Shown in pieces: positions 1 to 54,213 of a stretch of 54,213 nt of DNA. The number at the start of each line of letters is the position of its first letter. Positions within the stretch are counted from its first letter, which is position 1. Below the pieces are notes generated by a model. The model saw nothing but the letters and a program-made list of their open reading frames with translations, was not told where the DNA came from and searched no databases. The stretch is from IMG/VR virus record IMGVR_UViG_2721755676_000004. The stretch is one strand, 5' to 3'. Source of the DNA: a virus (lineage: Duplodnaviria > Heunggongvirae > Uroviricota > Caudoviricetes). Both the position numbers and the translations under genes were made by a program.

Positions 1-234
1 ATGAAATCAAAAGACACCCTAAAGTGGTTCCCTGCGCAGCTTCCTGAAGTAAGAATTATCCTAGGGGATGCTGTAGTGGAAGTAGCAAAACAGGGAAGAC
101 CTATCAATACCAGAACATTGCTTGATTACATTGAAGGAAACATAAAGAAAAAATCATGGCTGGATAACAAAGAATTATTACAAACAGCGATATCAGTTCT
201 TAAAGACAACCAAAATTTAAATGGTAAAATGTAA
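1..234 (+). CDS. ynaE: YnaE/YdfK-like small prophage protein (77 aa)
   Basis: ORF starting at window position 1; translation matches my memory of the 77-aa YnaE/YdfK proteins that sit next to pin in Rac/Qin prophages; upstream context is outside the window. Confidence 0.55.
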   Translation: MKSKDTLKWFPAQLPEVRIILGDAVVEVAKQGRPINTRTLLDYIEGNIKKKSWLDNKELLQTAISVLKDNQNLNGKM

Positions 235-550
235 TATAATAAACTTACTTTTTTATCATTTTTCCACTTTAACAACATTTTGCTCCACTTTTCCACGACC
301 AAACAACTTGAAATCTGGTTAAAATAACACGCAACACTATTCTTCTTCCTTGAGTCCGCCCGGAACTCGAAAAACAAACCGAGTTAAAGCCATTTTTCAC
401 AAAATCGATTTTGGGTCTCACCAAAATTACGGGGTTGCATACGCATTCGTTTATTTTCGAACGTGTACATACAAATATGCACAAAAATAATCATAATTAT
501 TTTCTGAGATGCATTATGATATGAACACCAATTTCGTATAGAGTCTCACT

Positions 551-1141
551 ATGTCTCAAATTTTTGCTTACTGTCGGATATCAACGCTGGATCAGACCAC
601 CGAAAATCAACGCCGGGAAATCGAAAGTGCAGGTTTTAAAATCAAACCTCAGCAAATAATCGAAGAACACATTAGTGGCTCAGCAGCAACCAGTGAGCGT
701 CCTGGTTTTAACCGGTTGCTTGCTCGCCTGAAATGTGGTGATCAATTGATTGTGACAAAACTGGATCGCCTTGGTTGTAATGCAATGGATATCAGGAAAA
801 CAGTGGAACAACTGACCGAAACAGGTATCAGAGTGCATTGCTTAGCATTGGGGGGCATTGACCTGACCAGTCCAACAGGAAAAATGATGATGCAAGTAAT
901 TTCAGCAGTCGCTGAATTTGAACGAGACCTTTTACTTGAACGCACTCATTCCGGGATAGTAAGAGCCCGCGGCGCAGGGAAACGTTTTGGTCGACCACCT
1001 GTGTTAAATGAAGAACAGAAACAGGTGGTATTCGAACGAATTAAGTCAGGTGTAAGTATAAGTGCCATTGCCCGGGAATTCAAAACCTCGCGGCAAACCA
1101 TTTTAAGAGCCAAAGCAAAACTTCAGACACCTGACATATAA
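551..1141 (+). CDS. pinR: Serine-recombinase DNA invertase (Pin/Gin/Hin family)
   Basis: 196 aa; N-terminal motif [11 protein letters not shown] typical of the resolvase/invertase catalytic serine region; C-terminal HTH; adjacent to tail fibre genes. Confidence 0.9.
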
Positions 1142-1238
1142 AAAATAATCTCGGTGTGAGATGCTTTACGTCTTCCAAGCCCCCTTCCTTGCCGTAAATG
1201 GAAAGATACATCTAATTATAGAATTTATATGTTTTACG

Positions 1239-1814
1239 CTACGGCAGTGCTGGCCATTCAATATCCTGTGAAGTTGACGTATCAACACGGTTCAGCAATA
1301 CCCGATACTTTTTCCATGCTTCCAGCAACGAGATTTCTTCCTCCGTTGCAATTTCCAGATCTGCAGCATCCTGAAGCGGCGCAATATGCTCACTGGCTAC
1401 CTGCATCAGGTTGTTTTTTGTTTCTTCCGCCTCCCGGATCCGGAACAGTTTTTCTGCTTCCGTATCCTTCACCCAGGCTGTGCCGTTCCACTTCTGAAAC
1501 TCCCCTTCCGGCGATAACCAGGTAACATTTTCCGGTAACGGACCGAGTTCAGAAATAAATAACGCGTCGCCGGAAGCCACGTCATAAACCGTTTTACCCC
1601 GATGATCTTCAACGAGATGCCACGATGCCTCATCACTGTTGAAAACAGCCACGAAGCCTGCCGGAATATCTGGCGGTGCAATATCGGTACTGTTTGCTGG
1701 CAGACCTGTATGAGGCGGAATATATGCATCACCTTCACCAATAAATTCATTAGTTCCGGCCAGCAGATTATAAATTGTTATGGTCCGTGGTTGTTCACTC
1801 ATTCTGAATACCAT
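1239..1814 (-). CDS. tfaR: Tail fibre assembly protein Tfa
   Basis: 191 aa; translation resembles lambdoid Tfa proteins; start overlaps stf stop (ATGA); immediately downstream of stf. Confidence 0.85.
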
Positions 1815-4800
1815 TATGCAAGCCTCACAATATAGTTAAATGCGATGTTTTTGACGGTGTTTTCCGCGTTACCAGCAGCGTTAACGGTGATGGTGTGTCC
1901 ATGTGAACCAATCGCAACGGAGTGCGTATGAGCACCAATACCGACAGTATGCGCGTGTGCACCTGCAGATGCTGCTGTGCCGGACAGTGAGTGGCTATGA
2001 TTACCATCTGTACTGGTATTAGCTAACCACCCCGTAGACATACCTACTGAGCCTTGTACACCCCAGGTATTTTGACCTGAGCTTGTATAACCATATTGAT
2101 AAGTATCTTTAAAAACACTGGGGTTAAATCGACGGCCATCTCTATGGCTGTGATTACCAGCTGCATTCGTGCTGCCACTTAAACTATGGGTATGCGCACC
2201 AGTGTTATTCGTGGATTTAGTGCCGTAATCAAACGACGATGTGGTTTTCGTCCCCAAATCCGTACTGGATGCGCTGGCGCTGTGGGTATGCGATTTAATG
2301 CCGTCCTGTTCCTGAGACAATACGGCCCGACCACTGGCAGGTTTGCCCTTAATCGTCCAGCCACGCATATCAGGGATCACGCCTGACGGATAAGCCGCTG
2401 CAAGTTTCGGGTATGCAGATTTGTCAAAAGTCTGCCCCTGCATCAGGGCATAGCCAGACGGAACGGTATCTGATGGCCACGGGATTGGTGCACCGACTGG
2501 ATAAAACTCTGCAGGAGGATGAGCCGAGGTGTAAAGCTGCGCCCACGGCGACCAGTTTGCGTCGGTCGTATCCCGTCGTGAACGAATAAATGCCGGAGCA
2601 TGAGCACCGCTTGTACCACTCCAGCCGATGAGTAACTCACCTTCGCCAACGGCTGTCATCCCTTTCAGGTGAATGATATTTCCATACGCTGTTGGATATC
2701 CGTTGTTATACACCTCGTATAACTCAAGACCTGTTGCCCCCTGCGTATTGTCTGTCAGCGCGGTTACCCGACCTTTTGAAGACAGATTAACTGATGATAC
2801 TGCTGTTCCACCTGACGGTAATGCCCCGATCTCTGATGCCGTTGGCTTATTTCTGGAGTTATAGTCCCTTCGCCAGCCAGGTGAATAATCTGTTCCGTGA
2901 TTAATATAGGTAAACTGGGCGTTAGTTGTTCCGCCACCAGTGGAGGTAGTCGGTGTGGTAATGCGGATCGTCATCGCTGACTTTATCCCCATTACTTCAA
3001 TGACAGCTCCTGCGAGATGAATATTACCGCAGCCAGTATCAGTAATGATTTTATTATTGCCATAAGACCAGGAACCCTTGCACATCCAGTATGGATGGTT
3101 AAATGCTCCCTGAGAATCCAGCCACTCGATAAACTGTGCAGTCGTCCAGTCTCCTGTTGTTGTGCTTACTGACCCACCGAAGGCACGGCTGGCACCAATA
3201 TTTTTCGTAAAGGTGTCTTTGCCAGGGATATCCGCACCGTTCTTATCTTTCTGCAGACGTTTCTCAGCATTGTCATTGGCTGCTTTTACTGCCTTTGGCG
3301 TTGCTGCCAGCGTTTCAGACGTGCTGTTGGTCGCGCTGCTTAGCTGGACTATCCCTTTCTGTGCTGTCGTTGCATCCTGTGCGGTGTATTTCCCGTCAGC
3401 CAGGTCATACGCGGCCTTAACTGCTTTTGGCGTTGCCGCCAGTGACTCGGAAGTGCTGTTGGTCGCACTGCTGAGCTGTACTATCCCCTTTTTCGTCGTG
3501 CTCGCATCCTCAAGCGCCACGGCGGATGCAATATCCTCTGCCCGTTTTGCCGCTGTCTCAGCGCGCGTTGCCGCGGATTCCGCCGTACTTTTGCTCTGTG
3601 CTGCCGCCGTCGCACTGCCAGCTGCCTCTGTCGCCTTCGTGGATGCTGTCGTGGCGCTGCCCTTCGCTGCTGACGCTTGTCTGGTCGCCTCATCTTTTGA
3701 AGCAGACGCAGATGATGCCGATGACGCCGCCGAACTGGCGGACGATGCGGCAGCCGTTTTTGAGGATTCTGCGCTGGTTTCCGACGCTTTCGCGTTCGTC
3801 TCGGATGTCTTCGCTGCGGAAGCAGACCTCGCTGCTGCGCTGGCCTGTTCAGTGGCTTCGCCAGCCTTCGTTGTGGCTGTTGAAGCAGACGATGCGGCAC
3901 TTTCTGCCGATTTTCCGGCGGCGGTGGCACTGGCTGAGGCCTGCCCGGCACTTGTTGACGCGGCACTGGCAGACGACGCAGCCGCTGTTTTTGAGCCTGC
4001 CGCAGCCGAGGCGCTCTGTCCCGCTGCCGTTTCAGAAGACCTGGCGTTTGTCTCAGACGTCTTTGCCGCCTTCGCGGAATTGCCTGCCGCCGTTGCCGAG
4101 GAAGCGGCACTACTGGCGCTTGATGATGCGTTCGTTTCTGATGATTTCGCTGCCTCTTTTGAGGCCGCCGCATCCCGGGCTGAGGTGGCTGCTTCTGACG
4201 CCTTCGTGGTCGCGGCGGATGCAGAAGTGGCTGCTGATTGTTGTGACGCTGCCGCATTCGTTTCTGACGTTTTCGCCGCAGCGGCACTGGTAGCTGCCGC
4301 GCTTTTTGAGGACTCTGCAGCAGCAGCACTTTTCGATGCTTCACTGGCCTTTGTTGATGCCGTTCCTGCGCTGGAAGATGCTGACTGAGCCGACGACGCG
4401 GCCTGTCCGGCTGACGTGCTGGCTGCGCGTGCTGAGCCTGCAGCATCAGTCGCATGGGTTGCCGCCTCACGTGCTGATGTGCCGGCATCGCTGGCTGACT
4501 TCTTCGCGGCTGCCGTGTTCTGTGCCACCGCGGACGCGTTACGCACCACCTCTTCCACCATCAGTTCAAAACGGCGCAGAGCCTCCGGACGGGCATCATC
4601 CTCCGTCATGGCACCGAGAAAATCATTCAGCGTACCGGGTTGAGAATCTTCATACACGGTGATGGTCCCGGCATGTGACGGCGGGAATCCTTCCACCAAC
4701 AGAATAACGCTGTACTGACCGTACTCAACGTCCATGCTGTAACGCCCGGCTTCATCCGGATTTTCTGAGGCCAGCGTGTTTACCACCACCGTGGTACTGT

Positions 4801-4885
4801 TACGTTTTGCTTTCAGCTGGATTGTGCAGTTCTGTACCGGTTTTCCTGTGCCGTCTTTCAGTACACCTGAAATCTTTACTGCCAT
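1814..4885 (-). CDS. stfR: Side tail fibre protein Stf with Ala/Ser-rich repeat region
   Basis: ORF track gives 1814..4891 from a GTG; ATG at 4885 gives N-terminus [12 protein letters not shown] typical of Stf; C-terminal His/Gly/Thr-rich fibre tip; internal tandem repeats. Confidence 0.85.
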
Positions 4886-4894
4886 ATTCACCCC

Positions 4895-4923
4895 ACAAAA
4901 AAGCCCGCCTGAACCGGCGGGCT
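4895..4923 (-). terminator. Rho-independent terminator candidate between lom and stf
   Basis: GC-rich inverted repeat AGCCCGCC...GGCGGGCT followed by a T-run on the minus strand. Confidence 0.5.
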
Positions 4924-4949
4924 GTCATAACACTGTGTTACCTGGCTAA

Positions 4950-5549
4950 TCAGAATTTATAACCAACACCCACGATGAACCCGTCAGTGCGCCAGTCACC
5001 ACTGCCGGAGCCTTCATAAGCGACATCAATGGCCACGGATTCGGTCGGGTTAAACTGCACGCCAGCCCCCCACACCAGAGACGTGTTGCTGTGGCGACCG
5101 TCATCACTTCCGGTCAGCACATCGTGCGTTTTCCCCTTATTGTCAGTTACGCGGATATAATCCCCGGAAAAAGTCGACACACGGCTGTAAGCCACACCCG
5201 CCATCGCATACGCGCTGAACCATTCATTCACGCGTACAGACGGCCCCGCCATCACGCTGAACCAGCGGTTACGCACGGAATCTTCATACCAGCGGGTATC
5301 GCTGTAACGGGTCAGCTGGCGATTCTTGTCTCCTGCATAGCTGAACGACGTCACCATCCCCAGTGTGTCCGTAAACTCATAACGGTATTTCACGTTAATC
5401 CCGTTCAGATCATCACTGCCGGGAACGTTCGTCCGGGCATGAAGATACCCCGCGCTCAGCGTGGACTGATGTTCAGATGCCCATGCAGGCGCACCGGATA
5501 CGGCCAGACAAATGGCTGCGGAAAAAATGGCGGCATAAAGTTTACGCAT
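4950..5549 (-). CDS. lom: Outer membrane beta-barrel protein Lom (Ail/Lom family)
   Basis: 199 aa; signal peptide; alternating amphipathic strands; C-terminal aromatic residue (GYKF); position between J and stf as in lambda. Confidence 0.85.
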   Translation of the reverse strand: MRKLYAAIFSAAICLAVSGAPAWASEHQSTLSAGYLHARTNVPGSDDLNGINVKYRYEFTDTLGMVTSFSYAGDKNRQLTRYSDTRWYEDSVRNRWFSVMAGPSVRVNEWFSAYAMAGVAYSRVSTFSGDYIRVTDNKGKTHDVLTGSDDGRHSNTSLVWGAGVQFNPTESVAIDVAYEGSGSGDWRTDGFIVGVGYKF

Positions 5550-5572
5550 AATTACCTCTCGCTTTTCTGCAA

Positions 5573-5600
5573 TAAAAAAGGCACCATTTCTGGTGCCCTT
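5573..5600 (-). terminator. Rho-independent terminator candidate downstream of J
   Basis: Hairpin GGCACCAGAAATGGTGCC followed by TTTTTTATT on the minus strand. Confidence 0.5.
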
Positions 5601-5618
5601 ATATGGGTTATAACAATT

Positions 5619-8600
5619 TCAACGAATACTGATGCCGGAAGCGGCTTTTTTGGTCACAATCACCGTACAGTCGGTGATATTGCCTGCCCCCTGATTGCCT
5701 TTCTGGAAAATCTTAAACTCCAGAGTGACGCTACCACCACCACTAGGCATATCAATAACTGCACTGTAACTACCGGGAATGGCCCCTTTAGTTTCTCTGG
5801 ATGCGATTAATACGCCGTTTTTGCGAACTTCAAAACCATAACCCGTGTATCGCGTGCCTCCTGGGTTATTTCCGCTCCCCGGATCGTCATACGCTATACC
5901 GTTAAAAATAATGGGCGGAATAATAATCTGGCGGTCAAAGTTATGATCATCGCTGATGGTGACTGTAACCGTACCGTTTGGTGTTTCCGTGTTACCCCAC
6001 GTACCGACTTTTTTCGGGAAGGCTTTTGATACAGCTTTAACGAAATCCCCTCTGACCTGGGTCGCCTCCAGCATGCCCTTAATCGTACAGTTCTGGTTAA
6101 TCGTGACATTGTTGAGCGTTCCTGAGTTCGCATTCACACTACCACTGATATCCGCATTTTTAGCGGTCAGCTTTCCGTCTGATGTCAGGGAAAATACCGG
6201 AGGACTGCCACCGCTGGTAATGGTGGGGGCTGTCAGGCGCTTCAGGAACACGTCGTTCATGAATATCTGGTTGCCCTGCGCCACAAACATCGGCGTTTCA
6301 TTCCCGTTTGCCGGGTCAATAAACGCGATACGGTTAGCGGCAACCAGAAACTGGCTCAGCTTGCCTTCCTCCGTGTCCTCCATGCTGAGGCCAATACCCG
6401 CGACATAATGTTTGCCGTCTTTGGTCTGCTCAATTTTGACGCCCCACATGGCATTCCATTTATCGTTAGCGTCCTTCCACTCTTTCGAAAACTCATCCAG
6501 TCTGCTGGCGTTATCCTCCGTCAGATCAACTTTTTCCAGCAGCTCTTTACCGAGATGGGATTCGGTTATCTTGCCTTTGAAAAAATCCAGGTAACCTTCC
6601 GCATCATCGCTCGCCCGACCGACAGCCTCCACGAATGCCGATGTGCCAACGGTGTTCACACTGCGAACGTAAAAATAATAATCATGGCCCGGTTTGATAT
6701 TGATACTGGCGGCTATCCAGTACAGCGCCGTACCAAGATAGCGGGCTGTGGTTTCAACCTGCCTGATATCGGTAATCCGCTTTTCCGAGAACCAGAACTC
6801 AAACTGTACCGTCGGGTCATAAACAGCAAGATGCGGCGTGGCGGTTATCTGAAAATAGCCCGGCGTCAGCTCAATCCTCGACGGTGCTGCCGGTGCGGCA
6901 ATCCGGAACGATACCGACGCCGGATCACCCTGCTGCCCCCGGGCATTTACCGCCCGGACTGTCAGCCTGTAGTTCCCCAGCGCCAGTTGCGTGAAGCGGT
7001 ATGTGGTTTCCGTCGTCCGGGCCGTGCTGACCAGCCGCTCACTGCCGTCGTCCGCTGTTACGGTCAGACGGAGCAGGAAGCTCACGCCCTTCACCACCTT
7101 CGGTGTGTCCCATCGCGCCAGCACCTGGTATTCCCCACTGTCTGCGGTGACTTCTGCGGTCAGGTGCTGCACCGCTGGCGGCGTGACACCATTCACCGTG
7201 CCGCTCTGGTCGCCGTCAAAGTGCGCCCCGTTATCCACGATGGCTTCTTTTTCCGGTACATGCTGCACGGCGGTGATGGCATACGTGCCGTCGTCGTTCT
7301 CACGGATACTCACGCAGCGGAACAGGCGCTGGCGCAGCGTCGGCAGCTTCAGCCCCCACACGCTGTATTCAGCAACGCCGTCAGGAACACGGCTCACTTT
7401 CACCTTCACGCCGTCGGTGACGGACTGAACCTCCACGCTGACCGGATTGCCACTTCCGTCAACCAGGCTTATCAGCGTGGTACCGGAGGATGGCAGCGTG
7501 ATTTCACGGTCGAGCGTCAGCGTCCGGGTCTGGCTGTTTACCGCCAGCACGCGCCCGCCGGTGCTGATACCGGCATAGTCATCATCACAGATTTCAATGA
7601 CATCGCCCGGCACATGGCGAAGCCCTTCGGCACCCACGCTGAAGTCCACGGTCTGCGTTTCCAGCAGTTCTGTTTTAATCAGCCACAGCCCGGCTCGGTG
7701 CGCCTGCCCCCGACTGGTACAGCCAAACGCATCCATCTTCGTGACGTTACGACCGTAACGGGCAATGGCCTGCGAGTCCTCCACAAGCTCTGTTGCCGTC
7801 TCCCAGCCGTTATCCGGGTCAATCCAGTTCACCTCAACGGCATTATGGCGGTCTTTCAGGGCGCTGAAGCTGTAGCGGAACGGCGCGCCATCATCCGGCA
7901 TCACCACATTACTGCGGTTATAGGTCCACACCTTATCCGACGGTCGGTCCTGCACGAACATCAGCGTCTGCCCGTTCCATACCGGCATACAGCGCATCGC
8001 CGAGCAGAAATCACTGAGCACATCCCACGCCTTGCGCTGTGTGGTCAGGTACGCATTACAGGTGATGCGCGGCTCCGTGCCGCCAAAACCGTCCGGCACC
8101 GACTGATCGCAATGCTGGCCGATGACATACAGCGCCCATTTGTCCACATCCGCCGCACCAAGACGTTTCCCCATGCCGTAGCGCGGATGGGTCAGCATAT
8201 CCCACAGACACCAGGCCATGTTGTTGCTGTATGCTGGCTTAAACGTTCCGTCCCAGATACCGCTGTATTGCCGCGTCTGCGGGTTATAGTTCGACGGCAC
8301 CTGCAGAATGCGCCCGCGCAGATGATAATTACGGCTCACCTGCTGGCTGCCGAACTGCTCCGAATCCACCTGCACGCCGACCAGTGCCGTGTTCGGGTAG
8401 CACTGTTTCACATCGATGATTTCGGTGTATGACGACCAGAGCGTTTTGTTCTGCAGCTGGTCTGTGGTGCTGTCCGGCGTCATCCTGCGCATCCGGATAT
8501 TGAACGGGCGCGGCGGCAGGTTACCCACCACCACCGATGCCAGATACTGTGAGGTGGTTTTGCCTTTAATGGTGATGTCTTTTTCCGTCACCCAGCCACC

Positions 8601-9032
8601 GTTACGCTGTATCTGAACCAGCAGGCGGACTTCCGACGGATTCCGGTCCCCCTTTGAGGTGGTTTCCACCAGTGCCTGCACACCGAAGGTAAAGCGCAGA
8701 CGGTCGATGTTTGCCGACGTGATGGTCCGGGTAATCGGCGTGTCGTACTTCACTTCCGTACCCAGCACCGTCTCGGAGCCGGAGGATTCAAATCCCTCCG
8801 GCGGTGTCTGCTCCTGCTCACCTGCCCGGAAAACCACCGTGACACCGGAGATATTGGTATTCCCCTCACTGTCCAGCACCGGCGTACTGTTCAGCAGCAC
8901 ACTTTTTAATCCGTCCACCGGACCTTCAACCGGCCCTTCACTGATGGCGTCTATCACGCTCAGCATCTGGGATGATTTCAGGTTGTCCTTCGCTTCGCGC
9001 GGGGTATGCCCCTTACTGCTGCCTTTACCCAT
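5619..9032 (-). CDS. J: Tail tip / host specificity protein J
   Basis: 1137 aa; N-terminus [20 protein letters not shown] and most of the length match lambda gpJ as I remember it; C-terminal ~150 aa diverge. Confidence 0.9.
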
Positions 9033-9092
9033 TCCTCACGCTCCATAAACGACAAAACCGCCCGGAGGCGGTTTCACATAAAACGTTTTTCA

Positions 9093-9740
9093 TCAGCGAC
9101 CAATCACCACAACCTGACCACCATCCCCTTCGTCTGCCGTGCTGATCTCCTGAGAGACCACCCGCGACCCCACGCGCATTTCACCGTACAGAACGGGCAG
9201 AACATTGCCCTGGGCAACCATGTTATCCAGTGACGAGAAATACGTGTTCTGTTTGCCGTTATCTGTACTGGCTGCCGTGGGCGTCCTGGCTTTCGGTGCC
9301 AACATCTGCGCCACACCGCCCAGGATCATACTGGCCCCTGCCGCATACATACCCGATACAGCCGTGGCCCCCAGCCAGCCCACAGGGTTCCACCATGCAA
9401 CCGCAATCAGCGCCGCCCCCAGCACTGCCTGAAAAATACCGCCACTTTTAGCACCCGCCGGACGCGGTACGATGTGGATCACGGCACCATTTTCCAGCGG
9501 CTCATTAAGACGGGCAGACAATTCAGTTTCACCTGCATCACGCCCGGCAATGCGTACCTGGTACCAGCCGTCGCTCAGTTTCTGACGAAATGCCGGGATC
9601 TGCATGGCCAGCGCCCGGATGGCTTCGGACCCCGTTTTCACTCGAAGGTCGATGCGGCGGCCAAATCGTTGTAAATCCCCGTAAAGGCAGATGCGTGCCA
9701 TGCCCGGTGACGCCAGAGGGAGTGTGTGCGTCGCTGCCAT
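9093..9740 (-). CDS. I: Tail assembly protein I
   Basis: 215 aa; translation resembles lambda gpI; overlaps K by ~100 nt as in lambda. Confidence 0.85.
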   Translation of the reverse strand: MAATHTLPLASPGMARICLYGDLQRFGRRIDLRVKTGSEAIRALAMQIPAFRQKLSDGWYQVRIAGRDAGETELSARLNEPLENGAVIHIVPRPAGAKSGGIFQAVLGAALIAVAWWNPVGWLGATAVSGMYAAGASMILGGVAQMLAPKARTPTAASTDNGKQNTYFSSLDNMVAQGNVLPVLYGEMRVGSRVVSQEISTADEGDGGQVVVIGR

Positions 9741-10381
9741 TTGTCGGTGTACCTCTCTCGTTTGCTCAGTTGTTCAGGAATATGGTGCAGCAGCTCGCTG
9801 TCACCACAGTAAATGGCGGCATGATTCGGCACCGATGAACCAAAACAGCACAGCAGCACATCGCCCGGCTGCGCCGCTGACAACGGCACCTGATACAGCC
9901 CTGTGGCCTCCAGATTATCCAGATAGAGATTCTGACCGTGACGCCACCAGTTATCCCCGCGATGAAAATCCGGCATCTCAATTCCCGCCAGATGGTAAGC
10001 GTCCCGGAACAGCGTGTAACAGTCCGTCACCCCGTGCTCAAAGCGCCGCCCGGTGAGATGCGGCACACAGCGGAATTTATGAATCGCCCCCCGGCAGACC
10101 AGCCACCACGGCAAATCACTCTGTACCTGCAGCCGCCGGTCGGCCTCACTCAGCCAGGGCAGACCACCGGGGTGGCTGTGGACCAGCGCCACAATCTCTC
10201 CCTGCATTTCTGCACTCAGCCAGTCCTCCGGCGACATCCGGAAATACGCCTCCGGCTCACCGGAGATATTCACGCAGGGAAAATATCTTTCCTCCTCCGG
10301 CGTTCTCACCACGAAGCCGCACGACTCCGCTGGCGCACATCGCCGGGCGTGCGCCAGAATCGCTGATTCTGTCTCTGTCAT
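9638..10381 (-). CDS. K: Tail assembly protein K (JAMM/MPN plus NlpC/P60-like)
   Basis: HSHP metal-binding motif and downstream Cys/His motif; synteny L-K-I; true start may be internal to the 247-aa ORF. Confidence 0.8.
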   Translation of the reverse strand: MTETESAILAHARRCAPAESCGFVVRTPEEERYFPCVNISGEPEAYFRMSPEDWLSAEMQGEIVALVHSHPGGLPWLSEADRRLQVQSDLPWWLVCRGAIHKFRCVPHLTGRRFEHGVTDCYTLFRDAYHLAGIEMPDFHRGDNWWRHGQNLYLDNLEATGLYQVPLSAAQPGDVLLCCFGSSVPNHAAIYCGDSELLHHIPEQLSKRERYTDKWQRRTHSLWRHRAWHASAFTGIYNDLAAASTFE

Positions 10382-10386
10382 GGGAT

Positions 10387-11085
10387 TTACTGCGAAAGTT
10401 TGTTAATGGAAAGGAAGCTGCCAAAGTTGCCGACATTATTGCGAAACTTACAGCCACTCAGGCATTTGCTGCATTTATCCTTCGTGATATCGGACGTCGG
10501 CTGGTCATATTCATCCGCGACCGCCGGACCGCTATAACCGCACTCATCGCCGCGATAGGTCCAGGTGCAGGTGTTGGCCAGCATGATACGTCCCGGAAAA
10601 ACAGCGCCATCCGTTTCAGTCGGCGTGGACAGTACAAAAGAGGCACTGACCGCGCTCAGTTCGCTGCACTGCTCGATGCGCCAGCGGCTGATCACCTCCT
10701 GCTCCGGATCGGCTTCGCTGTTTCCGTTGACGAAGTTCACCGCATCCAGAAAGCGGGCGTAAACCTTACGCCGGACCACCGTTCCGCCGACCAGACTCTG
10801 CAGATCTTCCGCCATCCCGGTGATCATGCCGTGCAGGTTAGAGACCGTCAGTGTCGGACGGGCAGCACTGCCCTTGCCGTTCATCTCAAATCCACTCCCC
10901 TGAATGGGATAGGCCTGATACTGCCGACTCTGCCAGGTGACAGACTCACCTTTTTCGTTCTGCTCATTACAGAAAAAGTAGCGATCCCCGCCTACCTCGG
11001 TCAGGTCGATTTCCCAGAGCACCACGCTGGCCGACTGCTCCGCACGAATGCATTCATTCAGCGTTTCCTGTTGTATGTCCTGCAT
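10387..11085 (-). CDS. L: Minor tail protein L
   Basis: 232 aa; resembles lambda gpL including C-terminal Cys cluster; synteny. Confidence 0.85.
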   Translation of the reverse strand: MQDIQQETLNECIRAEQSASVVLWEIDLTEVGGDRYFFCNEQNEKGESVTWQSRQYQAYPIQGSGFEMNGKGSAARPTLTVSNLHGMITGMAEDLQSLVGGTVVRRKVYARFLDAVNFVNGNSEADPEQEVISRWRIEQCSELSAVSASFVLSTPTETDGAVFPGRIMLANTCTWTYRGDECGYSGPAVADEYDQPTSDITKDKCSKCLSGCKFRNNVGNFGSFLSINKLSQ

Positions 11086-11423
11086 CAGATCACCACTTCG
11101 TCAAACTGACACGAAAAATCTGTATAGGTGATATGTTCTGTCGCTGACCACGTTCGACACACCACTCTGATTTTTCTGTTAATACCCGGCGGGCGCCAAA
11201 AAAAAGATTTATAGCCTTCATGCCGGGCTAAAAATTTTTCAAATGAATCACGTTCATTCGCCTCAACTTTGAAATCACAGGTGAAAACGCGCAGAGAATG
11301 ATTAAGTCCATTTGGACTTCGTTGCTCATAACCATCGCCAAATCTTACAGTTTTTATCGATGGTTTATTTTCTGTTTTCATTCCATCCTCTGGTAACCAG
11401 TGAAATTCTTCCGTATTAGCCAC
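11085..11423 (-). CDS. M: Minor tail protein M
   Basis: 112 aa; VRFGDGY motif as in lambda gpM; ATGA overlap with L. Confidence 0.8.
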
Positions 11424-14400
11424 TTAATATTCCCCCATCACGTCGCATATTTAACAGATTGCCCTGCACCCGCTGATCAACCATCCCCATAAGTGCTTTT
11501 ATTGCCTGAGGGCCAATCTCTCCATTCTGGCCGTCATTTTGAATAGTGATTTGGTATACAGGGGCATAGGTAATATCTCCGCCTCCATTACCACTTTTAC
11601 TATTAATAGCTCTGACACCAAGAGAACCATCGGAAGTTCGTGTTAATGGCATAATGGCTTCCGGTCCAGCCTCACCAAAAACACCAGCCCCTTTTGCAAA
11701 AGCAAAAAATTGCGGGGAATCATAAATACCGTTCGAATACGTGCTCAATGACGGAGACTCATAAACACCGCCCTTTGCATTCGGAATAAATTTACTAATA
11801 GCACTCCCGATAGTTCCTAAAATCTCCCCAGAAGAACTGTTACTAATGCTGTCGAAAATCCCAGTAATTGAAGCCTTTAATGCCATTCGACTAAGATCCG
11901 AAATCACGGAAGTAGCGAAAGAACGAAAATTTGCCTTGCCTGTCGTGACAAAATCACCCAGCGCATCGGTCATCCCATCAAACATCTGAGTCGTGGTTGA
12001 TTTTATCTGCTCACTGATATCCTTAGTGTCATCCAGCCAGTTATTGAATCCCTGGGAGGCACCACTAACCCAGTCTCCTGCCTGAATATCGAGTTGCTCG
12101 TTTTTCTGTCTGACAATTTCTTTTTCCCGTTCCAGAGCATCATTCAGAGCCTGCATTTTCTCTTGAAAAACATGATCTGACATTCCACGGGATTTATCTG
12201 CATAGTCACGTTCAAGTTGCAGACGCTGATTGTTATATCCATGTTCAATCCGCAGTAATTCCTGCTGGCGTTGCTGATTTTTATCGCCAACCCCATAACC
12301 AGCAATCTGAATATCATACCCCTGCTGACGATTATCAATCGAAGCCTGCAATGAATCACGCCATGCTGTTATTTCGGCGGATTCCTTGATTAGCCTGTTA
12401 TTCTTTTCAATCGCAACATTTTTCTCCATCAACGCGGTTATTTCTTCCCGGTGTAAGAGAAGCGATTTCTGATCCTGGGTTAATTTCGATGATGGTCGTG
12501 ACTCTAGGTCGGCAATCCGCTGACGCCACTTAACCAGTTCCTGTTCAGAGGAACTTAATTTAACGGTCAACTCAGCTTGTGAACTTAGTAACGCATTCTG
12601 TTGATTCAGATGATCAATCATTCGTTGGGCTGCATCATCAGAATAACCTTTCGCCTTTGGTTGCTTTGGATCTTTATAACGCTCATTTATTTGAGCGATA
12701 AGATTATTATATTCTTCCTTTGAATACTGATTCTTTAGCTTTTCCAGTTTTGCAAGTTCACTAGCTCTCTGCTGCTCCCGGGTCTGATATTGTTTTGAAA
12801 AGGCATCTGCTCTCTGTCTGAGTTCAATTCCTTCCTGTTGTCGCTTGTTGTAATCGTTTATTGATGAATTTAGTACGTCCTGAGCAATTTTTTCTGCTTG
12901 AAGTACGCCCAATTGCTGCTTTAATCGTGCCAGCCTTTTATTTTGAGCTCCGCCATCTCCAATGCCACCTAACCCGAAAACTCCGGGTCGGGTATTTTTT
13001 TCTATTTCATCAATTTGACGGAGAACATCTGAGATTTTTTGATCAAGGGAGGCCTCACGGCCAATATCCAGCATGGAATCCCATGCCCATTTTGCGGAGT
13101 CTGCGACAGCTTTCCATGCAGTCTCAAGATAACCAAGATTTTCTTTAATCTGGTTGGTGCGCTGGATCATTGAGGATGAGTATTCTTCTGTCGCAATGCG
13201 GGCGGCCTCCTGCTGGTTCCCTTCATCCTGTAGCGCCTTAATCTGGTTATAAGTCGCAAGTGTCAGAAAATGGTACTGATCATTAAGTTTTGATATGGCA
13301 CTGACAGGATCCTTTGCAATTTCATTGAAGTCATTAACCAGTTGTTCGGTTGATATTCCTGTTACTTCGCTCGTTTTTACTATCGCTGTCGTCACTTGCT
13401 CCAGCGAACTGCTCGCTACCTTTCCCGAACGCACAAGCTGATTTAATACTGCCGCCGCAGCACCAGTTGTCGAATCAGCCGCATTCCCGGCACGTTGAGC
13501 TATATCGCCCAATTGCCCGCTGGTTGTCCCCAACTGATTTCCGGTAAGAATAAGAGATTTATTAAATTCGTCCTGCTCCTGAGAGCCTTTATAGTAAGCC
13601 AGTCCTAAGACCCCAACGGCTGCTGCGGCCAGGGTAAAAGGATTAATTAATCCCAGCACATAAGAACCTACACCTTTGATCGCCGGGCCAATCCCACCGA
13701 ACATATCTTTTAGCTGGCCGCCCTGCTGCATTAACACCATAAATGGCGACTGACCAGTGGACAACCCAACAACAATATCCGTCATTTGTGCAGGCAACAT
13801 GCGCATAGCAAAAGCCGTTTGTTTTGCCGACATTCCGGTTTTGCTTAATTGTGATTGAGTAACCTCAAGCTCACTCCGCATAGCACGAAGTTTTCCAGAA
13901 AGCTCCTCATACATTTCAGGAGAAAGCATCCCCTTAGCTTTTGCTTCATTGAGCTGTTTCTGTTGTTCTACCAGACGATTAAAAGCAGTTCCGACAGGAT
14001 CAAGTTGAGCAATCAGACGTTGCAAAGCAACAACCTGTTCATCATGCGCTTTTGCTGCTTCTCGCTCTGCCTGAGCCTCTCCGGTAAGCTCTCGCCGTGT
14101 TTCCTGTATTTTTCGGCTATAATTCTCAAACTGAGAACCATTTATTTTCCCGGATGCAAACGCAGCATTAAGTTCATCATGCTGTTGTTCAAGATTTCTT
14201 AGCGCCGCAGCCAGAGGGTCGATCTTGTCCAGCATTCTTTGAAAGGCCTGAGCCTGCGCTTCCTGCTGGGCGGCAGCAAGTTTTCCGGCCTTCTCGGCTT
14301 CTCTCTGCGCTTGCGCAACCCCGCTCAATTCCTCTGTGGTTTCATTAAGTTTACGGACAAGAAATTCATATTCTTCTTTATCAATAAGCCCTTTATCGAA

Positions 14401-14649
14401 AAATTTCTTTAATTCAGAATAGCGTCGACCGACAGTATCAATTGCGGCACCAACTGGATCAATAGCTGCTTTTAATTTTGCGAGCGCGTTCTTCTCATCT
14501 TCTGTTGCCTTAGTCACTTTCCCTGCGCTATTTGCAGCAGTTTCCCCAGCCTGCGTCATTTTGACTAATGAGGAGGTCAGATTGTCAGCATTATTTTTCG
14601 CTCCAGTGCTATCAATAATTATTGCGAGACGCGAGGTTTGCTCTGCCAT
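11416..14649 (-). CDS. H: Tail tape measure protein
   Basis: 1077 aa; long coiled-coil N-terminal half, hydrophobic central segment, glycine-rich C-terminus; positioned between G/GT and M. Confidence 0.85.
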
Positions 14650-14814
14650 TTATTAAAACTCCTGACAACAAAAAACCCACCGCGAAGTGGGTTTCAGGCG
14701 ACATAATAGTAGATATAGCGATTACGAGGCCACGCAATGCTTTTCTCCAGGAGCATCATCGATTTAATTAAAGACACCATCACATCTCTGTAACAGAGTG
14801 TACGTAATTAACAA

Positions 14815-15135
14815 CTACACACACTGCTCCTGAAAATACTGGTCATCCAGTGCAAAGATCACTGCTTCAAATTCATCGCGCTCAATCAATACCGGATGAG
14901 TGGCTAAATATTCATTTATCTCTGTCAGAGATAAAGGCAAAGGCACCCCAGCCATTCCAGCATAACGTCGGGCACGGGATATTACCGAATAGGCGTACAA
15001 CAACTCCTTAAGCACCGGGTCTATTTCTGGTTCCGGTATCGGTGGCAACCTGAGTTTTTCTCGCTTCCATCTTGCCTTTTCCCCCCTTTCTCCCCCGAAC
15101 TCCGATAACCACCGCTGGGCAGCTATGGCTTTTTT
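14815..15135 (-). CDS. T-frame segment of tail assembly chaperone GT (-1 frameshift product)
   Basis: The -1 frame is open from the slippery site at 15129..15135 through to the stop at 14815; the annotated 77-aa ORF is only the part after the first in-frame start. Confidence 0.65.
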   Translation of the reverse strand, partial: KKAIAAQRWLSEFGGERGEKARWKREKLRLPPIPEPEIDPVLKELLYAYSVISRARRYAGMAGVPLPLSLTEINEYLATHPVLIERDEFEAVIFALDDQYFQEQCV

Positions 15136-15584
15136 ATCGTATCCTGCTTCTGCTGCTCTTTACCCTGGGCGATGCTGGCTGCTTCTGCAAGGATCTGCCA
15201 GTACAACTCTGGATTCTGCTTAAGCAGCGCGATCCCTCGTTCTGCCGTATATTCCAGTGCAACCTCAACACCATTAACCAGTTCACCAACCCCTTTCCAG
15301 TCTTTCAGCAGATAACGAGCGGCATTATCAATGAGTAAATCATCAACAGAATCCACCTCGGAAACCTTTGAAATATCAAACTCCTTCGTTCCGACGTGCA
15401 AACTGGCATCCATTTTCTCAATGTGGCGACGGATTAATGCATTACGGGAGCGATACTGATCGTTATCGCTGCTTGCCACCAACAGTTTTAACCCGTCTAC
15501 AGGTTTTAAGTCCTTCATTGGCGTAAACCAGCGTTCTCCACCAATGATAATTTTCTGATTAAGAATAAACATCCATAACCTCAT
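15123..15584 (-). CDS. Tail assembly chaperone G
   Basis: 153-aa acidic protein between major tail protein and tape measure; ends just after the slippery heptamer. Confidence 0.7.
   Translation of the reverse strand: MRLWMFILNQKIIIGGERWFTPMKDLKPVDGLKLLVASSDNDQYRSRNALIRRHIEKMDASLHVGTKEFDISKVSEVDSVDDLLIDNAARYLLKDWKGVGELVNGVEVALEYTAERGIALLKQNPELYWQILAEAASIAQGKEQQKQDTIKKP
15129..15135 (-). promoter_or_regulatory. Programmed -1 ribosomal frameshift slippery heptamer A AAA AAG (G to GT)
   Basis: Minus-strand sequence ACG ATA AAA AAG CCA TAG; shifting -1 at AAAAAAG joins the G frame to the T frame. Confidence 0.65.
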
Positions 15585-15632
15585 TCAATGCGTCCCCCTG
15601 TAGGGCAGTACCACAGGAGGAATAACGGAAAA

Positions 15633-16595
15633 TCAACTAATCGCCTCAGCACTGGCTTTTGCGATCACGGCAGCCGGGGAATTTTTTTTTCTGGTTATCG
15701 TAGGTGCTTCATCTGCTGCGGTAATGCTCAATTGAACCTGGATAATGTCGCTATTACCCCCATCAGGCCATTCACCTGACACCTGAACCTTCGGGAAACT
15801 GAAAGTGTATGCCCCCTCTCCATTCGAAAGCGTGAAGCTGAACGGAACTGTTTCTCCAGTCAGTGTTTTACTCCAGATTTCCCACGCGGCTTTAGACCAT
15901 GAAAGCGTCACCGTACCGGACGGTGTAAAAGTAGTCGGAATATTTGCTCCTGCATAAGGCGAGCCAGTCCCGATACAACGCTGTGTCTGGAGTTTGTTAT
16001 CGAACTGAATATCAAAACTGTCGATACAAAAACCGTTACCTCCGGCAACACCATTCAGGCTTACTGCTGAAACCTCCTTAAACGAATAACGTAGCTTTCC
16101 TGCACTATCCACAGGTTCGCCTTTGATAAAATTCGTATCATCGGCCTTTGATTCCCAGTCCAGTCCGGCAAAGGTTACGGTCGCTGTAATATCGCCGTCG
16201 TTAGGGATCTGCATTTTCCATGAGCCAACCTGCGCTCCTCTGACGACAGAGGCAATTCCGACATCGGACGCATAGGTCGCCAGAGAAAATGTTATTCGCT
16301 CATTCCCCATTGTCAGAGAATCGCCTGACCATTCCGCGCCGAAACAGGATGCAAGAAAATCATCATGTTGACCCCAGCGAAATTTGGTACCAACATCACC
16401 GCCGACATCCACAGTGCCAGGCGTCGCCCCCTGAGCCATCCGGGAGCCACCAATCTCATTATTTTCGCCTTTATTCTGGGTGGGTTTTACTCCCCAGCTT
16501 GTGCGTTTTAATAAACTCCAGTCACCACTTGCTGGCGTAGTGCCTGCAACCGTCTCCCGGATAAATGCCGAGATAACCTTTGCACCTGAACTCAC
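15633..16595 (-). CDS. Major tail protein (V-like, C-terminal Ig-like extension)
   Basis: 320 aa; position immediately upstream of G/GT; Gly/Ser/Thr-rich composition; family assigned by position. Confidence 0.75.
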   Translation of the reverse strand: MSSGAKVISAFIRETVAGTTPASGDWSLLKRTSWGVKPTQNKGENNEIGGSRMAQGATPGTVDVGGDVGTKFRWGQHDDFLASCFGAEWSGDSLTMGNERITFSLATYASDVGIASVVRGAQVGSWKMQIPNDGDITATVTFAGLDWESKADDTNFIKGEPVDSAGKLRYSFKEVSAVSLNGVAGGNGFCIDSFDIQFDNKLQTQRCIGTGSPYAGANIPTTFTPSGTVTLSWSKAAWEIWSKTLTGETVPFSFTLSNGEGAYTFSFPKVQVSGEWPDGGNSDIIQVQLSITAADEAPTITRKKNSPAAVIAKASAEAIS

Positions 16596-16621
16596 AGGAG
16601 CCTCCTATGTCATTAATTGCG

Positions 16622-17014
16622 CTAGAGCGCGCGATATGGAATTTGAAGATTAAGCTGGAACCAGCCATTCTTTTCGCCAACGGCTATTGAGGAAACAGCC
16701 TGGTAACTGAGACGATCGTCATCCTGAAACTCAAACAGTTCCCGCAATTTATCGGCTGTCTCAGTAATGAGTTTTGAACCAGAACCTGCGGGGACAAATA
16801 ACTGAATAATGATTATCCCCGTGCGATAAACAATCGGCCCCGCGCCAATTTCATTAACTCCAGCCTGCCCGGGAATATTACTTAACCGCGCCCAGATTAA
16901 CTTACCGGAAGGATCGAACGTTGGCGCGTTCGGATACAATACGTCTTTTCCATCAATAATCGTCTGTGCCGTCATTCTGGAAATAACCGTATTTCTGATT
17001 TCAGTAAACGTCAT
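16622..17014 (-). CDS. Tail terminator protein (U-like)
   Basis: 130 aa; assigned by conserved gene order. Confidence 0.55.
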   Translation of the reverse strand: MTFTEIRNTVISRMTAQTIIDGKDVLYPNAPTFDPSGKLIWARLSNIPGQAGVNEIGAGPIVYRTGIIIIQLFVPAGSGSKLITETADKLRELFEFQDDDRLSYQAVSSIAVGEKNGWFQLNLQIPYRAL

Positions 17015-17391
17015 TTGTAAGCCTGTAAAACACCATGAAAAGCGTTGGCATACACGCCAGTTGGCGCTTGTTGTGAATGACCGTTTTCAAGAGCCTCTGC
17101 ATAAGGAAGGTTATTCTGGATATAAATAACTCCGTAATTTGCAGCTTTCGAAATAACCCCGATCCCACGCTGAACAGCAATCGTACCGTTCGGATCCACG
17201 TTATCAGATATACCAAAATCGGGATGCTGTAACGACACCAGGTTGTTATTTCTGAAACGTCCGGTATCAACCGGAGCAGCAATATCAATAGCAGTAAGAA
17301 TCTGAATAGCGATGTAGCGAATCTTCAGCCCTACATCTTCCTCAATCATCCCGGCAAATATTGACGGTTCTATATCCCATGCCTTTGCCAT
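17011..17391 (-). CDS. Tail completion protein (Z-like / HK97 gp10-like)
   Basis: 126 aa; assigned by gene order and size; overlaps neighbours. Confidence 0.55.
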   Translation of the reverse strand: MAKAWDIEPSIFAGMIEEDVGLKIRYIAIQILTAIDIAAPVDTGRFRNNNLVSLQHPDFGISDNVDPNGTIAVQRGIGVISKAANYGVIYIQNNLPYAEALENGHSQQAPTGVYANAFHGVLQAYK

Positions 17392-17775
17392 TTACGCTCT
17401 CCTTAACTGGATAGAGTAAACTGATGCGGAAGGATCTACACTTGCTGTAATTACCTCGTATCGTTGTAACTGCCTTGATACAGGATCATAAATCTCAATA
17501 ATATGGTCGACAGCTGGTTTATCCGTAACCTCGCATACCAGAGCGGTTAATTTAAGGTCACCATGCAAAATATTAATCCCATCAATTCTGCCCAGCTTAT
17601 AACGTGTCAACACGCCTCGCCCGGTATAGATTGCGGTGGATTCGCCGCCAGTTTCCGTCACAGGATCCCAGTGCCGGTGCGTAACGTAAGAACCAGAAAA
17701 ATCACTCACGGCGTCCGTTAAATCCTCATCAAAAGCAGCGGCAACCTCTGACTGAATCTCTTCACGAAGCCCCAT
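17392..17775 (-). CDS. Head-tail joining protein
   Basis: 127 aa; translationally coupled between connector and tail completion genes. Confidence 0.5.
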   Translation of the reverse strand: MGLREEIQSEVAAAFDEDLTDAVSDFSGSYVTHRHWDPVTETGGESTAIYTGRGVLTRYKLGRIDGINILHGDLKLTALVCEVTDKPAVDHIIEIYDPVSRQLQRYEVITASVDPSASVYSIQLRRA

Positions 17776-18170
17776 TATCCCCCCCTCACAACCCTGACTT
17801 GTGAGCGACTAAGTCCGTACGGTTTCAGCAGTGCTATCGCAAGCTGTAAATCGGGTTCAAGCAATGCAGTGCTGTTTGCTGGCAACTCAGAAAATGATTT
17901 CGATACACTGACCCCGTCAGCCGACACGGCTTTACTGATAACAACGCCAGAATCATTTTTCTGCTGAAACAACTTACCGAATGAGGCAATTCTGGCTGCA
18001 TATGCTCCCGCAAGTTTTACCTCTTCCGGAATACGGGATGGGTTAATTTTCAGGTTGAAGCCATTAAGCCAGGCATTAGCCATTAAAACAGCTTTATTTT
18101 TAGCGTTCTCACTCGTCCAGGCGTTCCCAAACGCATTATCAACGTCATCACAGGTCACGTAAGTGATCAT
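17775..18170 (-). CDS. Head-tail connector protein
   Basis: 131 aa; ATGA overlap with downstream gene. Confidence 0.5.
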   Translation of the reverse strand: MITYVTCDDVDNAFGNAWTSENAKNKAVLMANAWLNGFNLKINPSRIPEEVKLAGAYAARIASFGKLFQQKNDSGVVISKAVSADGVSVSKSFSELPANSTALLEPDLQLAIALLKPYGLSRSQVRVVRGG

Positions 18171-18173
18171 GTG

Positions 18174-18350
18174 TTACTCCTGAGTTTTCCAGCCCATAGC
18201 CTTCCAGTTGTCAACTTCATCAGGATGAACATTAGCGATAGTTGGTGCGCCGGGAAACATCTGATAATCGGTCACCATAACCACTAACTCAATTTGCGTT
18301 TTTTGTGCGGCTTCACGCTGTGCTCTTTGCTCTTTAGTTAATCCGGCCAT
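18174..18350 (-). CDS. Small hypothetical head-module protein (58 aa)
   Basis: Not in ORF track (below cutoff); ATG at 18350 after a G-rich SD; stop 3 nt before the next gene start. Confidence 0.4.
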   Translation of the reverse strand: MAGLTKEQRAQREAAQKTQIELVVMVTDYQMFPGAPTIANVHPDEVDNWKAMGWKTQE

Positions 18351-18360
18351 ATGCCCCCCA

Positions 18361-18382
18361 TTAAAAATGGGGCCGAAGCCCC
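18361..18382 (-). terminator. Terminator/attenuator hairpin after major capsid gene
   Basis: GGGGC-TTCG-GCCCC hairpin followed by a T-run on the minus strand, just downstream of the capsid stop. Confidence 0.5.
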
Positions 18383-18392
18383 GTTTGAATGT

Positions 18393-19532
18393 TTAACCAA
18401 GAATCAGACAACCATGTGCCGGCTTCACTGATGAAACACCCCATGCCAGTCCAACTTCATAGCGCACCTGGCGATACTGACGATACAGTGCAATCTGGAA
18501 CGTAATCCCTGAAATCGGGTCCGTAACATTCATTACATCATCAGCATTATCGCCACCTTCCGGCATTGCCGGAGTACGGGATGCCAGCAGAAACGCGTTG
18601 CGATCAAACGCCATATTTGCCGTAAAGGCCCCAACAACTGTGATGGCAGTATCATCGGCCAGATCCTGACGCAGTCCGGGCGCTGCAAGAGTAATCAGAT
18701 TGCTGGTCGCTGCTGCCACAACATACTGATTCGGATCACCAGCGAACGTAACAATCTGACCTGCAGAAATACTCCCCGAACCAGTATCAATGGAAATAAG
18801 AACATCGCCTTCTTTTTTCTCTCCATTCACGAGATAACCAGTTGCAGCAACCTTTGGCGCTCGTTTCACACCTGCCGAACTGTGAATATTGAATCCCTCC
18901 AGACGCCCCAACACGCCCTCACGCAGTAGCTGTTCAGTGCCGGATTCATTCACTTTAAACAATACAGACTGTTTTCCGCGCAAATTAGCAATGGCAGTGG
19001 AGCCAAGCACCATCTGCAGATCGGTTGTCGGTGCGCCGTTATCCTCCAGAACCTGACGAGCCAGAGCAGCATCAGAAAGATCATCTTTAACACCAAACGG
19101 CGTTGTCCCTGCGGTTCCCACGGCGCGGGAAGCACCGAAATACAACGCACCAAGATCAGCCTCAACCTCGTTTGCAAGGGCGCGAAAAGCCTGCTTGAAC
19201 TGATCAGCCAGAATGGTGTTGTAAGTCCCTGAAGGGCCAAGAGCCAGTTGTTCTTCACCATTCCATTTAACCGGTGCCATTTTGGATTTAGTAATTTTTA
19301 CATCAACAGTGCCAATATTTTGATCACCGGTATTCGGAGCTGACGGCCCCGGTACGATATCTTCGGTTTTCGCCTCAGGCGCAACTGGCGCGGTTACCGT
19401 CTGATCTTTTGCTGCGGCGTCAGCTTTTGCGTTTTTTGCTACCGCAGGGATAAAACCTACCTGCTCACAGGATACAACATCCAGGGCGGTATAAATAGTC
19501 GGGATCAACCCGGTCAGGGTATTTCCAGCCAT
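18393..19532 (-). CDS. Major capsid protein
   Basis: ATG at 19532 is preceded by AAGGAA; the upstream 31 codons of the 410-aa track ORF lack an RBS; lies between scaffold and connector genes. Confidence 0.75.
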   Translation of the reverse strand: MAGNTLTGLIPTIYTALDVVSCEQVGFIPAVAKNAKADAAAKDQTVTAPVAPEAKTEDIVPGPSAPNTGDQNIGTVDVKITKSKMAPVKWNGEEQLALGPSGTYNTILADQFKQAFRALANEVEADLGALYFGASRAVGTAGTTPFGVKDDLSDAALARQVLEDNGAPTTDLQMVLGSTAIANLRGKQSVLFKVNESGTEQLLREGVLGRLEGFNIHSSAGVKRAPKVAATGYLVNGEKKEGDVLISIDTGSGSISAGQIVTFAGDPNQYVVAAATSNLITLAAPGLRQDLADDTAITVVGAFTANMAFDRNAFLLASRTPAMPEGGDNADDVMNVTDPISGITFQIALYRQYRQVRYEVGLAWGVSSVKPAHGCLILG

Positions 19533-19630
19533 AATTAAATATTCCTTAAAAATTTGCGTAATTGTGAATAGATGGAGTAATGAGCTATCCAGCCCTGACA
19601 CCAGCTCCCATCCGGAAGCTGACAAATGTG

Positions 19631-20395
19631 TTAATCAACGATTGTGATACCGTCTTTCAATGCGTTTTGCTTACCTGCAACATCCAGTGCATCAAAAGCA
19701 GAGCGTTTCATCGTTTTCTGACCAATATCATGCTGTGTCGGACGGGAGCCGCCGCCATTGTTGCCACTGGCTTTCAGGATGTAGTCTTTCTGAGGGTAAT
19801 TTTCGACAAGGAACTCCAGCGCCTCATCAAACTGCGCCAGTTCGCCAGGCTTCGCGCGGGAATAAATTTTGTTGCCGGAAGCGTCATAAGCAACGATCCT
19901 CCCTTCTTCCACTTTGAATGCCTGCCCGAAGCGGGCTTGTAATAAATCTGCCGGGATCGCAATTTTATCGGCAATATATTTTGAACCCGCAAAACTACCG
20001 CCAATCATAGAATCGTAAAGCTGCTTCTCCAGCATCTGAGAGCGTTGCTTTTCTTCATCTAATTGCTGCTGAAAATTTTTCGTAATTTCTGCCTTAACCT
20101 GGTCAACCTGTCCCGCATCGAGCAGCTTTTTCTGGTCGATTTTTGACAGCATTTCCAGTGCCTCGATCGCCTTCTTCGGGTCTTCGATAGCGGCAAACTT
20201 AGCCAGTTTTTCCTCTGCAGCTTCTTTAGCCAGGCGATGATTTTTTGCCTCGCCATTAAGCTCTGTAATTTTTTTTGTCGCCAGCGGTGCATCGAAGCCA
20301 ATTTCTTTACCATCGTCGTGCACATAAACTGGCAGGCCAGCAGTATCAATTTCTGCGTATTGTTTTCCGTTAATCTCGACCGTTTTCAGTTTCAT
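19631..20395 (-). CDS. Head scaffolding protein
   Basis: Coiled-coil-rich acidic protein directly upstream of capsid gene; ATG at 20395 chosen over the longer track ORF. Confidence 0.6.
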   Translation of the reverse strand: MKLKTVEINGKQYAEIDTAGLPVYVHDDGKEIGFDAPLATKKITELNGEAKNHRLAKEAAEEKLAKFAAIEDPKKAIEALEMLSKIDQKKLLDAGQVDQVKAEITKNFQQQLDEEKQRSQMLEKQLYDSMIGGSFAGSKYIADKIAIPADLLQARFGQAFKVEEGRIVAYDASGNKIYSRAKPGELAQFDEALEFLVENYPQKDYILKASGNNGGGSRPTQHDIGQKTMKRSAFDALDVAGKQNALKDGITIVD

Positions 20396-20499
20396 ATTAG
20401 TACCTGGTTTAAGTCTTCCGACAGTTACGCTGCTCACCATCCGGATCGCAGCAATAAAAAAGGCCACCCGAAGGTAGCCTGTTGTAATAAATGATTTAT

Positions 20500-21615
20500 T
20501 TAAATCCCTGCTTTTCTGAATACCTGTGCATCACGCTCACGGAGCTGCTTCAGCGTCAGCCATTCGCCTTTATCGGTGTAAAATTCATCTGGCGACATAC
20601 CACCATCCCGAATCAGCTTTGCTCGGGTTTCCCCCACAATCTGTTTTTGTCTGGTGTAAGGCTGACGCAAAAACCATTCCCTGTAGGTTGTATCTCCGGC
20701 CACCACGCCATCCATGCTGGCCCGCTCAGCCGGGGAAATATCGCGAACATCAATACCCAGTTCCTTCGCTGATTTCAGAATGAACGTTTCCGTTGAGCGG
20801 CAGCAGAAATGAATTTTTCCCGGCCCCTGCAAATAAGGCACGCTGTGACCTACAGGTTTATTATTCAGCGTATATTTGAGGCGATCCCTGATTCGACATT
20901 GTGGCGTAGTACGATTATCAAGCGTTGATAACCATTGCTTACCCTTAATCAAATCATTATTCGCGCTGGCAAAACTCTCACGGGCAGTAGCAGCAAGATG
21001 TCCAACCGCTGTTTTTGCAATGCTGGCCGCATTAGCCCGGCTCATCTGCAATGCACCATCCTGAAATCCCTTACTGACATGTCCCCGAATTTTTCTTGCG
21101 ATCTGCTCATTGGTATCCCCCAGCAAAAAACCCTGACGCACTGTATTTGTTATGCGTCTGAGCCGATCCGCCTCAAGATCTGAGGCCCACTCACTGAGCA
21201 GTCGTCCCTGGAATGGTCGCGCCATTGCAGCGGCATAAAGTGCATCAGGAGAGATACCAACCAGAGGGTGAACATCAGCAACAAAATCAGGTAGCATAGA
21301 ATCAAACAGACTTAACTGATAACCAGCCTCATAAATTGCCAGCTCGTTCAGCTCTCCGGAGAGACTGGTAAACATGCTGTTAATAGCAGTGCGGTTAACC
21401 TTTCTGACGCTCGCCAGAAGTGACTCCAGGCGCTTAACGGTAAAATTACCTGGATCGAGGCTGTCCAGTGCTATCAGCAGGCGAGCAGTAAGTTCCGCAT
21501 CGCTGTCATTCAGTATTTTCACCATTCTGGCAGCCACGCCAGTGCTATAGCGGGATATCCAGACTGCATGAGCAATTGATTCATCACGCAGCCGTTCATT
21601 CACGGTTTGCATCAT
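20500..21615 (-). CDS. Head morphogenesis protein (Mu gpF / SPP1 gp7-like)
   Basis: 371 aa; follows portal; composition typical of this family. Confidence 0.7.
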   Translation of the reverse strand: MMQTVNERLRDESIAHAVWISRYSTGVAARMVKILNDSDAELTARLLIALDSLDPGNFTVKRLESLLASVRKVNRTAINSMFTSLSGELNELAIYEAGYQLSLFDSMLPDFVADVHPLVGISPDALYAAAMARPFQGRLLSEWASDLEADRLRRITNTVRQGFLLGDTNEQIARKIRGHVSKGFQDGALQMSRANAASIAKTAVGHLAATARESFASANNDLIKGKQWLSTLDNRTTPQCRIRDRLKYTLNNKPVGHSVPYLQGPGKIHFCCRSTETFILKSAKELGIDVRDISPAERASMDGVVAGDTTYREWFLRQPYTRQKQIVGETRAKLIRDGGMSPDEFYTDKGEWLTLKQLRERDAQVFRKAGI

Positions 21616-23002
21616 TGATTTCCATCAGCATTACACTCTGATTTTTTAATTCATCGATCACTTCCTCTGGACGGGAATCCTGATCGATAAATTTCAACGC
21701 CTGCAACACCCGAACCGCATCAATCTGACGTATATCACCGCCCTGACGCAATGACTGAACAGCCAGCGCGGAGGATGAGTCAAACACCTGGGCAGATACA
21801 TCCAGTTCAGTGCGCACATCCACATTGCCACCGCAACTCTCTCCGATCCATTCCGCCATTATCTGGAGAATATTATCGAGGGCATCTTCGAGGGAGTTCG
21901 CCATTGTATAAAGCGGCGAGTTTTCCTGCATTCGCTCTTCATTAGTCTGATCAACAGATTTGGTGGATGTATTTTCAGCACGCAGAAGTTTAGCGCCGGC
22001 ATGACGCATCTGATTTTCCAGCTTCTCAAGTGATGTTTCGCCAGATTCTATCGCTGCGCCACTATGTTCAACATATTCGAGGCCATTTTTTGTTCTGTCC
22101 TCAAAAATCGTAGCGGTGGATGCACCAACCGTCAGTTCTTCATTCCTGTCCAGCCCGTAGGCCACCAGCAATGGAACGCGGGTAACATGAAGAATATTGT
22201 CCTGCTCGCTCTGGCTTTGCCAGTGCTTGATATTCAGCAAGCCAAGATTAAGCAATGGCGGTGTACCACGCATAAATCCTGTTTTCTTCGTGTACAGTGT
22301 TACCAGAGGAATATCATCACGGCTGGTATTCCATGACTCATGAAGCGTCCAGACAGATTCGCCATTAGTGCCTTCGCTACGTCGATAAATTTCAACTCGA
22401 CGGGGCATAATATGGCGGATCTGCTCCACCTTCTTCTGCCCGAAATCATCACCATCAATAATGATGACCTCTTTTATACGCAAATCAGTGAGAACAACTT
22501 TCCCTTTTTCAACTTTCGATTTCCATCCAATAACCTGGCGTGGATTCAGCATCGTAACGTACGGACGACCACCGGTCGCGTTTTCATCGGCTTTTGTACG
22601 AATCTCTTTCATATCCGTTCGTGGATAGTCCACCAGCGCATGTGCCACACCATACTGAAATGCGAGGCTGAAAAATTGCTGCGCCCACACATCCAGTCGG
22701 CTCCCCTCCATGTCGATATTTTCTGCATATTCCCTGATTTTTGCCGGCGTTTCCTCACTCAATACTGTCGGCTCTGCAAATATGCGCCCAATATTTTGCT
22801 TGATGCTTTCTTCATACACAGGAAGTAGCGTAGCCACAGACAGGCGTTTTTTATAAGCGTCTTCATCTTCGTTAGGCCATTTTGGGAGATAATTTTCCCC
22901 CTGCCTGCGCATTTCAAGCGTACCGCCCATCAGTGCGTCGTTAATATCCCACGCCTCCAGCATATCGTTATAGTCGAGGTTGGGTGTTGATATATCAGCC
23001 AT
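21596..23002 (-). CDS. Portal protein
   Basis: 468 aa; immediately downstream of large terminase. Confidence 0.8.
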   Translation of the reverse strand: MADISTPNLDYNDMLEAWDINDALMGGTLEMRRQGENYLPKWPNEDEDAYKKRLSVATLLPVYEESIKQNIGRIFAEPTVLSEETPAKIREYAENIDMEGSRLDVWAQQFFSLAFQYGVAHALVDYPRTDMKEIRTKADENATGGRPYVTMLNPRQVIGWKSKVEKGKVVLTDLRIKEVIIIDGDDFGQKKVEQIRHIMPRRVEIYRRSEGTNGESVWTLHESWNTSRDDIPLVTLYTKKTGFMRGTPPLLNLGLLNIKHWQSQSEQDNILHVTRVPLLVAYGLDRNEELTVGASTATIFEDRTKNGLEYVEHSGAAIESGETSLEKLENQMRHAGAKLLRAENTSTKSVDQTNEERMQENSPLYTMANSLEDALDNILQIMAEWIGESCGGNVDVRTELDVSAQVFDSSSALAVQSLRQGGDIRQIDAVRVLQALKFIDQDSRPEEVIDELKNQSVMLMEINDANRE

Positions 23003-23004
23003 AA

Positions 23005-24315
23005 TTAAATCCGAAGTGATGTGACTCTTCCGGTCGGTTTGACAATAGGGAATTGCTTAACGATGAAATAACCTCCGGCATCATTCGGGTGATCATTGCC
23101 AGATTTTTTATCAGGCTCCCCCTTCTCATCCCAGACCTGTTGCTCCAGAGATTCGGCATATAACGGGCAACGCTTCACATTAACTTTATAGCGACGCTCA
23201 CCATTGGCATTGCAGAACATTGCATTCATTGAGTTAACGCGATCTTTTACTGGCGGGTTCGAGCTGTTCACCACAACGTTAAAACCAGCCTGCTTAAGCT
23301 GGGCTATATCCGTCGTACTTGCGTTACTTGATTTTCTGGAATCCCCGGAAGCATCTGGATAAATATAAATTTCCCTCACTTTCCGGTAATCATTCCCATC
23401 ATACAGCCAGAAGCGTTCTTTAATGATGCGGATCATATCCGGCGTATCGTAGGCATTGATGATTTCAGTTACCGCACATGGAAGCCCCAAACGCAGCACA
23501 TGGACGATTCCCGCCATCTTTCCAACGTTAAAATCCATCCCAATATAAATCGGCTCCCCTGGCTGCTCCACTTCTTCGCAATTATTCAGTTTCCGGTCAA
23601 ACTGATGGTAAACAGTACCACTTGTCAGGTTAGTAAACTGTCCTCGAAGATAGGCTTTAATCAGCTCTGGAGGGTATGATTCAAGAAGCGAAGGAATGTA
23701 ATCTGCTGGCAGGTTCTTTTCATTATCGAAAGTAGATGCCTGCACCAGACCATACAGTGAGGCCAGCTCTGTTTTTTCACGCACGGCTTTAACAAACTGC
23801 TCGTAGACAAATTTGAATCCTTCCGGCGTGGTTGTAACGTCAATACCGTTGCGAAGTCCATCAATCTTATAACGCATACGTGCAATTATCTTGCGCCACG
23901 CCGTTCTGGCTTTTTCCTTCGGCAAAATGTCCAGTTCATCCACCAACGCATTACCAATTTTGAAACCGACGATCGTTTGTGGCTTCTCCATCGATCTGCA
24001 GATAGTGGTTCCCCGATACTGGCGTCCGTAATAAAAGTGAACCTCTTTATTTCCCTCATTAATTTTTACGTTCAATCCCCAGTCAGCAGCAACTTCTTCC
24101 ACTGTAGGGTAAAAAATATCGCGAATTTGGGGATACGTTGGCGCAAAATATCCCTGATTTATACCTGGATGCTCCCAAATCCCCTTGCATATGCCGCCAC
24201 ACCCAACCCATGTTTTGCCCGAGCCAAAACCAGCAATATAGGCTTTAAATTTATGGGGCATTGAAAGAAATCGCGCCTGAGGCACATTAAGCGTCGGAGA
24301 GATCATCTTCATCAC
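23005..24315 (-). CDS. Terminase large subunit
   Basis: 436 aa; Walker A-like GFGSGKT near N-terminus; acidic nuclease-type C-terminal region. Confidence 0.9.
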   Translation of the reverse strand: MMKMISPTLNVPQARFLSMPHKFKAYIAGFGSGKTWVGCGGICKGIWEHPGINQGYFAPTYPQIRDIFYPTVEEVAADWGLNVKINEGNKEVHFYYGRQYRGTTICRSMEKPQTIVGFKIGNALVDELDILPKEKARTAWRKIIARMRYKIDGLRNGIDVTTTPEGFKFVYEQFVKAVREKTELASLYGLVQASTFDNEKNLPADYIPSLLESYPPELIKAYLRGQFTNLTSGTVYHQFDRKLNNCEEVEQPGEPIYIGMDFNVGKMAGIVHVLRLGLPCAVTEIINAYDTPDMIRIIKERFWLYDGNDYRKVREIYIYPDASGDSRKSSNASTTDIAQLKQAGFNVVVNSSNPPVKDRVNSMNAMFCNANGERRYKVNVKRCPLYAESLEQQVWDEKGEPDKKSGNDHPNDAGGYFIVKQFPIVKPTGRVTSLRI

Positions 24316-25381
24316 TCCTTACTCTGGCATCAACCACATTAATATTGATCGCCACAGGCTGGGGATGTTCATTATCTTCCACCGTTTCGATCTCTTTGCG
24401 CAGCTTCTGGTTTTCCATTCTGCGCCGTTCAATTTCCAGTTCTTGTAGCCGTTTATCTGCACATAAAGCCCCGCCAGCAGAAAACAAACGCAACAATTCA
24501 CGCCGGGCGGCAGCCTTATCCTCCAGCAGGATCTCAACGCCGAATTTTCCGAATTTTGCCCCTGCATATAATTGCCGCGCATCCCCATCAAGCAGAGTGG
24601 TATCAGCCATATAAAGCTGTCCCGTTCCCTCACCGCAGCACTTCGGGCAGTCCGGATTGGGTATGGCGTTATCAACAAAGCCGAGGCCTCCATATTCCGG
24701 TTCGGGTTTGCCATCTCTGGAAGCCTGCGCCGCTGCCTTGTCGAATTCTGCTATATCGCGCCACTGGTAGAGATGATTCTCGCCCCAGCAATAACGGCAG
24801 TTAACACGGCGAAATTGTGCAAGCTGATTGGGGTCGGCCAGGACAATAGCCATCAACTGACTCACTAGTAAATCCAGGTCTGCGGTATAGCGTTTCTGGT
24901 ACTGATTGCGGAAGTAGCTGATAGCGCGAAAAACCCTGGCATTTCTAAGCATACGACTGGCGTTGCTGTTAGCTGTCGCACCTTGCCCCTCATAACCGGC
25001 TAGTCGGTACGCCTCTGTCGGCTTTTTACCCTGAGCAACAAGCATCGCAAACTTAGCCTGCTGGTCAGAAATGCCGAATTCATCGGGACAGAACGAAAAT
25101 TCCTCCGCGTCGCCCTCATTCAGGCCCGCATCGAATACTGGCTTTTTTTCCTGAGATTTTTCGTTCCGCTTTTGTGCAGTCTGCGCAGATTTTTTCTGCG
25201 CACTTTTTTGCGCAGTTTTGCACATTTCTGTCTGCGCATTTTTCGGAGTTTTTTTGATGTAACGACGGGCTGTTGCGTAATTCAGTCCCCTTGCTTCACA
25301 CCATGCCACCGGAGATATACCGGAGCGGGTGTATTCAGCAATATACTCCTGCTGCAACGCCCCCCAGTCCGGTCTGCTCAT
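24287..25381 (-). CDS. Terminase small subunit with C-terminal Cys-rich extension
   Basis: 364 aa; N-terminal HTH; central AYRLAGY...ASRMLRN motif typical of P27-type small terminases; overlaps terL start. Confidence 0.7.
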   Translation of the reverse strand: MSRPDWGALQQEYIAEYTRSGISPVAWCEARGLNYATARRYIKKTPKNAQTEMCKTAQKSAQKKSAQTAQKRNEKSQEKKPVFDAGLNEGDAEEFSFCPDEFGISDQQAKFAMLVAQGKKPTEAYRLAGYEGQGATANSNASRMLRNARVFRAISYFRNQYQKRYTADLDLLVSQLMAIVLADPNQLAQFRRVNCRYCWGENHLYQWRDIAEFDKAAAQASRDGKPEPEYGGLGFVDNAIPNPDCPKCCGEGTGQLYMADTTLLDGDARQLYAGAKFGKFGVEILLEDKAAARRELLRLFSAGGALCADKRLQELEIERRRMENQKLRKEIETVEDNEHPQPVAININVVDARVRSDEDDLSDA

Positions 25382-25384
25382 CAG

Positions 25385-25636
25385 TTAGTCCTGATTTTTA
25401 TCCACCCTGAGTAGTTCGCGCAGAGCAAAGGCATCCCCTTTTCTGGCAAGCTTAAACAATGCCGCTCGTAACTCGGCTTCACCTTTCGCTCTGCCCTTAC
25501 GGATGGCCGCATAAAAATCTGTCATTGCTTCCCGATTTTCTTTCAGTCGGTTCAGATCAACATCCAGAACGTCAGCGATTTGTTGTGCAGTCATCCGGCA
25601 CGCTGCCAGAGACTCGACTTTCGAATACGGAATCAT
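25385..25636 (-). CDS. Small HTH DNA-binding protein
   Basis: 83 aa; predicted HTH (TAQQIADVLDVDLNRL); overlaps the upstream gene end, so true start may be internal. Confidence 0.45.
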   Translation of the reverse strand: MIPYSKVESLAACRMTAQQIADVLDVDLNRLKENREAMTDFYAAIRKGRAKGEAELRAALFKLARKGDAFALRELLRVDKNQD

Positions 25637-26525
25637 TTGTCACCCCCATTGATATGCAGGGTGTCTTCTTCCTGTATTTTTCGTGAAGGATTTTTACTGC
25701 AGCGTTGTTCCAGGTGACCTGATGGTGAATGCGTTTATGGCTGGCACCCATCAGTGAGATTTTTACGCACGACGGCGCATACATGACGGAGTAAAAACTT
25801 TTAACGTAGGTTCCGGAATCCAGATACAGCTCGGTCATTCCGCCGCTGTTTTTCTGCGTCTGTTTCTGCCCTAACTGGACAGCACCGATCGTCATAAACA
25901 ATTCACCACAGCGACCGAGATTCGTGTACGTATTCACATCCTCGTTAATGCGCCCCATGAATGAGAACGGTCGATCAACCGAACAGATAAAGCTGTTCAT
26001 TGCCTTGCGTTTCACCCACGAAGCATGGCCGCCATTGTCACCAAGAAAATCCCCGCCCTGCGACATAGCGATGGAAAGAGCAGGTATTGATTCGTAGTAC
26101 GCCAGCATTTCAGAAAGGATCGCATCCAGTTTCCTTATCGGAAAATAGGCCTGGTCATAGTTGCGATCCACCCGAAACTGGAACTCGTGATAATCATCAT
26201 CGAGCTGAATGAAGTATTTACACCCGACCAGTTTTGCCAGGTCGAAACAGGCATTACGGGCGTAAAAAATTGAGCGGCGGTCACAGAAATTATCGGCTTC
26301 GTCAAAACGACTGGCGATATCGGCTTTGGAAAACACCAGCACCTGTTCACCAAATTCAGCCATGTACTGATTCCGTGTCTTATCTTCATCATCAACAACG
26401 ATAAAAATTTTCCCGGTATAGCCAGCACGACGCAACGTCCGGTAAGTCAGAACTTTGTCCGGTCGCCCGTGAGTCAGAATAAAGGCGCAAAAATCATCAC
26501 GCATATTCCTCCTCCTCACCACCAT
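25572..26525 (-). CDS. Soluble GT-A-fold glycosyltransferase-like protein
   Basis: 317 aa; N-terminal ILTHGRP...IFIVVDDED and later QLDDDY resemble GT2 strand-loop and DxD motifs; no TM segments. Confidence 0.55.
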   Translation of the reverse strand: MVVRRRNMRDDFCAFILTHGRPDKVLTYRTLRRAGYTGKIFIVVDDEDKTRNQYMAEFGEQVLVFSKADIASRFDEADNFCDRRSIFYARNACFDLAKLVGCKYFIQLDDDYHEFQFRVDRNYDQAYFPIRKLDAILSEMLAYYESIPALSIAMSQGGDFLGDNGGHASWVKRKAMNSFICSVDRPFSFMGRINEDVNTYTNLGRCGELFMTIGAVQLGQKQTQKNSGGMTELYLDSGTYVKSFYSVMYAPSCVKISLMGASHKRIHHQVTWNNAAVKILHEKYRKKTPCISMGVTNDSVFESRVSGSVPDDCTTNR

Positions 26526-27288
26526 GCATGATCTCCACCATGCGCTGCGTCATCCGGACAAATCCATTTTCAATAGCCTGCTGATAATCAATGATCACCA
26601 GCGCCGACTCCTCGAAAAAACACTGAATTTCAGAGGGGGCGTGAGCGTAATAGTCCGCAATTCTGCTGAAATTAAACACCGTGTGACGTTCTGCCGCACA
26701 CAGGAGGAATTTCTCAATATCAGGCTCAAGGGACGCCGAACGTATCCGGCTGATCAGCTCCTGAGTTTTCGTATCGTCGTACAGTTCACTGATATCCGGT
26801 TTACCGCCCGACGGCTCATAAACAGGCGTATCAATTTTCGTCGTATACGGCTCCTCCTCATTTCCTGTACCGGGCAAAACATCCGTCAACAGTTCATCAA
26901 TTTCTGTCGGGATGAAGCCTGTCAGGGAGACATCAAAATCAGCATTGATTAGGTCCGACAGCTCCATCCGCAACAGATCTTCATCCCAGCCAGCATTCAT
27001 CGGCAGGCGATTATCTGCCAGGCGGTACGCCTTTTTCTGCTCATCCGTCAGGCCAGACAGAACAATGACCGGAACAGAATCCATTTTGAGCATTTCAGCC
27101 GCCATAACACGACCGTGACCCGCAATAATTTCGCCCTTTTCGTCAATCAGCACCGGATTAGTCCAGCCGAATTGCTTAATACTTTCTACCAGTTGTGCCA
27201 CCTGCTCAGGGCTGTGCGTCCTGGCGTTGTGCGCATACGGTGACAATTCTTGTAATGGGCGATAGACTATCTTTAATTTCTCGCTCAT
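26497..27288 (-). CDS. ParB/Srx N-terminal domain (ParB-like nuclease) protein
   Basis: 263 aa; IIAGHGRVMAA core motif typical of the ParB N-terminal domain; acidic C-terminus. Confidence 0.8.
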   Translation of the reverse strand: MSEKLKIVYRPLQELSPYAHNARTHSPEQVAQLVESIKQFGWTNPVLIDEKGEIIAGHGRVMAAEMLKMDSVPVIVLSGLTDEQKKAYRLADNRLPMNAGWDEDLLRMELSDLINADFDVSLTGFIPTEIDELLTDVLPGTGNEEEPYTTKIDTPVYEPSGGKPDISELYDDTKTQELISRIRSASLEPDIEKFLLCAAERHTVFNFSRIADYYAHAPSEIQCFFEESALVIIDYQQAIENGFVRMTQRMVEIMHGGEEEEYA

Positions 27289-27302
27289 ACAGCCTTGCTT
27301 TA

Positions 27303-27339
27303 TGAATAAAACGCACCCCAGCAGCCAGTGCTACTGGGG
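27303..27339 (-). terminator. Terminator candidate downstream of trkG
   Basis: CCCCAG...CTGGGG hairpin followed by a T-rich tract on the minus strand. Confidence 0.35.
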
Positions 27340-27425
27340 ACGGAGGGGTTGCTGGTAAAGTTAGGTATTGGATCAATGAGTGAGTCAACATAATATTAAA
27401 CTCACAATTATAAATCAGCCATATA

Positions 27426-28901
27426 TTAGGAGCGCCAAAAAAAACCTGAAAACAATATAATAACAGGATAAATTTCAAGGCGACCAAGAATCATAGCTAT
27501 GCACATTAAACATTTTGCAATGTCATTAAGCACTCCGAATGACGATGCAGTAGCCCCAAAACCTAATCCCATATTATTAATACATGCAGCCACTGTTGCA
27601 AATGATGTAAGAAAATCATATCCCATACCATTTAACACCAGTATAAAAAACACCGTGAAGAGAGTATAAAGAAAAAAGAAACTCCATACAGACCTCATTA
27701 CACGATCTGTAACTATCTTCCCTCCTACATTTACACTCAACAACGCTCTGGGATGAGAAAGCTGATTTATCTCGTGTTTGCTTTGTTTGAAAAGTATAAG
27801 AAATCGAAGTGACTTAATTCCACCACAAGTTGAACCTATACATCCCCCAAAGAAACTTGACAACAGCAAAAACACTATCGTGTGCGTGGGCCAACTTGCA
27901 TAATCCTGCGTAGCTAAACCATTATCAGTGAGCATGGAGCTGGCAAGAAAAAACGAATGAATAAAACTTCCATGCAAGTCATACATACCTATATGCCAGA
28001 CCTGGAAAGAGGTAACAATGATCACCCCTAAGGCTATTAACAGAAAGAAACGAAGTTCAATATCTCTGATTAAAGGTTTTATCGTTTTCCTGCTAATAAC
28101 AATATACCAAAGAGTGAAGTTGAAAGCCGATAGCAGGGAAAAAGAACCAGCCACCAGCTCAACCAAATAGTTATTAAAATATCCGATACTCTCGCTATGA
28201 GTTGAGAAACCACCAAGCGAAACTGTGGAAATCCCGTGACAAATAGCATCAAACAAAGGCATTCCTGCAAGTCTATAACAGACAATACAAGCAATACCTA
28301 ATAAAGAATAAGTTATCCACAGTGTCCGTGACGTATCGGCCAGGCGGGGAGTGAGTTTGTCATCCTTAAATGGCCCCGGCATTTCTGACTGATAAAGCTT
28401 TGCACCACCAATACCCAATAATGGCAATACAGCAACCGCCAGAACAATAACTCCTAAACCACCTATAAAATTTAACTGTGACCGATAGTACAAATATGCC
28501 CGAGGTAATGAACTAACATCATCAATTACAGTTGCTCCTGTTGTTGTTATTCCAGAAACCCCTTCAAACAGAGCATCAATGAACGTTAAATTAAGTTCTG
28601 AGTCAATCCATAAAGGGAATGCACTAATAACAGAAAACAAAATCCAAAACATTACAATTATAATAAACCCATCACGGGTACGTAATTGAATGCCAGATTT
28701 CTTAGTTGTATACCACGCTCCGCCACCAATGCAAAAAAATATAACGAAAGTTATAAAGAAAACGAACAGGCTTTTTTCTTTATAAAACAATGCTACAACC
28801 ATTGGTGGCAACATTGAAAGACTATAGAGCCAAACCAGGAACCCACACATATGAGTAACAACTCTTACATGAGATGTATTCATATCTAAATATTCTTTCA
28901 A
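27426..28901 (-). CDS. trkG: Trk-system potassium uptake protein (TrkH/TrkG family)
   Basis: 491 aa polytopic membrane protein with repeated GG-containing pore-loop motifs; visibly AT-rich relative to flanks. Confidence 0.85.
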   Translation of the reverse strand: MKEYLDMNTSHVRVVTHMCGFLVWLYSLSMLPPMVVALFYKEKSLFVFFITFVIFFCIGGGAWYTTKKSGIQLRTRDGFIIIVMFWILFSVISAFPLWIDSELNLTFIDALFEGVSGITTTGATVIDDVSSLPRAYLYYRSQLNFIGGLGVIVLAVAVLPLLGIGGAKLYQSEMPGPFKDDKLTPRLADTSRTLWITYSLLGIACIVCYRLAGMPLFDAICHGISTVSLGGFSTHSESIGYFNNYLVELVAGSFSLLSAFNFTLWYIVISRKTIKPLIRDIELRFFLLIALGVIIVTSFQVWHIGMYDLHGSFIHSFFLASSMLTDNGLATQDYASWPTHTIVFLLLSSFFGGCIGSTCGGIKSLRFLILFKQSKHEINQLSHPRALLSVNVGGKIVTDRVMRSVWSFFFLYTLFTVFFILVLNGMGYDFLTSFATVAACINNMGLGFGATASSFGVLNDIAKCLMCIAMILGRLEIYPVIILFSGFFWRS

Positions 28902-29020
28902 TTATAACCACCTTGCTGCAATATTATGATTATACTGTATAAAATTTAACTCCTCTTAGATCTTACTTCACTGTTCCTTATGAAACAATCATCAAAATGA
29001 ATCATATTGTAGTTAAGATT

Positions 29021-29485
29021 TTACTTTAAACACTGCTCGGTTATGTATTGCTGAGCACCTTCAAGTTGGGCCTGCATCATTACCAGTCGTTCCCGGAGGG
29101 TGAAATAATCCCGTTCAGCGGTGTCTGCCAGTCGGGGGGAGGCTGCATTATCCACGCCGGAGGCGGTGGTGGCTTCACGCACTGACTGACAGACTGCTTT
29201 GATGTGCAACCGACGACGACCAGCGGCAACATCATCACGCAGAACATCATTTTCAGCTTTCGCATCAGCTAACTCCTTCGTGTATTTTGCATCGAGCGCA
29301 GCAACATCACGCTGACGCATCTGCATGTCAGTAATTGCCGCGTTCGCCAGCTTCAGTTCTCTGGCATTTTTGTCGCGCTGTTCTTTGTAGGCGATGGCGT
29401 TATCACGGTAATGATTAACACCCCATGACAGGCAGACGACGATGCAGATAACCAGAGCGGAGATAATCGCGGTTACTCTGTTCAT
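29021..29485 (-). CDS. Rz i-spanin
   Basis: N-terminal TM then coiled coil; start [12 protein letters not shown] at 29485 overlaps endolysin stop (ATGA); resembles lambda Rz. Confidence 0.8.
29080..29265 (-). CDS. Rz1 o-spanin lipoprotein embedded in Rz (+1 frame)
   Basis: 61 aa; lipobox LVVVGC; proline-rich (PPPPPAW); fully nested in Rz. Confidence 0.75.
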
Positions 29486-29711
29486 TGCTGACCCCACAAA
29501 CAGATTTCACGCTCAATCTCACGACGAGTCATGAGACCTTTCCATTGCTTACCGCCAGCATATGTCCAGCGACGTAGCTGATCACATGCGCCTTTGATAT
29601 CGCCCTGGTTTATTTTGCGAAGAAGCGTCGATGTTCTGAAATTGCCAGCACCCACGTTGTAAACGAATGAGTAAAGAGCGCCGCGCGTTGTTTCCGGTAT
29701 ATCGACTTTGA
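29482..29711 (-). pseudogene. SAR endolysin, C-terminal fragment (IS2-disrupted)
   Basis: Encodes ...[23 protein letters not shown]...CLWGQQ; reading frame runs into the IS2 left end. Confidence 0.85.
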
Positions 29712-29802
29712 TAGACTGGCCCCCTGAATCTCCAGACAACCAGTATCACTTATTTAAGTGATAGTCTTAATACTAGTTTTTAGACTAGTCATTGGAGAGC
29801 AG

Positions 29803-30168
29803 ATGATTGATGTCTTAGGACCGGAGAAACGCAGACGGCGTACCACACAGGAAAAGATCGCAATTGTTCAGCAGAGCTTTGAACCGGGGATGACGGTCTC
29901 CCTCGTTGCCCGGCAACATGGTGTAGCAGCCAGCCAGTTATTTCTCTGGCGTAAGCAATACCAGGAAGGAAGTCTTACTGCTGTCGCCGCCGGAGAACAG
30001 GTTGTTCCTGCCTCTGAACTTGCTGCCGCCATGAAGCAGATTAAAGAACTCCAGCGCCTGCTCGGCAAGAAAACGATGGAAAATGAACTCCTCAAAGAAG
30101 CCGTTGAATATGGACGGGCAAAAAAGTGGATAGCGCACGCGCCCTTATTGCCCGGGGATGGGGAGTAA
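29803..30168 (+). CDS. insC: IS2 transposase OrfA (InsC)
   Basis: 121 aa from [13 protein letters not shown]; HTH; A AAA AAG slippery site at 30120..30126 near its end. Confidence 0.85.
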
Positions 30169-31031
30169 GCTTAGTCAGCCGTTGTCTCCGGGTGTCGCGT
30201 GCGCAGTTGCACGTCATTCTCAGACGAACCGATGACTGGATGGATGGCCGCCGCAGTCGTCACACTGATGATACGGATGTGCTTCTCCGTATACACCATG
30301 TTATCGGAGAGCTGCCCACGTATGGTTATCGTCGGGTATGGGCGCTGCTTCGCAGACAGGCAGAACTTGATGGTATGCCTGCGATCAATGCCAAACGTGT
30401 TTACCGGATCATGCGCCAGAATGCGCTGTTGCTTGAGCGAAAACCTGCTGTACCGCCATCGAAACGGGCACATACAGGCAGAGTGGCTGTGAAAGAAAGT
30501 AATCAGCGATGGTGCTCTGACGGGTTCGAGTTCCGCTGTGATAACGGAGAAAAACTGCGAGTCACGTTCGCGCTGGACTGCTGTGACCGTGAGGCACTGC
30601 ACTGGGCGGTCACTACGGGCGGCTTCAACAGTGAAACAGTACAGGACGTCATGCTGGGAGCGGTGGAACGCCGCTTCGGCAACGAGCTTCCGGCGTCTCC
30701 AGTAGAGTGGCTGACGGATAATGGTTCATGCTACCGGGCTAATGAAACACGGCAGTTTGCCCGGATGTTGGGGCTTGAACCGAAGAGCACGGCGGTGCGG
30801 AGTCCGGAGAGTAACGGCATAGCAGAGAGCTTCGTGAAAACGATAAAGCGTGACTACATCAGTGTCATGCCCAAACCAGACGGGTTAACGGCAGCAAAGA
30901 ACCTTGCAGAGGCGTTCGAGCATTATAACGAATGGCATCCGCATAGTGCACTGGGTTATCGCTCGCCACGGGAATATCTACGGCAGCAAGCCAGTAATGG
31001 GTTAAGTGATAACAGGTGTCTGGAAATATAG
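30126..31031 (+). CDS. insD: IS2 transposase OrfB (InsD), DDE catalytic domain
   Basis: 301 aa in the -1 frame relative to insC; rve/DDE-type integrase core. Confidence 0.85.
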
Positions 31032-31042
31032 GGGCAAATCCA

Positions 31043-31315
31043 TTTGATGTACGGGTTAATTTGTCTGGCGACCGTGGCAAGGTCTTTATTCAAGAGTGTT
31101 TTGCATTCTGCTTTGGTATACGTTTTACCGAGCATGATGTCTTTTCCTGTATGCCCGTGACATACAGTCCATACACCAACAATATCTTTGTATGGTATGT
31201 AGCTGACACCTTCCAGACCATCGTTACCACTTGGGCCAGTGATTAACACTGATGCTATAGCAATTGCTCCGCCACCAATAGCAGCAGCAACGACTTTTCG
31301 TAATGATGGAGGCAT
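31043..31315 (-). pseudogene. SAR endolysin, N-terminal fragment (IS2-disrupted)
   Basis: [27 protein letters not shown]... signal-anchor-release domain as in phage 21 R; frame continues into IS2 right end after INPYIK. Confidence 0.85.
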
Positions 31316-31530
31316 TATTCACCTCTCGCAGCCTTGCGCTTATCTTCTTTAATCTTGAAATAAAGGTTTGTCAGGTACGTCAGCAGGCCAAATACCAGAC
31401 TACCCAGCACACCGATTGCAGCCCACTGTGACGGAGTTACTCTATCGAGCAACTGTAAAAACCAGTAGCCAGCACTGCCTGCGGAGGTGCCGTAGGCAAT
31501 GCCTGTTGAAATTTTGTCCATGGATTTCAT
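31315..31530 (-). CDS. Pinholin (phage 21 S-like), dual-start motif
   Basis: Starts [10 protein letters not shown] (two Met codons three codons apart); two TM helices; AGGTGAGG SD upstream; ATGA overlap with endolysin start. Confidence 0.8.
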
Positions 31531-31781
31531 AGCCTCACCTCCGCACGGAACGGATGGCATAGTTATTATGTGTAGGCTTTCAGACACATCAATCAGAGCC
31601 TTAATTGATATATATGCTGGAGACGATGCAATATAAAAAGCTCGCCGTAGCGAGCTAATAAAATGTATTTCTCTGATATTATGTTTATTTGTATTAGCTC
31701 AGACTTGACATCACAGGTTTCGTATATAGAACATCATCAAATCTGTCAGTTTGCTATGAATGAGATATAGTAATTGAAGAG

Positions 31782-32177
31782 CTAACCTCGCATGTCAAAG
31801 CCAGATTTCTGAAAATCTCTGTAGACTTCCGGATTGTTGAAGGCCGGAAATTTGGCTTTATGAGCTGCGGACTTTATCGCTTCGCAATAGGCTTTATCAC
31901 CGTTACTGGTAGATATTTTTAACGCCGTGCCATCCTGAGAGAATTCCATATGCAACCTGCATTTTTTCCCTTTCCAGTTATGCGGCTCATCAAGTTTGGC
32001 ATTAATTGCAGCTCTGATTCCCCGCGCTTGCGCCCCCCATTCATCCTGATCATCCCAGCGTCCTGAACTGCAACTACCTGTAGCAGTAGTTTTGTGGCAA
32101 TCTGAAGGGTGTAAAGGTGTGCATCCCGCAACAAAACCGACCCAAAAAGTCAACATAACGATTTTCTTTAATCCCAC
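31782..32177 (-). CDS. Lipoprotein with TolA domain III-like C-terminal domain (paralog 1)
   Basis: 131 aa; signal peptide with lipobox FVAGC; C-terminal KGKKCRLHMEF...CEAIKSAAHKAKFPAFNNPEVYRDF matches the TolA C-terminal pattern. Confidence 0.65.
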   Translation of the reverse strand: MGLKKIVMLTFWVGFVAGCTPLHPSDCHKTTATGSCSSGRWDDQDEWGAQARGIRAAINAKLDEPHNWKGKKCRLHMEFSQDGTALKISTSNGDKAYCEAIKSAAHKAKFPAFNNPEVYRDFQKSGFDMRG

Positions 32178-32327
32178 TTCTTGCTCCTCAATCCATTAAA
32201 ATCTCAGCAATAGTAGTTGTTACGTCCGCCACTGGCTCAGAGCTGACTATCCGCTAAATTTAGCTCAGTGCCGTAGCTGTGTCAGAACAAACCTAAGCCG
32301 AAACCGTTTATTACAAAACAATAAATA

Positions 32328-32756
32328 TCAGGGTTTAAAATCCAGCACCCCATTTTGAAATACTTTATATACTTCCGGCGAAGGGGGGGCAGGTATATCA
32401 GCATTCTTTATCGCATTCATCGCTTCACGACATAAATCGAGGTCTCCACTTTCTCTTTTAACCTCCAGTAGAAGGCCATTCGGGGCCATATGCATTCTCA
32501 GTGTACACTCTTTTCCTGAATACTTACTCGCATCCCCGAACTGTTTTTCGATGGCGCTCTTGATTTGATGGGCATACAGACGGATATCCTCACTAACATC
32601 AGAAGTACGTTCAGATGAACTCACATACTGTGTCTCTATTGCTTTATCGGAGTAATATGATGTACGGTCATGATAATTTGTCGATACAGCATCAGTGCAC
32701 CCGATAATAATCCCACTAATAATCAACGTAAGAATTGATGCGCTACGAAAACCCAT
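32328..32756 (-). CDS. Lipoprotein with TolA domain III-like C-terminal domain (paralog 2)
   Basis: 142 aa; lipobox IIIGC; C-terminal YAHQIKSAIEKQFGDASKYSGKECTLRMHMAPNGLLLEV...PPSPEVYKVFQNGVLDFKP closely resembles the E. coli TolA C-terminus as I remember it. Confidence 0.7.
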   Translation of the reverse strand: MGFRSASILTLIISGIIIGCTDAVSTNYHDRTSYYSDKAIETQYVSSSERTSDVSEDIRLYAHQIKSAIEKQFGDASKYSGKECTLRMHMAPNGLLLEVKRESGDLDLCREAMNAIKNADIPAPPSPEVYKVFQNGVLDFKP

Positions 32757-33344
32757 TTTTCCTCACATATGTCATATAGTAAAGGATTATATATACCGTT
32801 GTTTTGGACGCTCAAACAGCGAATCAGATCAAATAAAACGCACATTTGTTAACATTTACACAAAGTCTGCGTGGGATATTCTGAAAGAATATCCATAATG
32901 TGGATAGAATCTATTGAAGTGCATGGTGCCGGGTGCCTCCCGGTGAACAAAATGTTCGTGATACCTGTCGGCGACAGAAAAGGTTAATGGTATCACCCCA
33001 CCGCACAGGGGGATTCACCATGCAGGAGTTTTCTTAGCAAACTCACTGCGCGCCCGGCAACTCCCAACCACATAAAATGCGGAGTTTGTGGTATTTATGC
33101 ATATAACTCGCAGGAATTATCTTAAAAAACTGATGTCGATCCGGATTAAAAAGAAGCAGGTCATCATCAGATGACTGGAAAAAAGGAAAACAAAAAATAC
33201 TCATCATACAGTTTTGATTGCAGGGATGAGCCTGCTATGCACAATATGCAGAATATAAGCAAGATAAAAATATGCAGGCATATTATTTCGGATTTTGTTA
33301 TTAACACAACCTTTTTAATAATCATTTGGCATACAATAAACCAG

Positions 33345-33373
33345 CCCAAAAAGAACCGCCTAAACAGGCGGTT
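33345..33373 (-). terminator. Rho-independent terminator candidate in Q-to-lysis spacer
   Basis: AACCGCCT-loop-AGGCGGTT hairpin followed by CTTTTTGGG on the minus strand; a TATAAT hexamer lies ~40 nt upstream on the same strand. Confidence 0.4.
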
Positions 33374-33693
33374 GGTCAATACAAAGGATGCTTCGTCTTT
33401 ATTATAGTAATCTGAGGCGTCGGGTGTCTTGTATCAGACAACATATTGTCCCGCTAAACAGCGAATTACAAACCACCCTGCAATGATCTCTCATCTCATT
33501 TTATATGAGTTGACGACATCAGGATAACGCATCATCAGCCCCTGCCAAGAAATATCAAAACTCCCGCCAGCAATGTGTTATCACAATATTGTAAAAAAAA
33601 CACAGCACCGAAACTATAACTGGTCTCTGTTATAATTTGGAGCAGAAAGACCAGTTGCCCAACTAGCAGCATTCTCCCCTGCTTTCCTGACGT

Positions 33694-33722
33694 AAAAAAA
33701 CCGCATTAAGCGGTTTTTTTAC
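33694..33722. terminator. Bidirectional terminator-like hairpin downstream of Q-like gene
   Basis: AAAAAAACCGCATTAAGCGGTTTTTTT: short GC stem flanked by A-run and T-run. Confidence 0.45.
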
Positions 33723-33800
33723 GATGTCCATGTCTGCAATCCGCCTCGCGATACAGCTTTGCGAAGCATAGCAAAATTGAAGCAGTTTATACGTAAGAAA

Positions 33801-34343
33801 TCAAGCCATTTTCTCAGCAAATGATTCACGCATGGGAATATATAGGGCATACTCAGCAACAGCTAACCAATTAGCAATCCGTTTTTCGCATGTGCTAAAA
33901 CACCACTCTGGGTGTGCATCATTTAGCAATTCAGCCATTTTGCGCTTAGTCATCCCCCGCCCTTCATAGCGTTGCCGGAGAATGCAAATCAATCCTGGAT
34001 GCTCTGCCAGCACCTCACTTATGACTCGATCAATACATAACGCCTCTGCATCAGTACAATGCGCCAGCCAGCTCTTTTGCTTGCCGTTGATCATCTCTCG
34101 CAAAAACGCTTCCAGCTCAGCTTTCTCTATTCCCGCTTTTTTCATTCTGCGCAGGGCTTCATTAATGGCTGTTTTCGTCAGTTTTTTGGATGCCAACAAC
34201 TGATTGAACATATTCCCTGACCTGCCACCGCCAATATACGACCAGCGCCCCCACATACGTAGTTTTCCCTGAATCCAGACACTTTCCAGCGTGGTGAGGC
34301 GAAGGTGTTCTCCGCTTTTTCCTGTATTCGTTGGGTAAATCAT
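33801..34343 (-). CDS. Putative late-gene antiterminator (Q-like by position)
   Basis: 180-aa basic protein immediately upstream of terminator/promoter-like spacer and lysis genes; family not confirmed; start may be internal. Confidence 0.4.
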   Translation of the reverse strand: MIYPTNTGKSGEHLRLTTLESVWIQGKLRMWGRWSYIGGGRSGNMFNQLLASKKLTKTAINEALRRMKKAGIEKAELEAFLREMINGKQKSWLAHCTDAEALCIDRVISEVLAEHPGLICILRQRYEGRGMTKRKMAELLNDAHPEWCFSTCEKRIANWLAVAEYALYIPMRESFAEKMA

Positions 34344-34630
34344 AAATGACCTTTCTTTCTCCAGATTTCTTGTGTGCGAAAAACCCCTTCAGCATGCATC
34401 AGGCGCAATTCTTCTTTGGTGTAATCGCTGGTTTTTACCCGCCCGTCGATTAGATCGTGGCATGAGCTACAGGCTATCGCCGCCTGCATATCGTGTGGTT
34501 TTGTCGCTGTTCCGCACGTCCCCGCCAGCCTGTAATGCGCCAGCACAGAGGTTTCGGGATTGTGATTGCAGTAGCCAGGGATTCTGATCTGGCACATCTG
34601 GCCTTTAGCCGCTTTACGTAAATTCACCAT
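34340..34630 (-). CDS. Cys-rich nin-region protein (YbcO/DUF1364-like)
   Basis: 96 aa; conserved Cys/His pattern (CQIRIPGYCNHNPETSVLAHYR...CSSCHD) resembling DLP12 YbcO. Confidence 0.55.
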   Translation of the reverse strand: MVNLRKAAKGQMCQIRIPGYCNHNPETSVLAHYRLAGTCGTATKPHDMQAAIACSSCHDLIDGRVKTSDYTKEELRLMHAEGVFRTQEIWRKKGHL

Positions 34631-35229
34631 TACGCAAACTCCAGTAGTTGTGCGGCCACATTTTCAACTTCCTCCTGAGAGGAGAATTTACGGAACAGAA
34701 TCCAGTTCCACAGCACATTCAGTACAGATTTATAAACCTGCTGAAACTCGACTTCGTCCATATTCGCAAAAGCGATGGATTTTGCCCGACGCCCACGGCT
34801 ACCGTCCGGATAAATATGCTCGGTGTAAAATCCGGCCTGAATGGTTACCCACTCGCGGAAAGCCTCAAACGACTTTAGCAACGCCGTATCCCGGGTTCTA
34901 CGAGTCGCAACGGTGTTAAGGTATTGCTCTGCGGCATCACTCAGGGCTGGCGTGTGTTCCCGACCAACTGATTCGCACAGGTAATCAACGAAACCAGACA
35001 GCAGTTCTCGTTCGCGAGGCGTGATCGCCCCACCGACCGGAGTCCAGTAATCGAATCCCAGTTGCAGGAGTTTGAAAAAACGCTTGTGGAATGCGTAGTT
35101 ACGCACACGCTTAAAGTCTGCGTGTATCCACTCACCTATTTTGATTTGATGCAGAAAATCGCAACTCTCCGGCGTCGCCGGGAGAAGTAAACCAGAAGAA
35201 GTTTGTTTGACCAGTTGTATATGCGCCAT
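34630..35229 (-). CDS. Hypothetical nin-region protein (possibly DUF1367-like)
   Basis: 199 aa; translationally coupled to the downstream gene; family assignment tentative. Confidence 0.45.
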   Translation of the reverse strand: MAHIQLVKQTSSGLLLPATPESCDFLHQIKIGEWIHADFKRVRNYAFHKRFFKLLQLGFDYWTPVGGAITPRERELLSGFVDYLCESVGREHTPALSDAAEQYLNTVATRRTRDTALLKSFEAFREWVTIQAGFYTEHIYPDGSRGRRAKSIAFANMDEVEFQQVYKSVLNVLWNWILFRKFSSQEEVENVAAQLLEFA

Positions 35230-35509
35230 TTCTCAATCTCTCGATGGCGCAGCGCAGCAGATGCCAGTTGTTCAGGCTGACGAATAAAGTATAAATAAAC
35301 TGGCTATGGTGTAAAGCCCCACATAGCATGAACAAACACTACATATCAAATAGCTGGTACAAGGATAGAAATACGACATTTATTATTAAAAACGATTAGA
35401 TAAATTACATTTTAATGTTATGCAAAAGTTCTTTTTTATCATAACATTTCAATAAAAGCATTACAGATGCAATCATCCCGTCATCATCAATTATTTAAGG
35501 TGGTTAAAC

Positions 35510-35596
35510 ATGGAAAATAACAAGTTCGCACATCTCGCTCCTTTTTTATCCGTAATCCTTTTCGCTTGTTGTTTTATATGGGCATTATTTTTATAA
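35510..35596 (+). CDS. Small hydrophobic peptide (28 aa), candidate small membrane protein
   Basis: ATG preceded by AAGGTGG at optimal spacing; MENNKFAHLAPFLSVILFACCFIWALFL; lies in a very AT-rich spacer. Confidence 0.3.
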   Translation: MENNKFAHLAPFLSVILFACCFIWALFL

Positions 35597-36042
35597 AGTA
35601 GCCACATGATAAGTTGCTGGAATCATATTTCCCACTCAAGTCATTAACATTTGATAAGATATATCTAAAAGGACGCCTTTACATTATTTATGTGTATATA
35701 ATTTATTTATATACACAGTAAAGGTATCCTGGGAAAATACTTATCGTTAAAAAATACATCATAAATAATCAAGCTGAAATTTCAGAACACAACTAATACA
35801 CACAATAAGGTTCAGTAACAATAATCTATGTGGACTACATCGAGATTTTTTGATTAAACTTTAATAACTTATTCCTAACACACAGAATGCATAAACTAAA
35901 AGTAAAACAAATAGTTATACGAAAAACAACCATATTTATTATATCTTCTCCTCTAATCAACATATCAATTATGTGTTTCATAACAGCTTGACATAACCCT
36001 CAAAAACACGCATTTATAATGCATGTTTTTGAGGAGGTGGTT

Positions 36043-36381
36043 ATGACACACAAGAGAATTCCTAAAGATTGGGTAATCAAACGCTCAACTCCGTTCTTCA
36101 CAAAAGAGAACGTACCTTCAGCGTTATTAACACATCATAATACAGCAGCAGGTGTTTTTGGGCAGTTGTGCGTAATGGAAGGCACTGTAACATATTATGG
36201 TTTTACTGATGAGAATGCTACTGAACCGGAGATAAAAGTAGTCATTAATGCTGGCGCTTTTGCAACAAGCCCACCACAATACTGGCACCGTGTTGAACTA
36301 AGCGATGATGCTCAGTTTAATATTAACTTTTGGGTCGCTCCAGACTTCTCGGGCGAAAAAGTCTATAGCACCAAAAAATAG
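36043..36381 (+). CDS. YeaR-like DUF1971 protein
   Basis: GAGGAGG SD before ATG at 36043; RSTPFF...VMEGTVTYYGFTDE...AGAFATSPPQYWH...FNINFWVAP resembles E. coli YeaR. Confidence 0.7.
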   Translation: MTHKRIPKDWVIKRSTPFFTKENVPSALLTHHNTAAGVFGQLCVMEGTVTYYGFTDENATEPEIKVVINAGAFATSPPQYWHRVELSDDAQFNINFWVAPDFSGEKVYSTKK

Positions 36382-37104
36382 ATGATCATATTAAAAATGC
36401 TTTAACAGTCAGACCCGGCAGGGCTATCCCCGACGGGTCTCATTTTTGTAAATATATTGGTTCTACATTGACAGGAGACTTCAACCATAAGAAGTAATCT
36501 GAATACTTGAGCAATAAATTTACTTAAGATTAATGAGCGCACCTTGCCGGACAAAGATAAACCAAGGTAACACCTTTTTTCTAGCCAGTATGTAATCAAT
36601 CAGAAAGCCGCTCCATAAGAACAACAGCAAGACAATAAATTGCCATTACAGCCGCAATAGCTAGCGCACATTTGAGAACCAGCACGACAACCTCCTGTAT
36701 TGGACGTACACCAGTTCTGATAAATATGAGGCTGTCTCATCATTGATTCAATATAACTATTGGGTATAGTTTCTGTGATTTTGTTCTGTAGAAATGGAAC
36801 ACAACAACCAGTCACCACCAGCACTTCTTTAAATACGCCAAGTCCGACGCAAGCTAACCTTCTAGTCCGCTTTGAGCGAGGAGCGGACCAAACCCGGCCA
36901 ACTGACTCTTAAAGGGGCCGCAGGAATTTTTCGTCTGAACTTTCGAAGCTCCTCTCCCTGAAGACAGAAAACTTCTGTGTGCTGTGGGAATATTGAATCT
37001 TTGCCTTAGATATAAATAATTTTATCCCGCCTGAAGTTTACATTATTTTATTTATCTGTTTTTCTAAATCAGACTGCACTCCTTACTTAAATCAGGAGCC
37101 AGTC

Positions 37105-38304
37105 ATGCCATTTGTTATTTATGTGTTTACTATCAGTGCCTTTGCGCTCGGACTCGCGGAATTTGTCCCCATTGGGCTGACAGACGTTATGGCTCAGGGG
37201 TTGTGTGTGGGTGTGGAGCAGACCGGGGCAGCGGTTACAACCTATGCACTGGGGGCAACGTTCGCGGCACCCGTACTGTCTGCGCTGACAGCAAGCTGGA
37301 GCCGGAAAAATGTAATGCTTACAACTGCCGTTGTGTTTACTGCCGGTAGTCTGGCGGCCGCGTTTGCAGCCACATTACCTCAGCTCCTGTTAGCGCGGTT
37401 CATTGCTGGTCTGGGACACGGCCTGTTTCTGGCTGCGGCATCCAGTACCGCAGCTCGTCTTGCTGGACCGGGTAAAGCAGGCAGAGCGGTGGCTGTGGTA
37501 TTTGGTGGCTTTACTCTGGCGATGGCAATCGGCGTACCGCTGAGTACATGGTTGGGGGGGGTGGTCTCATGGCGTCCAGTTCTCGGCGCTATTGCCGCTT
37601 TTGGCGCGTTCGGATTCCTTGGACTGTTGTTCGGTATGAAAGATCCCGTACGCAGCGTGCCCGGTGAACATAGTGACTCAGCAATGCAGAATATCGGCAT
37701 GCTGTTTAACCGTAAGTTGCTGGCCGGCGCGCTGGTTACGGTGCTGGCGTATGCAGGCTCGTTTACGGCTTACACCTTTATCGCACCTATTCTGACGCAG
37801 GTGACAGGGGTTACCGGAGCAACGGTGAGTCTGTTTATGCTGGTTTACGGTATTACAGCTGCGGTAGGTAATATTCTTGGTGGGAAACTTACCGACAGCA
37901 TGGGGGTTAATCGTGCCAATATACTCATCATTAGCGGCATTGTTGTTGTCGTGCTTGGTATGTGGCTGCTGTCATCCTCACCGGTGAGCATGGGCATTCT
38001 GGTTGCGCTGCTGGGTATGGTGACATTTGCCGCAGTGCCGGCACTGCAGGCCCGTCTGATTGGTGTCGCTGAGCAACATGCTCCTCATGCGCATGGTGTT
38101 GCTGCCGGCCTGAATATTGCGGGCTTCAACTCAGGTATAGCGCTGGGATCAGTACTGGGCAGCATTACTATAAGCCACGCCGGTATCGTGTATACCGGTA
38201 TCAGCGGTGCGATTGTTTCTCTGCTCGGCCTGCTGTTGCTGCTTGCACAAATCCGTCGCAGCCACAGTCGTAAATTTCAACAGGTTAAAATCGTAGGCCA
38301 GTAA
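37105..38304 (+). CDS. MFS transporter (12 TM)
   Basis: 399-aa polytopic hydrophobic protein with MFS-like loop motifs. Confidence 0.85.
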   Translation: MPFVIYVFTISAFALGLAEFVPIGLTDVMAQGLCVGVEQTGAAVTTYALGATFAAPVLSALTASWSRKNVMLTTAVVFTAGSLAAAFAATLPQLLLARFIAGLGHGLFLAAASSTAARLAGPGKAGRAVAVVFGGFTLAMAIGVPLSTWLGGVVSWRPVLGAIAAFGAFGFLGLLFGMKDPVRSVPGEHSDSAMQNIGMLFNRKLLAGALVTVLAYAGSFTAYTFIAPILTQVTGVTGATVSLFMLVYGITAAVGNILGGKLTDSMGVNRANILIISGIVVVVLGMWLLSSSPVSMGILVALLGMVTFAAVPALQARLIGVAEQHAPHAHGVAAGLNIAGFNSGIALGSVLGSITISHAGIVYTGISGAIVSLLGLLLLLAQIRRSHSRKFQQVKIVGQ

Positions 38305-38315
38305 AGGGAGGTTAT

Positions 38316-39008
38316 ATGCTTACCCGTGAAAATATGCTTAATGGCACATTTGTCAGGGTGCATGAAGCGCTGCTCCCGGCGAATATGCTCTGGGACGCTG
38401 AAAAAATACGCGCATCAATGAACTCTACTCTGGAGGAGCGCCCGACGGGTGCTCCTGTCTGGATATTTGCCTACGGGTCATTGATGTGGAATCCCGTGCT
38501 GGCGATTGAAGAAATGCAACGGGCCCGTCTGAAAGGATGGCAGCGCAGTTTCTGCATTCGTTTGATATCCGGACGAGCGACTCCTGATGTCCCCGGCAGG
38601 ATGTTATCGCTCGACGAAGGTGGAATTACCGAAGGTATTGCGTTCAGACTGCCGGAATCGACTCTTATTAATGAGCTGGAAATTGTCTGGACGCGCGAGA
38701 TGATAACCGGTCTTTACCGTCCGGTCTGGGCAGACGTTTCGCTAGGAAACGGTGAGGAAATTCAGGCGCTGGCTTTCGTATCAGACAGACTGCATCCGCA
38801 TTATGAACAGGACAATCTTACAGCGACCGTAGCGTTGAGCATCGCATCTGCCCGTGGAGACATTGGCACGAATGCAGATTATGTATGGAAACTGCAGGCC
38901 ACTCTGGGTGCGTTGGGAATACGGAATGATTACGTGAGTGAACTGGCCCTTGCTCTGCATGAGGCTCCCTGTAACGATAAACTTCATCAGCGAGGCGCTT
39001 CACTATGA
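38316..39008 (+). CDS. ChaC-family gamma-glutamylcyclotransferase-like protein
   Basis: 230 aa; VWIFAYGSLMWNP motif and overall similarity to E. coli ChaC. Confidence 0.75.
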   Translation: MLTRENMLNGTFVRVHEALLPANMLWDAEKIRASMNSTLEERPTGAPVWIFAYGSLMWNPVLAIEEMQRARLKGWQRSFCIRLISGRATPDVPGRMLSLDEGGITEGIAFRLPESTLINELEIVWTREMITGLYRPVWADVSLGNGEEIQALAFVSDRLHPHYEQDNLTATVALSIASARGDIGTNADYVWKLQATLGALGIRNDYVSELALALHEAPCNDKLHQRGASL

Positions 39009-39886
39009 GCCATCTGAGCCATCTGCGAACGTTTCTTGAGGCCTATCGCTCTGGCTCCTTTTCAAAGGCGGCAGAACTACTGGGCATCACTCAGCCCGCG
39101 GCGTCACAGCATATCCAGTCTCTTGAGACTCTGGTTGGTAAGCGTCTGTTTATCAGGCAGGCCAGAGGCGTGACGGCAACCGAAGCTGCGGATGAGCTTG
39201 CCCGCTCAGTTTCACCCTTCATTGATGGTCTGGAAGAAAAGCTGTCCTCTTTCCGGTCAGGCTCTGTACGCGGGGGAACAATTAATCTGGCAGGACCGCC
39301 AGATTTTATTCATTCCCGGCTTGGGACAGTAATGGCTCCACTAATGAAGGAGGGGTATCGCCTACGCTTTCATACCGGCAATAAGCAACGTATTTATTCC
39401 CTTTTGCATGACGGGAGCGCCGATCTCGCTGTTACCGCATCTATGCCTGATGACCGTCTGTACGGCTATGCACATCTACTGACTGAACGCATGCTCCTTG
39501 TTCATGCTCCCGCCATGTCAGAGATCATCGGATCAGAACCTGGTGCTGAAACGCTTGCCTCATTACCGCTGATTGCTTATGACGAAGAGTTGCCACTGAT
39601 TAGAGCGCTCTGGGCCTCCATGTTTCAGAGAGCCCCTGAGATGCAGGCTACATTCACCATTCCGGATTTACGTATTATCCGCGACTTGGTCTGTGACGGC
39701 CACGGGTGGACAGTGCTGCCGGATTATCACTGTGACAATGACCTGAAAAGTGGTCGCCTGATTTCAGTGACACCTGCAGACCTCGCTCCGACTAATCATC
39801 TTTATCTGGTCTGGAACAAAAGGACGGCTAATAACAGCCGAACCGCCTATGTTCGGGATTACATTCTTAAAACGTTTCCGCGTTGA
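39005..39886 (+). CDS. LysR-family transcriptional regulator
   Basis: 293 aa; N-terminal HTH (FSKAAELLGITQPAASQHIQSLE) plus LysR substrate-binding domain; overlaps ChaC-like stop. Confidence 0.85.
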   Translation: MSHLSHLRTFLEAYRSGSFSKAAELLGITQPAASQHIQSLETLVGKRLFIRQARGVTATEAADELARSVSPFIDGLEEKLSSFRSGSVRGGTINLAGPPDFIHSRLGTVMAPLMKEGYRLRFHTGNKQRIYSLLHDGSADLAVTASMPDDRLYGYAHLLTERMLLVHAPAMSEIIGSEPGAETLASLPLIAYDEELPLIRALWASMFQRAPEMQATFTIPDLRIIRDLVCDGHGWTVLPDYHCDNDLKSGRLISVTPADLAPTNHLYLVWNKRTANNSRTAYVRDYILKTFPR

Positions 39887-39932
39887 TGTTTGAAACGGAT
39901 GATTGGCGATGCGTATCATAAGTTACGTATGT

Positions 39933-39960
39933 CCGCTTCTGGCACAAAGCAGACGCCCAC
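39933..39960. repeat. 28-bp repeat copy A (TTGGCACAAAGCNGAC..CCAC core)
   Basis: Near-identical to 43606..43633, direct orientation. Confidence 0.5.
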
Positions 39961-40016
39961 TCTCACGCGAATGCTTTGCCCTTGACTTGCCAACAACCGT
40001 ATCGCTTGCTCCGCAA

Positions 40017-41309
40017 CTATGGTTTTTTATTAGAATCTTCGCCACTAAATAAATTATAATAAATTGATTTTATTAGATATCTATCAGAATCTATATGGTC
40101 AGCACGAGTAGCATGCTCTAATGTTTCAAATGCTAGGGTTTGTGCGGCTTCAGCAAAAATTCCAGGCCAACCCTTACTCAGCATCGACAGTCCTTTAAGT
40201 ACCCTTATCTGAATTTCCCTCATACTGGCACCATCGCGCGCAACAGGTGAGAAAAAGTCTTCAAGTAGATCGTTATTCTGAAGTGGTGCAACATGTACAG
40301 AAGGATATTTCACTTCTATTTCATCAGATTTATTCTGCGCGTAAGCGGAAAGTATACGTACACCTCTGCCAATGACATCAATGGCGGTTCCAGGATCGTT
40401 CACTGCGGGGGAAAGGGCTCGGCAGGCTATTTCGGCCATGACGCTAAGACAAAATCGGGGGTCCTGAGCAAATGAACGTACATCCGAGACAATAATCGTC
40501 TCAAGTAAATCGGTGCTGATTGATGACTCCTGGCCCTGACTCAGGTACAAAACTGGCGTGGACGGATGTATGAAACTGCCCGGCTGCGCCACGAGGTATA
40601 CATGACGGGGATCATTGGTCAGCAGCTTGCTGAGTTTCACCATATCAACATATTCAACATAGCCAATCTTTTTCGGATAAACTGCAACCGTTCCTTTCGG
40701 CTGTTCATTGTTCTCAAGCCATGGATATCCGCCGAGACAGGGATTTCTTGCTCTCGCAATAAATGTTTCGATGGCCGCCTGTTCTACTTTTGCCGTTGTC
40801 TCACCAACCCTCCCCAGAGAGGTCAAATGCTGTATCCAGCGAAGCAATGTGATGAGGATTAAGGCAATGACAACCAGTGTTACAATGAATAAAATGACTC
40901 TCCCCCTTTCTCCATAAGCTCCCATATTGAGGGCAATAATCCCTACCAGACTGAAGAGAAAAGAACCGATGAAGGTGGCCAGTACATTTTGTGTGGTGAC
41001 GTCTTCAACAACTAAACGAGTAGCTCTGGGAGTCACATTAGTAGTGGCTGAACCGTAGGCTGTGACCATGATGCTCAGCGAAAATGTGGTCACGGCCAGC
41101 ATACTCGATGCCAGTATGTTCAGAATGTTATCGACTGCTTCCGCACCAACCTTCACGGAAACCGACTCAGGTATCATTGATTTAAAAAGAATTGATAAAA
41201 GGGCCGTTATTATTGCGACAATTGCGAATAACGTTGCCCTGAACCATAGTTTTTTAAATGTCTGCTTCAGCATCCATTTCCAGCGTGAAATCATTCTGCA
41301 TTCTCTCAT
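40017..41309 (-). CDS. Integral membrane protein with C-terminal soluble domain
   Basis: 430 aa; several N-terminal TM helices; start may be internal. Confidence 0.6.
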   Translation of the reverse strand: MRECRMISRWKWMLKQTFKKLWFRATLFAIVAIITALLSILFKSMIPESVSVKVGAEAVDNILNILASSMLAVTTFSLSIMVTAYGSATTNVTPRATRLVVEDVTTQNVLATFIGSFLFSLVGIIALNMGAYGERGRVILFIVTLVVIALILITLLRWIQHLTSLGRVGETTAKVEQAAIETFIARARNPCLGGYPWLENNEQPKGTVAVYPKKIGYVEYVDMVKLSKLLTNDPRHVYLVAQPGSFIHPSTPVLYLSQGQESSISTDLLETIIVSDVRSFAQDPRFCLSVMAEIACRALSPAVNDPGTAIDVIGRGVRILSAYAQNKSDEIEVKYPSVHVAPLQNNDLLEDFFSPVARDGASMREIQIRVLKGLSMLSKGWPGIFAEAAQTLAFETLEHATRADHIDSDRYLIKSIYYNLFSGEDSNKKP

Positions 41310-41357
41310 ATTGCAGCCGGGATAAATAAATGCCGCCTCTGTGGCGGCATGTTGCTG

Positions 41358-43361
41358 TTAACGAACCAGATGCAGGAAGTGCAGGTGTTTTTCGTACTGG
41401 TCCAGTATGTCATTAATCAGCTGTTCCTGATTCCAGCCCATTACATCATAATTTTGGCCGCCCTCTTTGAGATAGACTTCAGCGCGATAATATCGATGTT
41501 GTTCACTCTGCTGCTCATCATTATCCAGCGCAGCGAGCGCGAAGGTCGGTGAGTTATACCCGCGAAGCCTCACTTCATATATATAATTCAGCTCGTTGCC
41601 CAAATCGACTTCAAGGCGAATACGATCCTCGGCGGCGTCACTGATGTGGCTTATCGTTCCCTGCTTGTTAAGTTCCTCCTGAACCAGCGTCATGGCGGGT
41701 TGGATAATGTCGTCCATAAAACGTTTCACAAGAGAGCGCTTCGGCAAATACGCGATATTGCGTAACCTTCTCTGCCAGGGAATTGGGTTACGTGCAGCCG
41801 TAGGAGCAATAGTCGCCATGCTAAGGCTTTCACGCTTGGTCAAATCCCGACGCAGGGCTTTTAACAGTCCGTATATGGATATTAATAAGATAACTGAGAA
41901 GGGCAATGCACTCGCTATCGTTACGGTTTGCAACGCACTCAGCCCCCCTGCGATCAGCAGGGCAATAGCAACAACGCCCATGAGCGATGCCCAGAAAATT
42001 CGCTGCCAGACGGGCGTGTTTGCCACCCCACCTGATGCCAGAGTATCCACAACCATTGCCCCCGAATCAGCAGACGTTACAAAGAAGACGATGACCATCG
42101 CCATTGCAATGAATGACAGCACGGAAGAGAACGGGAAATGCTCCAGGAAATTAAACAGGGCAAGCGCAACATCCTGCTGAACGGTATTGGCGAGGTCAGT
42201 GGCGCCCTGGTTCATGATGAGATAGATGGCGCTGTTTCCAAACACCGTCATCCACATGAGCGTAAAGCCGGCGGGAACAAACAACACGCCAGTCACGAAC
42301 TCACGAATTGTCCTGCCGCGGGAAACGCGTGCAATGAACATACCTACAAACGGCGACCATGAAAGCCACCATCCCCAGTATAATAATGTCCAGCCCCCCA
42401 GCCAGTTGCTCGACTTGGGTTCATACGCGTAAAGGTTGAACGTTTTACTCACCAGTTCCGACAGATAACCACCCGTATTTTCCACAAATGACTTCAGCAG
42501 AAGCACAGTGGGACCCAGGCACAAGACCAGCGCCAGGAGCAACACTGCCAGGCCCAGATTAAGCTCAGACAGGATGCGTATTCCCTTGTCCAGGCCGGAC
42601 ACCACCGAAATCGTCGCTAACCCCGTGATGACCACGATCAAAATGACCTGTACCGTTTCATTGATGGGCACGCCGAAAAGATGGTTCAAACCGGCATTCA
42701 CCTGCAATACACCGTAACCCAGCGATGTTGCAACGCCAAAGACAGTGCCTATCACGGCGAAGATATCAACCGCGTGGCCTATAGGCCCGTAAATGCGATC
42801 GCCGATAATGGGATAGAGCGCAGAACGCAGCGTTAAAGGCAGACCGTGACGGTAACTGAAAAAGGCCAGAATCAGCGCCACGATGGCATAAATTGCCCAT
42901 GCGTGCAGACCCCAGTGGAAGAACGTCAGGCGCATGGCTTCCTTCGCTGCCGCAACGGTCTCTGGAGTGCCGACAGGTGGCGAAAGATAATGCATCACAG
43001 GTTCGGCAACGCCAAAGAACATCAGGCCGATCCCCATCCCTGCCGAAAAAAGCATCGCGAACCAGGAGTGGTAGCTGAAATCAGGCTGCGCATGGTCTGG
43101 GCCCAGCTTTATATCACCGTAACGTGAGAGTCCAAGGAACGTGACGCTCAGTAAAATCAGGGCCACAGCAAGTATGTAGAACCAGCTGGCATTCGTGAAG
43201 ATTTGTTGCTGAAGTAGTTTAAAATTTTTGTCGGCGACATCCGGGAATACGGCGGCAAAGGCGACAAGAAGGAAAATTAGCAAAGCAGATGTAAAGAATA
43301 CCGCTTTGTTAATCTGGCTTGTAGACTTCTTTGGGGTTGTATCATTTTCACTCATAATCAT
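41358..43361 (-). CDS. BCCT-family transporter (BetT/CaiT-like)
   Basis: 667 aa; strong resemblance to E. coli BetT including WTLFYW/WWxAWSPFVG-type motifs and long cytoplasmic C-tail. Confidence 0.85.
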   Translation of the reverse strand: MIMSENDTTPKKSTSQINKAVFFTSALLIFLLVAFAAVFPDVADKNFKLLQQQIFTNASWFYILAVALILLSVTFLGLSRYGDIKLGPDHAQPDFSYHSWFAMLFSAGMGIGLMFFGVAEPVMHYLSPPVGTPETVAAAKEAMRLTFFHWGLHAWAIYAIVALILAFFSYRHGLPLTLRSALYPIIGDRIYGPIGHAVDIFAVIGTVFGVATSLGYGVLQVNAGLNHLFGVPINETVQVILIVVITGLATISVVSGLDKGIRILSELNLGLAVLLLALVLCLGPTVLLLKSFVENTGGYLSELVSKTFNLYAYEPKSSNWLGGWTLLYWGWWLSWSPFVGMFIARVSRGRTIREFVTGVLFVPAGFTLMWMTVFGNSAIYLIMNQGATDLANTVQQDVALALFNFLEHFPFSSVLSFIAMAMVIVFFVTSADSGAMVVDTLASGGVANTPVWQRIFWASLMGVVAIALLIAGGLSALQTVTIASALPFSVILLISIYGLLKALRRDLTKRESLSMATIAPTAARNPIPWQRRLRNIAYLPKRSLVKRFMDDIIQPAMTLVQEELNKQGTISHISDAAEDRIRLEVDLGNELNYIYEVRLRGYNSPTFALAALDNDEQQSEQHRYYRAEVYLKEGGQNYDVMGWNQEQLINDILDQYEKHLHFLHLVR

Positions 43362-43605
43362 TTATTCCATTAATTAAATCCGCACTGGATAGAAGGTACT
43401 ACCTCTCACAGAGTAGCAAAGTTCAACTGGCTATGCGGGGTTAATCGGAATGCATGGTGGAATGAGTGCCGATACAAATCATCCTATATTCTAAGGAGTT
43501 TTAAGTTACTCAGCCTGCCAATTACTGGGGCATTTAATTTGTATGATCTGTATCAAAGCTGGGATATAAGTTAAGTGAAGTATATTAGGCACGAATTACC
43601 AGCGT

Positions 43606-43633
43606 CTGCTCTTGGCACAAAGCGGACAACCAC
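43606..43633. repeat. 28-bp repeat copy B (TTGGCACAAAGCNGAC..CCAC core)
   Basis: Direct repeat of 39933..39960; sits upstream of the BCCT gene. Confidence 0.5.
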
Positions 43634-43695
43634 GCTAGCTCTACCCTGTGCCACAAAATGTCAATTTGCATCTGAACTAATGCACTTTAATCTCG

Positions 43696-44118
43696 TCACT
43701 TCAATAAATACCGAACATCCCCCTGATAAAACGACAATATGCGCTGCATAACTTCGCTCTTCCGGCACTCGCGACAGATTATGTTTAGGCGACTGTCGTA
43801 GCGACGTATTTCTCCGTCAGGTAATGACCAGATAAGGTCCGGATCAACCACAACCGGTTTCTTCAGCTTTGCCCTCGATAATTTTTTGCGGGCATTTTGC
43901 CAGTCTTTACGAGCCTGTTCAGACGGGAATAACCCGTAGCCAGAATTGTATACATCGCCACTGGCAACCAGCTCTCTGGCCAGAACGCTCATCAGATATC
44001 TTGTTGCCCCAGTTTTAGCTTCCAGTTGTCGTAACGTCTCGCGCCCACTCTGGCGTACGAGTTCAAGAACCTGCCCTTTAATTTTTTCCCGCTCTTCTTG
44101 TGTAAAAACTTTTGCCAC
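43696..44118 (-). CDS. Hypothetical early-region protein with C-terminal Cys cluster
   Basis: 140 aa; downstream of replication initiator; CRECR motif. Confidence 0.5.
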   Translation of the reverse strand: MAKVFTQEEREKIKGQVLELVRQSGRETLRQLEAKTGATRYLMSVLARELVASGDVYNSGYGLFPSEQARKDWQNARKKLSRAKLKKPVVVDPDLIWSLPDGEIRRYDSRLNIICRECRKSEVMQRILSFYQGDVRYLLK

Positions 44119-44158
44119 AAGCCCTCCTGAAAATTACCTCATGACCAGAAATTAACAC

Positions 44159-45235
44159 TTACCCCCTGAAGCCCGGCGGAATTTCGTTATCCGGTTCAGA
44201 AATATGATTCACACAACGCTGGTTGTTCGTGCCGCTTACCGGGAGCAACCAGGGGTTCTCAAAATTCCGGTCCGGTCCAAAAAACGTCGTCGCTCGCTGA
44301 ACAAATTCCGTTCCCGTTTTCCCGGTAGCCGCCAAGTATCTTGCGTAACGCCTCACGCCATCCAGCATGGCCTCTGGTGGCACCCCCTCGCGTAATCTGG
44401 CCTTCCAGGCACTGAAAGCGGATTTCTTCGGGTTTGCCCCAGCACGCAACGGGTACTCCCGCCAGACCTGTTCGAACACATCCGGATAATCCACTCGTCC
44501 CACAGACTGCCCGGTGTTTTCCGGGACTACCCGATCGGCTTCCCGCTGAATGGCGGAATCGGCTTCAGGCTGCTGCAGTTGGTGTGATTGCTCCGCCCTT
44601 GCGGTCATCACCTGCTGCACAGCGCCCGAATCGGCTTTCAGCGCATACGCTGAATCGGCTTCCGGTGTCGTGCCTGCTGGCTGACCAAGATTGACGGTCT
44701 GAACATCCCCTGCCTGGTTCGTGGCGTTTTTTACGCCATGGACCATAGTGTTTTGATCTTCTTGATCTGTATCTTTATCTGTATCTTTATCTGTCGTGAC
44801 TCGTCGTGACATGTGCGTGACATTTCGTGACGCGCCGTGACAATCGCCATTTTGTTCCCGCTTTCTTTCCCTCTCTCGCTGCGCCCTCTTGCGCTCTGCA
44901 GGAGATTTTGCGGTTTGCGAAATATTGCCGTTGTCCTCTTTAAGCACCTGGCGTTTTTCCCATCCAGTGATTAAATCACCATCAAGTACCCGCCCCTGCA
45001 TCGTCTGCAAAATTGAATCAATTACCTCTTCTGTCACGTCGAGCGCACTTGCCAAATCTTCTGTCGTGACATCAATGTGACCTCGCGTGACATTTCGTGA
45101 CGCGCTCACCAGGAGGTGGATATACACTGCCATCACTGTTGCAATTGGCTGTCCTGACACCCTGGCAATTGTTCGCCACTTAGGGTCATTTGGCATGTCA
45201 TGCCATAATCTGAGCCAGGCGTTAGCCATACTCAC
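44159..45235 (-). CDS. Phage replication initiation protein with internal iterons
   Basis: 358 aa; N-terminal winged-helix-like region, basic linker, C-terminal domain; contains two clusters of CGTGAC direct repeats. Confidence 0.65.
   Translation of the reverse strand: MSMANAWLRLWHDMPNDPKWRTIARVSGQPIATVMAVYIHLLVSASRNVTRGHIDVTTEDLASALDVTEEVIDSILQTMQGRVLDGDLITGWEKRQVLKEDNGNISQTAKSPAERKRAQRERERKREQNGDCHGASRNVTHMSRRVTTDKDTDKDTDQEDQNTMVHGVKNATNQAGDVQTVNLGQPAGTTPEADSAYALKADSGAVQQVMTARAEQSHQLQQPEADSAIQREADRVVPENTGQSVGRVDYPDVFEQVWREYPLRAGANPKKSAFSAWKARLREGVPPEAMLDGVRRYARYLAATGKTGTEFVQRATTFFGPDRNFENPWLLPVSGTNNQRCVNHISEPDNEIPPGFRG
44784..44831. repeat. Iteron cluster 1 (5 x CGTGAC at ~10-bp spacing), candidate ori
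   Basis: tgtCGTGACtcgtCGTGACatgtgCGTGACatttCGTGACgcgcCGTGACa; preceded by ATCTTTATCTGT tandem repeats. Confidence 0.6.
45061..45105. repeat. Iteron cluster 2 (CGTGAC repeats)
   Basis: ctgtCGTGACatcaatGTGACctcgCGTGACatttCGTGACgcg. Confidence 0.55.
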
Positions 45236-45300
45236 CTCTTTTGATACCGAATCTTTTTACTCACAAATTGCCGGAAGTGATCCGGTATGAATATTGCGAG

Positions 45301-45726
45301 TCAATGCACAGCCACAATATTTCCTGCAGGGCCACCACGATTCATCTGGTTGAAACCAGCGATCGCCACTGCGACAAAATCATCAGCGTCTCTCACCAGT
45401 CGTTCCCGCGTCTCCACTAGTTCCCGAAAATAGGCTGAGCTATGGCTGCGCATTCGGGCCACCAGCAGAGGTGGCATTGCTTTTTCGATAGCTGGTAACA
45501 ACGCCTGAATTTTTTCAACTGCATCAGGGGTGTCTTTCTCTACCCAGCGGAAAATTTTCTGGGTATTGCGAGCCAGGGCTTCCGGATGGCTGTCGTCATA
45601 CAGTTCTGGGAACGTCATACCCAGTTCAAAATAAGCCCTGGTTATTTCAGCTGCCGGAACTTTTTCACCGTCCGGATGCGCCCAGGCATTCATCGCCATG
45701 CGGATGTGTTCATGCTTGATTTTCAT
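45301..45726 (-). CDS. ydaT: YdaT-like protein
   Basis: 141 aa; position downstream of Cro-like gene as in Rac; assignment from memory of Rac gene order and size. Confidence 0.55.
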   Translation of the reverse strand: MKIKHEHIRMAMNAWAHPDGEKVPAAEITRAYFELGMTFPELYDDSHPEALARNTQKIFRWVEKDTPDAVEKIQALLPAIEKAMPPLLVARMRSHSSAYFRELVETRERLVRDADDFVAVAIAGFNQMNRGGPAGNIVAVH

Positions 45727-45991
45727 GAATCAAGCTCCTAGAAAGTGGTTGTGTTAACATTTTGGTATCTTCCAGCTCGGGCCAAATATTCATCCAATCA
45801 AAAGGCCTTAGTTGCTGACGTGTAACTTCACCATTACTGGCTCGCTCAATAAGGACACATAACGATGCCCCTAACACTTGACCTTTACTCAATGCCTTTC
45901 TTAGATAACCGATGCTGGTACCACACTCGCATGCAAACATACGCTGTTCATCTGACGAAAGAGAATTGAGAAATATTCTTAATTCTTCCAT
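45710..45991 (-). CDS. ydaS: Cro/YdaS-like HTH regulator
   Basis: 93 aa; divergent from repressor gene; HTH region; overlaps ydaT-like start. Confidence 0.6.
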   Translation of the reverse strand: MEELRIFLNSLSSDEQRMFACECGTSIGYLRKALSKGQVLGASLCVLIERASNGEVTRQQLRPFDWMNIWPELEDTKMLTQPLSRSLIHENQA

Positions 45992-46091
45992 AGCTACTCC
46001 TTAGTAAACACAGCAAAGAATACCCATAGGTAAACAAAAGTCAATACCCACAGGTTGTTTACCTTGCAGTAATCGCATCTATTATTTACCT
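45992..46091. promoter_or_regulatory. Divergent promoter/operator region between Cro-like and repressor genes
   Basis: Inverted copies of TACCCATAGGTAAAC / TTTACCTATGG; related palindromes recur at 46553..46592. Confidence 0.5.
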
Positions 46092-46511
46092 ATGGACAAA
46101 TATGAATTTAGACGACAGCAACTCATCAAAATTCGTGATGAGAAATGCGATGGTAAAGCGGTTAACGTGGCCAGAAAGATCGGGCGCGAGCCTTCTTATG
46201 TATCAAGAATGTTGTACCCAGAGGGGAAAAAGGGAAAAAAACGGATCGCTGATGATATGGTGGAGATTATCGAAGAGTCCTTTGGGTTACCCCGGGGATG
46301 GATGGATGGTATCGTTTCATCATCAACGAACACAGCCTCCAGTTATGAAACAAGGGTTCTAACGCCACGACAACGTATTTTTTTAGATCTCTTAGACGAA
46401 CTGCCAGAAAGTGAAGCGGATAACTTATTAAAAACTCTTGAAGAGAAAAAACAGTATTACAATATGATCTACGAAGAAATCCGTAAAAAGAAAGCACAAA
46501 ACGCATCATAG
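46092..46511 (+). CDS. racR: Prophage repressor (RacR-like)
   Basis: 139 aa; HTH; divergently transcribed from Cro-like gene. Confidence 0.65.
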   Translation: MDKYEFRRQQLIKIRDEKCDGKAVNVARKIGREPSYVSRMLYPEGKKGKKRIADDMVEIIEESFGLPRGWMDGIVSSSTNTASSYETRVLTPRQRIFLDLLDELPESEADNLLKTLEEKKQYYNMIYEEIRKKKAQNAS

Positions 46512-46765
46512 CTCACCAAACAACTAGTCACCAGTTAAGACACCGCAAAAAGTTACCCATGGGTATTTACTTTTTAAATACCTATGGGTATCCTTCTTTT
46601 CATACCAACCCACCCCGCCCCACAGAATGCAGGGCAATACTTCGAGTTACCAGGCAGTGGTCAGGGGTTAAGTAGCCAGCCCGAGGCGTAAGAACATGAC
46701 GGCGGGATTCAAATTTTGCAGTGCAGCAGTTAGTTCCGCCACCCGGCGTTAAGGGGAGAGATAAG

Positions 46766-46900
46766 ATGGTGCATTACGAAGTAGTTCAGTATTTGATGGA
46801 TTGTTGCGGTATCACTTACAACCAGGGTGTGCAGGCTTTACGCAGCAACGACTGGGATCTCTGGCAGGCAGAAGTCGCTATACGTAGCAACAAGATGTGA
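46766..46900 (+). CDS. Small protein (44 aa), YdaG-like
   Basis: Not in ORF track; AAGGGGAGAG SD before ATG at 46766; MVHYEVVQYLMDCCGITYNQGVQALRSNDWDLWQAEVAIRSNKM. Confidence 0.4.
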   Translation: MVHYEVVQYLMDCCGITYNQGVQALRSNDWDLWQAEVAIRSNKM

Positions 46901-46910
46901 GATTCGCAAA

Positions 46911-47066
46911 ATGCAAAAAATCGACCTCGGCAACAACGAATCCCTGGTGTGCGGCGTGTTCCCCAACCAGGATGGAACGTTCACTGCCATGACGTATACC
47001 AAAAGCAAAACATTTAAAACCGAAACTGGTGCGCGCCGATGGTTGGAGAAGCACACAGTAAGCTAA
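46911..47066 (+). CDS. Small protein (51 aa), YdaF-like
   Basis: Internal ATG of the 79-aa track ORF gives MQKIDLGNNESLVCGVFPNQDG...; size matches Rac YdaF. Confidence 0.45.
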   Translation: MQKIDLGNNESLVCGVFPNQDGTFTAMTYTKSKTFKTETGARRWLEKHTVS

Positions 47067-47551
47067 CGATTAAAACGTCTACTCCTGCTGTTCCATAATA
47101 ACTTCATAAAATGGGAGTATTTTTCGGTGACGAGATAATAAGAACAGTTTGCGCTATCACTCTGATGTTGAATGATGCCCTTCCGTTCTAATTTTTTCAT
47201 AACCGGGTTACGGCAAGGAGAAGTGATAATAAGATTTCCTGTTTTAAGGAAATCTTTAAATACAGCGATTTCTTTCTCAGATAAACGAAGCAATACTCGT
47301 TGCTCTGGTAGTAATGAATAATGCTTTTGAATATGTGCTCGCAATCTTGAGAAGGAAATGGCGACCACGAAAGAAAAGGCAAAAACGATAATCTGAAAGA
47401 GCCAAGGTATTTCAGTATAAGCATTGAATGCGACAGTAAACTCTTTCGGTATCAGCCAGAGAGTGAGACCAAAAATGATAATCGTATACATAAGTCTTTC
47501 GAGTGGCTCGTTAGCAAAAAGTTTCAACAATGGAGTAAATACATCCAACAT
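47063..47551 (-). CDS. sieB: Superinfection exclusion protein SieB-like
   Basis: 162 aa from internal start MLDVFTPLLK; two TM segments. Confidence 0.65.
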   Translation of the reverse strand: MLDVFTPLLKLFANEPLERLMYTIIIFGLTLWLIPKEFTVAFNAYTEIPWLFQIIVFAFSFVVAISFSRLRAHIQKHYSLLPEQRVLLRLSEKEIAVFKDFLKTGNLIITSPCRNPVMKKLERKGIIQHQSDSANCSYYLVTEKYSHFMKLLWNSRSRRFNR

Positions 47552-47992
47552 ATCAATAACTCTCAACTGTAAGGGTATTGAAATGTTAACACAAGCTCTC
47601 GCTGTAGGGGTATAGCCGAGACCACCGAAGCCCGGAGGTGGTGAAATAAAACCGGGCACAACACGAAGGCGCATTTCCGATATCCATAAAGAGTCGGTCT
47701 TGTCTGTTAAATTTAAATGGTGGGAGTGCGCCTCCGGTTGTAAATAACGACATTGCTGTGTGTAGTCCTGGCGGCATCAGTTTTTTTCTTGAAGTTCGGC
47801 TGATGTCCGCCCTTTTTAAAGTGAATTTTGTGATGCGGTGAATGCGGCTAAGCGCACGTGGCACAGTTAAAAGTCATGTCAGTCCTTATTGGTTTGGGTG
47901 GGAAAGCCGACTGTAATTGTTAACTGGTTGCAGTCACCTGGAGGCACCAGACACCGCATCAACAAAGTTCATTTGTAAAAATGGAGATAATT

Positions 47993-48214
47993 ATGATTGC
48001 ACATCACTTCGGAACTGATGAAATACCACGTCAGTGTGTGACTCCTGGCGATTATGTTCTTCATGAAGGCCGGACATATATTGCCTCGGCAAACAATATT
48101 AAAAAGCGAAAACTATATATTCGTAACCTGACCACAAAAACATTCATTACTGACCGCATGATTAAAGTCTTCCTCGGTCGTGATGGTTTACCTGTAAAGG
48201 CGGAGTCATGGTGA
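47993..48214 (+). CDS. kilR: Killing protein KilR
   Basis: 73 aa from [14 protein letters not shown]; matches Rac KilR from memory. Confidence 0.75.
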
Positions 48215-48385
48215 TGACTAAGAAAATAAAATGTGCTTACCACCTTTGCAAAAAAGACGTTGAAGAAAGCAAAGCTATTGAAAGAATGCTTCACTTCATG
48301 CACGGGATTTTATCAAAAGACGAACCGAGAAAATATTGCAGTGAAGCTTGTGCCGAAAAAGACCAGATGGCACATGAACTTTAAT
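48215..48385 (+). CDS. Small Cys-containing protein (56 aa), YdaE-like
   Basis: Not in ORF track; ATG directly after kilR stop; [56 protein letters not shown]. Confidence 0.5.
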
Positions 48386-48458
48386 TAATTGACTATTCGA
48401 AACTGAATTTATGCCAGAAATGGCAGGTATTCGCTCAACCTTAATTAAGGAGAAAAAC

Positions 48459-48734
48459 ATGATTACCAATTATGAAGCCACTGTTGTAACTACCGATGAC
48501 ATTGTTCACGAGGTGAATCTGGAAGGAAAGCGCATTGGCTACGTAATTAAAACAGAAAATAAAGAAACCCCATTCACTGTGGTTGATATCGATGGTCCAT
48601 CAGGCAACGTAAAAACACTTGATGAAGGTGTCAAAAAAATGTGCCTGGTGCATATCGGAAAGAATCTGCCCGCAGAAAAAAAAGCCGAATTTCTGGCAAC
48701 TCTAATTGCAATGAAATTAAAAGGTGAAATCTGA
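48459..48734 (+). CDS. racC: RacC-like small protein (91 aa)
   Basis: AAGGAGAAAAAC SD before ATG at 48459; position just upstream of recE. Confidence 0.55.
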   Translation: MITNYEATVVTTDDIVHEVNLEGKRIGYVIKTENKETPFTVVDIDGPSGNVKTLDEGVKKMCLVHIGKNLPAEKKAEFLATLIAMKLKGEI

Positions 48735-48835
48735 AAGAAATAGCCTGCGTATGGCGCAGGCTATGAACAGTGTGTATCCGGCAAGATCATTCACTGAACA
48801 AAACGAATTTTAATCTGAGTTGAGGTTAAAAAACA

Positions 48836-51427
48836 ATGAGCACAAAACCACTCTTCCTGTTACGGAAAGCGAAAAAATCATCCGGTGAACCTGACGTCGT
48901 CCTGTGGGCAAGCAACGATTTTGAATCGACCTGTGCCACTCTGGACTACCTGATCGTTAAGTCAGGTAAAAAACTGAGCAGCTATTTTAAAGCTGTTGCC
49001 ACGAATTTTCCTGTCGTTAATGACCTGCCCGCTGAAGGTGAGATCGATTTTACCTGGAGTGAACGCTATCAACTCAGCAAAGACTCCATGACATGGGAAC
49101 TAAAACCGGGAGCAGCACCAGACAACGCTCACTATCAAGGCAATACCAACGTCAACGGCGAAGACATGACTGAGATTGAGGAGAATATGCTACTCCCAAT
49201 TTCTGGCCAGGAACTGCCCATTCGTTGGCTTGCTCAACACGGCAGCGAAAAACCGGTAACGCACGTTTCACGCGACGGACTCCAGGCATTACACATTGCT
49301 CGGGCTGAAGAACTACCGGCTGTTACTGCCCTGGCTGTTTCCCACAAAACCAGCCTGCTCGACCCGCTGGAAATTCGCGAACTCCACAAACTGGTTCGTG
49401 ACACTGACAAAGTTTTCCCTAATCCTGGTAATTCAAACCTGGGACTGATAACTGCTTTTTTCGAAGCATACCTGAACGCTGACTACACCGATCGAGGACT
49501 GCTGACAAAAGAGTGGATGAAGGGTAATCGTGTTTCACACATCACTCGCACGGCTTCCGGTGCTAATGCTGGCGGCGGAAACCTCACCGATCGCGGCGAA
49601 GGTTTCGTACACGATCTGACGTCACTGGCGCGCGACGTAGCCACTGGCGTACTGGCCCGTTCAATGGATCTGGACATCTATAACCTTCATCCGGCACACG
49701 CTAAACGCATTGAGGAAATTATCGCTGAAAATAAACCGCCCTTTTCTGTTTTCCGCGACAAATTCATCACCATGCCTGGCGGGCTGGATTATTCCCGCGC
49801 CATCGTGGTTGCGTCCGTAAAAGAAGCACCAATTGGGATCGAGGTCATCCCCGCGCACGTCACTGAATATCTGAACAAAGTACTGACTGAAACCGATCAT
49901 GCCAACCCTGATCCGGAAATCGTGGATATTGCCTGCGGTCGCTCCTCTGCCCCGATGCCGCAGCGAGTAACAGAAGAAGGAAAACAGGATGATGAAGAAA
50001 AACCGCAACCATCTGGAACAACGGCAGTTGAACAGGGAGAGGCTGAAACAATGGAACCGGACGCAACTGAACATCATCAGGACACGCAGCCGCTGGATGC
50101 TCAGTCACAGGTAAATTCTGTTGATGCGAAATATCAGGAACTGCGGGCAGAACTCCATGAAGCCCGGAAAAACATTCCATCAAAAAATCCTGTCGATGAC
50201 GATAAATTGCTTGCTGCATCACGTGGTGAATTTGTTGACGGAATTAGCGATCCGAAATGGGTAAAGGGGATCCAGACTCGCGATTGTGTGTACCAGAACC
50301 AGCCAGAAACGGAAAAAACCAGCCCAGATATGAATCAACCTGAGCCAGTAGTGCAACAGGAACCGGAAATAGCCTGCAATGCCTGCGGCCAGACTGGCGG
50401 GGATAACTGCCCTGACTGTGGTGCGGTGATGGGCGACGCAACATACCAGGAAACATTCGCTGAAGAGAGTCAGGTTGAAGCTAAGGAAAATGATCCGGAG
50501 GAAATGGAAGGCGCTGAACATCCGCACAATGAGAATGCTGGCAGCGATCCGCATCGCGATTGCAGTGATGAAACTGGCGAAGTCGCAGATCCCGTAATCG
50601 TAGAAGACATAGAGCCAGGTATTTATTACGGAATTTCGAATGAGAATTACCACGCGGGTCCCGGTATCAGTAAGTCTCAGCTCGATGACATTGCTGATAC
50701 TCCGGCACTATATTTGTGGCGTAAAAATGCCCCCGTGGACACCACAAAGACAAAAACGCTCGATTTAGGAACTGCTTTCCACTGCCGGGTACTTGAACCG
50801 GAAGAATTCAGTAACCGCTTTATCGTAGCACCTGAATTTAACCGCCGTACAAACGCCGGAAAAGAAGAAGAGAAAGCGTTTCTGATGGAATGCGCAAGCA
50901 CAGGAAAAACGGTTATCACTGCGGAAGAAGGCCGGAAAATTGAACTCATGTATCAAAGCGTTATGGCTTTGCCGCTGGGGCAATGGCTTGTTGAAAGCGC
51001 CGGACACGCTGAATCATCAATTTACTGGGAAGATCCTGAAACAGGAATTTTGTGTCGGTGCCGTCCGGACAAAATTATCCCTGAATTTCACTGGATCATG
51101 GACGTGAAAACTACGGCGGATATTCAACGATTCAAAACCGCTTATTACGACTACCGCTATCACGTTCAGGATGCATTCTACAGTGACGGTTATGAAGCAC
51201 AGTTTGGAGTGCAGCCAACTTTCGTTTTTCTGGTTGCCAGCACAACTATTGAATGCGGACGTTATCCGGTTGAAATTTTCATGATGGGCGAAGAAGCAAA
51301 ACTGGCAGGTCAACAGGAATATCACCGCAATCTGCGAACCCTGTCTGACTGCCTGAATACCGATGAATGGCCAGCTATTAAGACATTATCACTGCCCCGC
51401 TGGGCTAAGGAATATGCAAATGACTAA
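48836..51427 (+). CDS. recE: Exodeoxyribonuclease VIII (RecE)
   Basis: 863 aa; long acidic N-terminal region and C-terminal nuclease domain; followed by overlapping recT. Confidence 0.9.
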
Positions 51428-52229
51428 GCAACCACCAATCGCAAAAGCCGATCTGCAAAAAACTCAGGGAAACCGTGCACCAGCAGCAGTTAAAAATAGC
51501 GACGTGATTAGTTTTATTAACCAGCCATCAATGAAAGAGCAACTGGCAGCAGCTCTTCCACGCCATATGACGGCTGAACGTATGATCCGTATCGCCACCA
51601 CAGAAATTCGTAAAGTTCCGGCGTTAGGAAACTGTGACACTATGAGTTTTGTCAGTGCGATCGTACAGTGTTCACAGCTCGGACTTGAGCCAGGTAGCGC
51701 CCTCGGTCATGCATATTTACTGCCTTTTGGTAATAAAAACGAAAAGAGCGGTAAAAAGAACGTTCAGCTAATCATTGGCTATCGCGGCATGATTGATCTG
51801 GCTCGCCGTTCTGGTCAAATCGCCAGCCTGTCAGCCCGTGTTGTCCGTGAAGGTGACGAGTTTAGCTTCGAATTTGGCCTTGATGAAAAGTTAATACACC
51901 GCCCGGGAGAAAACGAAGATGCCCCGGTTACCCACGTCTATGCTGTCGCAAGACTGAAAGACGGAGGTACTCAGTTTGAAGTTATGACGCGCAAACAGAT
52001 TGAGCTGGTGCGCAGCCTGAGTAAAGCTGGTAATAACGGGCCGTGGGTAACTCACTGGGAAGAAATGGCAAAGAAAACGGCTATTCGTCGCCTGTTCAAA
52101 TATCTGCCCGTATCAATTGAGATCCAGCGTGCAGTATCAATGGATGAAAAGGAACCACTGACAATCGATCCTGCAGATTCCTCTGTATTAACCGGGGAAT
52201 ACAGTGTAATCGATAATTCAGAGGAATAA
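51420..52229 (+). CDS. recT: Single-strand annealing protein RecT
   Basis: 269 aa from [14 protein letters not shown]; start overlaps recE stop. Confidence 0.9.
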
Positions 52230-52285
52230 TTCAGCCTGGCGGTGTAATGCACCGCCAACTTGAAATATTTTTTATGAGAAAAATT

Positions 52286-52480
52286 ATGAGATATGACAAT
52301 GTTAAACCATGTCCATTTTGTGGTTGTCCATCAGTAACGGTGAAAGCCATTTCAGGATATTACCGAGCGAAGTGTAACGGATGCGAATCCCGAACCGGTT
52401 ATGGTGGAAGTGAAAAAGAAGCACTCGAAAGATGGAATAAACGAACCACTGGAAATAATAATGGAGGTGTTCATGTATAA
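52286..52480 (+). CDS. ralR: RalR (Lar) restriction-alleviation / DNase toxin protein
   Basis: 64 aa from MRYDNVKPCPFCGCPSVTV; Cys4 motif. Confidence 0.7.
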   Translation: MRYDNVKPCPFCGCPSVTVKAISGYYRAKCNGCESRTGYGGSEKEALERWNKRTTGNNNGGVHV

Positions 52481-52682
52481 AATTACCGCCACTATTGAAA
52501 AGGAAGGTGGCACTCCTACTAACTGGACAAGATATTCAAAATCTAAACTAACGAAATCAGAATGCGAAAAAATGCTCTCAGGTAAAAAAGAAGCAGGCGT
52601 TTCCAGAGAGCAGAAAGTAAAACTGATAAATTTTAATTGCGAGAAACTTCAGTCCTCGAGAATTGCATTGTATTCAAATTAA
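52473..52682 (+). CDS. Small protein (69 aa), YdaC-like
   Basis: GGAGGTG SD before ATG at 52473; overlaps ralR end. Confidence 0.5.
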   Translation: MYKITATIEKEGGTPTNWTRYSKSKLTKSECEKMLSGKKEAGVSREQKVKLINFNCEKLQSSRIALYSN

Positions 52683-52760
52683 AACTTCATAGCTGATTAT
52701 TAATAATCAACATCGGGCGTCAATTTCAGTCTAACATTGGCGCCTGCCAGAGGTGATGCG

Positions 52761-52976
52761 ATGGCACAAGTAATCTTTAATGAAGAGTGGATGGTTGAAT
52801 ACGGCCTGATGCTTCGCACTGGTCTGGGGGCCAGACAAATTGAAGCATACCGCCAGAACTGTTGGGTGGAGGGCTTCCACTTCAAACGAGTATCTCCTTT
52901 AGGTAAGCCAGACAGCAAACGAGGGATTATCTGGTACAACTATCCAAAGATAAATCAGTTTATCAAAGACTCATGA
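52761..52976 (+). CDS. xisR: Excisionase
   Basis: 71 aa from [10 protein letters not shown]; AGGTGA SD; immediately upstream of and coupled to integrase. Confidence 0.6.
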
Positions 52977-52977
52977 T

Positions 52978-54213
52978 ATGTCTAAATTACCAACAGGTGT
53001 CGAGATTAGAGGTAGATACATTCGCATCTGGTTCATGTTTCGAGGAAAACGATGTCGGGAAACATTAAAAGGCTGGGAGATTACAAACAGTAATATTAAA
53101 AAGGCCGGAAATTTAAGATCGCTGATAGTTCATGAAATAAACTCCGGTGAATTTGAGTATTTAAGACGTTTTCCCCAGTCCAGCACTGGGGCAAAAATGG
53201 TGACAACGAGAGTCATAAAAACGTTCGGAGAGCTTTGTGATATCTGGACAAAAATTAAAGAGACAGAGTTAACAACAAACACAATGAAGAAAACGAAATC
53301 ACAATTAAAAACACTCAGAATAATAATTTGTGAAAGTACCCCGATATCACATATTCGTTATAGCGATATCTTAAACTACCGGAATGAACTGCTGCATGGA
53401 GAAACGCTTTACCTGGATAATCCAAGATCCAACAAAAGAGGAAGAACCGTGCGCACAGTTGATAACTATATCGCCCTGCTCTGTTCGCTGTTGCGTTTTG
53501 CGTATCAGTCGGGATTTATATCAACTAAACCATTTGAAGGAGTAAAAAAATTACAGCGAAACAGAATAAAGCCTGATCCGTTATCTAAAACAGAATTCAA
53601 TGCATTAATGGAAAGTGAAAAAGGACAGAGCCAGAACTTGTGGAAATTTGCCGTTTACTCAGGACTTCGTCACGGGGAACTGGCAGCTCTGGCGTGGGAG
53701 GATGTGGATCTCGAAAAGGGAATAGTGAATGTCAGAAGAAACCTGACGATACTTGATATGTTCGGTCCCCCAAAAACAAATGCCGGGATCCGAACAGTAA
53801 CACTACTGCAGCCTGCTCTTGAAGCACTGAAGGAGCAATACAAACTGACCGGGCATCATCGCAAAAGCGAAATCACCTTTTATCATCGGGAGTACGGCAG
53901 AACCGAAAAGCAAAAACTGCATTTTGTTTTCATGCCCAGGGTGTGTAACGGAAAACAAAAACCTTATTACTCGGTAAGCAGTTTGGGGGCAAGGTGGAAT
54001 GCAGCAGTAAAACGTGCTGGTATTCGCCGCCGTAATCCGTACCATACGCGGCATACTTTTGCCTGCTGGCTGTTGACGGCAGGAGCGAACCCGGCATTTA
54101 TAGCCAGCCAAATGGGGCATGAAACTGCGCAGATGGTGTATGAAATTTACGGTATGTGGATTGATGACATGAACGACGAACAGATAGCCATGTTGAATGC
54201 GCGGTTATCGTAG
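52978..54213 (+). CDS. intR: Tyrosine integrase
   Basis: 411 aa; C-terminal catalytic motifs (HTRHTF...VYEIYG) of the tyrosine recombinase family. Confidence 0.9.
   Translation: MSKLPTGVEIRGRYIRIWFMFRGKRCRETLKGWEITNSNIKKAGNLRSLIVHEINSGEFEYLRRFPQSSTGAKMVTTRVIKTFGELCDIWTKIKETELTTNTMKKTKSQLKTLRIIICESTPISHIRYSDILNYRNELLHGETLYLDNPRSNKRGRTVRTVDNYIALLCSLLRFAYQSGFISTKPFEGVKKLQRNRIKPDPLSKTEFNALMESEKGQSQNLWKFAVYSGLRHGELAALAWEDVDLEKGIVNVRRNLTILDMFGPPKTNAGIRTVTLLQPALEALKEQYKLTGHHRKSEITFYHREYGRTEKQKLHFVFMPRVCNGKQKPYYSVSSLGARWNAAVKRAGIRRRNPYHTRHTFACWLLTAGANPAFIASQMGHETAQMVYEIYGMWIDDMNDEQIAMLNARLS

Follow-up and report, generated by a model that had tools for sequence, protein, structure and literature searches.

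A Putative Replication Origin with Two Hexamer Arrays inside the Initiator Gene of a Rac-Type Lambdoid Prophage

Introduction

Iteron plasmids, such as those of the P1, F, and R6K types, carry helically phased direct repeats to which a winged-helix initiator binds, in two groups of sites near the initiator gene. Their iterons are about 17–22 bp long and intergenic, and the covariation of iteron and initiator defines specificity groups. In phage lambda and in Stx phages, the iterons and an AT-rich tract are found in the middle of gene O, and every iteron of lambda has the form of an inverted repeat (PMC7466680). The oriL of SPP1 is made up of direct repeats together with an AT-rich unwinding element within gene 38 (PMC6316719); the gene extends from 35578 to 36348, and the cloned oriL fragment from 35801 to 36151. 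The papers on oriJ concern the replication module of the Rac prophage of E. coli K-12 (PMC3945230; reference list of PMC11014345).

In this study, we analyzed a 54-kb stretch of viral DNA (hereafter the window). A segment extending from about 44715 to 45105 probably serves a Rac-type lambdoid prophage of E. coli as its origin of vegetative replication and is located inside the gene of its own initiator. A sequence-only reading of this DNA had proposed the lambda O/ori arrangement; the layout within the initiator gene agrees with that proposal, but neither homology to O nor iterons in the form of inverted repeats were found. In the literature searched, there was no account of the iterons of this initiator family, nor of experimental binding, unwinding, or origin activity.

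The initiator gene and its predicted protein

The replication initiator gene occupies 44159–45235 on the minus strand and, in the list of open reading frames, encodes 358 amino acids from a GTG at 45235. RefSeq places the start at the ATG at 45229, which gives 356 amino acids, and annotates the product as "hypothetical protein" (12001–13071 of L001). The 358-aa protein was assigned by PHROGs to phrog_3729, "replication initiation protein" (E = 2e-257), and its close relatives carry the NCBI name "phage replisome organizer". A Pfam search with the whole 358-aa protein gave nothing above threshold and no match at E up to 0.01.

The AlphaFold2 model of the initiator (mean pLDDT 80.6) predicts a winged helix-turn-helix, encoded at 44966–45064 (minus strand), with helices at residues 58–65 and 69–79 and a wing at residues 80–90. 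HTH_Crp_2 was matched weakly in six of 14 family members. A fold search of the PDB with the N-domain model returned only generic winged-helix proteins (CAP, MarR) with E values above 0.3, and hence no informative relative. Downstream of a disordered linker, the model contains a basic helix at residues 112–129 (PAERKRAQRERERKREQN; codons at 44849–44902, minus strand), a region also marked out by covariation: the codons of K116 (44888–44890) and Q119 (44879–44881), on the same strand, covary with the iteron core across the family. The N-domain comprises residues 1–130, and the C-domain is exchangeable.

Residues 7–125 align to positions 1–119 of the 121 positions of Phage_rep_org_N (PF09681/TIGR01714). 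As this alignment spans the whole profile, it covers both the winged helix and the basic helix. Membership was nevertheless rejected, since the scores were below the cut-offs for both the Pfam model (16.2 versus 23.3 bits) and TIGR01714 (15.4 versus 49.8 bits); the profile was matched in only one of 14 family members. At best, the family of the window initiator would be a distant sister family of Phage_rep_org_N.

The last 25 residues of the protein (...VNHISEPDNEIPPGFRG; codons at 44162–44236, minus strand) form a DnaT-like tail, recognized with the NCBIfam DnaT profile and with PDB chains. It is a near-exact copy of the C-terminal end of DnaT, a primosomal protein of the host. The DnaT chains 6aep, 2ru8, and 9zbt match only the last 21–25 residues of the initiator, and the profile NF002770 aligns only residues 335–358, to positions 156–179 of 179. 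With 19.2 bits compared to a cut-off of 201 bits for NF002770, identity with full-length DnaT was rejected, the match being limited to the tail. In the window, the initiator gene is followed by neither a helicase gene nor a loader gene.

Repeat arrays in the initiator gene

The window has 31 GTCACG/CGTGAC hexamers, nine of which are clustered in 310 bp of the initiator gene. Iteron array B (44795–44841, minus strand) consists of five GTCACG copies in the codons of residues 132–148 ("CHGASRNVTHMSRRVT"), where the N- and C-terminal domains meet. Its copies start, as CGTGAC on the plus strand, at 44795, 44805, 44816, 44826, and 44836, with spacings of 10, 11, 10, and 10 bp. The sequence-only reading had reported five CGTGAC copies at roughly helical spacing in the 358-aa gene, and this is what the counts and spacings gave; the limits that it set for the array (44784–44831) did not hold, as they began about 10 bp too far to the left and missed the last copy. 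A second cluster of three to four CGTGAC copies, also described there, was recovered as iteron array A (45065–45101, minus strand). Array A contains three exact GTCACG copies (45065, 45086, and 45096) and one GTCACA, which is the imperfect TGTGAC at 45076–45081 on the plus strand. It lies in the N-domain codons of residues 45–57, corresponding to the end of the helix at residues 31–47 and the loop that follows it.

Array A is positioned about 260 bp upstream of array B. It lies directly upstream of the winged-helix codons, which array B follows at a distance of about 125 bp. The 21-bp sequence GCGCGTCACGAAATGTCACGC occurs twice as a perfect direct repeat, at 44815–44835 and at 45085–45105, 270 bp apart. 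Among homologues, the distance between the two arrays ranges from about 221 to 350 bp, and no helical phase between them was obvious by eye. A single inverted hexamer (45033–45038, plus strand), which reads CGTGAC on the gene strand, forms the D-V-T codons of the turn of the helix-turn-helix. Many homologues have an inverted copy in the same place (gene nucleotide 192/198), and its persistence may be explained by conservation of the protein.

Clustering of this kind is not expected by chance. The Poisson probability of at least five hexamers in 47 bp is about 2e-11, and among 20000 random placements none gave five hexamers in 50 bp and none gave nine in 320 bp. In the TRF analysis, the period-10 array at 44793–44842 scored second among the tandem repeats of the window.

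The AT-rich tract and its surroundings

An AT-rich tract at 44746–44794, a candidate DNA unwinding element, adjoins array B. The sequence-only reading had suggested looking for such an element beside the iterons, and the tract is found in that position. It is composed of 12-mer tandem repeats with a purine-rich gene strand and has a GC content of about 35%, compared to about 54% for the whole gene; the GC minimum of the gene, also about 35%, is at 44740–44799. The top-scoring tandem repeat of the window in the TRF analysis, with 2.9 copies of TCTTTATCTGTA at 44760–44794 and 95% matches, belongs to this tract. On the gene strand, the 12-mers are translated as DKDTDKDTDQED, in agreement with the linker-encoding tandem repeats that had been noted from the sequence. 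In E. coli alleles, insertions of 6, 12, and 24 bp are found in and beside the tract.

On its other side, the tract adjoins an inverted repeat with 13-bp arms and a 5-nt loop (44715–44745); at −8.7 kcal/mol, no other local hairpin in the gene is as stable. A palindrome beside the AT-rich tract is a feature of the lambda origin. As a family-wide origin feature the hairpin was rejected, with a median rank of 0.5 over 57 genes.

Upstream of the ydaS-like, ydaT-like, and initiator genes, a pR-like promoter candidate (46017–46044, minus strand) matches the consensus at nine of 12 positions. Because the consensus scan found three sites versus 2.4 expected by chance, this candidate is weak evidence on its own; the counts of the promoter and terminator scan were at chance level, and only this site upstream of the early operon was noteworthy. 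DnaA boxes were absent in and near the arrays, the window having five matches versus 5.7 expected, with the nearest at 44099; their absence does not argue either way for an origin. An Rfam scan of 43400–46600 gave nothing credible.

The arrays could, alternatively, be sites at which the bound initiator exerts control, either by roadblock autorepression within the gene or, as plasmid iterons do, by copy control in which the two arrays pair ("handcuffing"), with the true origin located elsewhere. Such a role is suggested by array A, as the lambda model needs no second array about 260 bp away in a transcribed gene, and array A is not adjoined by an AT-rich tract of its own. It is also suggested by base composition: stretches more AT-rich than the proposed tract exist nearby, for example at 46420–46479 (23% GC), and the cro/repressor intergenic region holds more AT-rich DNA. 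We consider this explanation unlikely for three reasons. First, in 56 of 57 homologues the AT content of the 40 nt that follow array B exceeds that of the gene (mean excess +0.21), with an average purine content of 75% on the gene strand, and a tract that follows the repeats in this way is also the arrangement of the proven origins of lambda and SPP1 (PMC7466680, PMC6316719). Second, the hexamer scan and TRF found no repeat array in the window besides those in the initiator gene. Third, a control role of array A is compatible with the origin reading and does not compete with it.

Conservation of the arrays and covariation with the initiator

Relatives of the gene from viral contigs were only copies 99% identical to it and were therefore useless for covariation; the diversity was supplied by a set of 80 species genomes picked by protein homology alone, with 77 full-length genes. 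A periodic array in the linker, with at least three copies of a 6-mer, was present in 56 of the 77 full-length homologues, and the other 21 were without an array by this exact-6-mer criterion. The core of array B recurs upstream in 42 of the 56 homologues, compared to 88 of 2252 cases for foreign cores. On this comparison, array A is a conserved part of the family architecture and not an accidental extra.

The core of the repeat differs among subfamilies (GTCACG, GTAACG, CGAACG, GGAACG, GCAACG, and GTGACG), with ACG common to all, and in homologues with other cores both arrays switch together to the same new core. The residues at positions 116 and 119 of the basic helix change in step. K and Q occur with cores starting in GTC in all 31 of 31 genes, and the other pairs are A/S and W with CGA, T and Y with GTG, V and Y/F/H with GTA, and S and H with GCA. 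Gene pairs with the same core share residues 116 and 119 in 93–95% of cases in three identity bins and in 80% in the 55–70% bin, while pairs with different cores share them in 0–1%; since the association is drawn from related sequences, these pair counts are not independent events. An origin of the association in coding overlap with the repeats was ruled out, as the codons of residues 116 and 119 overlap a repeat copy in none of 60 cases and show synonymous variation.

The arrays keep with the N-domain across several different C-domain partners. In Pseudomonas phage P7869, the shared part is the N-domain alone (about 70% identity); its C-domain is different and a primase/helicase lies downstream, yet both arrays and the AT-rich tract are retained. 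Conversely, in a protein of the Shigella Stx phage 75/02 the similarity is confined to the C-domain, and no GTCACG array is present. In a scan of viral contigs that started from the pattern, a triple GTCACG array was found in 120 contigs; 61 of them encode the N-domain, and in 60 of these 61 the array was inside the N-domain reading frame. Because arrays A and B bracket the winged-helix codons, the sites and the domain that reads them appear to be inherited as one short cassette. The origin-in-gene layout would keep initiator and sites linked while the C-terminal recruiting domains are exchanged.

Most homologues come from Gamma-, Beta-, and Alphaproteobacteria; phages of Microcystis and Cylindrospermopsis gave weak matches to the N-domain. 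DNA matching the initiator gene was present in 2698 of 5426 complete E. coli genomes searched, and the gene also occurs in sequenced phages under their own names, e.g., Tritos and Evi. In Tritos, DUF977 follows the initiator gene and there is no loader gene. Separately, one GC-rich viral contig is a candidate for a similar layout.

These comparisons bear on the idea that the arrays bind another protein, such as a host factor, a YdaT-like protein, or DUF977, and are merely carried in the initiator gene. YdaS/YdaT-like and DUF977 genes do flank the initiator in both the window and Tritos. Binding of this kind is nonetheless quite improbable, as the arrays accompany the N-domain in Pseudomonas, Aeromonas, Bordetella, Stenotrophomonas, and further hosts, where the neighboring genes differ (in P7869 they include the primase/helicase), and as the core tracks the two initiator residues at every level of overall divergence.

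Selection on the repeats as DNA

The hexamers of the arrays occupy all three codon positions, the five copies of array B falling at positions 2, 3, 1, 3, and 1, so that the DNA repeat gives rise to the peptide "CH..SR..VT" as a by-product. In array A, the frequency of the majority codon is 0.95, compared to 0.52 for other conserved residues (p = 7e-7, 23 species). Among 68 E. coli alleles, the hexamers are nearly invariant and the 12-mer tract varies in length. A peptide repeat as the explanation of the arrays was ruled out by the reading-frame and synonymous-site evidence.

It is highly improbable that the repeats have no function as DNA and merely result from slippage, a selected linker peptide, protein constraint, or recombination at the junction, because, although the linker is of low complexity and of variable length among E. 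coli alleles and C-domains are exchanged at its junction, the 10/11-bp spacing places the copies in all three frames and encodes no peptide repeat, the synonymous positions of array A are frozen, the hexamers stay nearly constant beside a tract that changes in length, and both arrays switch to the same core in other subfamilies. Collectively, these comparative results show that selection acts on the repeats as DNA and that they go with the N-terminal part of the initiator. The cores, the second array, and the two helix residues that change together, along with the conservation at the DNA level, provide support by comparison for the lambda-like reading.

Proposed mechanism and implications

Initiation at this origin may proceed as follows. 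Initiator monomers would occupy the direct repeats in head-to-tail order on a single face of the DNA. Residues 116 and 119 of the helix at residues 112–129 would read the 5′ half of the core, which is variable, and the winged helix-turn-helix may add contacts or mediate oligomerization. The protein complex on array B, which may be bridged to array A, would strain the AT-rich tract and open it. The arrays would be traversed by transcription that starts at the upstream pR-like promoter candidate, and the C-terminal domain with its DnaT-like tail would recruit the helicase-loading machinery of the host.

Taken as a whole, the picture of a large uncharacterized initiator family with a split origin, a two-residue code, a portable cassette, and a start through the DnaT-like tail is put forward tentatively, as possible rather than probable. 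If it is true, several consequences would follow. First, the origin would be split into two arrays of hexamers spaced by one helical turn and bracketing the winged-helix codons. Second, recognition would follow a code in which K/Q specifies GTCACG, A/W CGAACG, T/Y GTGACG, V/Y GTAACG, and S/H GCAACG. Third, the sites and the reading domain would make up a self-contained specificity cassette of roughly 450 bp, which could be reprogrammed by two substitutions and would define replication compatibility groups among prophages. Fourth, replication would start, by way of the DnaT-like tail, through the restart primosome of the host and not through a phage-encoded loader.

A located origin provides a target for studying the induction and copy-number amplification of these prophages. 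Possible uses include small plasmids based on this origin and the prediction of replication compatibility between co-resident prophages. Furthermore, the family represents a natural experiment in protein–DNA recognition, with at least five cores and, for each, a matching pair of residues on the same face of a basic helix.

Comparison with known systems

Compared to the Rac prophage of E. coli K-12, the prophage in the window is of the same type, with the same ttcA integration site and the flanking genes intR, xisR, recET, kilR, sieB, ydaS/ydaT-like, and DUF977/ydaW. The K-12 prophage differs in having ydaU (DUF1376) and the DnaC-like ydaV between ydaT and ydaW, and no DUF1376 match was found in the 358-aa gene, which stands at the position of the Rac replication module. 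The module has been swapped, and thus the published work on oriJ does not describe the origin in the window.

With the iteron plasmids, the window has in common helically phased direct repeats, a predicted winged-helix initiator, putative sites in two groups, and covariation of repeat and initiator. Compared to these plasmids, the units in the window are shorter, at 10–11 bp, and are located inside coding sequence. Neither Pfam nor the PDB fold search revealed homology of the window initiator to Rep-family proteins.

SPP1 G38P/oriL resembles the window in that direct repeats, together with an AT-rich element, are found inside the gene of the organizer itself. Homology to G38P was rejected (hhalign with a 55-sequence N-domain profile, probability 0.1%, E = 0.57), and G38P matches Phg_2220_C and not the family of the window initiator. 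In contrast to the window, SPP1 encodes a loader and a helicase (G39P and G40P), and its oriR is about 13 kb from oriL, not 260 bp.

The likeness to lambda is found in the order of elements along the direction of transcription, in which the N-terminal DNA-binding domain is followed by repeats, an AT-rich tract, and the C-terminal domain. As in lambda, the repeats are translated as a linker peptide, and an early operon of the cro/cII type lies upstream of the gene. The differences are of three kinds. First, the repeats are direct, spaced by 10–11 bp, and have an asymmetric core of 6–7 bp without dyad symmetry. Second, another array is present about 260 bp upstream, in N-domain codons, and the lambda model leaves this array A unexplained. 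Third, no P-like or DnaC-like loader gene comes next, and the protein ends in a DnaT-like tail. Phage_rep_O was absent at E up to 1 from 14 N-domains, which had no sequence relation to lambda O. Judged at the sequence level, the resemblance to lambda is one of layout and not of homology, and the initiator family compared here is a widespread one, different from lambda O, in which the core of the repeat changes in step with two amino acids.

A two-array repeat region within the initiator gene

The initiator gene lies at 44159..45235 on the minus strand and, read from its GTG start, encodes 358 aa; the RefSeq start is the ATG at 45229, which gives 356 aa. Two groups of the hexamer GTCACG, as read on the gene strand (CGTGAC on the plus strand), are embedded in its codons. 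Array B, at the junction of the N- and C-terminal domains, has five copies at gene nt 395, 405, 415, 426, and 436 (window 44841 down to 44795). Array A, within the N-domain codons, has copies at gene nt 135, 145, and 166 (window 45101 down to 45065) and an imperfect copy, GTCACA, at gene nt 155; a single inverted copy is located at 45033. The sequence-only reading had described five CGTGAC repeats at helical spacing, which were borne out at positions about 10 bp to the right of its range, and a second cluster of three to four copies some 270 bp away, which corresponds to array A. A 21-bp perfect direct repeat is common to both arrays (44815-44835 and 45085-45105), its copies lying at an offset of exactly 270 bp (90 codons). 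If these copies recombined with each other, the winged helix would be lost in frame. The tandem repeats noted beside array B were also recovered: in a TRF analysis of the whole window, the two best tandem repeats are a 12-mer tandem at 44760-44794 and the period-10 array at 44793-44842. Nine of the 31 hexamer matches in the window fall within 310 bp, a clustering reproduced by 0 of 20000 random placements. The repeat observation is confirmed.

A comparison of 68 distinct close E. coli and phage alleles shows almost no variation in the hexamers of either array. In or beside the ACAGATAAAGAT tract (44746-44794), these alleles carry insertions of 6, 12 or 24 bp, for gene lengths of 1083, 1089 or 1101 nt. 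Two GATC (Dam) sites, 9 bp apart (44755-44758 and 44764-44767), are found where the AT-rich tract reaches its distal edge, immediately ahead of an inverted repeat with 13-bp arms at 44715-44745.

Several observations indicate that the repeats are selected as DNA. First, the 10/11-bp spacing places the array B hexamers successively in codon positions 2, 3, 1, 3, 1 and those of array A in 3, 1, 2, 1. The peptides CHGASRNVTHMSRRVT and SRNVTRGHIDVT are therefore the translated DNA repeat, and a peptide repeat as the source of the arrays is rejected. Second, in 23 GTCACG-type genes from different species, the share of the majority codon at conserved residues is 0.95 over array A vs 0.52 elsewhere (Mann-Whitney p = 7e-7). 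Third, in one clade array A lies some 13 codons farther upstream, within an insertion of six residues, which again points to a requirement at the DNA level.

Conservation across the family and association with the N-terminal domain

The design was examined in a pattern-blind sample of 80 loci, picked by protein homology alone from one-genome-per-species contigs and including Shigella, Serratia, Pseudomonas, Bordetella, Stenotrophomonas, Burkholderia, and Sphingomonas. In 56 of the 77 full-length genes, a 6-mer occurs at the linker in three or more periodic copies. The two arrays change in concert: in 42 of these 56 genes, two or more further copies of the linker 6-mer are present upstream in the array A region, and the figure for foreign cores is 88 of 2252 comparisons. 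The subfamily cores are GTCACG, GTAACG(C), CGAACGC, GGAACGC, GCAACGC, and GTGACGC, with ACG(C) common to all. The N-domain loop peptide and the linker peptide change with the core, for instance from 'SRNVTRGH' to 'SNATERGRTQ' or 'SSVTQGDADVTRG'. The sequence-only reading had also suggested looking for an AT-rich element next to the iterons, and one is present after array B: the following 40 nt are more AT-rich than the gene in 56 of 57 homologues (mean excess +0.21), and the purine share of the gene strand there averages 75%.

The arrays go with the N-terminal domain. Pseudomonas phage P7869 shares only this domain with the initiator (~70% identity) and has a different C-domain, with primase/helicase downstream; it has four GTCACG copies within the N-domain codons, a single inverted copy, and, spaced 10 bp apart within the linker, four TGTCACGC, after which comes an AT- and purine-rich tract. 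The protein of Shigella Stx phage 75/02 has only the C-domain in common with the initiator, and the array is absent. When viral contigs were scanned for the pattern itself (three phased GTCACG copies), 120 loci emerged; the N-domain is encoded at 61 of them, with the array inside the N-domain ORF on the same strand in 60, at N-domain identities from 99% down to 27%. The N-domain was undetected at the other 59. A few of these loci, such as L024, L081, and L120, have several arrays each and could be further divergent family members or unrelated elements.

At another of the 59, L034:62-1381 (IMGVR_UViG_3300020200_001741), an ORF of a GC-rich viral contig has an N-part 'GWLRLDDGYATHPKL…AAERAREYRKRKRE' followed by ~17 CGTCACG copies at 10-11-bp spacing, a layout like that of the window gene. 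The initiator family profile did not detect this ORF, and from the GC content of the contig we suspect an actinobacterial phage. Two loci, L022 and L032, carry six array B copies instead of five (gene nt 416-467), and their ORFs stop at 159 aa. An extra 10-bp unit shifts the frame, and a change in copy number can thus cut the initiator down to its N-domain. Many database relatives carry the label partial, with lengths of 150-228 aa.

A candidate code between helix residues and repeat core

A search for positions common to two distant GTCACG clades and differing in all other classes yielded three columns only, all within the basic helix of the N-domain. Residues 116 and 119 are situated in the motif E-R-K116-R-A-Q119-R-E-R. 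K/Q at 116/119 accompanies core GTC-ACG in 31 of 31 scored genes (three further K + Q genes with GTCAC-type repeats were missed by the regular expression used), A or S/W accompanies CGA-ACG (9/10), T/Y GTG-ACG (4/4), V/Y, F or H GTA-ACG (6/6), and S/H GCA-ACG (3/3). When gene pairs were binned by overall N-domain identity, the residue pair was shared by 64/69 same-core and 0/310 different-core pairs at 20-40% identity, by 119/125 and 2/310 at 40-55%, by 173/215 and 5/534 at 55-70%, and by 145/156 and 0/51 at 70% or more; because gene pairs are not independent events, the association is a strong lead and not proof. Codons 116 and 119 overlap no repeat copy (0 of 60) and vary synonymously within a class (AAG/AAA, CAG/CAA), which places the association with the core at the protein level. 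These patterns suggest that helix 112-129 reads the variable half of the core.

The initiator protein and its prophage setting

PHROGs assigns the protein to phrog_3729, replication initiation protein (E = 2e-257). A Pfam search gave no match above threshold; Phage_rep_org_N aligns full-length at 16.2 bits, under its cut-off of 23.3. An AlphaFold2 model of aa 1-130 (mean pLDDT 80.6) has helices at 6-16, 18-27, and 31-47, a loop at 48-57, a helix-turn-helix (58-65 and 69-79), a beta wing (80-90), a disordered stretch (98-109), and the basic helix (112-129); a PDB fold search with this model returned generic winged-helix proteins only. Residues 200-358 are common to other lambdoid 'O-like' proteins with unrelated N-domains. 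The last 25 residues of the initiator (…VNHISEPDNEIPPGFRG; 44162-44236, minus strand) are near-identical to the DnaT C-terminus (PDB 6aep, 2ru8, 9zbt); in their place, some relatives have a C-terminal domain that appears to resemble that of DnaT. In the preprimosome, PriA is the docking partner of the DnaT C-terminal domain, and DnaT is believed to bring in DnaB/DnaC (PMC13377028, PMC5778457). The likeness suggests that the tail may mimic host primosomal DnaT to reach the host helicase-loading proteins.

The window is E. coli DNA, and the gene belongs to a Rac-type prophage integrated beside ttcA, in the order intR, xisR, recET, kilR, sieB, a repressor/cro-like pair with YdaT-like, the initiator, DUF977, and cargo. 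In K-12 Rac, ydaU (DUF1376) and the DnaC-like ydaV occupy the position of the initiator; the replication module of the window is thus different, and the oriJ literature does not cover it. No helicase or loader gene follows the initiator in the window (43696-44118, minus strand, and flanks) or in phage Tritos; in both, a DUF977 (YdaW-like) gene comes after it. The next gene is annotated LygF in vB_EcoS-689R5, and other phages with a related C-domain (Shigella phage 75/02 Stx) have a DnaC-like gene at this position. Downstream of the replication module, at 36500-43400, the prophage contains non-phage cargo. Among these genes are those for an MFS transporter, a gamma-glutamylcyclotransferase, a LysR regulator, and a 667-aa BCCT transporter (41358-43361), together with a DUF2254 gene. 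K-12 Rac has trkG at the corresponding place.

Of 5426 complete E. coli genomes, 2698 contain DNA matching the initiator gene, and the gene is also present in sequenced phages deposited under their own names, such as Tritos, Evi, and vB_EcoS-689R5. For complete E. coli genomes, RefSeq labels this widespread gene (window 44159-45229; WP_001262352.1) 'hypothetical protein'; the names in phage records are 'replication protein O', 'primosomal protein I', or 'replisome organiser'. The inspected stretches of three records (CP53, Tritos, and vB_EcoS-689R5) contain no annotated origin feature. No description of the family turned up in the searchable literature, which covers a minority of subscription-journal papers, and an earlier description may exist.

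A model for initiation and comparison with known origins

What the analysis shows is the anatomy, the conservation at the DNA level, the joint change of both arrays, and their link to the protein. Beyond this, we propose that initiator monomers would occupy array B in a head-to-tail row along a single face of the helix, perhaps bridged to array A, and that the adjoining AT-rich tract would then open. Transcription from an upstream early promoter, for which the evidence is weak, may cross the site. The C-terminal domain and the DnaT-like tail would recruit the host helicase-loading proteins. An origin at this place would come as no surprise to a specialist; more deserving of experiment are the two-array design seen across the family and the candidate residue-to-core code.

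The proposal of a lambda-like origin within the initiator gene is supported. The resemblance is one of layout, shared with the gene O origin of lambda and Stx phages (PMC7466680) and with SPP1 oriL in gene 38 (PMC6316719), and not of protein homology, as sequence tests placed the initiator in neither the lambda O nor the SPP1 gene 38 protein family. Compared to these systems, the putative origin exhibits several distinct features. First, its units are short and direct, have an asymmetric core, and follow one another once per helical turn. Second, no loader gene accompanies it. Third, its two arrays flank the codons of the winged helix.

Follow-up and report, generated by a model that had tools for sequence, protein, structure and literature searches.

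Sequence evidence for a lambda-style immunity switch with mEp043-type putative operators in a Rac-family Escherichia coli prophage

The window analysed here, the whole stretch of 54,213 nucleotides, carries at ∼43.7–54.2 kb a truncated or defective Rac-family prophage of E. coli, as judged from the RefSeq annotation of a 99.9% identical locus and from comparison of its gene order with that of K-12. The early-left genes follow the Rac order (ydaG, ydaF, sieB, kilR, ydaE, racC, recE, recT, ralR, xis, int), and the start of this operon (46766..48214, plus strand; Pfam DUF1391 and SieB matches, RefSeq annotation, K-12 Rac gene order) comprises ydaG (46766–46900), ydaF (46911–47066) and kilR (47981–48214), all on the plus strand, with sieB (47063–47674) on the opposite strand. 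To their left lie a repressor gene of 139 codons (46092..46511, plus strand) and, divergent from it, a Cro-like gene of the YdaS family (45710..45991, minus strand; 93 residues) and ydaT (45301..45726, minus strand). This context bears out the initial annotation in its reading of a Rac-family immunity region with divergent Cro-like and repressor genes. Homology to K-12 restarts directly past a pair of sites downstream of the repressor gene (OL, see below), which places the edge of the immunity cassette there.

In the repressor, an MDKYE-type DNA-binding domain at the N-terminus (residues 1 to ∼75) is joined by a linker to a helical C-terminal domain of the DicA type (∼89–139). It has no match at all in Pfam, carries the RefSeq label 'hypothetical protein' and matches PHROG 5736 (transcriptional regulator). 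Its N-terminal domain is 65–76% identical to the mEp043 cI and shares 70–82% identity with CI repressors of the S24 type from many genera, and homologues that share this domain carry PF00717; the S24 peptidase domain, responsible for RecA-stimulated self-cleavage, is not found in the repressor itself (Pfam; the C-terminal domain is DicA-like). That C-terminal domain shares 33% identity with K-12 DicA (E 1e-7) and matches the NCBIfam DicA model (2.8e-5), although the model (NF007257) scores 23.9 bits against a cut-off of 101 and aligns over its positions 81–131 only, i.e. over the C-terminal domain. The C-terminus is also closely similar to that of the phage Tritos CI, with 39% identity over 119 residues overall. 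Judged by sequence, the repressor is a chimera of an mEp043-cI-like DNA-binding domain and a DicA-like C-terminal domain. An AF2 model (pLDDT 81) has a helical helix-turn-helix domain followed by two C-terminal helices, and a fold search with it returned XRE-type repressors at weak E-values (best, Salmonella phage Rep, 1.3e-3); marginal Z-alpha domain matches in a PDB sequence search (E 0.08) were treated as noise. In the recognition helix, residues S35, Y36, V37, R39, M40, L41 and Y42 show little or no variation. Among complete RefSeq genomes, 820 carry the repressor segment, and in 708 of these it is identical over 84 nt. Frameshift alleles with an A8 tract, considered as a sign that the repressor is dispensable, occurred in none of these 820 genomes and so are probably homopolymer sequencing errors.

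The Cro-like protein is 73% identical to the mEp043 Cro and matches the PDB Cro entries 8c7k/8co2 at 1e-10, a distant relationship. Its Pfam YdaS score is 25.8 bits against a cut-off of 30, and it aligns with K-12 YdaS over 28 residues only. YdaT is identified by Pfam (YdaT_toxin, 39.6 bits against a cut-off of 21), PHROG (CII-like activator) and PDB matches as a CII-analogue activator of the CP-933P type, being 99% identical to PDB 3c4r and, as counted from the alignment, ∼85% identical to the CP-933P YdaT (8bt1). The only exact TTGATT-N6-AATCAA in the window (TTGATTTTCATGAATCAA, 45716..45733), a putative YdaT operator box and analogue of a PRE region, lies across the terminal part of the Cro-like gene and the start codon of ydaT; footprints of the CP-933P YdaT fall on the same inverted repeat where ydaS ends (PMC9986795).

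All four palindromic sequences quoted in the initial annotation are present, 1–2 bases at most from where it had placed them: TACCCATAGGTAAAC (46021–46035), TTTACCTATGG (46085–46095, overlapping the repressor ATG at 46092), TACCCATGGGTA (46554–46565) and ATACCTATGGGTAT (46578–46591). The underlying core TACCNNNNGGTA (TACC-N4-GGTA) has four exact copies in the window where 0.29 would be expected, a number reached in none of 100 shuffles, and three of the four (at 46021, 46554 and 46579) flank the repressor gene. Allowing one mismatch adds sites at 46045 and 46060, two conserved sites that the initial annotation had missed (O2, 46045–46056, and O3, 46060–46071), giving five sites within 570 bp around the repressor gene against ∼0.12 expected (calculated from the one-mismatch scan). 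The earlier proposal that the palindromes are operators was upheld in every sequence-level test, save for the copy over the repressor ATG. At that position a possible weak fourth site (TACCTATGGACA, 46087..46098) has two mismatches to the core; we rejected it as a conserved operator, there being no counterpart in mEp043 or in any of the 46 related loci described below, and consider it doubtful as a functional site.

The gap between the Cro-like and repressor genes measures 100 bp (45992–46091) and holds O1, O2 and O3, at -71, -47 and -32 from the repressor ATG. O1 (TACCCATAGGTA, 46021..46032), an exact match, lies in the spacer and -10 of a PR-like promoter on the minus strand (46017..46044; -35 TTGACT at 46044–46039, 16-nt spacer, -10 TATTCT at 46022–46017). 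O2 (TACCCACAGGTT, 46045..46056; one mismatch) abuts the -35 of PR, while O3 (TACCTTGCAGTA, 46060..46071; one mismatch) overlaps the -35 of a PRM-like promoter on the plus strand (46058..46085; -35 TTTACC, 16-nt spacer, -10 TATTAT). The promoter scan returned exactly these two promoters, each with 9 of 12 consensus matches and each overlapping operators, with consensus match as its sole basis. The PRM -10 lies only 6 nt before the ATG, implying a leaderless repressor mRNA; the predicted transcript would probably begin at the A of the ATG at 46092, a position from which the centre of O2 stands at -41.5. For PR, the predicted start falls at about 46010 on the minus strand. Most loci of the family likewise show, as judged by eye, a -10-like hexamer 6–7 nt before the ATG and no Shine–Dalgarno sequence, and leaderless starts have been documented for paaR2 and lambda cI (PMC8630535).

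Downstream of the repressor gene, OL1 (TACCCATGGGTA, 46554..46565) and OL2 (TACCTATGGGTA, 46579..46590) are both exact matches, spaced 25 bp apart. Around them we read by eye a PL-like promoter on the plus strand (46566..46594; -35 TTTACT, 17-nt spacer, -10 TATCCT), such that OL1 lies immediately upstream of the -35 and OL2 occupies the spacer and overlaps the -10; with 8 of 12 consensus matches it falls under the threshold of the promoter scan and was hence not called. Its predicted start is at about 46601. The family keeps this succession of site, -35, site and -10, and OL1 is followed in most loci by TTGAC, the usual -35 there. The initial annotation had taken the downstream palindromes as dispersed operators serving cooperative or looping control. 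Their operator-like character stands, and they appear to be more than an accessory looping site, namely the equivalent of OL at a PL-type promoter; cooperative or looping control through the dispersed putative operators may operate as well. The conserved PL leader was also considered as a structured RNA and set aside (fold z-score 0.03, no Rfam match).

To compare the layout across related cassettes, we used 46 gamma- and beta-proteobacterial loci from a profile scan of genome contigs, which replaced an uninformative scan of viral contigs with the N-terminal domain (80 loci, all 100% identical). Sites near -73, -48 and -33 from the ATG occur in ∼40 of the 46 loci, with an O1 equivalent at -71 to -75 in ∼40 loci and in mEp043. 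At O2 the position (-47/-48) is maintained, as is the degeneracy of the final two bases, and the -35 of PR (TCAA on the plus strand) is conserved beside it; O3 keeps its position (-32/-33), mostly as an exact site, including in the same cassette of two further loci, L132 and L134 (TACCTTGCGGTA). Over ∼185 sites the TACC and GGTA bases are nearly invariant while the central four vary freely. The phage Tritos CI has the C-terminal domain in common with the repressor and differs from it in N-terminal domain and operators. On this comparison, the putative operators track the N-terminal domain of the repressor, and the TACC-N4-GGTA palindromes are very probably true operators of an ordinary lambda-style switch.

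We therefore regard as likely a lambda-like immunity switch with mEp043-type DNA specificity. In the mechanism that we infer, from operator binding and transcription starts to O2 activation and physiological consequences, the repressor would bind as a dimer, through its XRE-like helix-turn-helix N-terminal domain, to 12–14 bp inverted repeats of the form tTACC-YRYR-GGTAa. Occupancy of O1 and O2 would shut off PR and with it the leftward operon, which consists of the Cro-like gene, ydaT, a replication-initiator gene (44159–45235) and a DUF977 gene, while O3, lying over the PRM -35, would mediate negative autoregulation of the repressor. As the centre of O2 matches that of lambda OR2, O2 may activate PRM, although O2 and O3 are merely 15 bp apart, which makes simultaneous occupancy and a lambda-like activation logic uncertain. 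At the other end, OL1 and OL2, which bracket the PL -35 and overlap its -10, would silence ydaG, ydaF, kilR, ydaE, racC, recE and recT. The Cro-like protein, co-inherited with the sites, would bind the same operators to set the opposite state, and YdaT, acting at its box (45716–45733), would play the part that it has in CP-933P, promoting establishment transcription in the direction of the repressor gene. Given that the repressor has no S24 domain and that no LexA box was found in the prophage, release from repression would not proceed by RecA-mediated self-cleavage.

The OL sites can also be read as RNA. A terminator scan called a terminator-like hairpin at 46554..46600 (plus strand) in which OL1 pairs with OL2 (16 bp, 5-nt loop, U-rich tail); its MFE is -24.1 kcal/mol (z = -5.2), the strongest among the 32 loci compared. 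The gap between the repressor stop and OL1, 42 bp, is the shortest among the loci compared and holds no separate terminator, whereas 14 of 17 other compact cassettes have a dedicated GC-rich terminator between the repressor gene and OL. The hairpin is thus possibly the terminator of the repressor transcript, and the pair might be nothing but that, an intrinsic terminator with no protein sites. At the level of the family such a reading was ruled out by the layout, the central-base complementarity and the weak folding: 30 divergent loci of the 46 have the pair, 25–26 bp apart, as has mEp043, and it can lie as far as 1.8 kb from the repressor stop; -35-like and -10-like hexamers always follow it; the central bases of OL1 and OL2 are no more complementary than those of permuted pairs (2.19 versus 2.21); and most pairs fold weakly and have no T-tract. 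The sites also match the OR consensus exactly. We accordingly rate a terminator-only role as very improbable. Whether the pair has a dual role here, as DNA operators and as RNA terminator, is a question on which we are evenly divided, and such a role is compatible with the switch model.

The identity of the protein that binds these sites, and what it silences, allows two further readings. The initial annotation drew on the Rac literature, in which the repressor is essential because it silences a toxic ydaS-ydaT operon; on such a RacR-type model, deletion of the repressor would be lethal and would be rescued by removing the Cro-like and ydaT-like genes. The Rac-family context favours this, K-12 RacR is indeed essential and represses ydaST (PMC5700373, PMC5700377), and the segment is widespread and highly conserved among the complete RefSeq genomes described above, with no A8 frameshift in any of them. 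The repressor here, however, has no detectable similarity to K-12 RacR (BLASTP best E 2.3), and RacR-type operators are absent from the prophage, the lone match with ≤ 1 mismatch lying outside it at 31493, at chance level; since the repressor is not RacR, the essentiality of RacR in K-12 is not simply transferable. Toxicity in K-12 is due to the K-12 YdaT acting on host targets, the YdaT here is 33% identical to that protein, no toxicity was detected for the CP-933P type (PMC8630535, PMC11014345), and YdaS and YdaT have been argued to be Cro and CII analogues and not toxins (PMC5917428, PMC8630535). Cells could survive loss of the repressor through a Cro-dominated state or prophage excision, and lethality, if any, would have at least as probable a source in kilR, the most evident host-damaging gene under the putative operators and one on the PL side, or in in-situ replication. 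We consider a RacR-type role unlikely. Alternatively, the Cro-like protein, or else some other factor such as YdaT, might be the sole protein bound at the sites, to the exclusion of the 139-residue repressor. A Cro homologue, divergent to the repressor, does co-occur with the sites in 37 of the 46 loci, a pattern in which binding by the repressor and binding by Cro are not fully told apart; yet the repressor domain and the sites are found together in five loci of Klebsiella and one of Orbus that have no such Cro homologue, the loci that lack the sites (L106, L124 and L129) are among the most divergent or atypical, and YdaT recognizes a different repeat. This possibility appears to us very improbable, and we retain the lambda-like switch in which the repressor and the Cro-like protein would share the operators.

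If the switch is as proposed, the general picture of lambdoid switches is unchanged, while an easy mis-annotation is corrected: the cassette is found in ∼820 complete E. coli genomes, and the K-12 RacR results are inapplicable to it. For a DNA-binding domain outside any Pfam family, the analysis also supplies a sequence-derived operator consensus, tTACC-YRYR-GGTAa, and a fixed geometry of OR and OL, and as this domain is spread over gamma- and beta-proteobacterial prophages, the immunity specificity of many prophages should be predictable. It further illustrates the swapping of domains and modules: this DNA-binding domain precedes C-terminal domains of the S24, DicA or other types, and the DicA-type one is also found behind different DNA-binding domains. 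As a further possibility, which we rate somewhat below even odds, we suggest both that the 37-bp OL1–OL2 unit combines the PL operators with a terminator replacing the dedicated one of its relatives and that the prophage constitutes a permanent, SOS-insensitive immunity gene against mEp043-type phages. The hairpin would then keep transcription of the leaderless repressor mRNA from running on into the kilR operon, and the combination of no cleavage domain with a recognition helix in common with the mEp043 cI would make the immunity SOS-insensitive and directed against mEp043-type phages. The cassette is predicted to confer cross-immunity with mEp043, to be unresponsive to SOS induction and to contain an element that is operator and terminator at once.

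Compared with lambda, the cassette has the same tripartite OR between divergent PR and PRM, an OL at PL, an O1–O2 spacing of 24 bp and a leaderless repressor mRNA (predicted here). In lambda the centres of O2 and O1 stand at about -42 and -66, respectively, relative to the start of PRM, a geometry like that found here. The cassette differs from lambda in its operator sequence and shorter site, in an O2–O3 spacing of 15 bp as opposed to 23 bp, in having two OL sites and not three, in its lack of an S24/RecA-cleavage domain and in an OL–OR distance of 0.5 kb as opposed to 2.4 kb.

Similar in organization is CP-933P of E. coli O157:H7 (PaaR2, YdaS, YdaT; PMC8630535, PMC9986795), likewise cryptic and lambdoid. 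It too has a small repressor translated from a leaderless mRNA (predicted here), an OR with PR and PRM in a gap of ∼97 bp, OL/PL beyond the repressor operon, YdaS in the role of Cro and YdaT in that of CII, and a TTGATT-N6-AATCAA box at the ydaS/ydaT junction. Its reported operator consensus, however, is GTTTAGTAA and not TACC-N4-GGTA, and PaaR2 starts with MQKKE and is followed by the paaA2-parE2 toxin–antitoxin pair, which is absent here. The K-12 Rac prophage belongs to the same family, with the flanking genes ydaG, ydaF, sieB, kilR, racC, recET and int, and it too has three operators in the divergent gap and more copies between the repressor and ydaG; its RacR, in contrast, is a 158-residue protein unrelated in sequence to the repressor here, with footprinted operators of the form (T/A)TAGGC-n3-GCCTA(T/A) (PMC9638921). 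DicA of the Qin prophage and the phage Tritos CI are repressors of the same size (∼135–139 residues) with the same C-terminal helical domain (LxP..LL.L...LPESE.D…EE), joined to standard XRE helix-turn-helix N-terminal domains with other operators.

With respect to DNA recognition, the match is to mEp043. A search of the accessible literature on its operators and on the motif strings returned nothing relevant, neither a published operator study of mEp043 nor binding, transcription or genetic data for its operators or for the repressor described here. The mEp043 cI has an identical recognition segment, REPSYVSRMLYPEGK, and its genome carries TACC-N4-GGTA three times at OR (spacing 24–25 and 15 bp) and twice at OL (25 bp), with a -10 located 6 nt before the ATG. 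The two part company outside this core: mEp043 has a lambda-type cII and N/nut where YdaT is found here, it has a separate terminator before OL where this cassette has none, and its cI is a 228-residue protein with an S24 LexA-type cleavage domain in place of the 50-residue DicA-type helical domain of the repressor in this prophage.

The 100-bp divergent gap (45992-46091) between the leftward Cro-like ORF (93 aa, 45710-45991) and the rightward repressor ORF (139 aa, 46092-46511), together with the DNA just beyond the repressor gene, holds the palindromes from which the initial annotation proposed an immunity switch. All four quoted strings are present: TACCCATAGGTAAAC at 46021-46035, TTTACCTATGG at 46085-46095, overlapping the repressor ATG, TACCCATGGGTA at 46554-46565 and ATACCTATGGGTAT at 46578-46591. 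The symmetric core, TACCNNNNGGTA, has four exact matches where 0.29 were expected in the 54,213 bp scanned, three of them at 46021, 46554 and 46579, and a scan allowing one mismatch adds two sites missing from that list, at 46045 (TACCCACAGGTT) and 46060 (TACCTTGCAGTA). These five sites fall within 570 bp (∼0.12 expected), a clustering that is not due to chance. The fourth exact TACC-N4-GGTA match (TACCAGCGGGTA, 5287-5298) is isolated, far from the prophage, and fits chance.

Upstream of cI in the lambdoid phage mEp043, whose Cro is 73% identical to the Cro-like protein of the window, lie TACCTGTAGGTA, TACCCATAGGTT and TACCGGCAGGTA (start-to-start spacing 25 and 15 bp), and before N lie TACCTATAGGTA and TACCTGTAGGTA, 25 bp apart. 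The 46 loci yielded by a profile scan restricted to one genome per species range from Enterobacterales to Neisseria, Burkholderia, Xanthomonas and Ferrovum. In some 40 of them, sites precede the repressor ATG at positions near -73, -48 and -33, compared with -71, -47 and -32 in the window (predicted OR sites O1, O2 and O3). The downstream palindromes are predicted to form OL (OL1, OL2) at the early-left promoter PL; such a pair, 24-26 bp apart, is conserved in 30 loci and mEp043, 0.04-1.8 kb past the repressor stop codon. The copy overlapping the ATG has no equivalent at any relative compared (mEp043 and the related loci), so that among the gap sites initially listed it is O1 that is conserved, within an OR of O1, O2 and O3. 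Among ∼185 sites, TACC and GGTA hardly vary and the centre favours Y-R-Y-R. Across the family, the last two bases of O2 are always degenerate and TCAA precedes it, this being the -35 (TTGAYT) of an opposite-strand promoter; TTGAC follows OL1, and OL2 merges into a hexamer resembling a -10.

The repressor has no Pfam family match. In a database search its residues 1 to ∼75 shared 70-82% identity with the N-terminal ends of S24 (LexA-type) peptidase repressors, 221-242 aa long, from Salmonella, Edwardsiella, Yersinia, Klebsiella, Pantoea and other genera, and the same domain occurs in mEp043 cI (65-76% identity). Residues 89-139 align with the C-terminal end of DicA (33% identity, E 1e-7; positions 81-131 of the NCBIfam DicA model) and also with the CI of phage Tritos, whose N-terminal domain and operators are unlike those of the window. 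In an AF2 model (pLDDT 81) a disordered linker connects an HTH domain of four helices to a C-terminal pair of helices; by fold, the model matches XRE-type repressors, C proteins and HigA, with weak E-values. Judging from these alignments, the repressor is a chimera in which a DNA-binding domain of mEp043 type is joined to a C-terminal domain of DicA type, without a self-cleavage domain. Among the protein matches to the repressor (P0031-P0120), a single conserved DNA-binding domain at the N-terminus is combined with C-terminal parts of at least three kinds: the helical domain of DicA type, S24 peptidase domains of several subtypes, and further short tails (for example P0102 and P0118).

In five Klebsiella loci (L086, L089, L090, L092, L093) O2 and the Cro homologue are missing, but the DNA-binding domain is retained along with O1, O3 and one OL site or a pair of them, and Tritos has the repressor's C-terminal domain in common but not the TACC-N4-GGTA sites. 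This pattern argues that the sites, as putative operators, track the N-terminal domain, whose predicted recognition helix, SYVSRMLY, is essentially invariant in the family. The Klebsiella variant OR (upstream of position 2501) carries an unrelated T-rich sequence in place of O2.

A promoter consensus scan of 45900-46800 yielded exactly two promoters. The predicted PR (TTGACT-16-TATTCT, 46044-46017, minus strand), leading to the Cro-like gene, has O1 within its spacer and -10 and O2 abutting its -35; O3 lies over the -35 of the predicted repressor promoter PRM (TTTACC-16-TATTAT, 46058-46085, plus strand). The -10 of PRM ends 6 nt before the repressor ATG, and most family loci, judged by eye, have a -10-like hexamer 6-7 nt before the ATG and no Shine-Dalgarno sequence, from which we infer that the repressor mRNA would be leaderless. 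Relative to this predicted start, the centres of O2 and O1 fall at -41.5 and -65.5, the geometry of lambda OR2 and OR1, and activation from O2 is possible by analogy. Leaderless mRNA has been demonstrated experimentally for paaR2 and lambda cI (PMC8630535). The predicted PL (TTTACT-17-TATCCT, 46566-46594, plus strand) was read by eye and matches 8 of 12 consensus positions; it lies between and after the two OL sites, a placement that the family conserves.

As RNA, OL1 can base-pair with OL2 over 16 bp around a loop of 5 nt, and a U-rich tail follows (-24.1 kcal/mol, z = -5.2). An OL hairpin is not a conserved family property: most OL pairs fold weakly, and their central-base complementarity across the family equals the permutation value. 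The window is an outlier: its hairpin is the strongest, its spacer adds further palindromic sequence (TTTA…TAAA), and its gap from repressor stop to OL1, which contains no other terminator, is the shortest (42 bp). A separate GC-rich terminator occupies this gap in 14 of the 17 other loci with OL close behind the repressor gene, and mEp043, unlike the window, has one between cI and OL. Given the strong hairpin, the short gap lacking another terminator and the shared orientation of the repressor gene and PL, we put the chance that the OL pair also terminates the repressor transcript in the window at about even.

Hundreds of E. coli chromosomes carry loci that match the region at 99.9% identity, and at least 80% of the query is covered in 812 of 5,426 complete genomes. 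Judging from the RefSeq annotation of one such 99.9% locus and comparison with K-12, the element is a truncated Rac-family prophage. On one flank of the repressor lie ydaG, ydaF, sieB, kilR, ydaE, racC, recE, recT, ralR, rcbA, xis and int, and on the other the Cro-like gene, ydaT, a replication-initiator gene and a DUF977 gene, after which the right arm stops abruptly (43362-43700) and directly adjoins a host BCCT transporter gene (41358-43361). The prophage has no lysis or structural genes and is thus a remnant of ∼10.5 kb; it contains no LexA box. Between sieB and kilR, where K-12 annotates the sRNA kilS, are two plus-strand RNA matches: a DicF-like RNA at 47757-47812, whose 39.1 bits fall short of the gathering score (48), and a weak one to STnc100 at 47814-48000.

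The initial annotation had also suggested, from the K-12 ydaS-ydaT operon, that the sites control a host-lethal function; lethality through ydaS-ydaT is not supported for the YdaT type of the window. This YdaT is 33% identical to K-12 YdaT, 99% to PDB 3c4r and ∼85% to YdaT of the O157:H7 prophage CP-933P (8bt1), for which no toxicity was seen (PMC8630535, PMC11014345); toxicity in K-12 is peculiar to the YdaT of that strain, which acts on host targets, and does not depend on kilR. CP-933P YdaT footprints the inverted repeat TTGATT-N6-AATCAA at the end of ydaS (PMC9986795) and activates a PRE-like promoter toward the repressor (PMC8630535); the repeat occurs exactly once in the window, at 45716-45733, across the Cro-like gene/ydaT junction. 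The repressor gene contains an A7 run (46235-46241) at which some proteins in the databases are frameshifted; a few GenBank assemblies (loci L132, L133, L134) have A8 frameshift alleles. Because A8 is absent from all 820 RefSeq complete genomes carrying the repressor segment, 708 of them identical to the window over 84 nt, these alleles are probably homopolymer sequencing or assembly errors rather than phase variation. They do not show the repressor to be dispensable, nor does conservation show it to be essential. The three loci are Qin/DicB-type lambdoid prophages with the same cassette of Cro-like gene, OR, repressor and OL (∼3880-4520), in which O3 is the exact site TACCTTGCGGTA and the replication and early-left genes differ from those of the window.

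K-12 Rac has the layout of the window, but the repeats in its gap and beyond racR are of the TTAGGC/GCCTAA type. These are the repeats at which RacR gives footprints (PMC9638921), and they are absent from the prophage of the window. K-12 homology restarts directly after the downstream palindromes, at …CCACCCCGCCCCACAGAA, so that these mark the edge of a swapped immunity cassette, and by sequence comparison the cassette moves between prophage backbones. The ∼170-nt leader from PL to ydaG (46596-46765) is nearly identical in K-12 Rac, as are its first ∼100 nt in Tritos, and is thus shared though the immunity cassettes differ in all three; it has no significant fold (z = 0.03) and no Rfam match. 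The proposed immunity switch was right in kind and different in its specifics: the repressor, taken to be of RacR type, has no similarity to RacR and belongs to a cassette of mEp043 specificity with a DicA tail, and the Cro-like protein aligns with K-12 YdaS over only 28 residues. The cassette adds to a well-known kind of switch, with modest extra interest because a DNA-binding domain outside any Pfam family has a conserved operator code and because operator and terminator may be combined.
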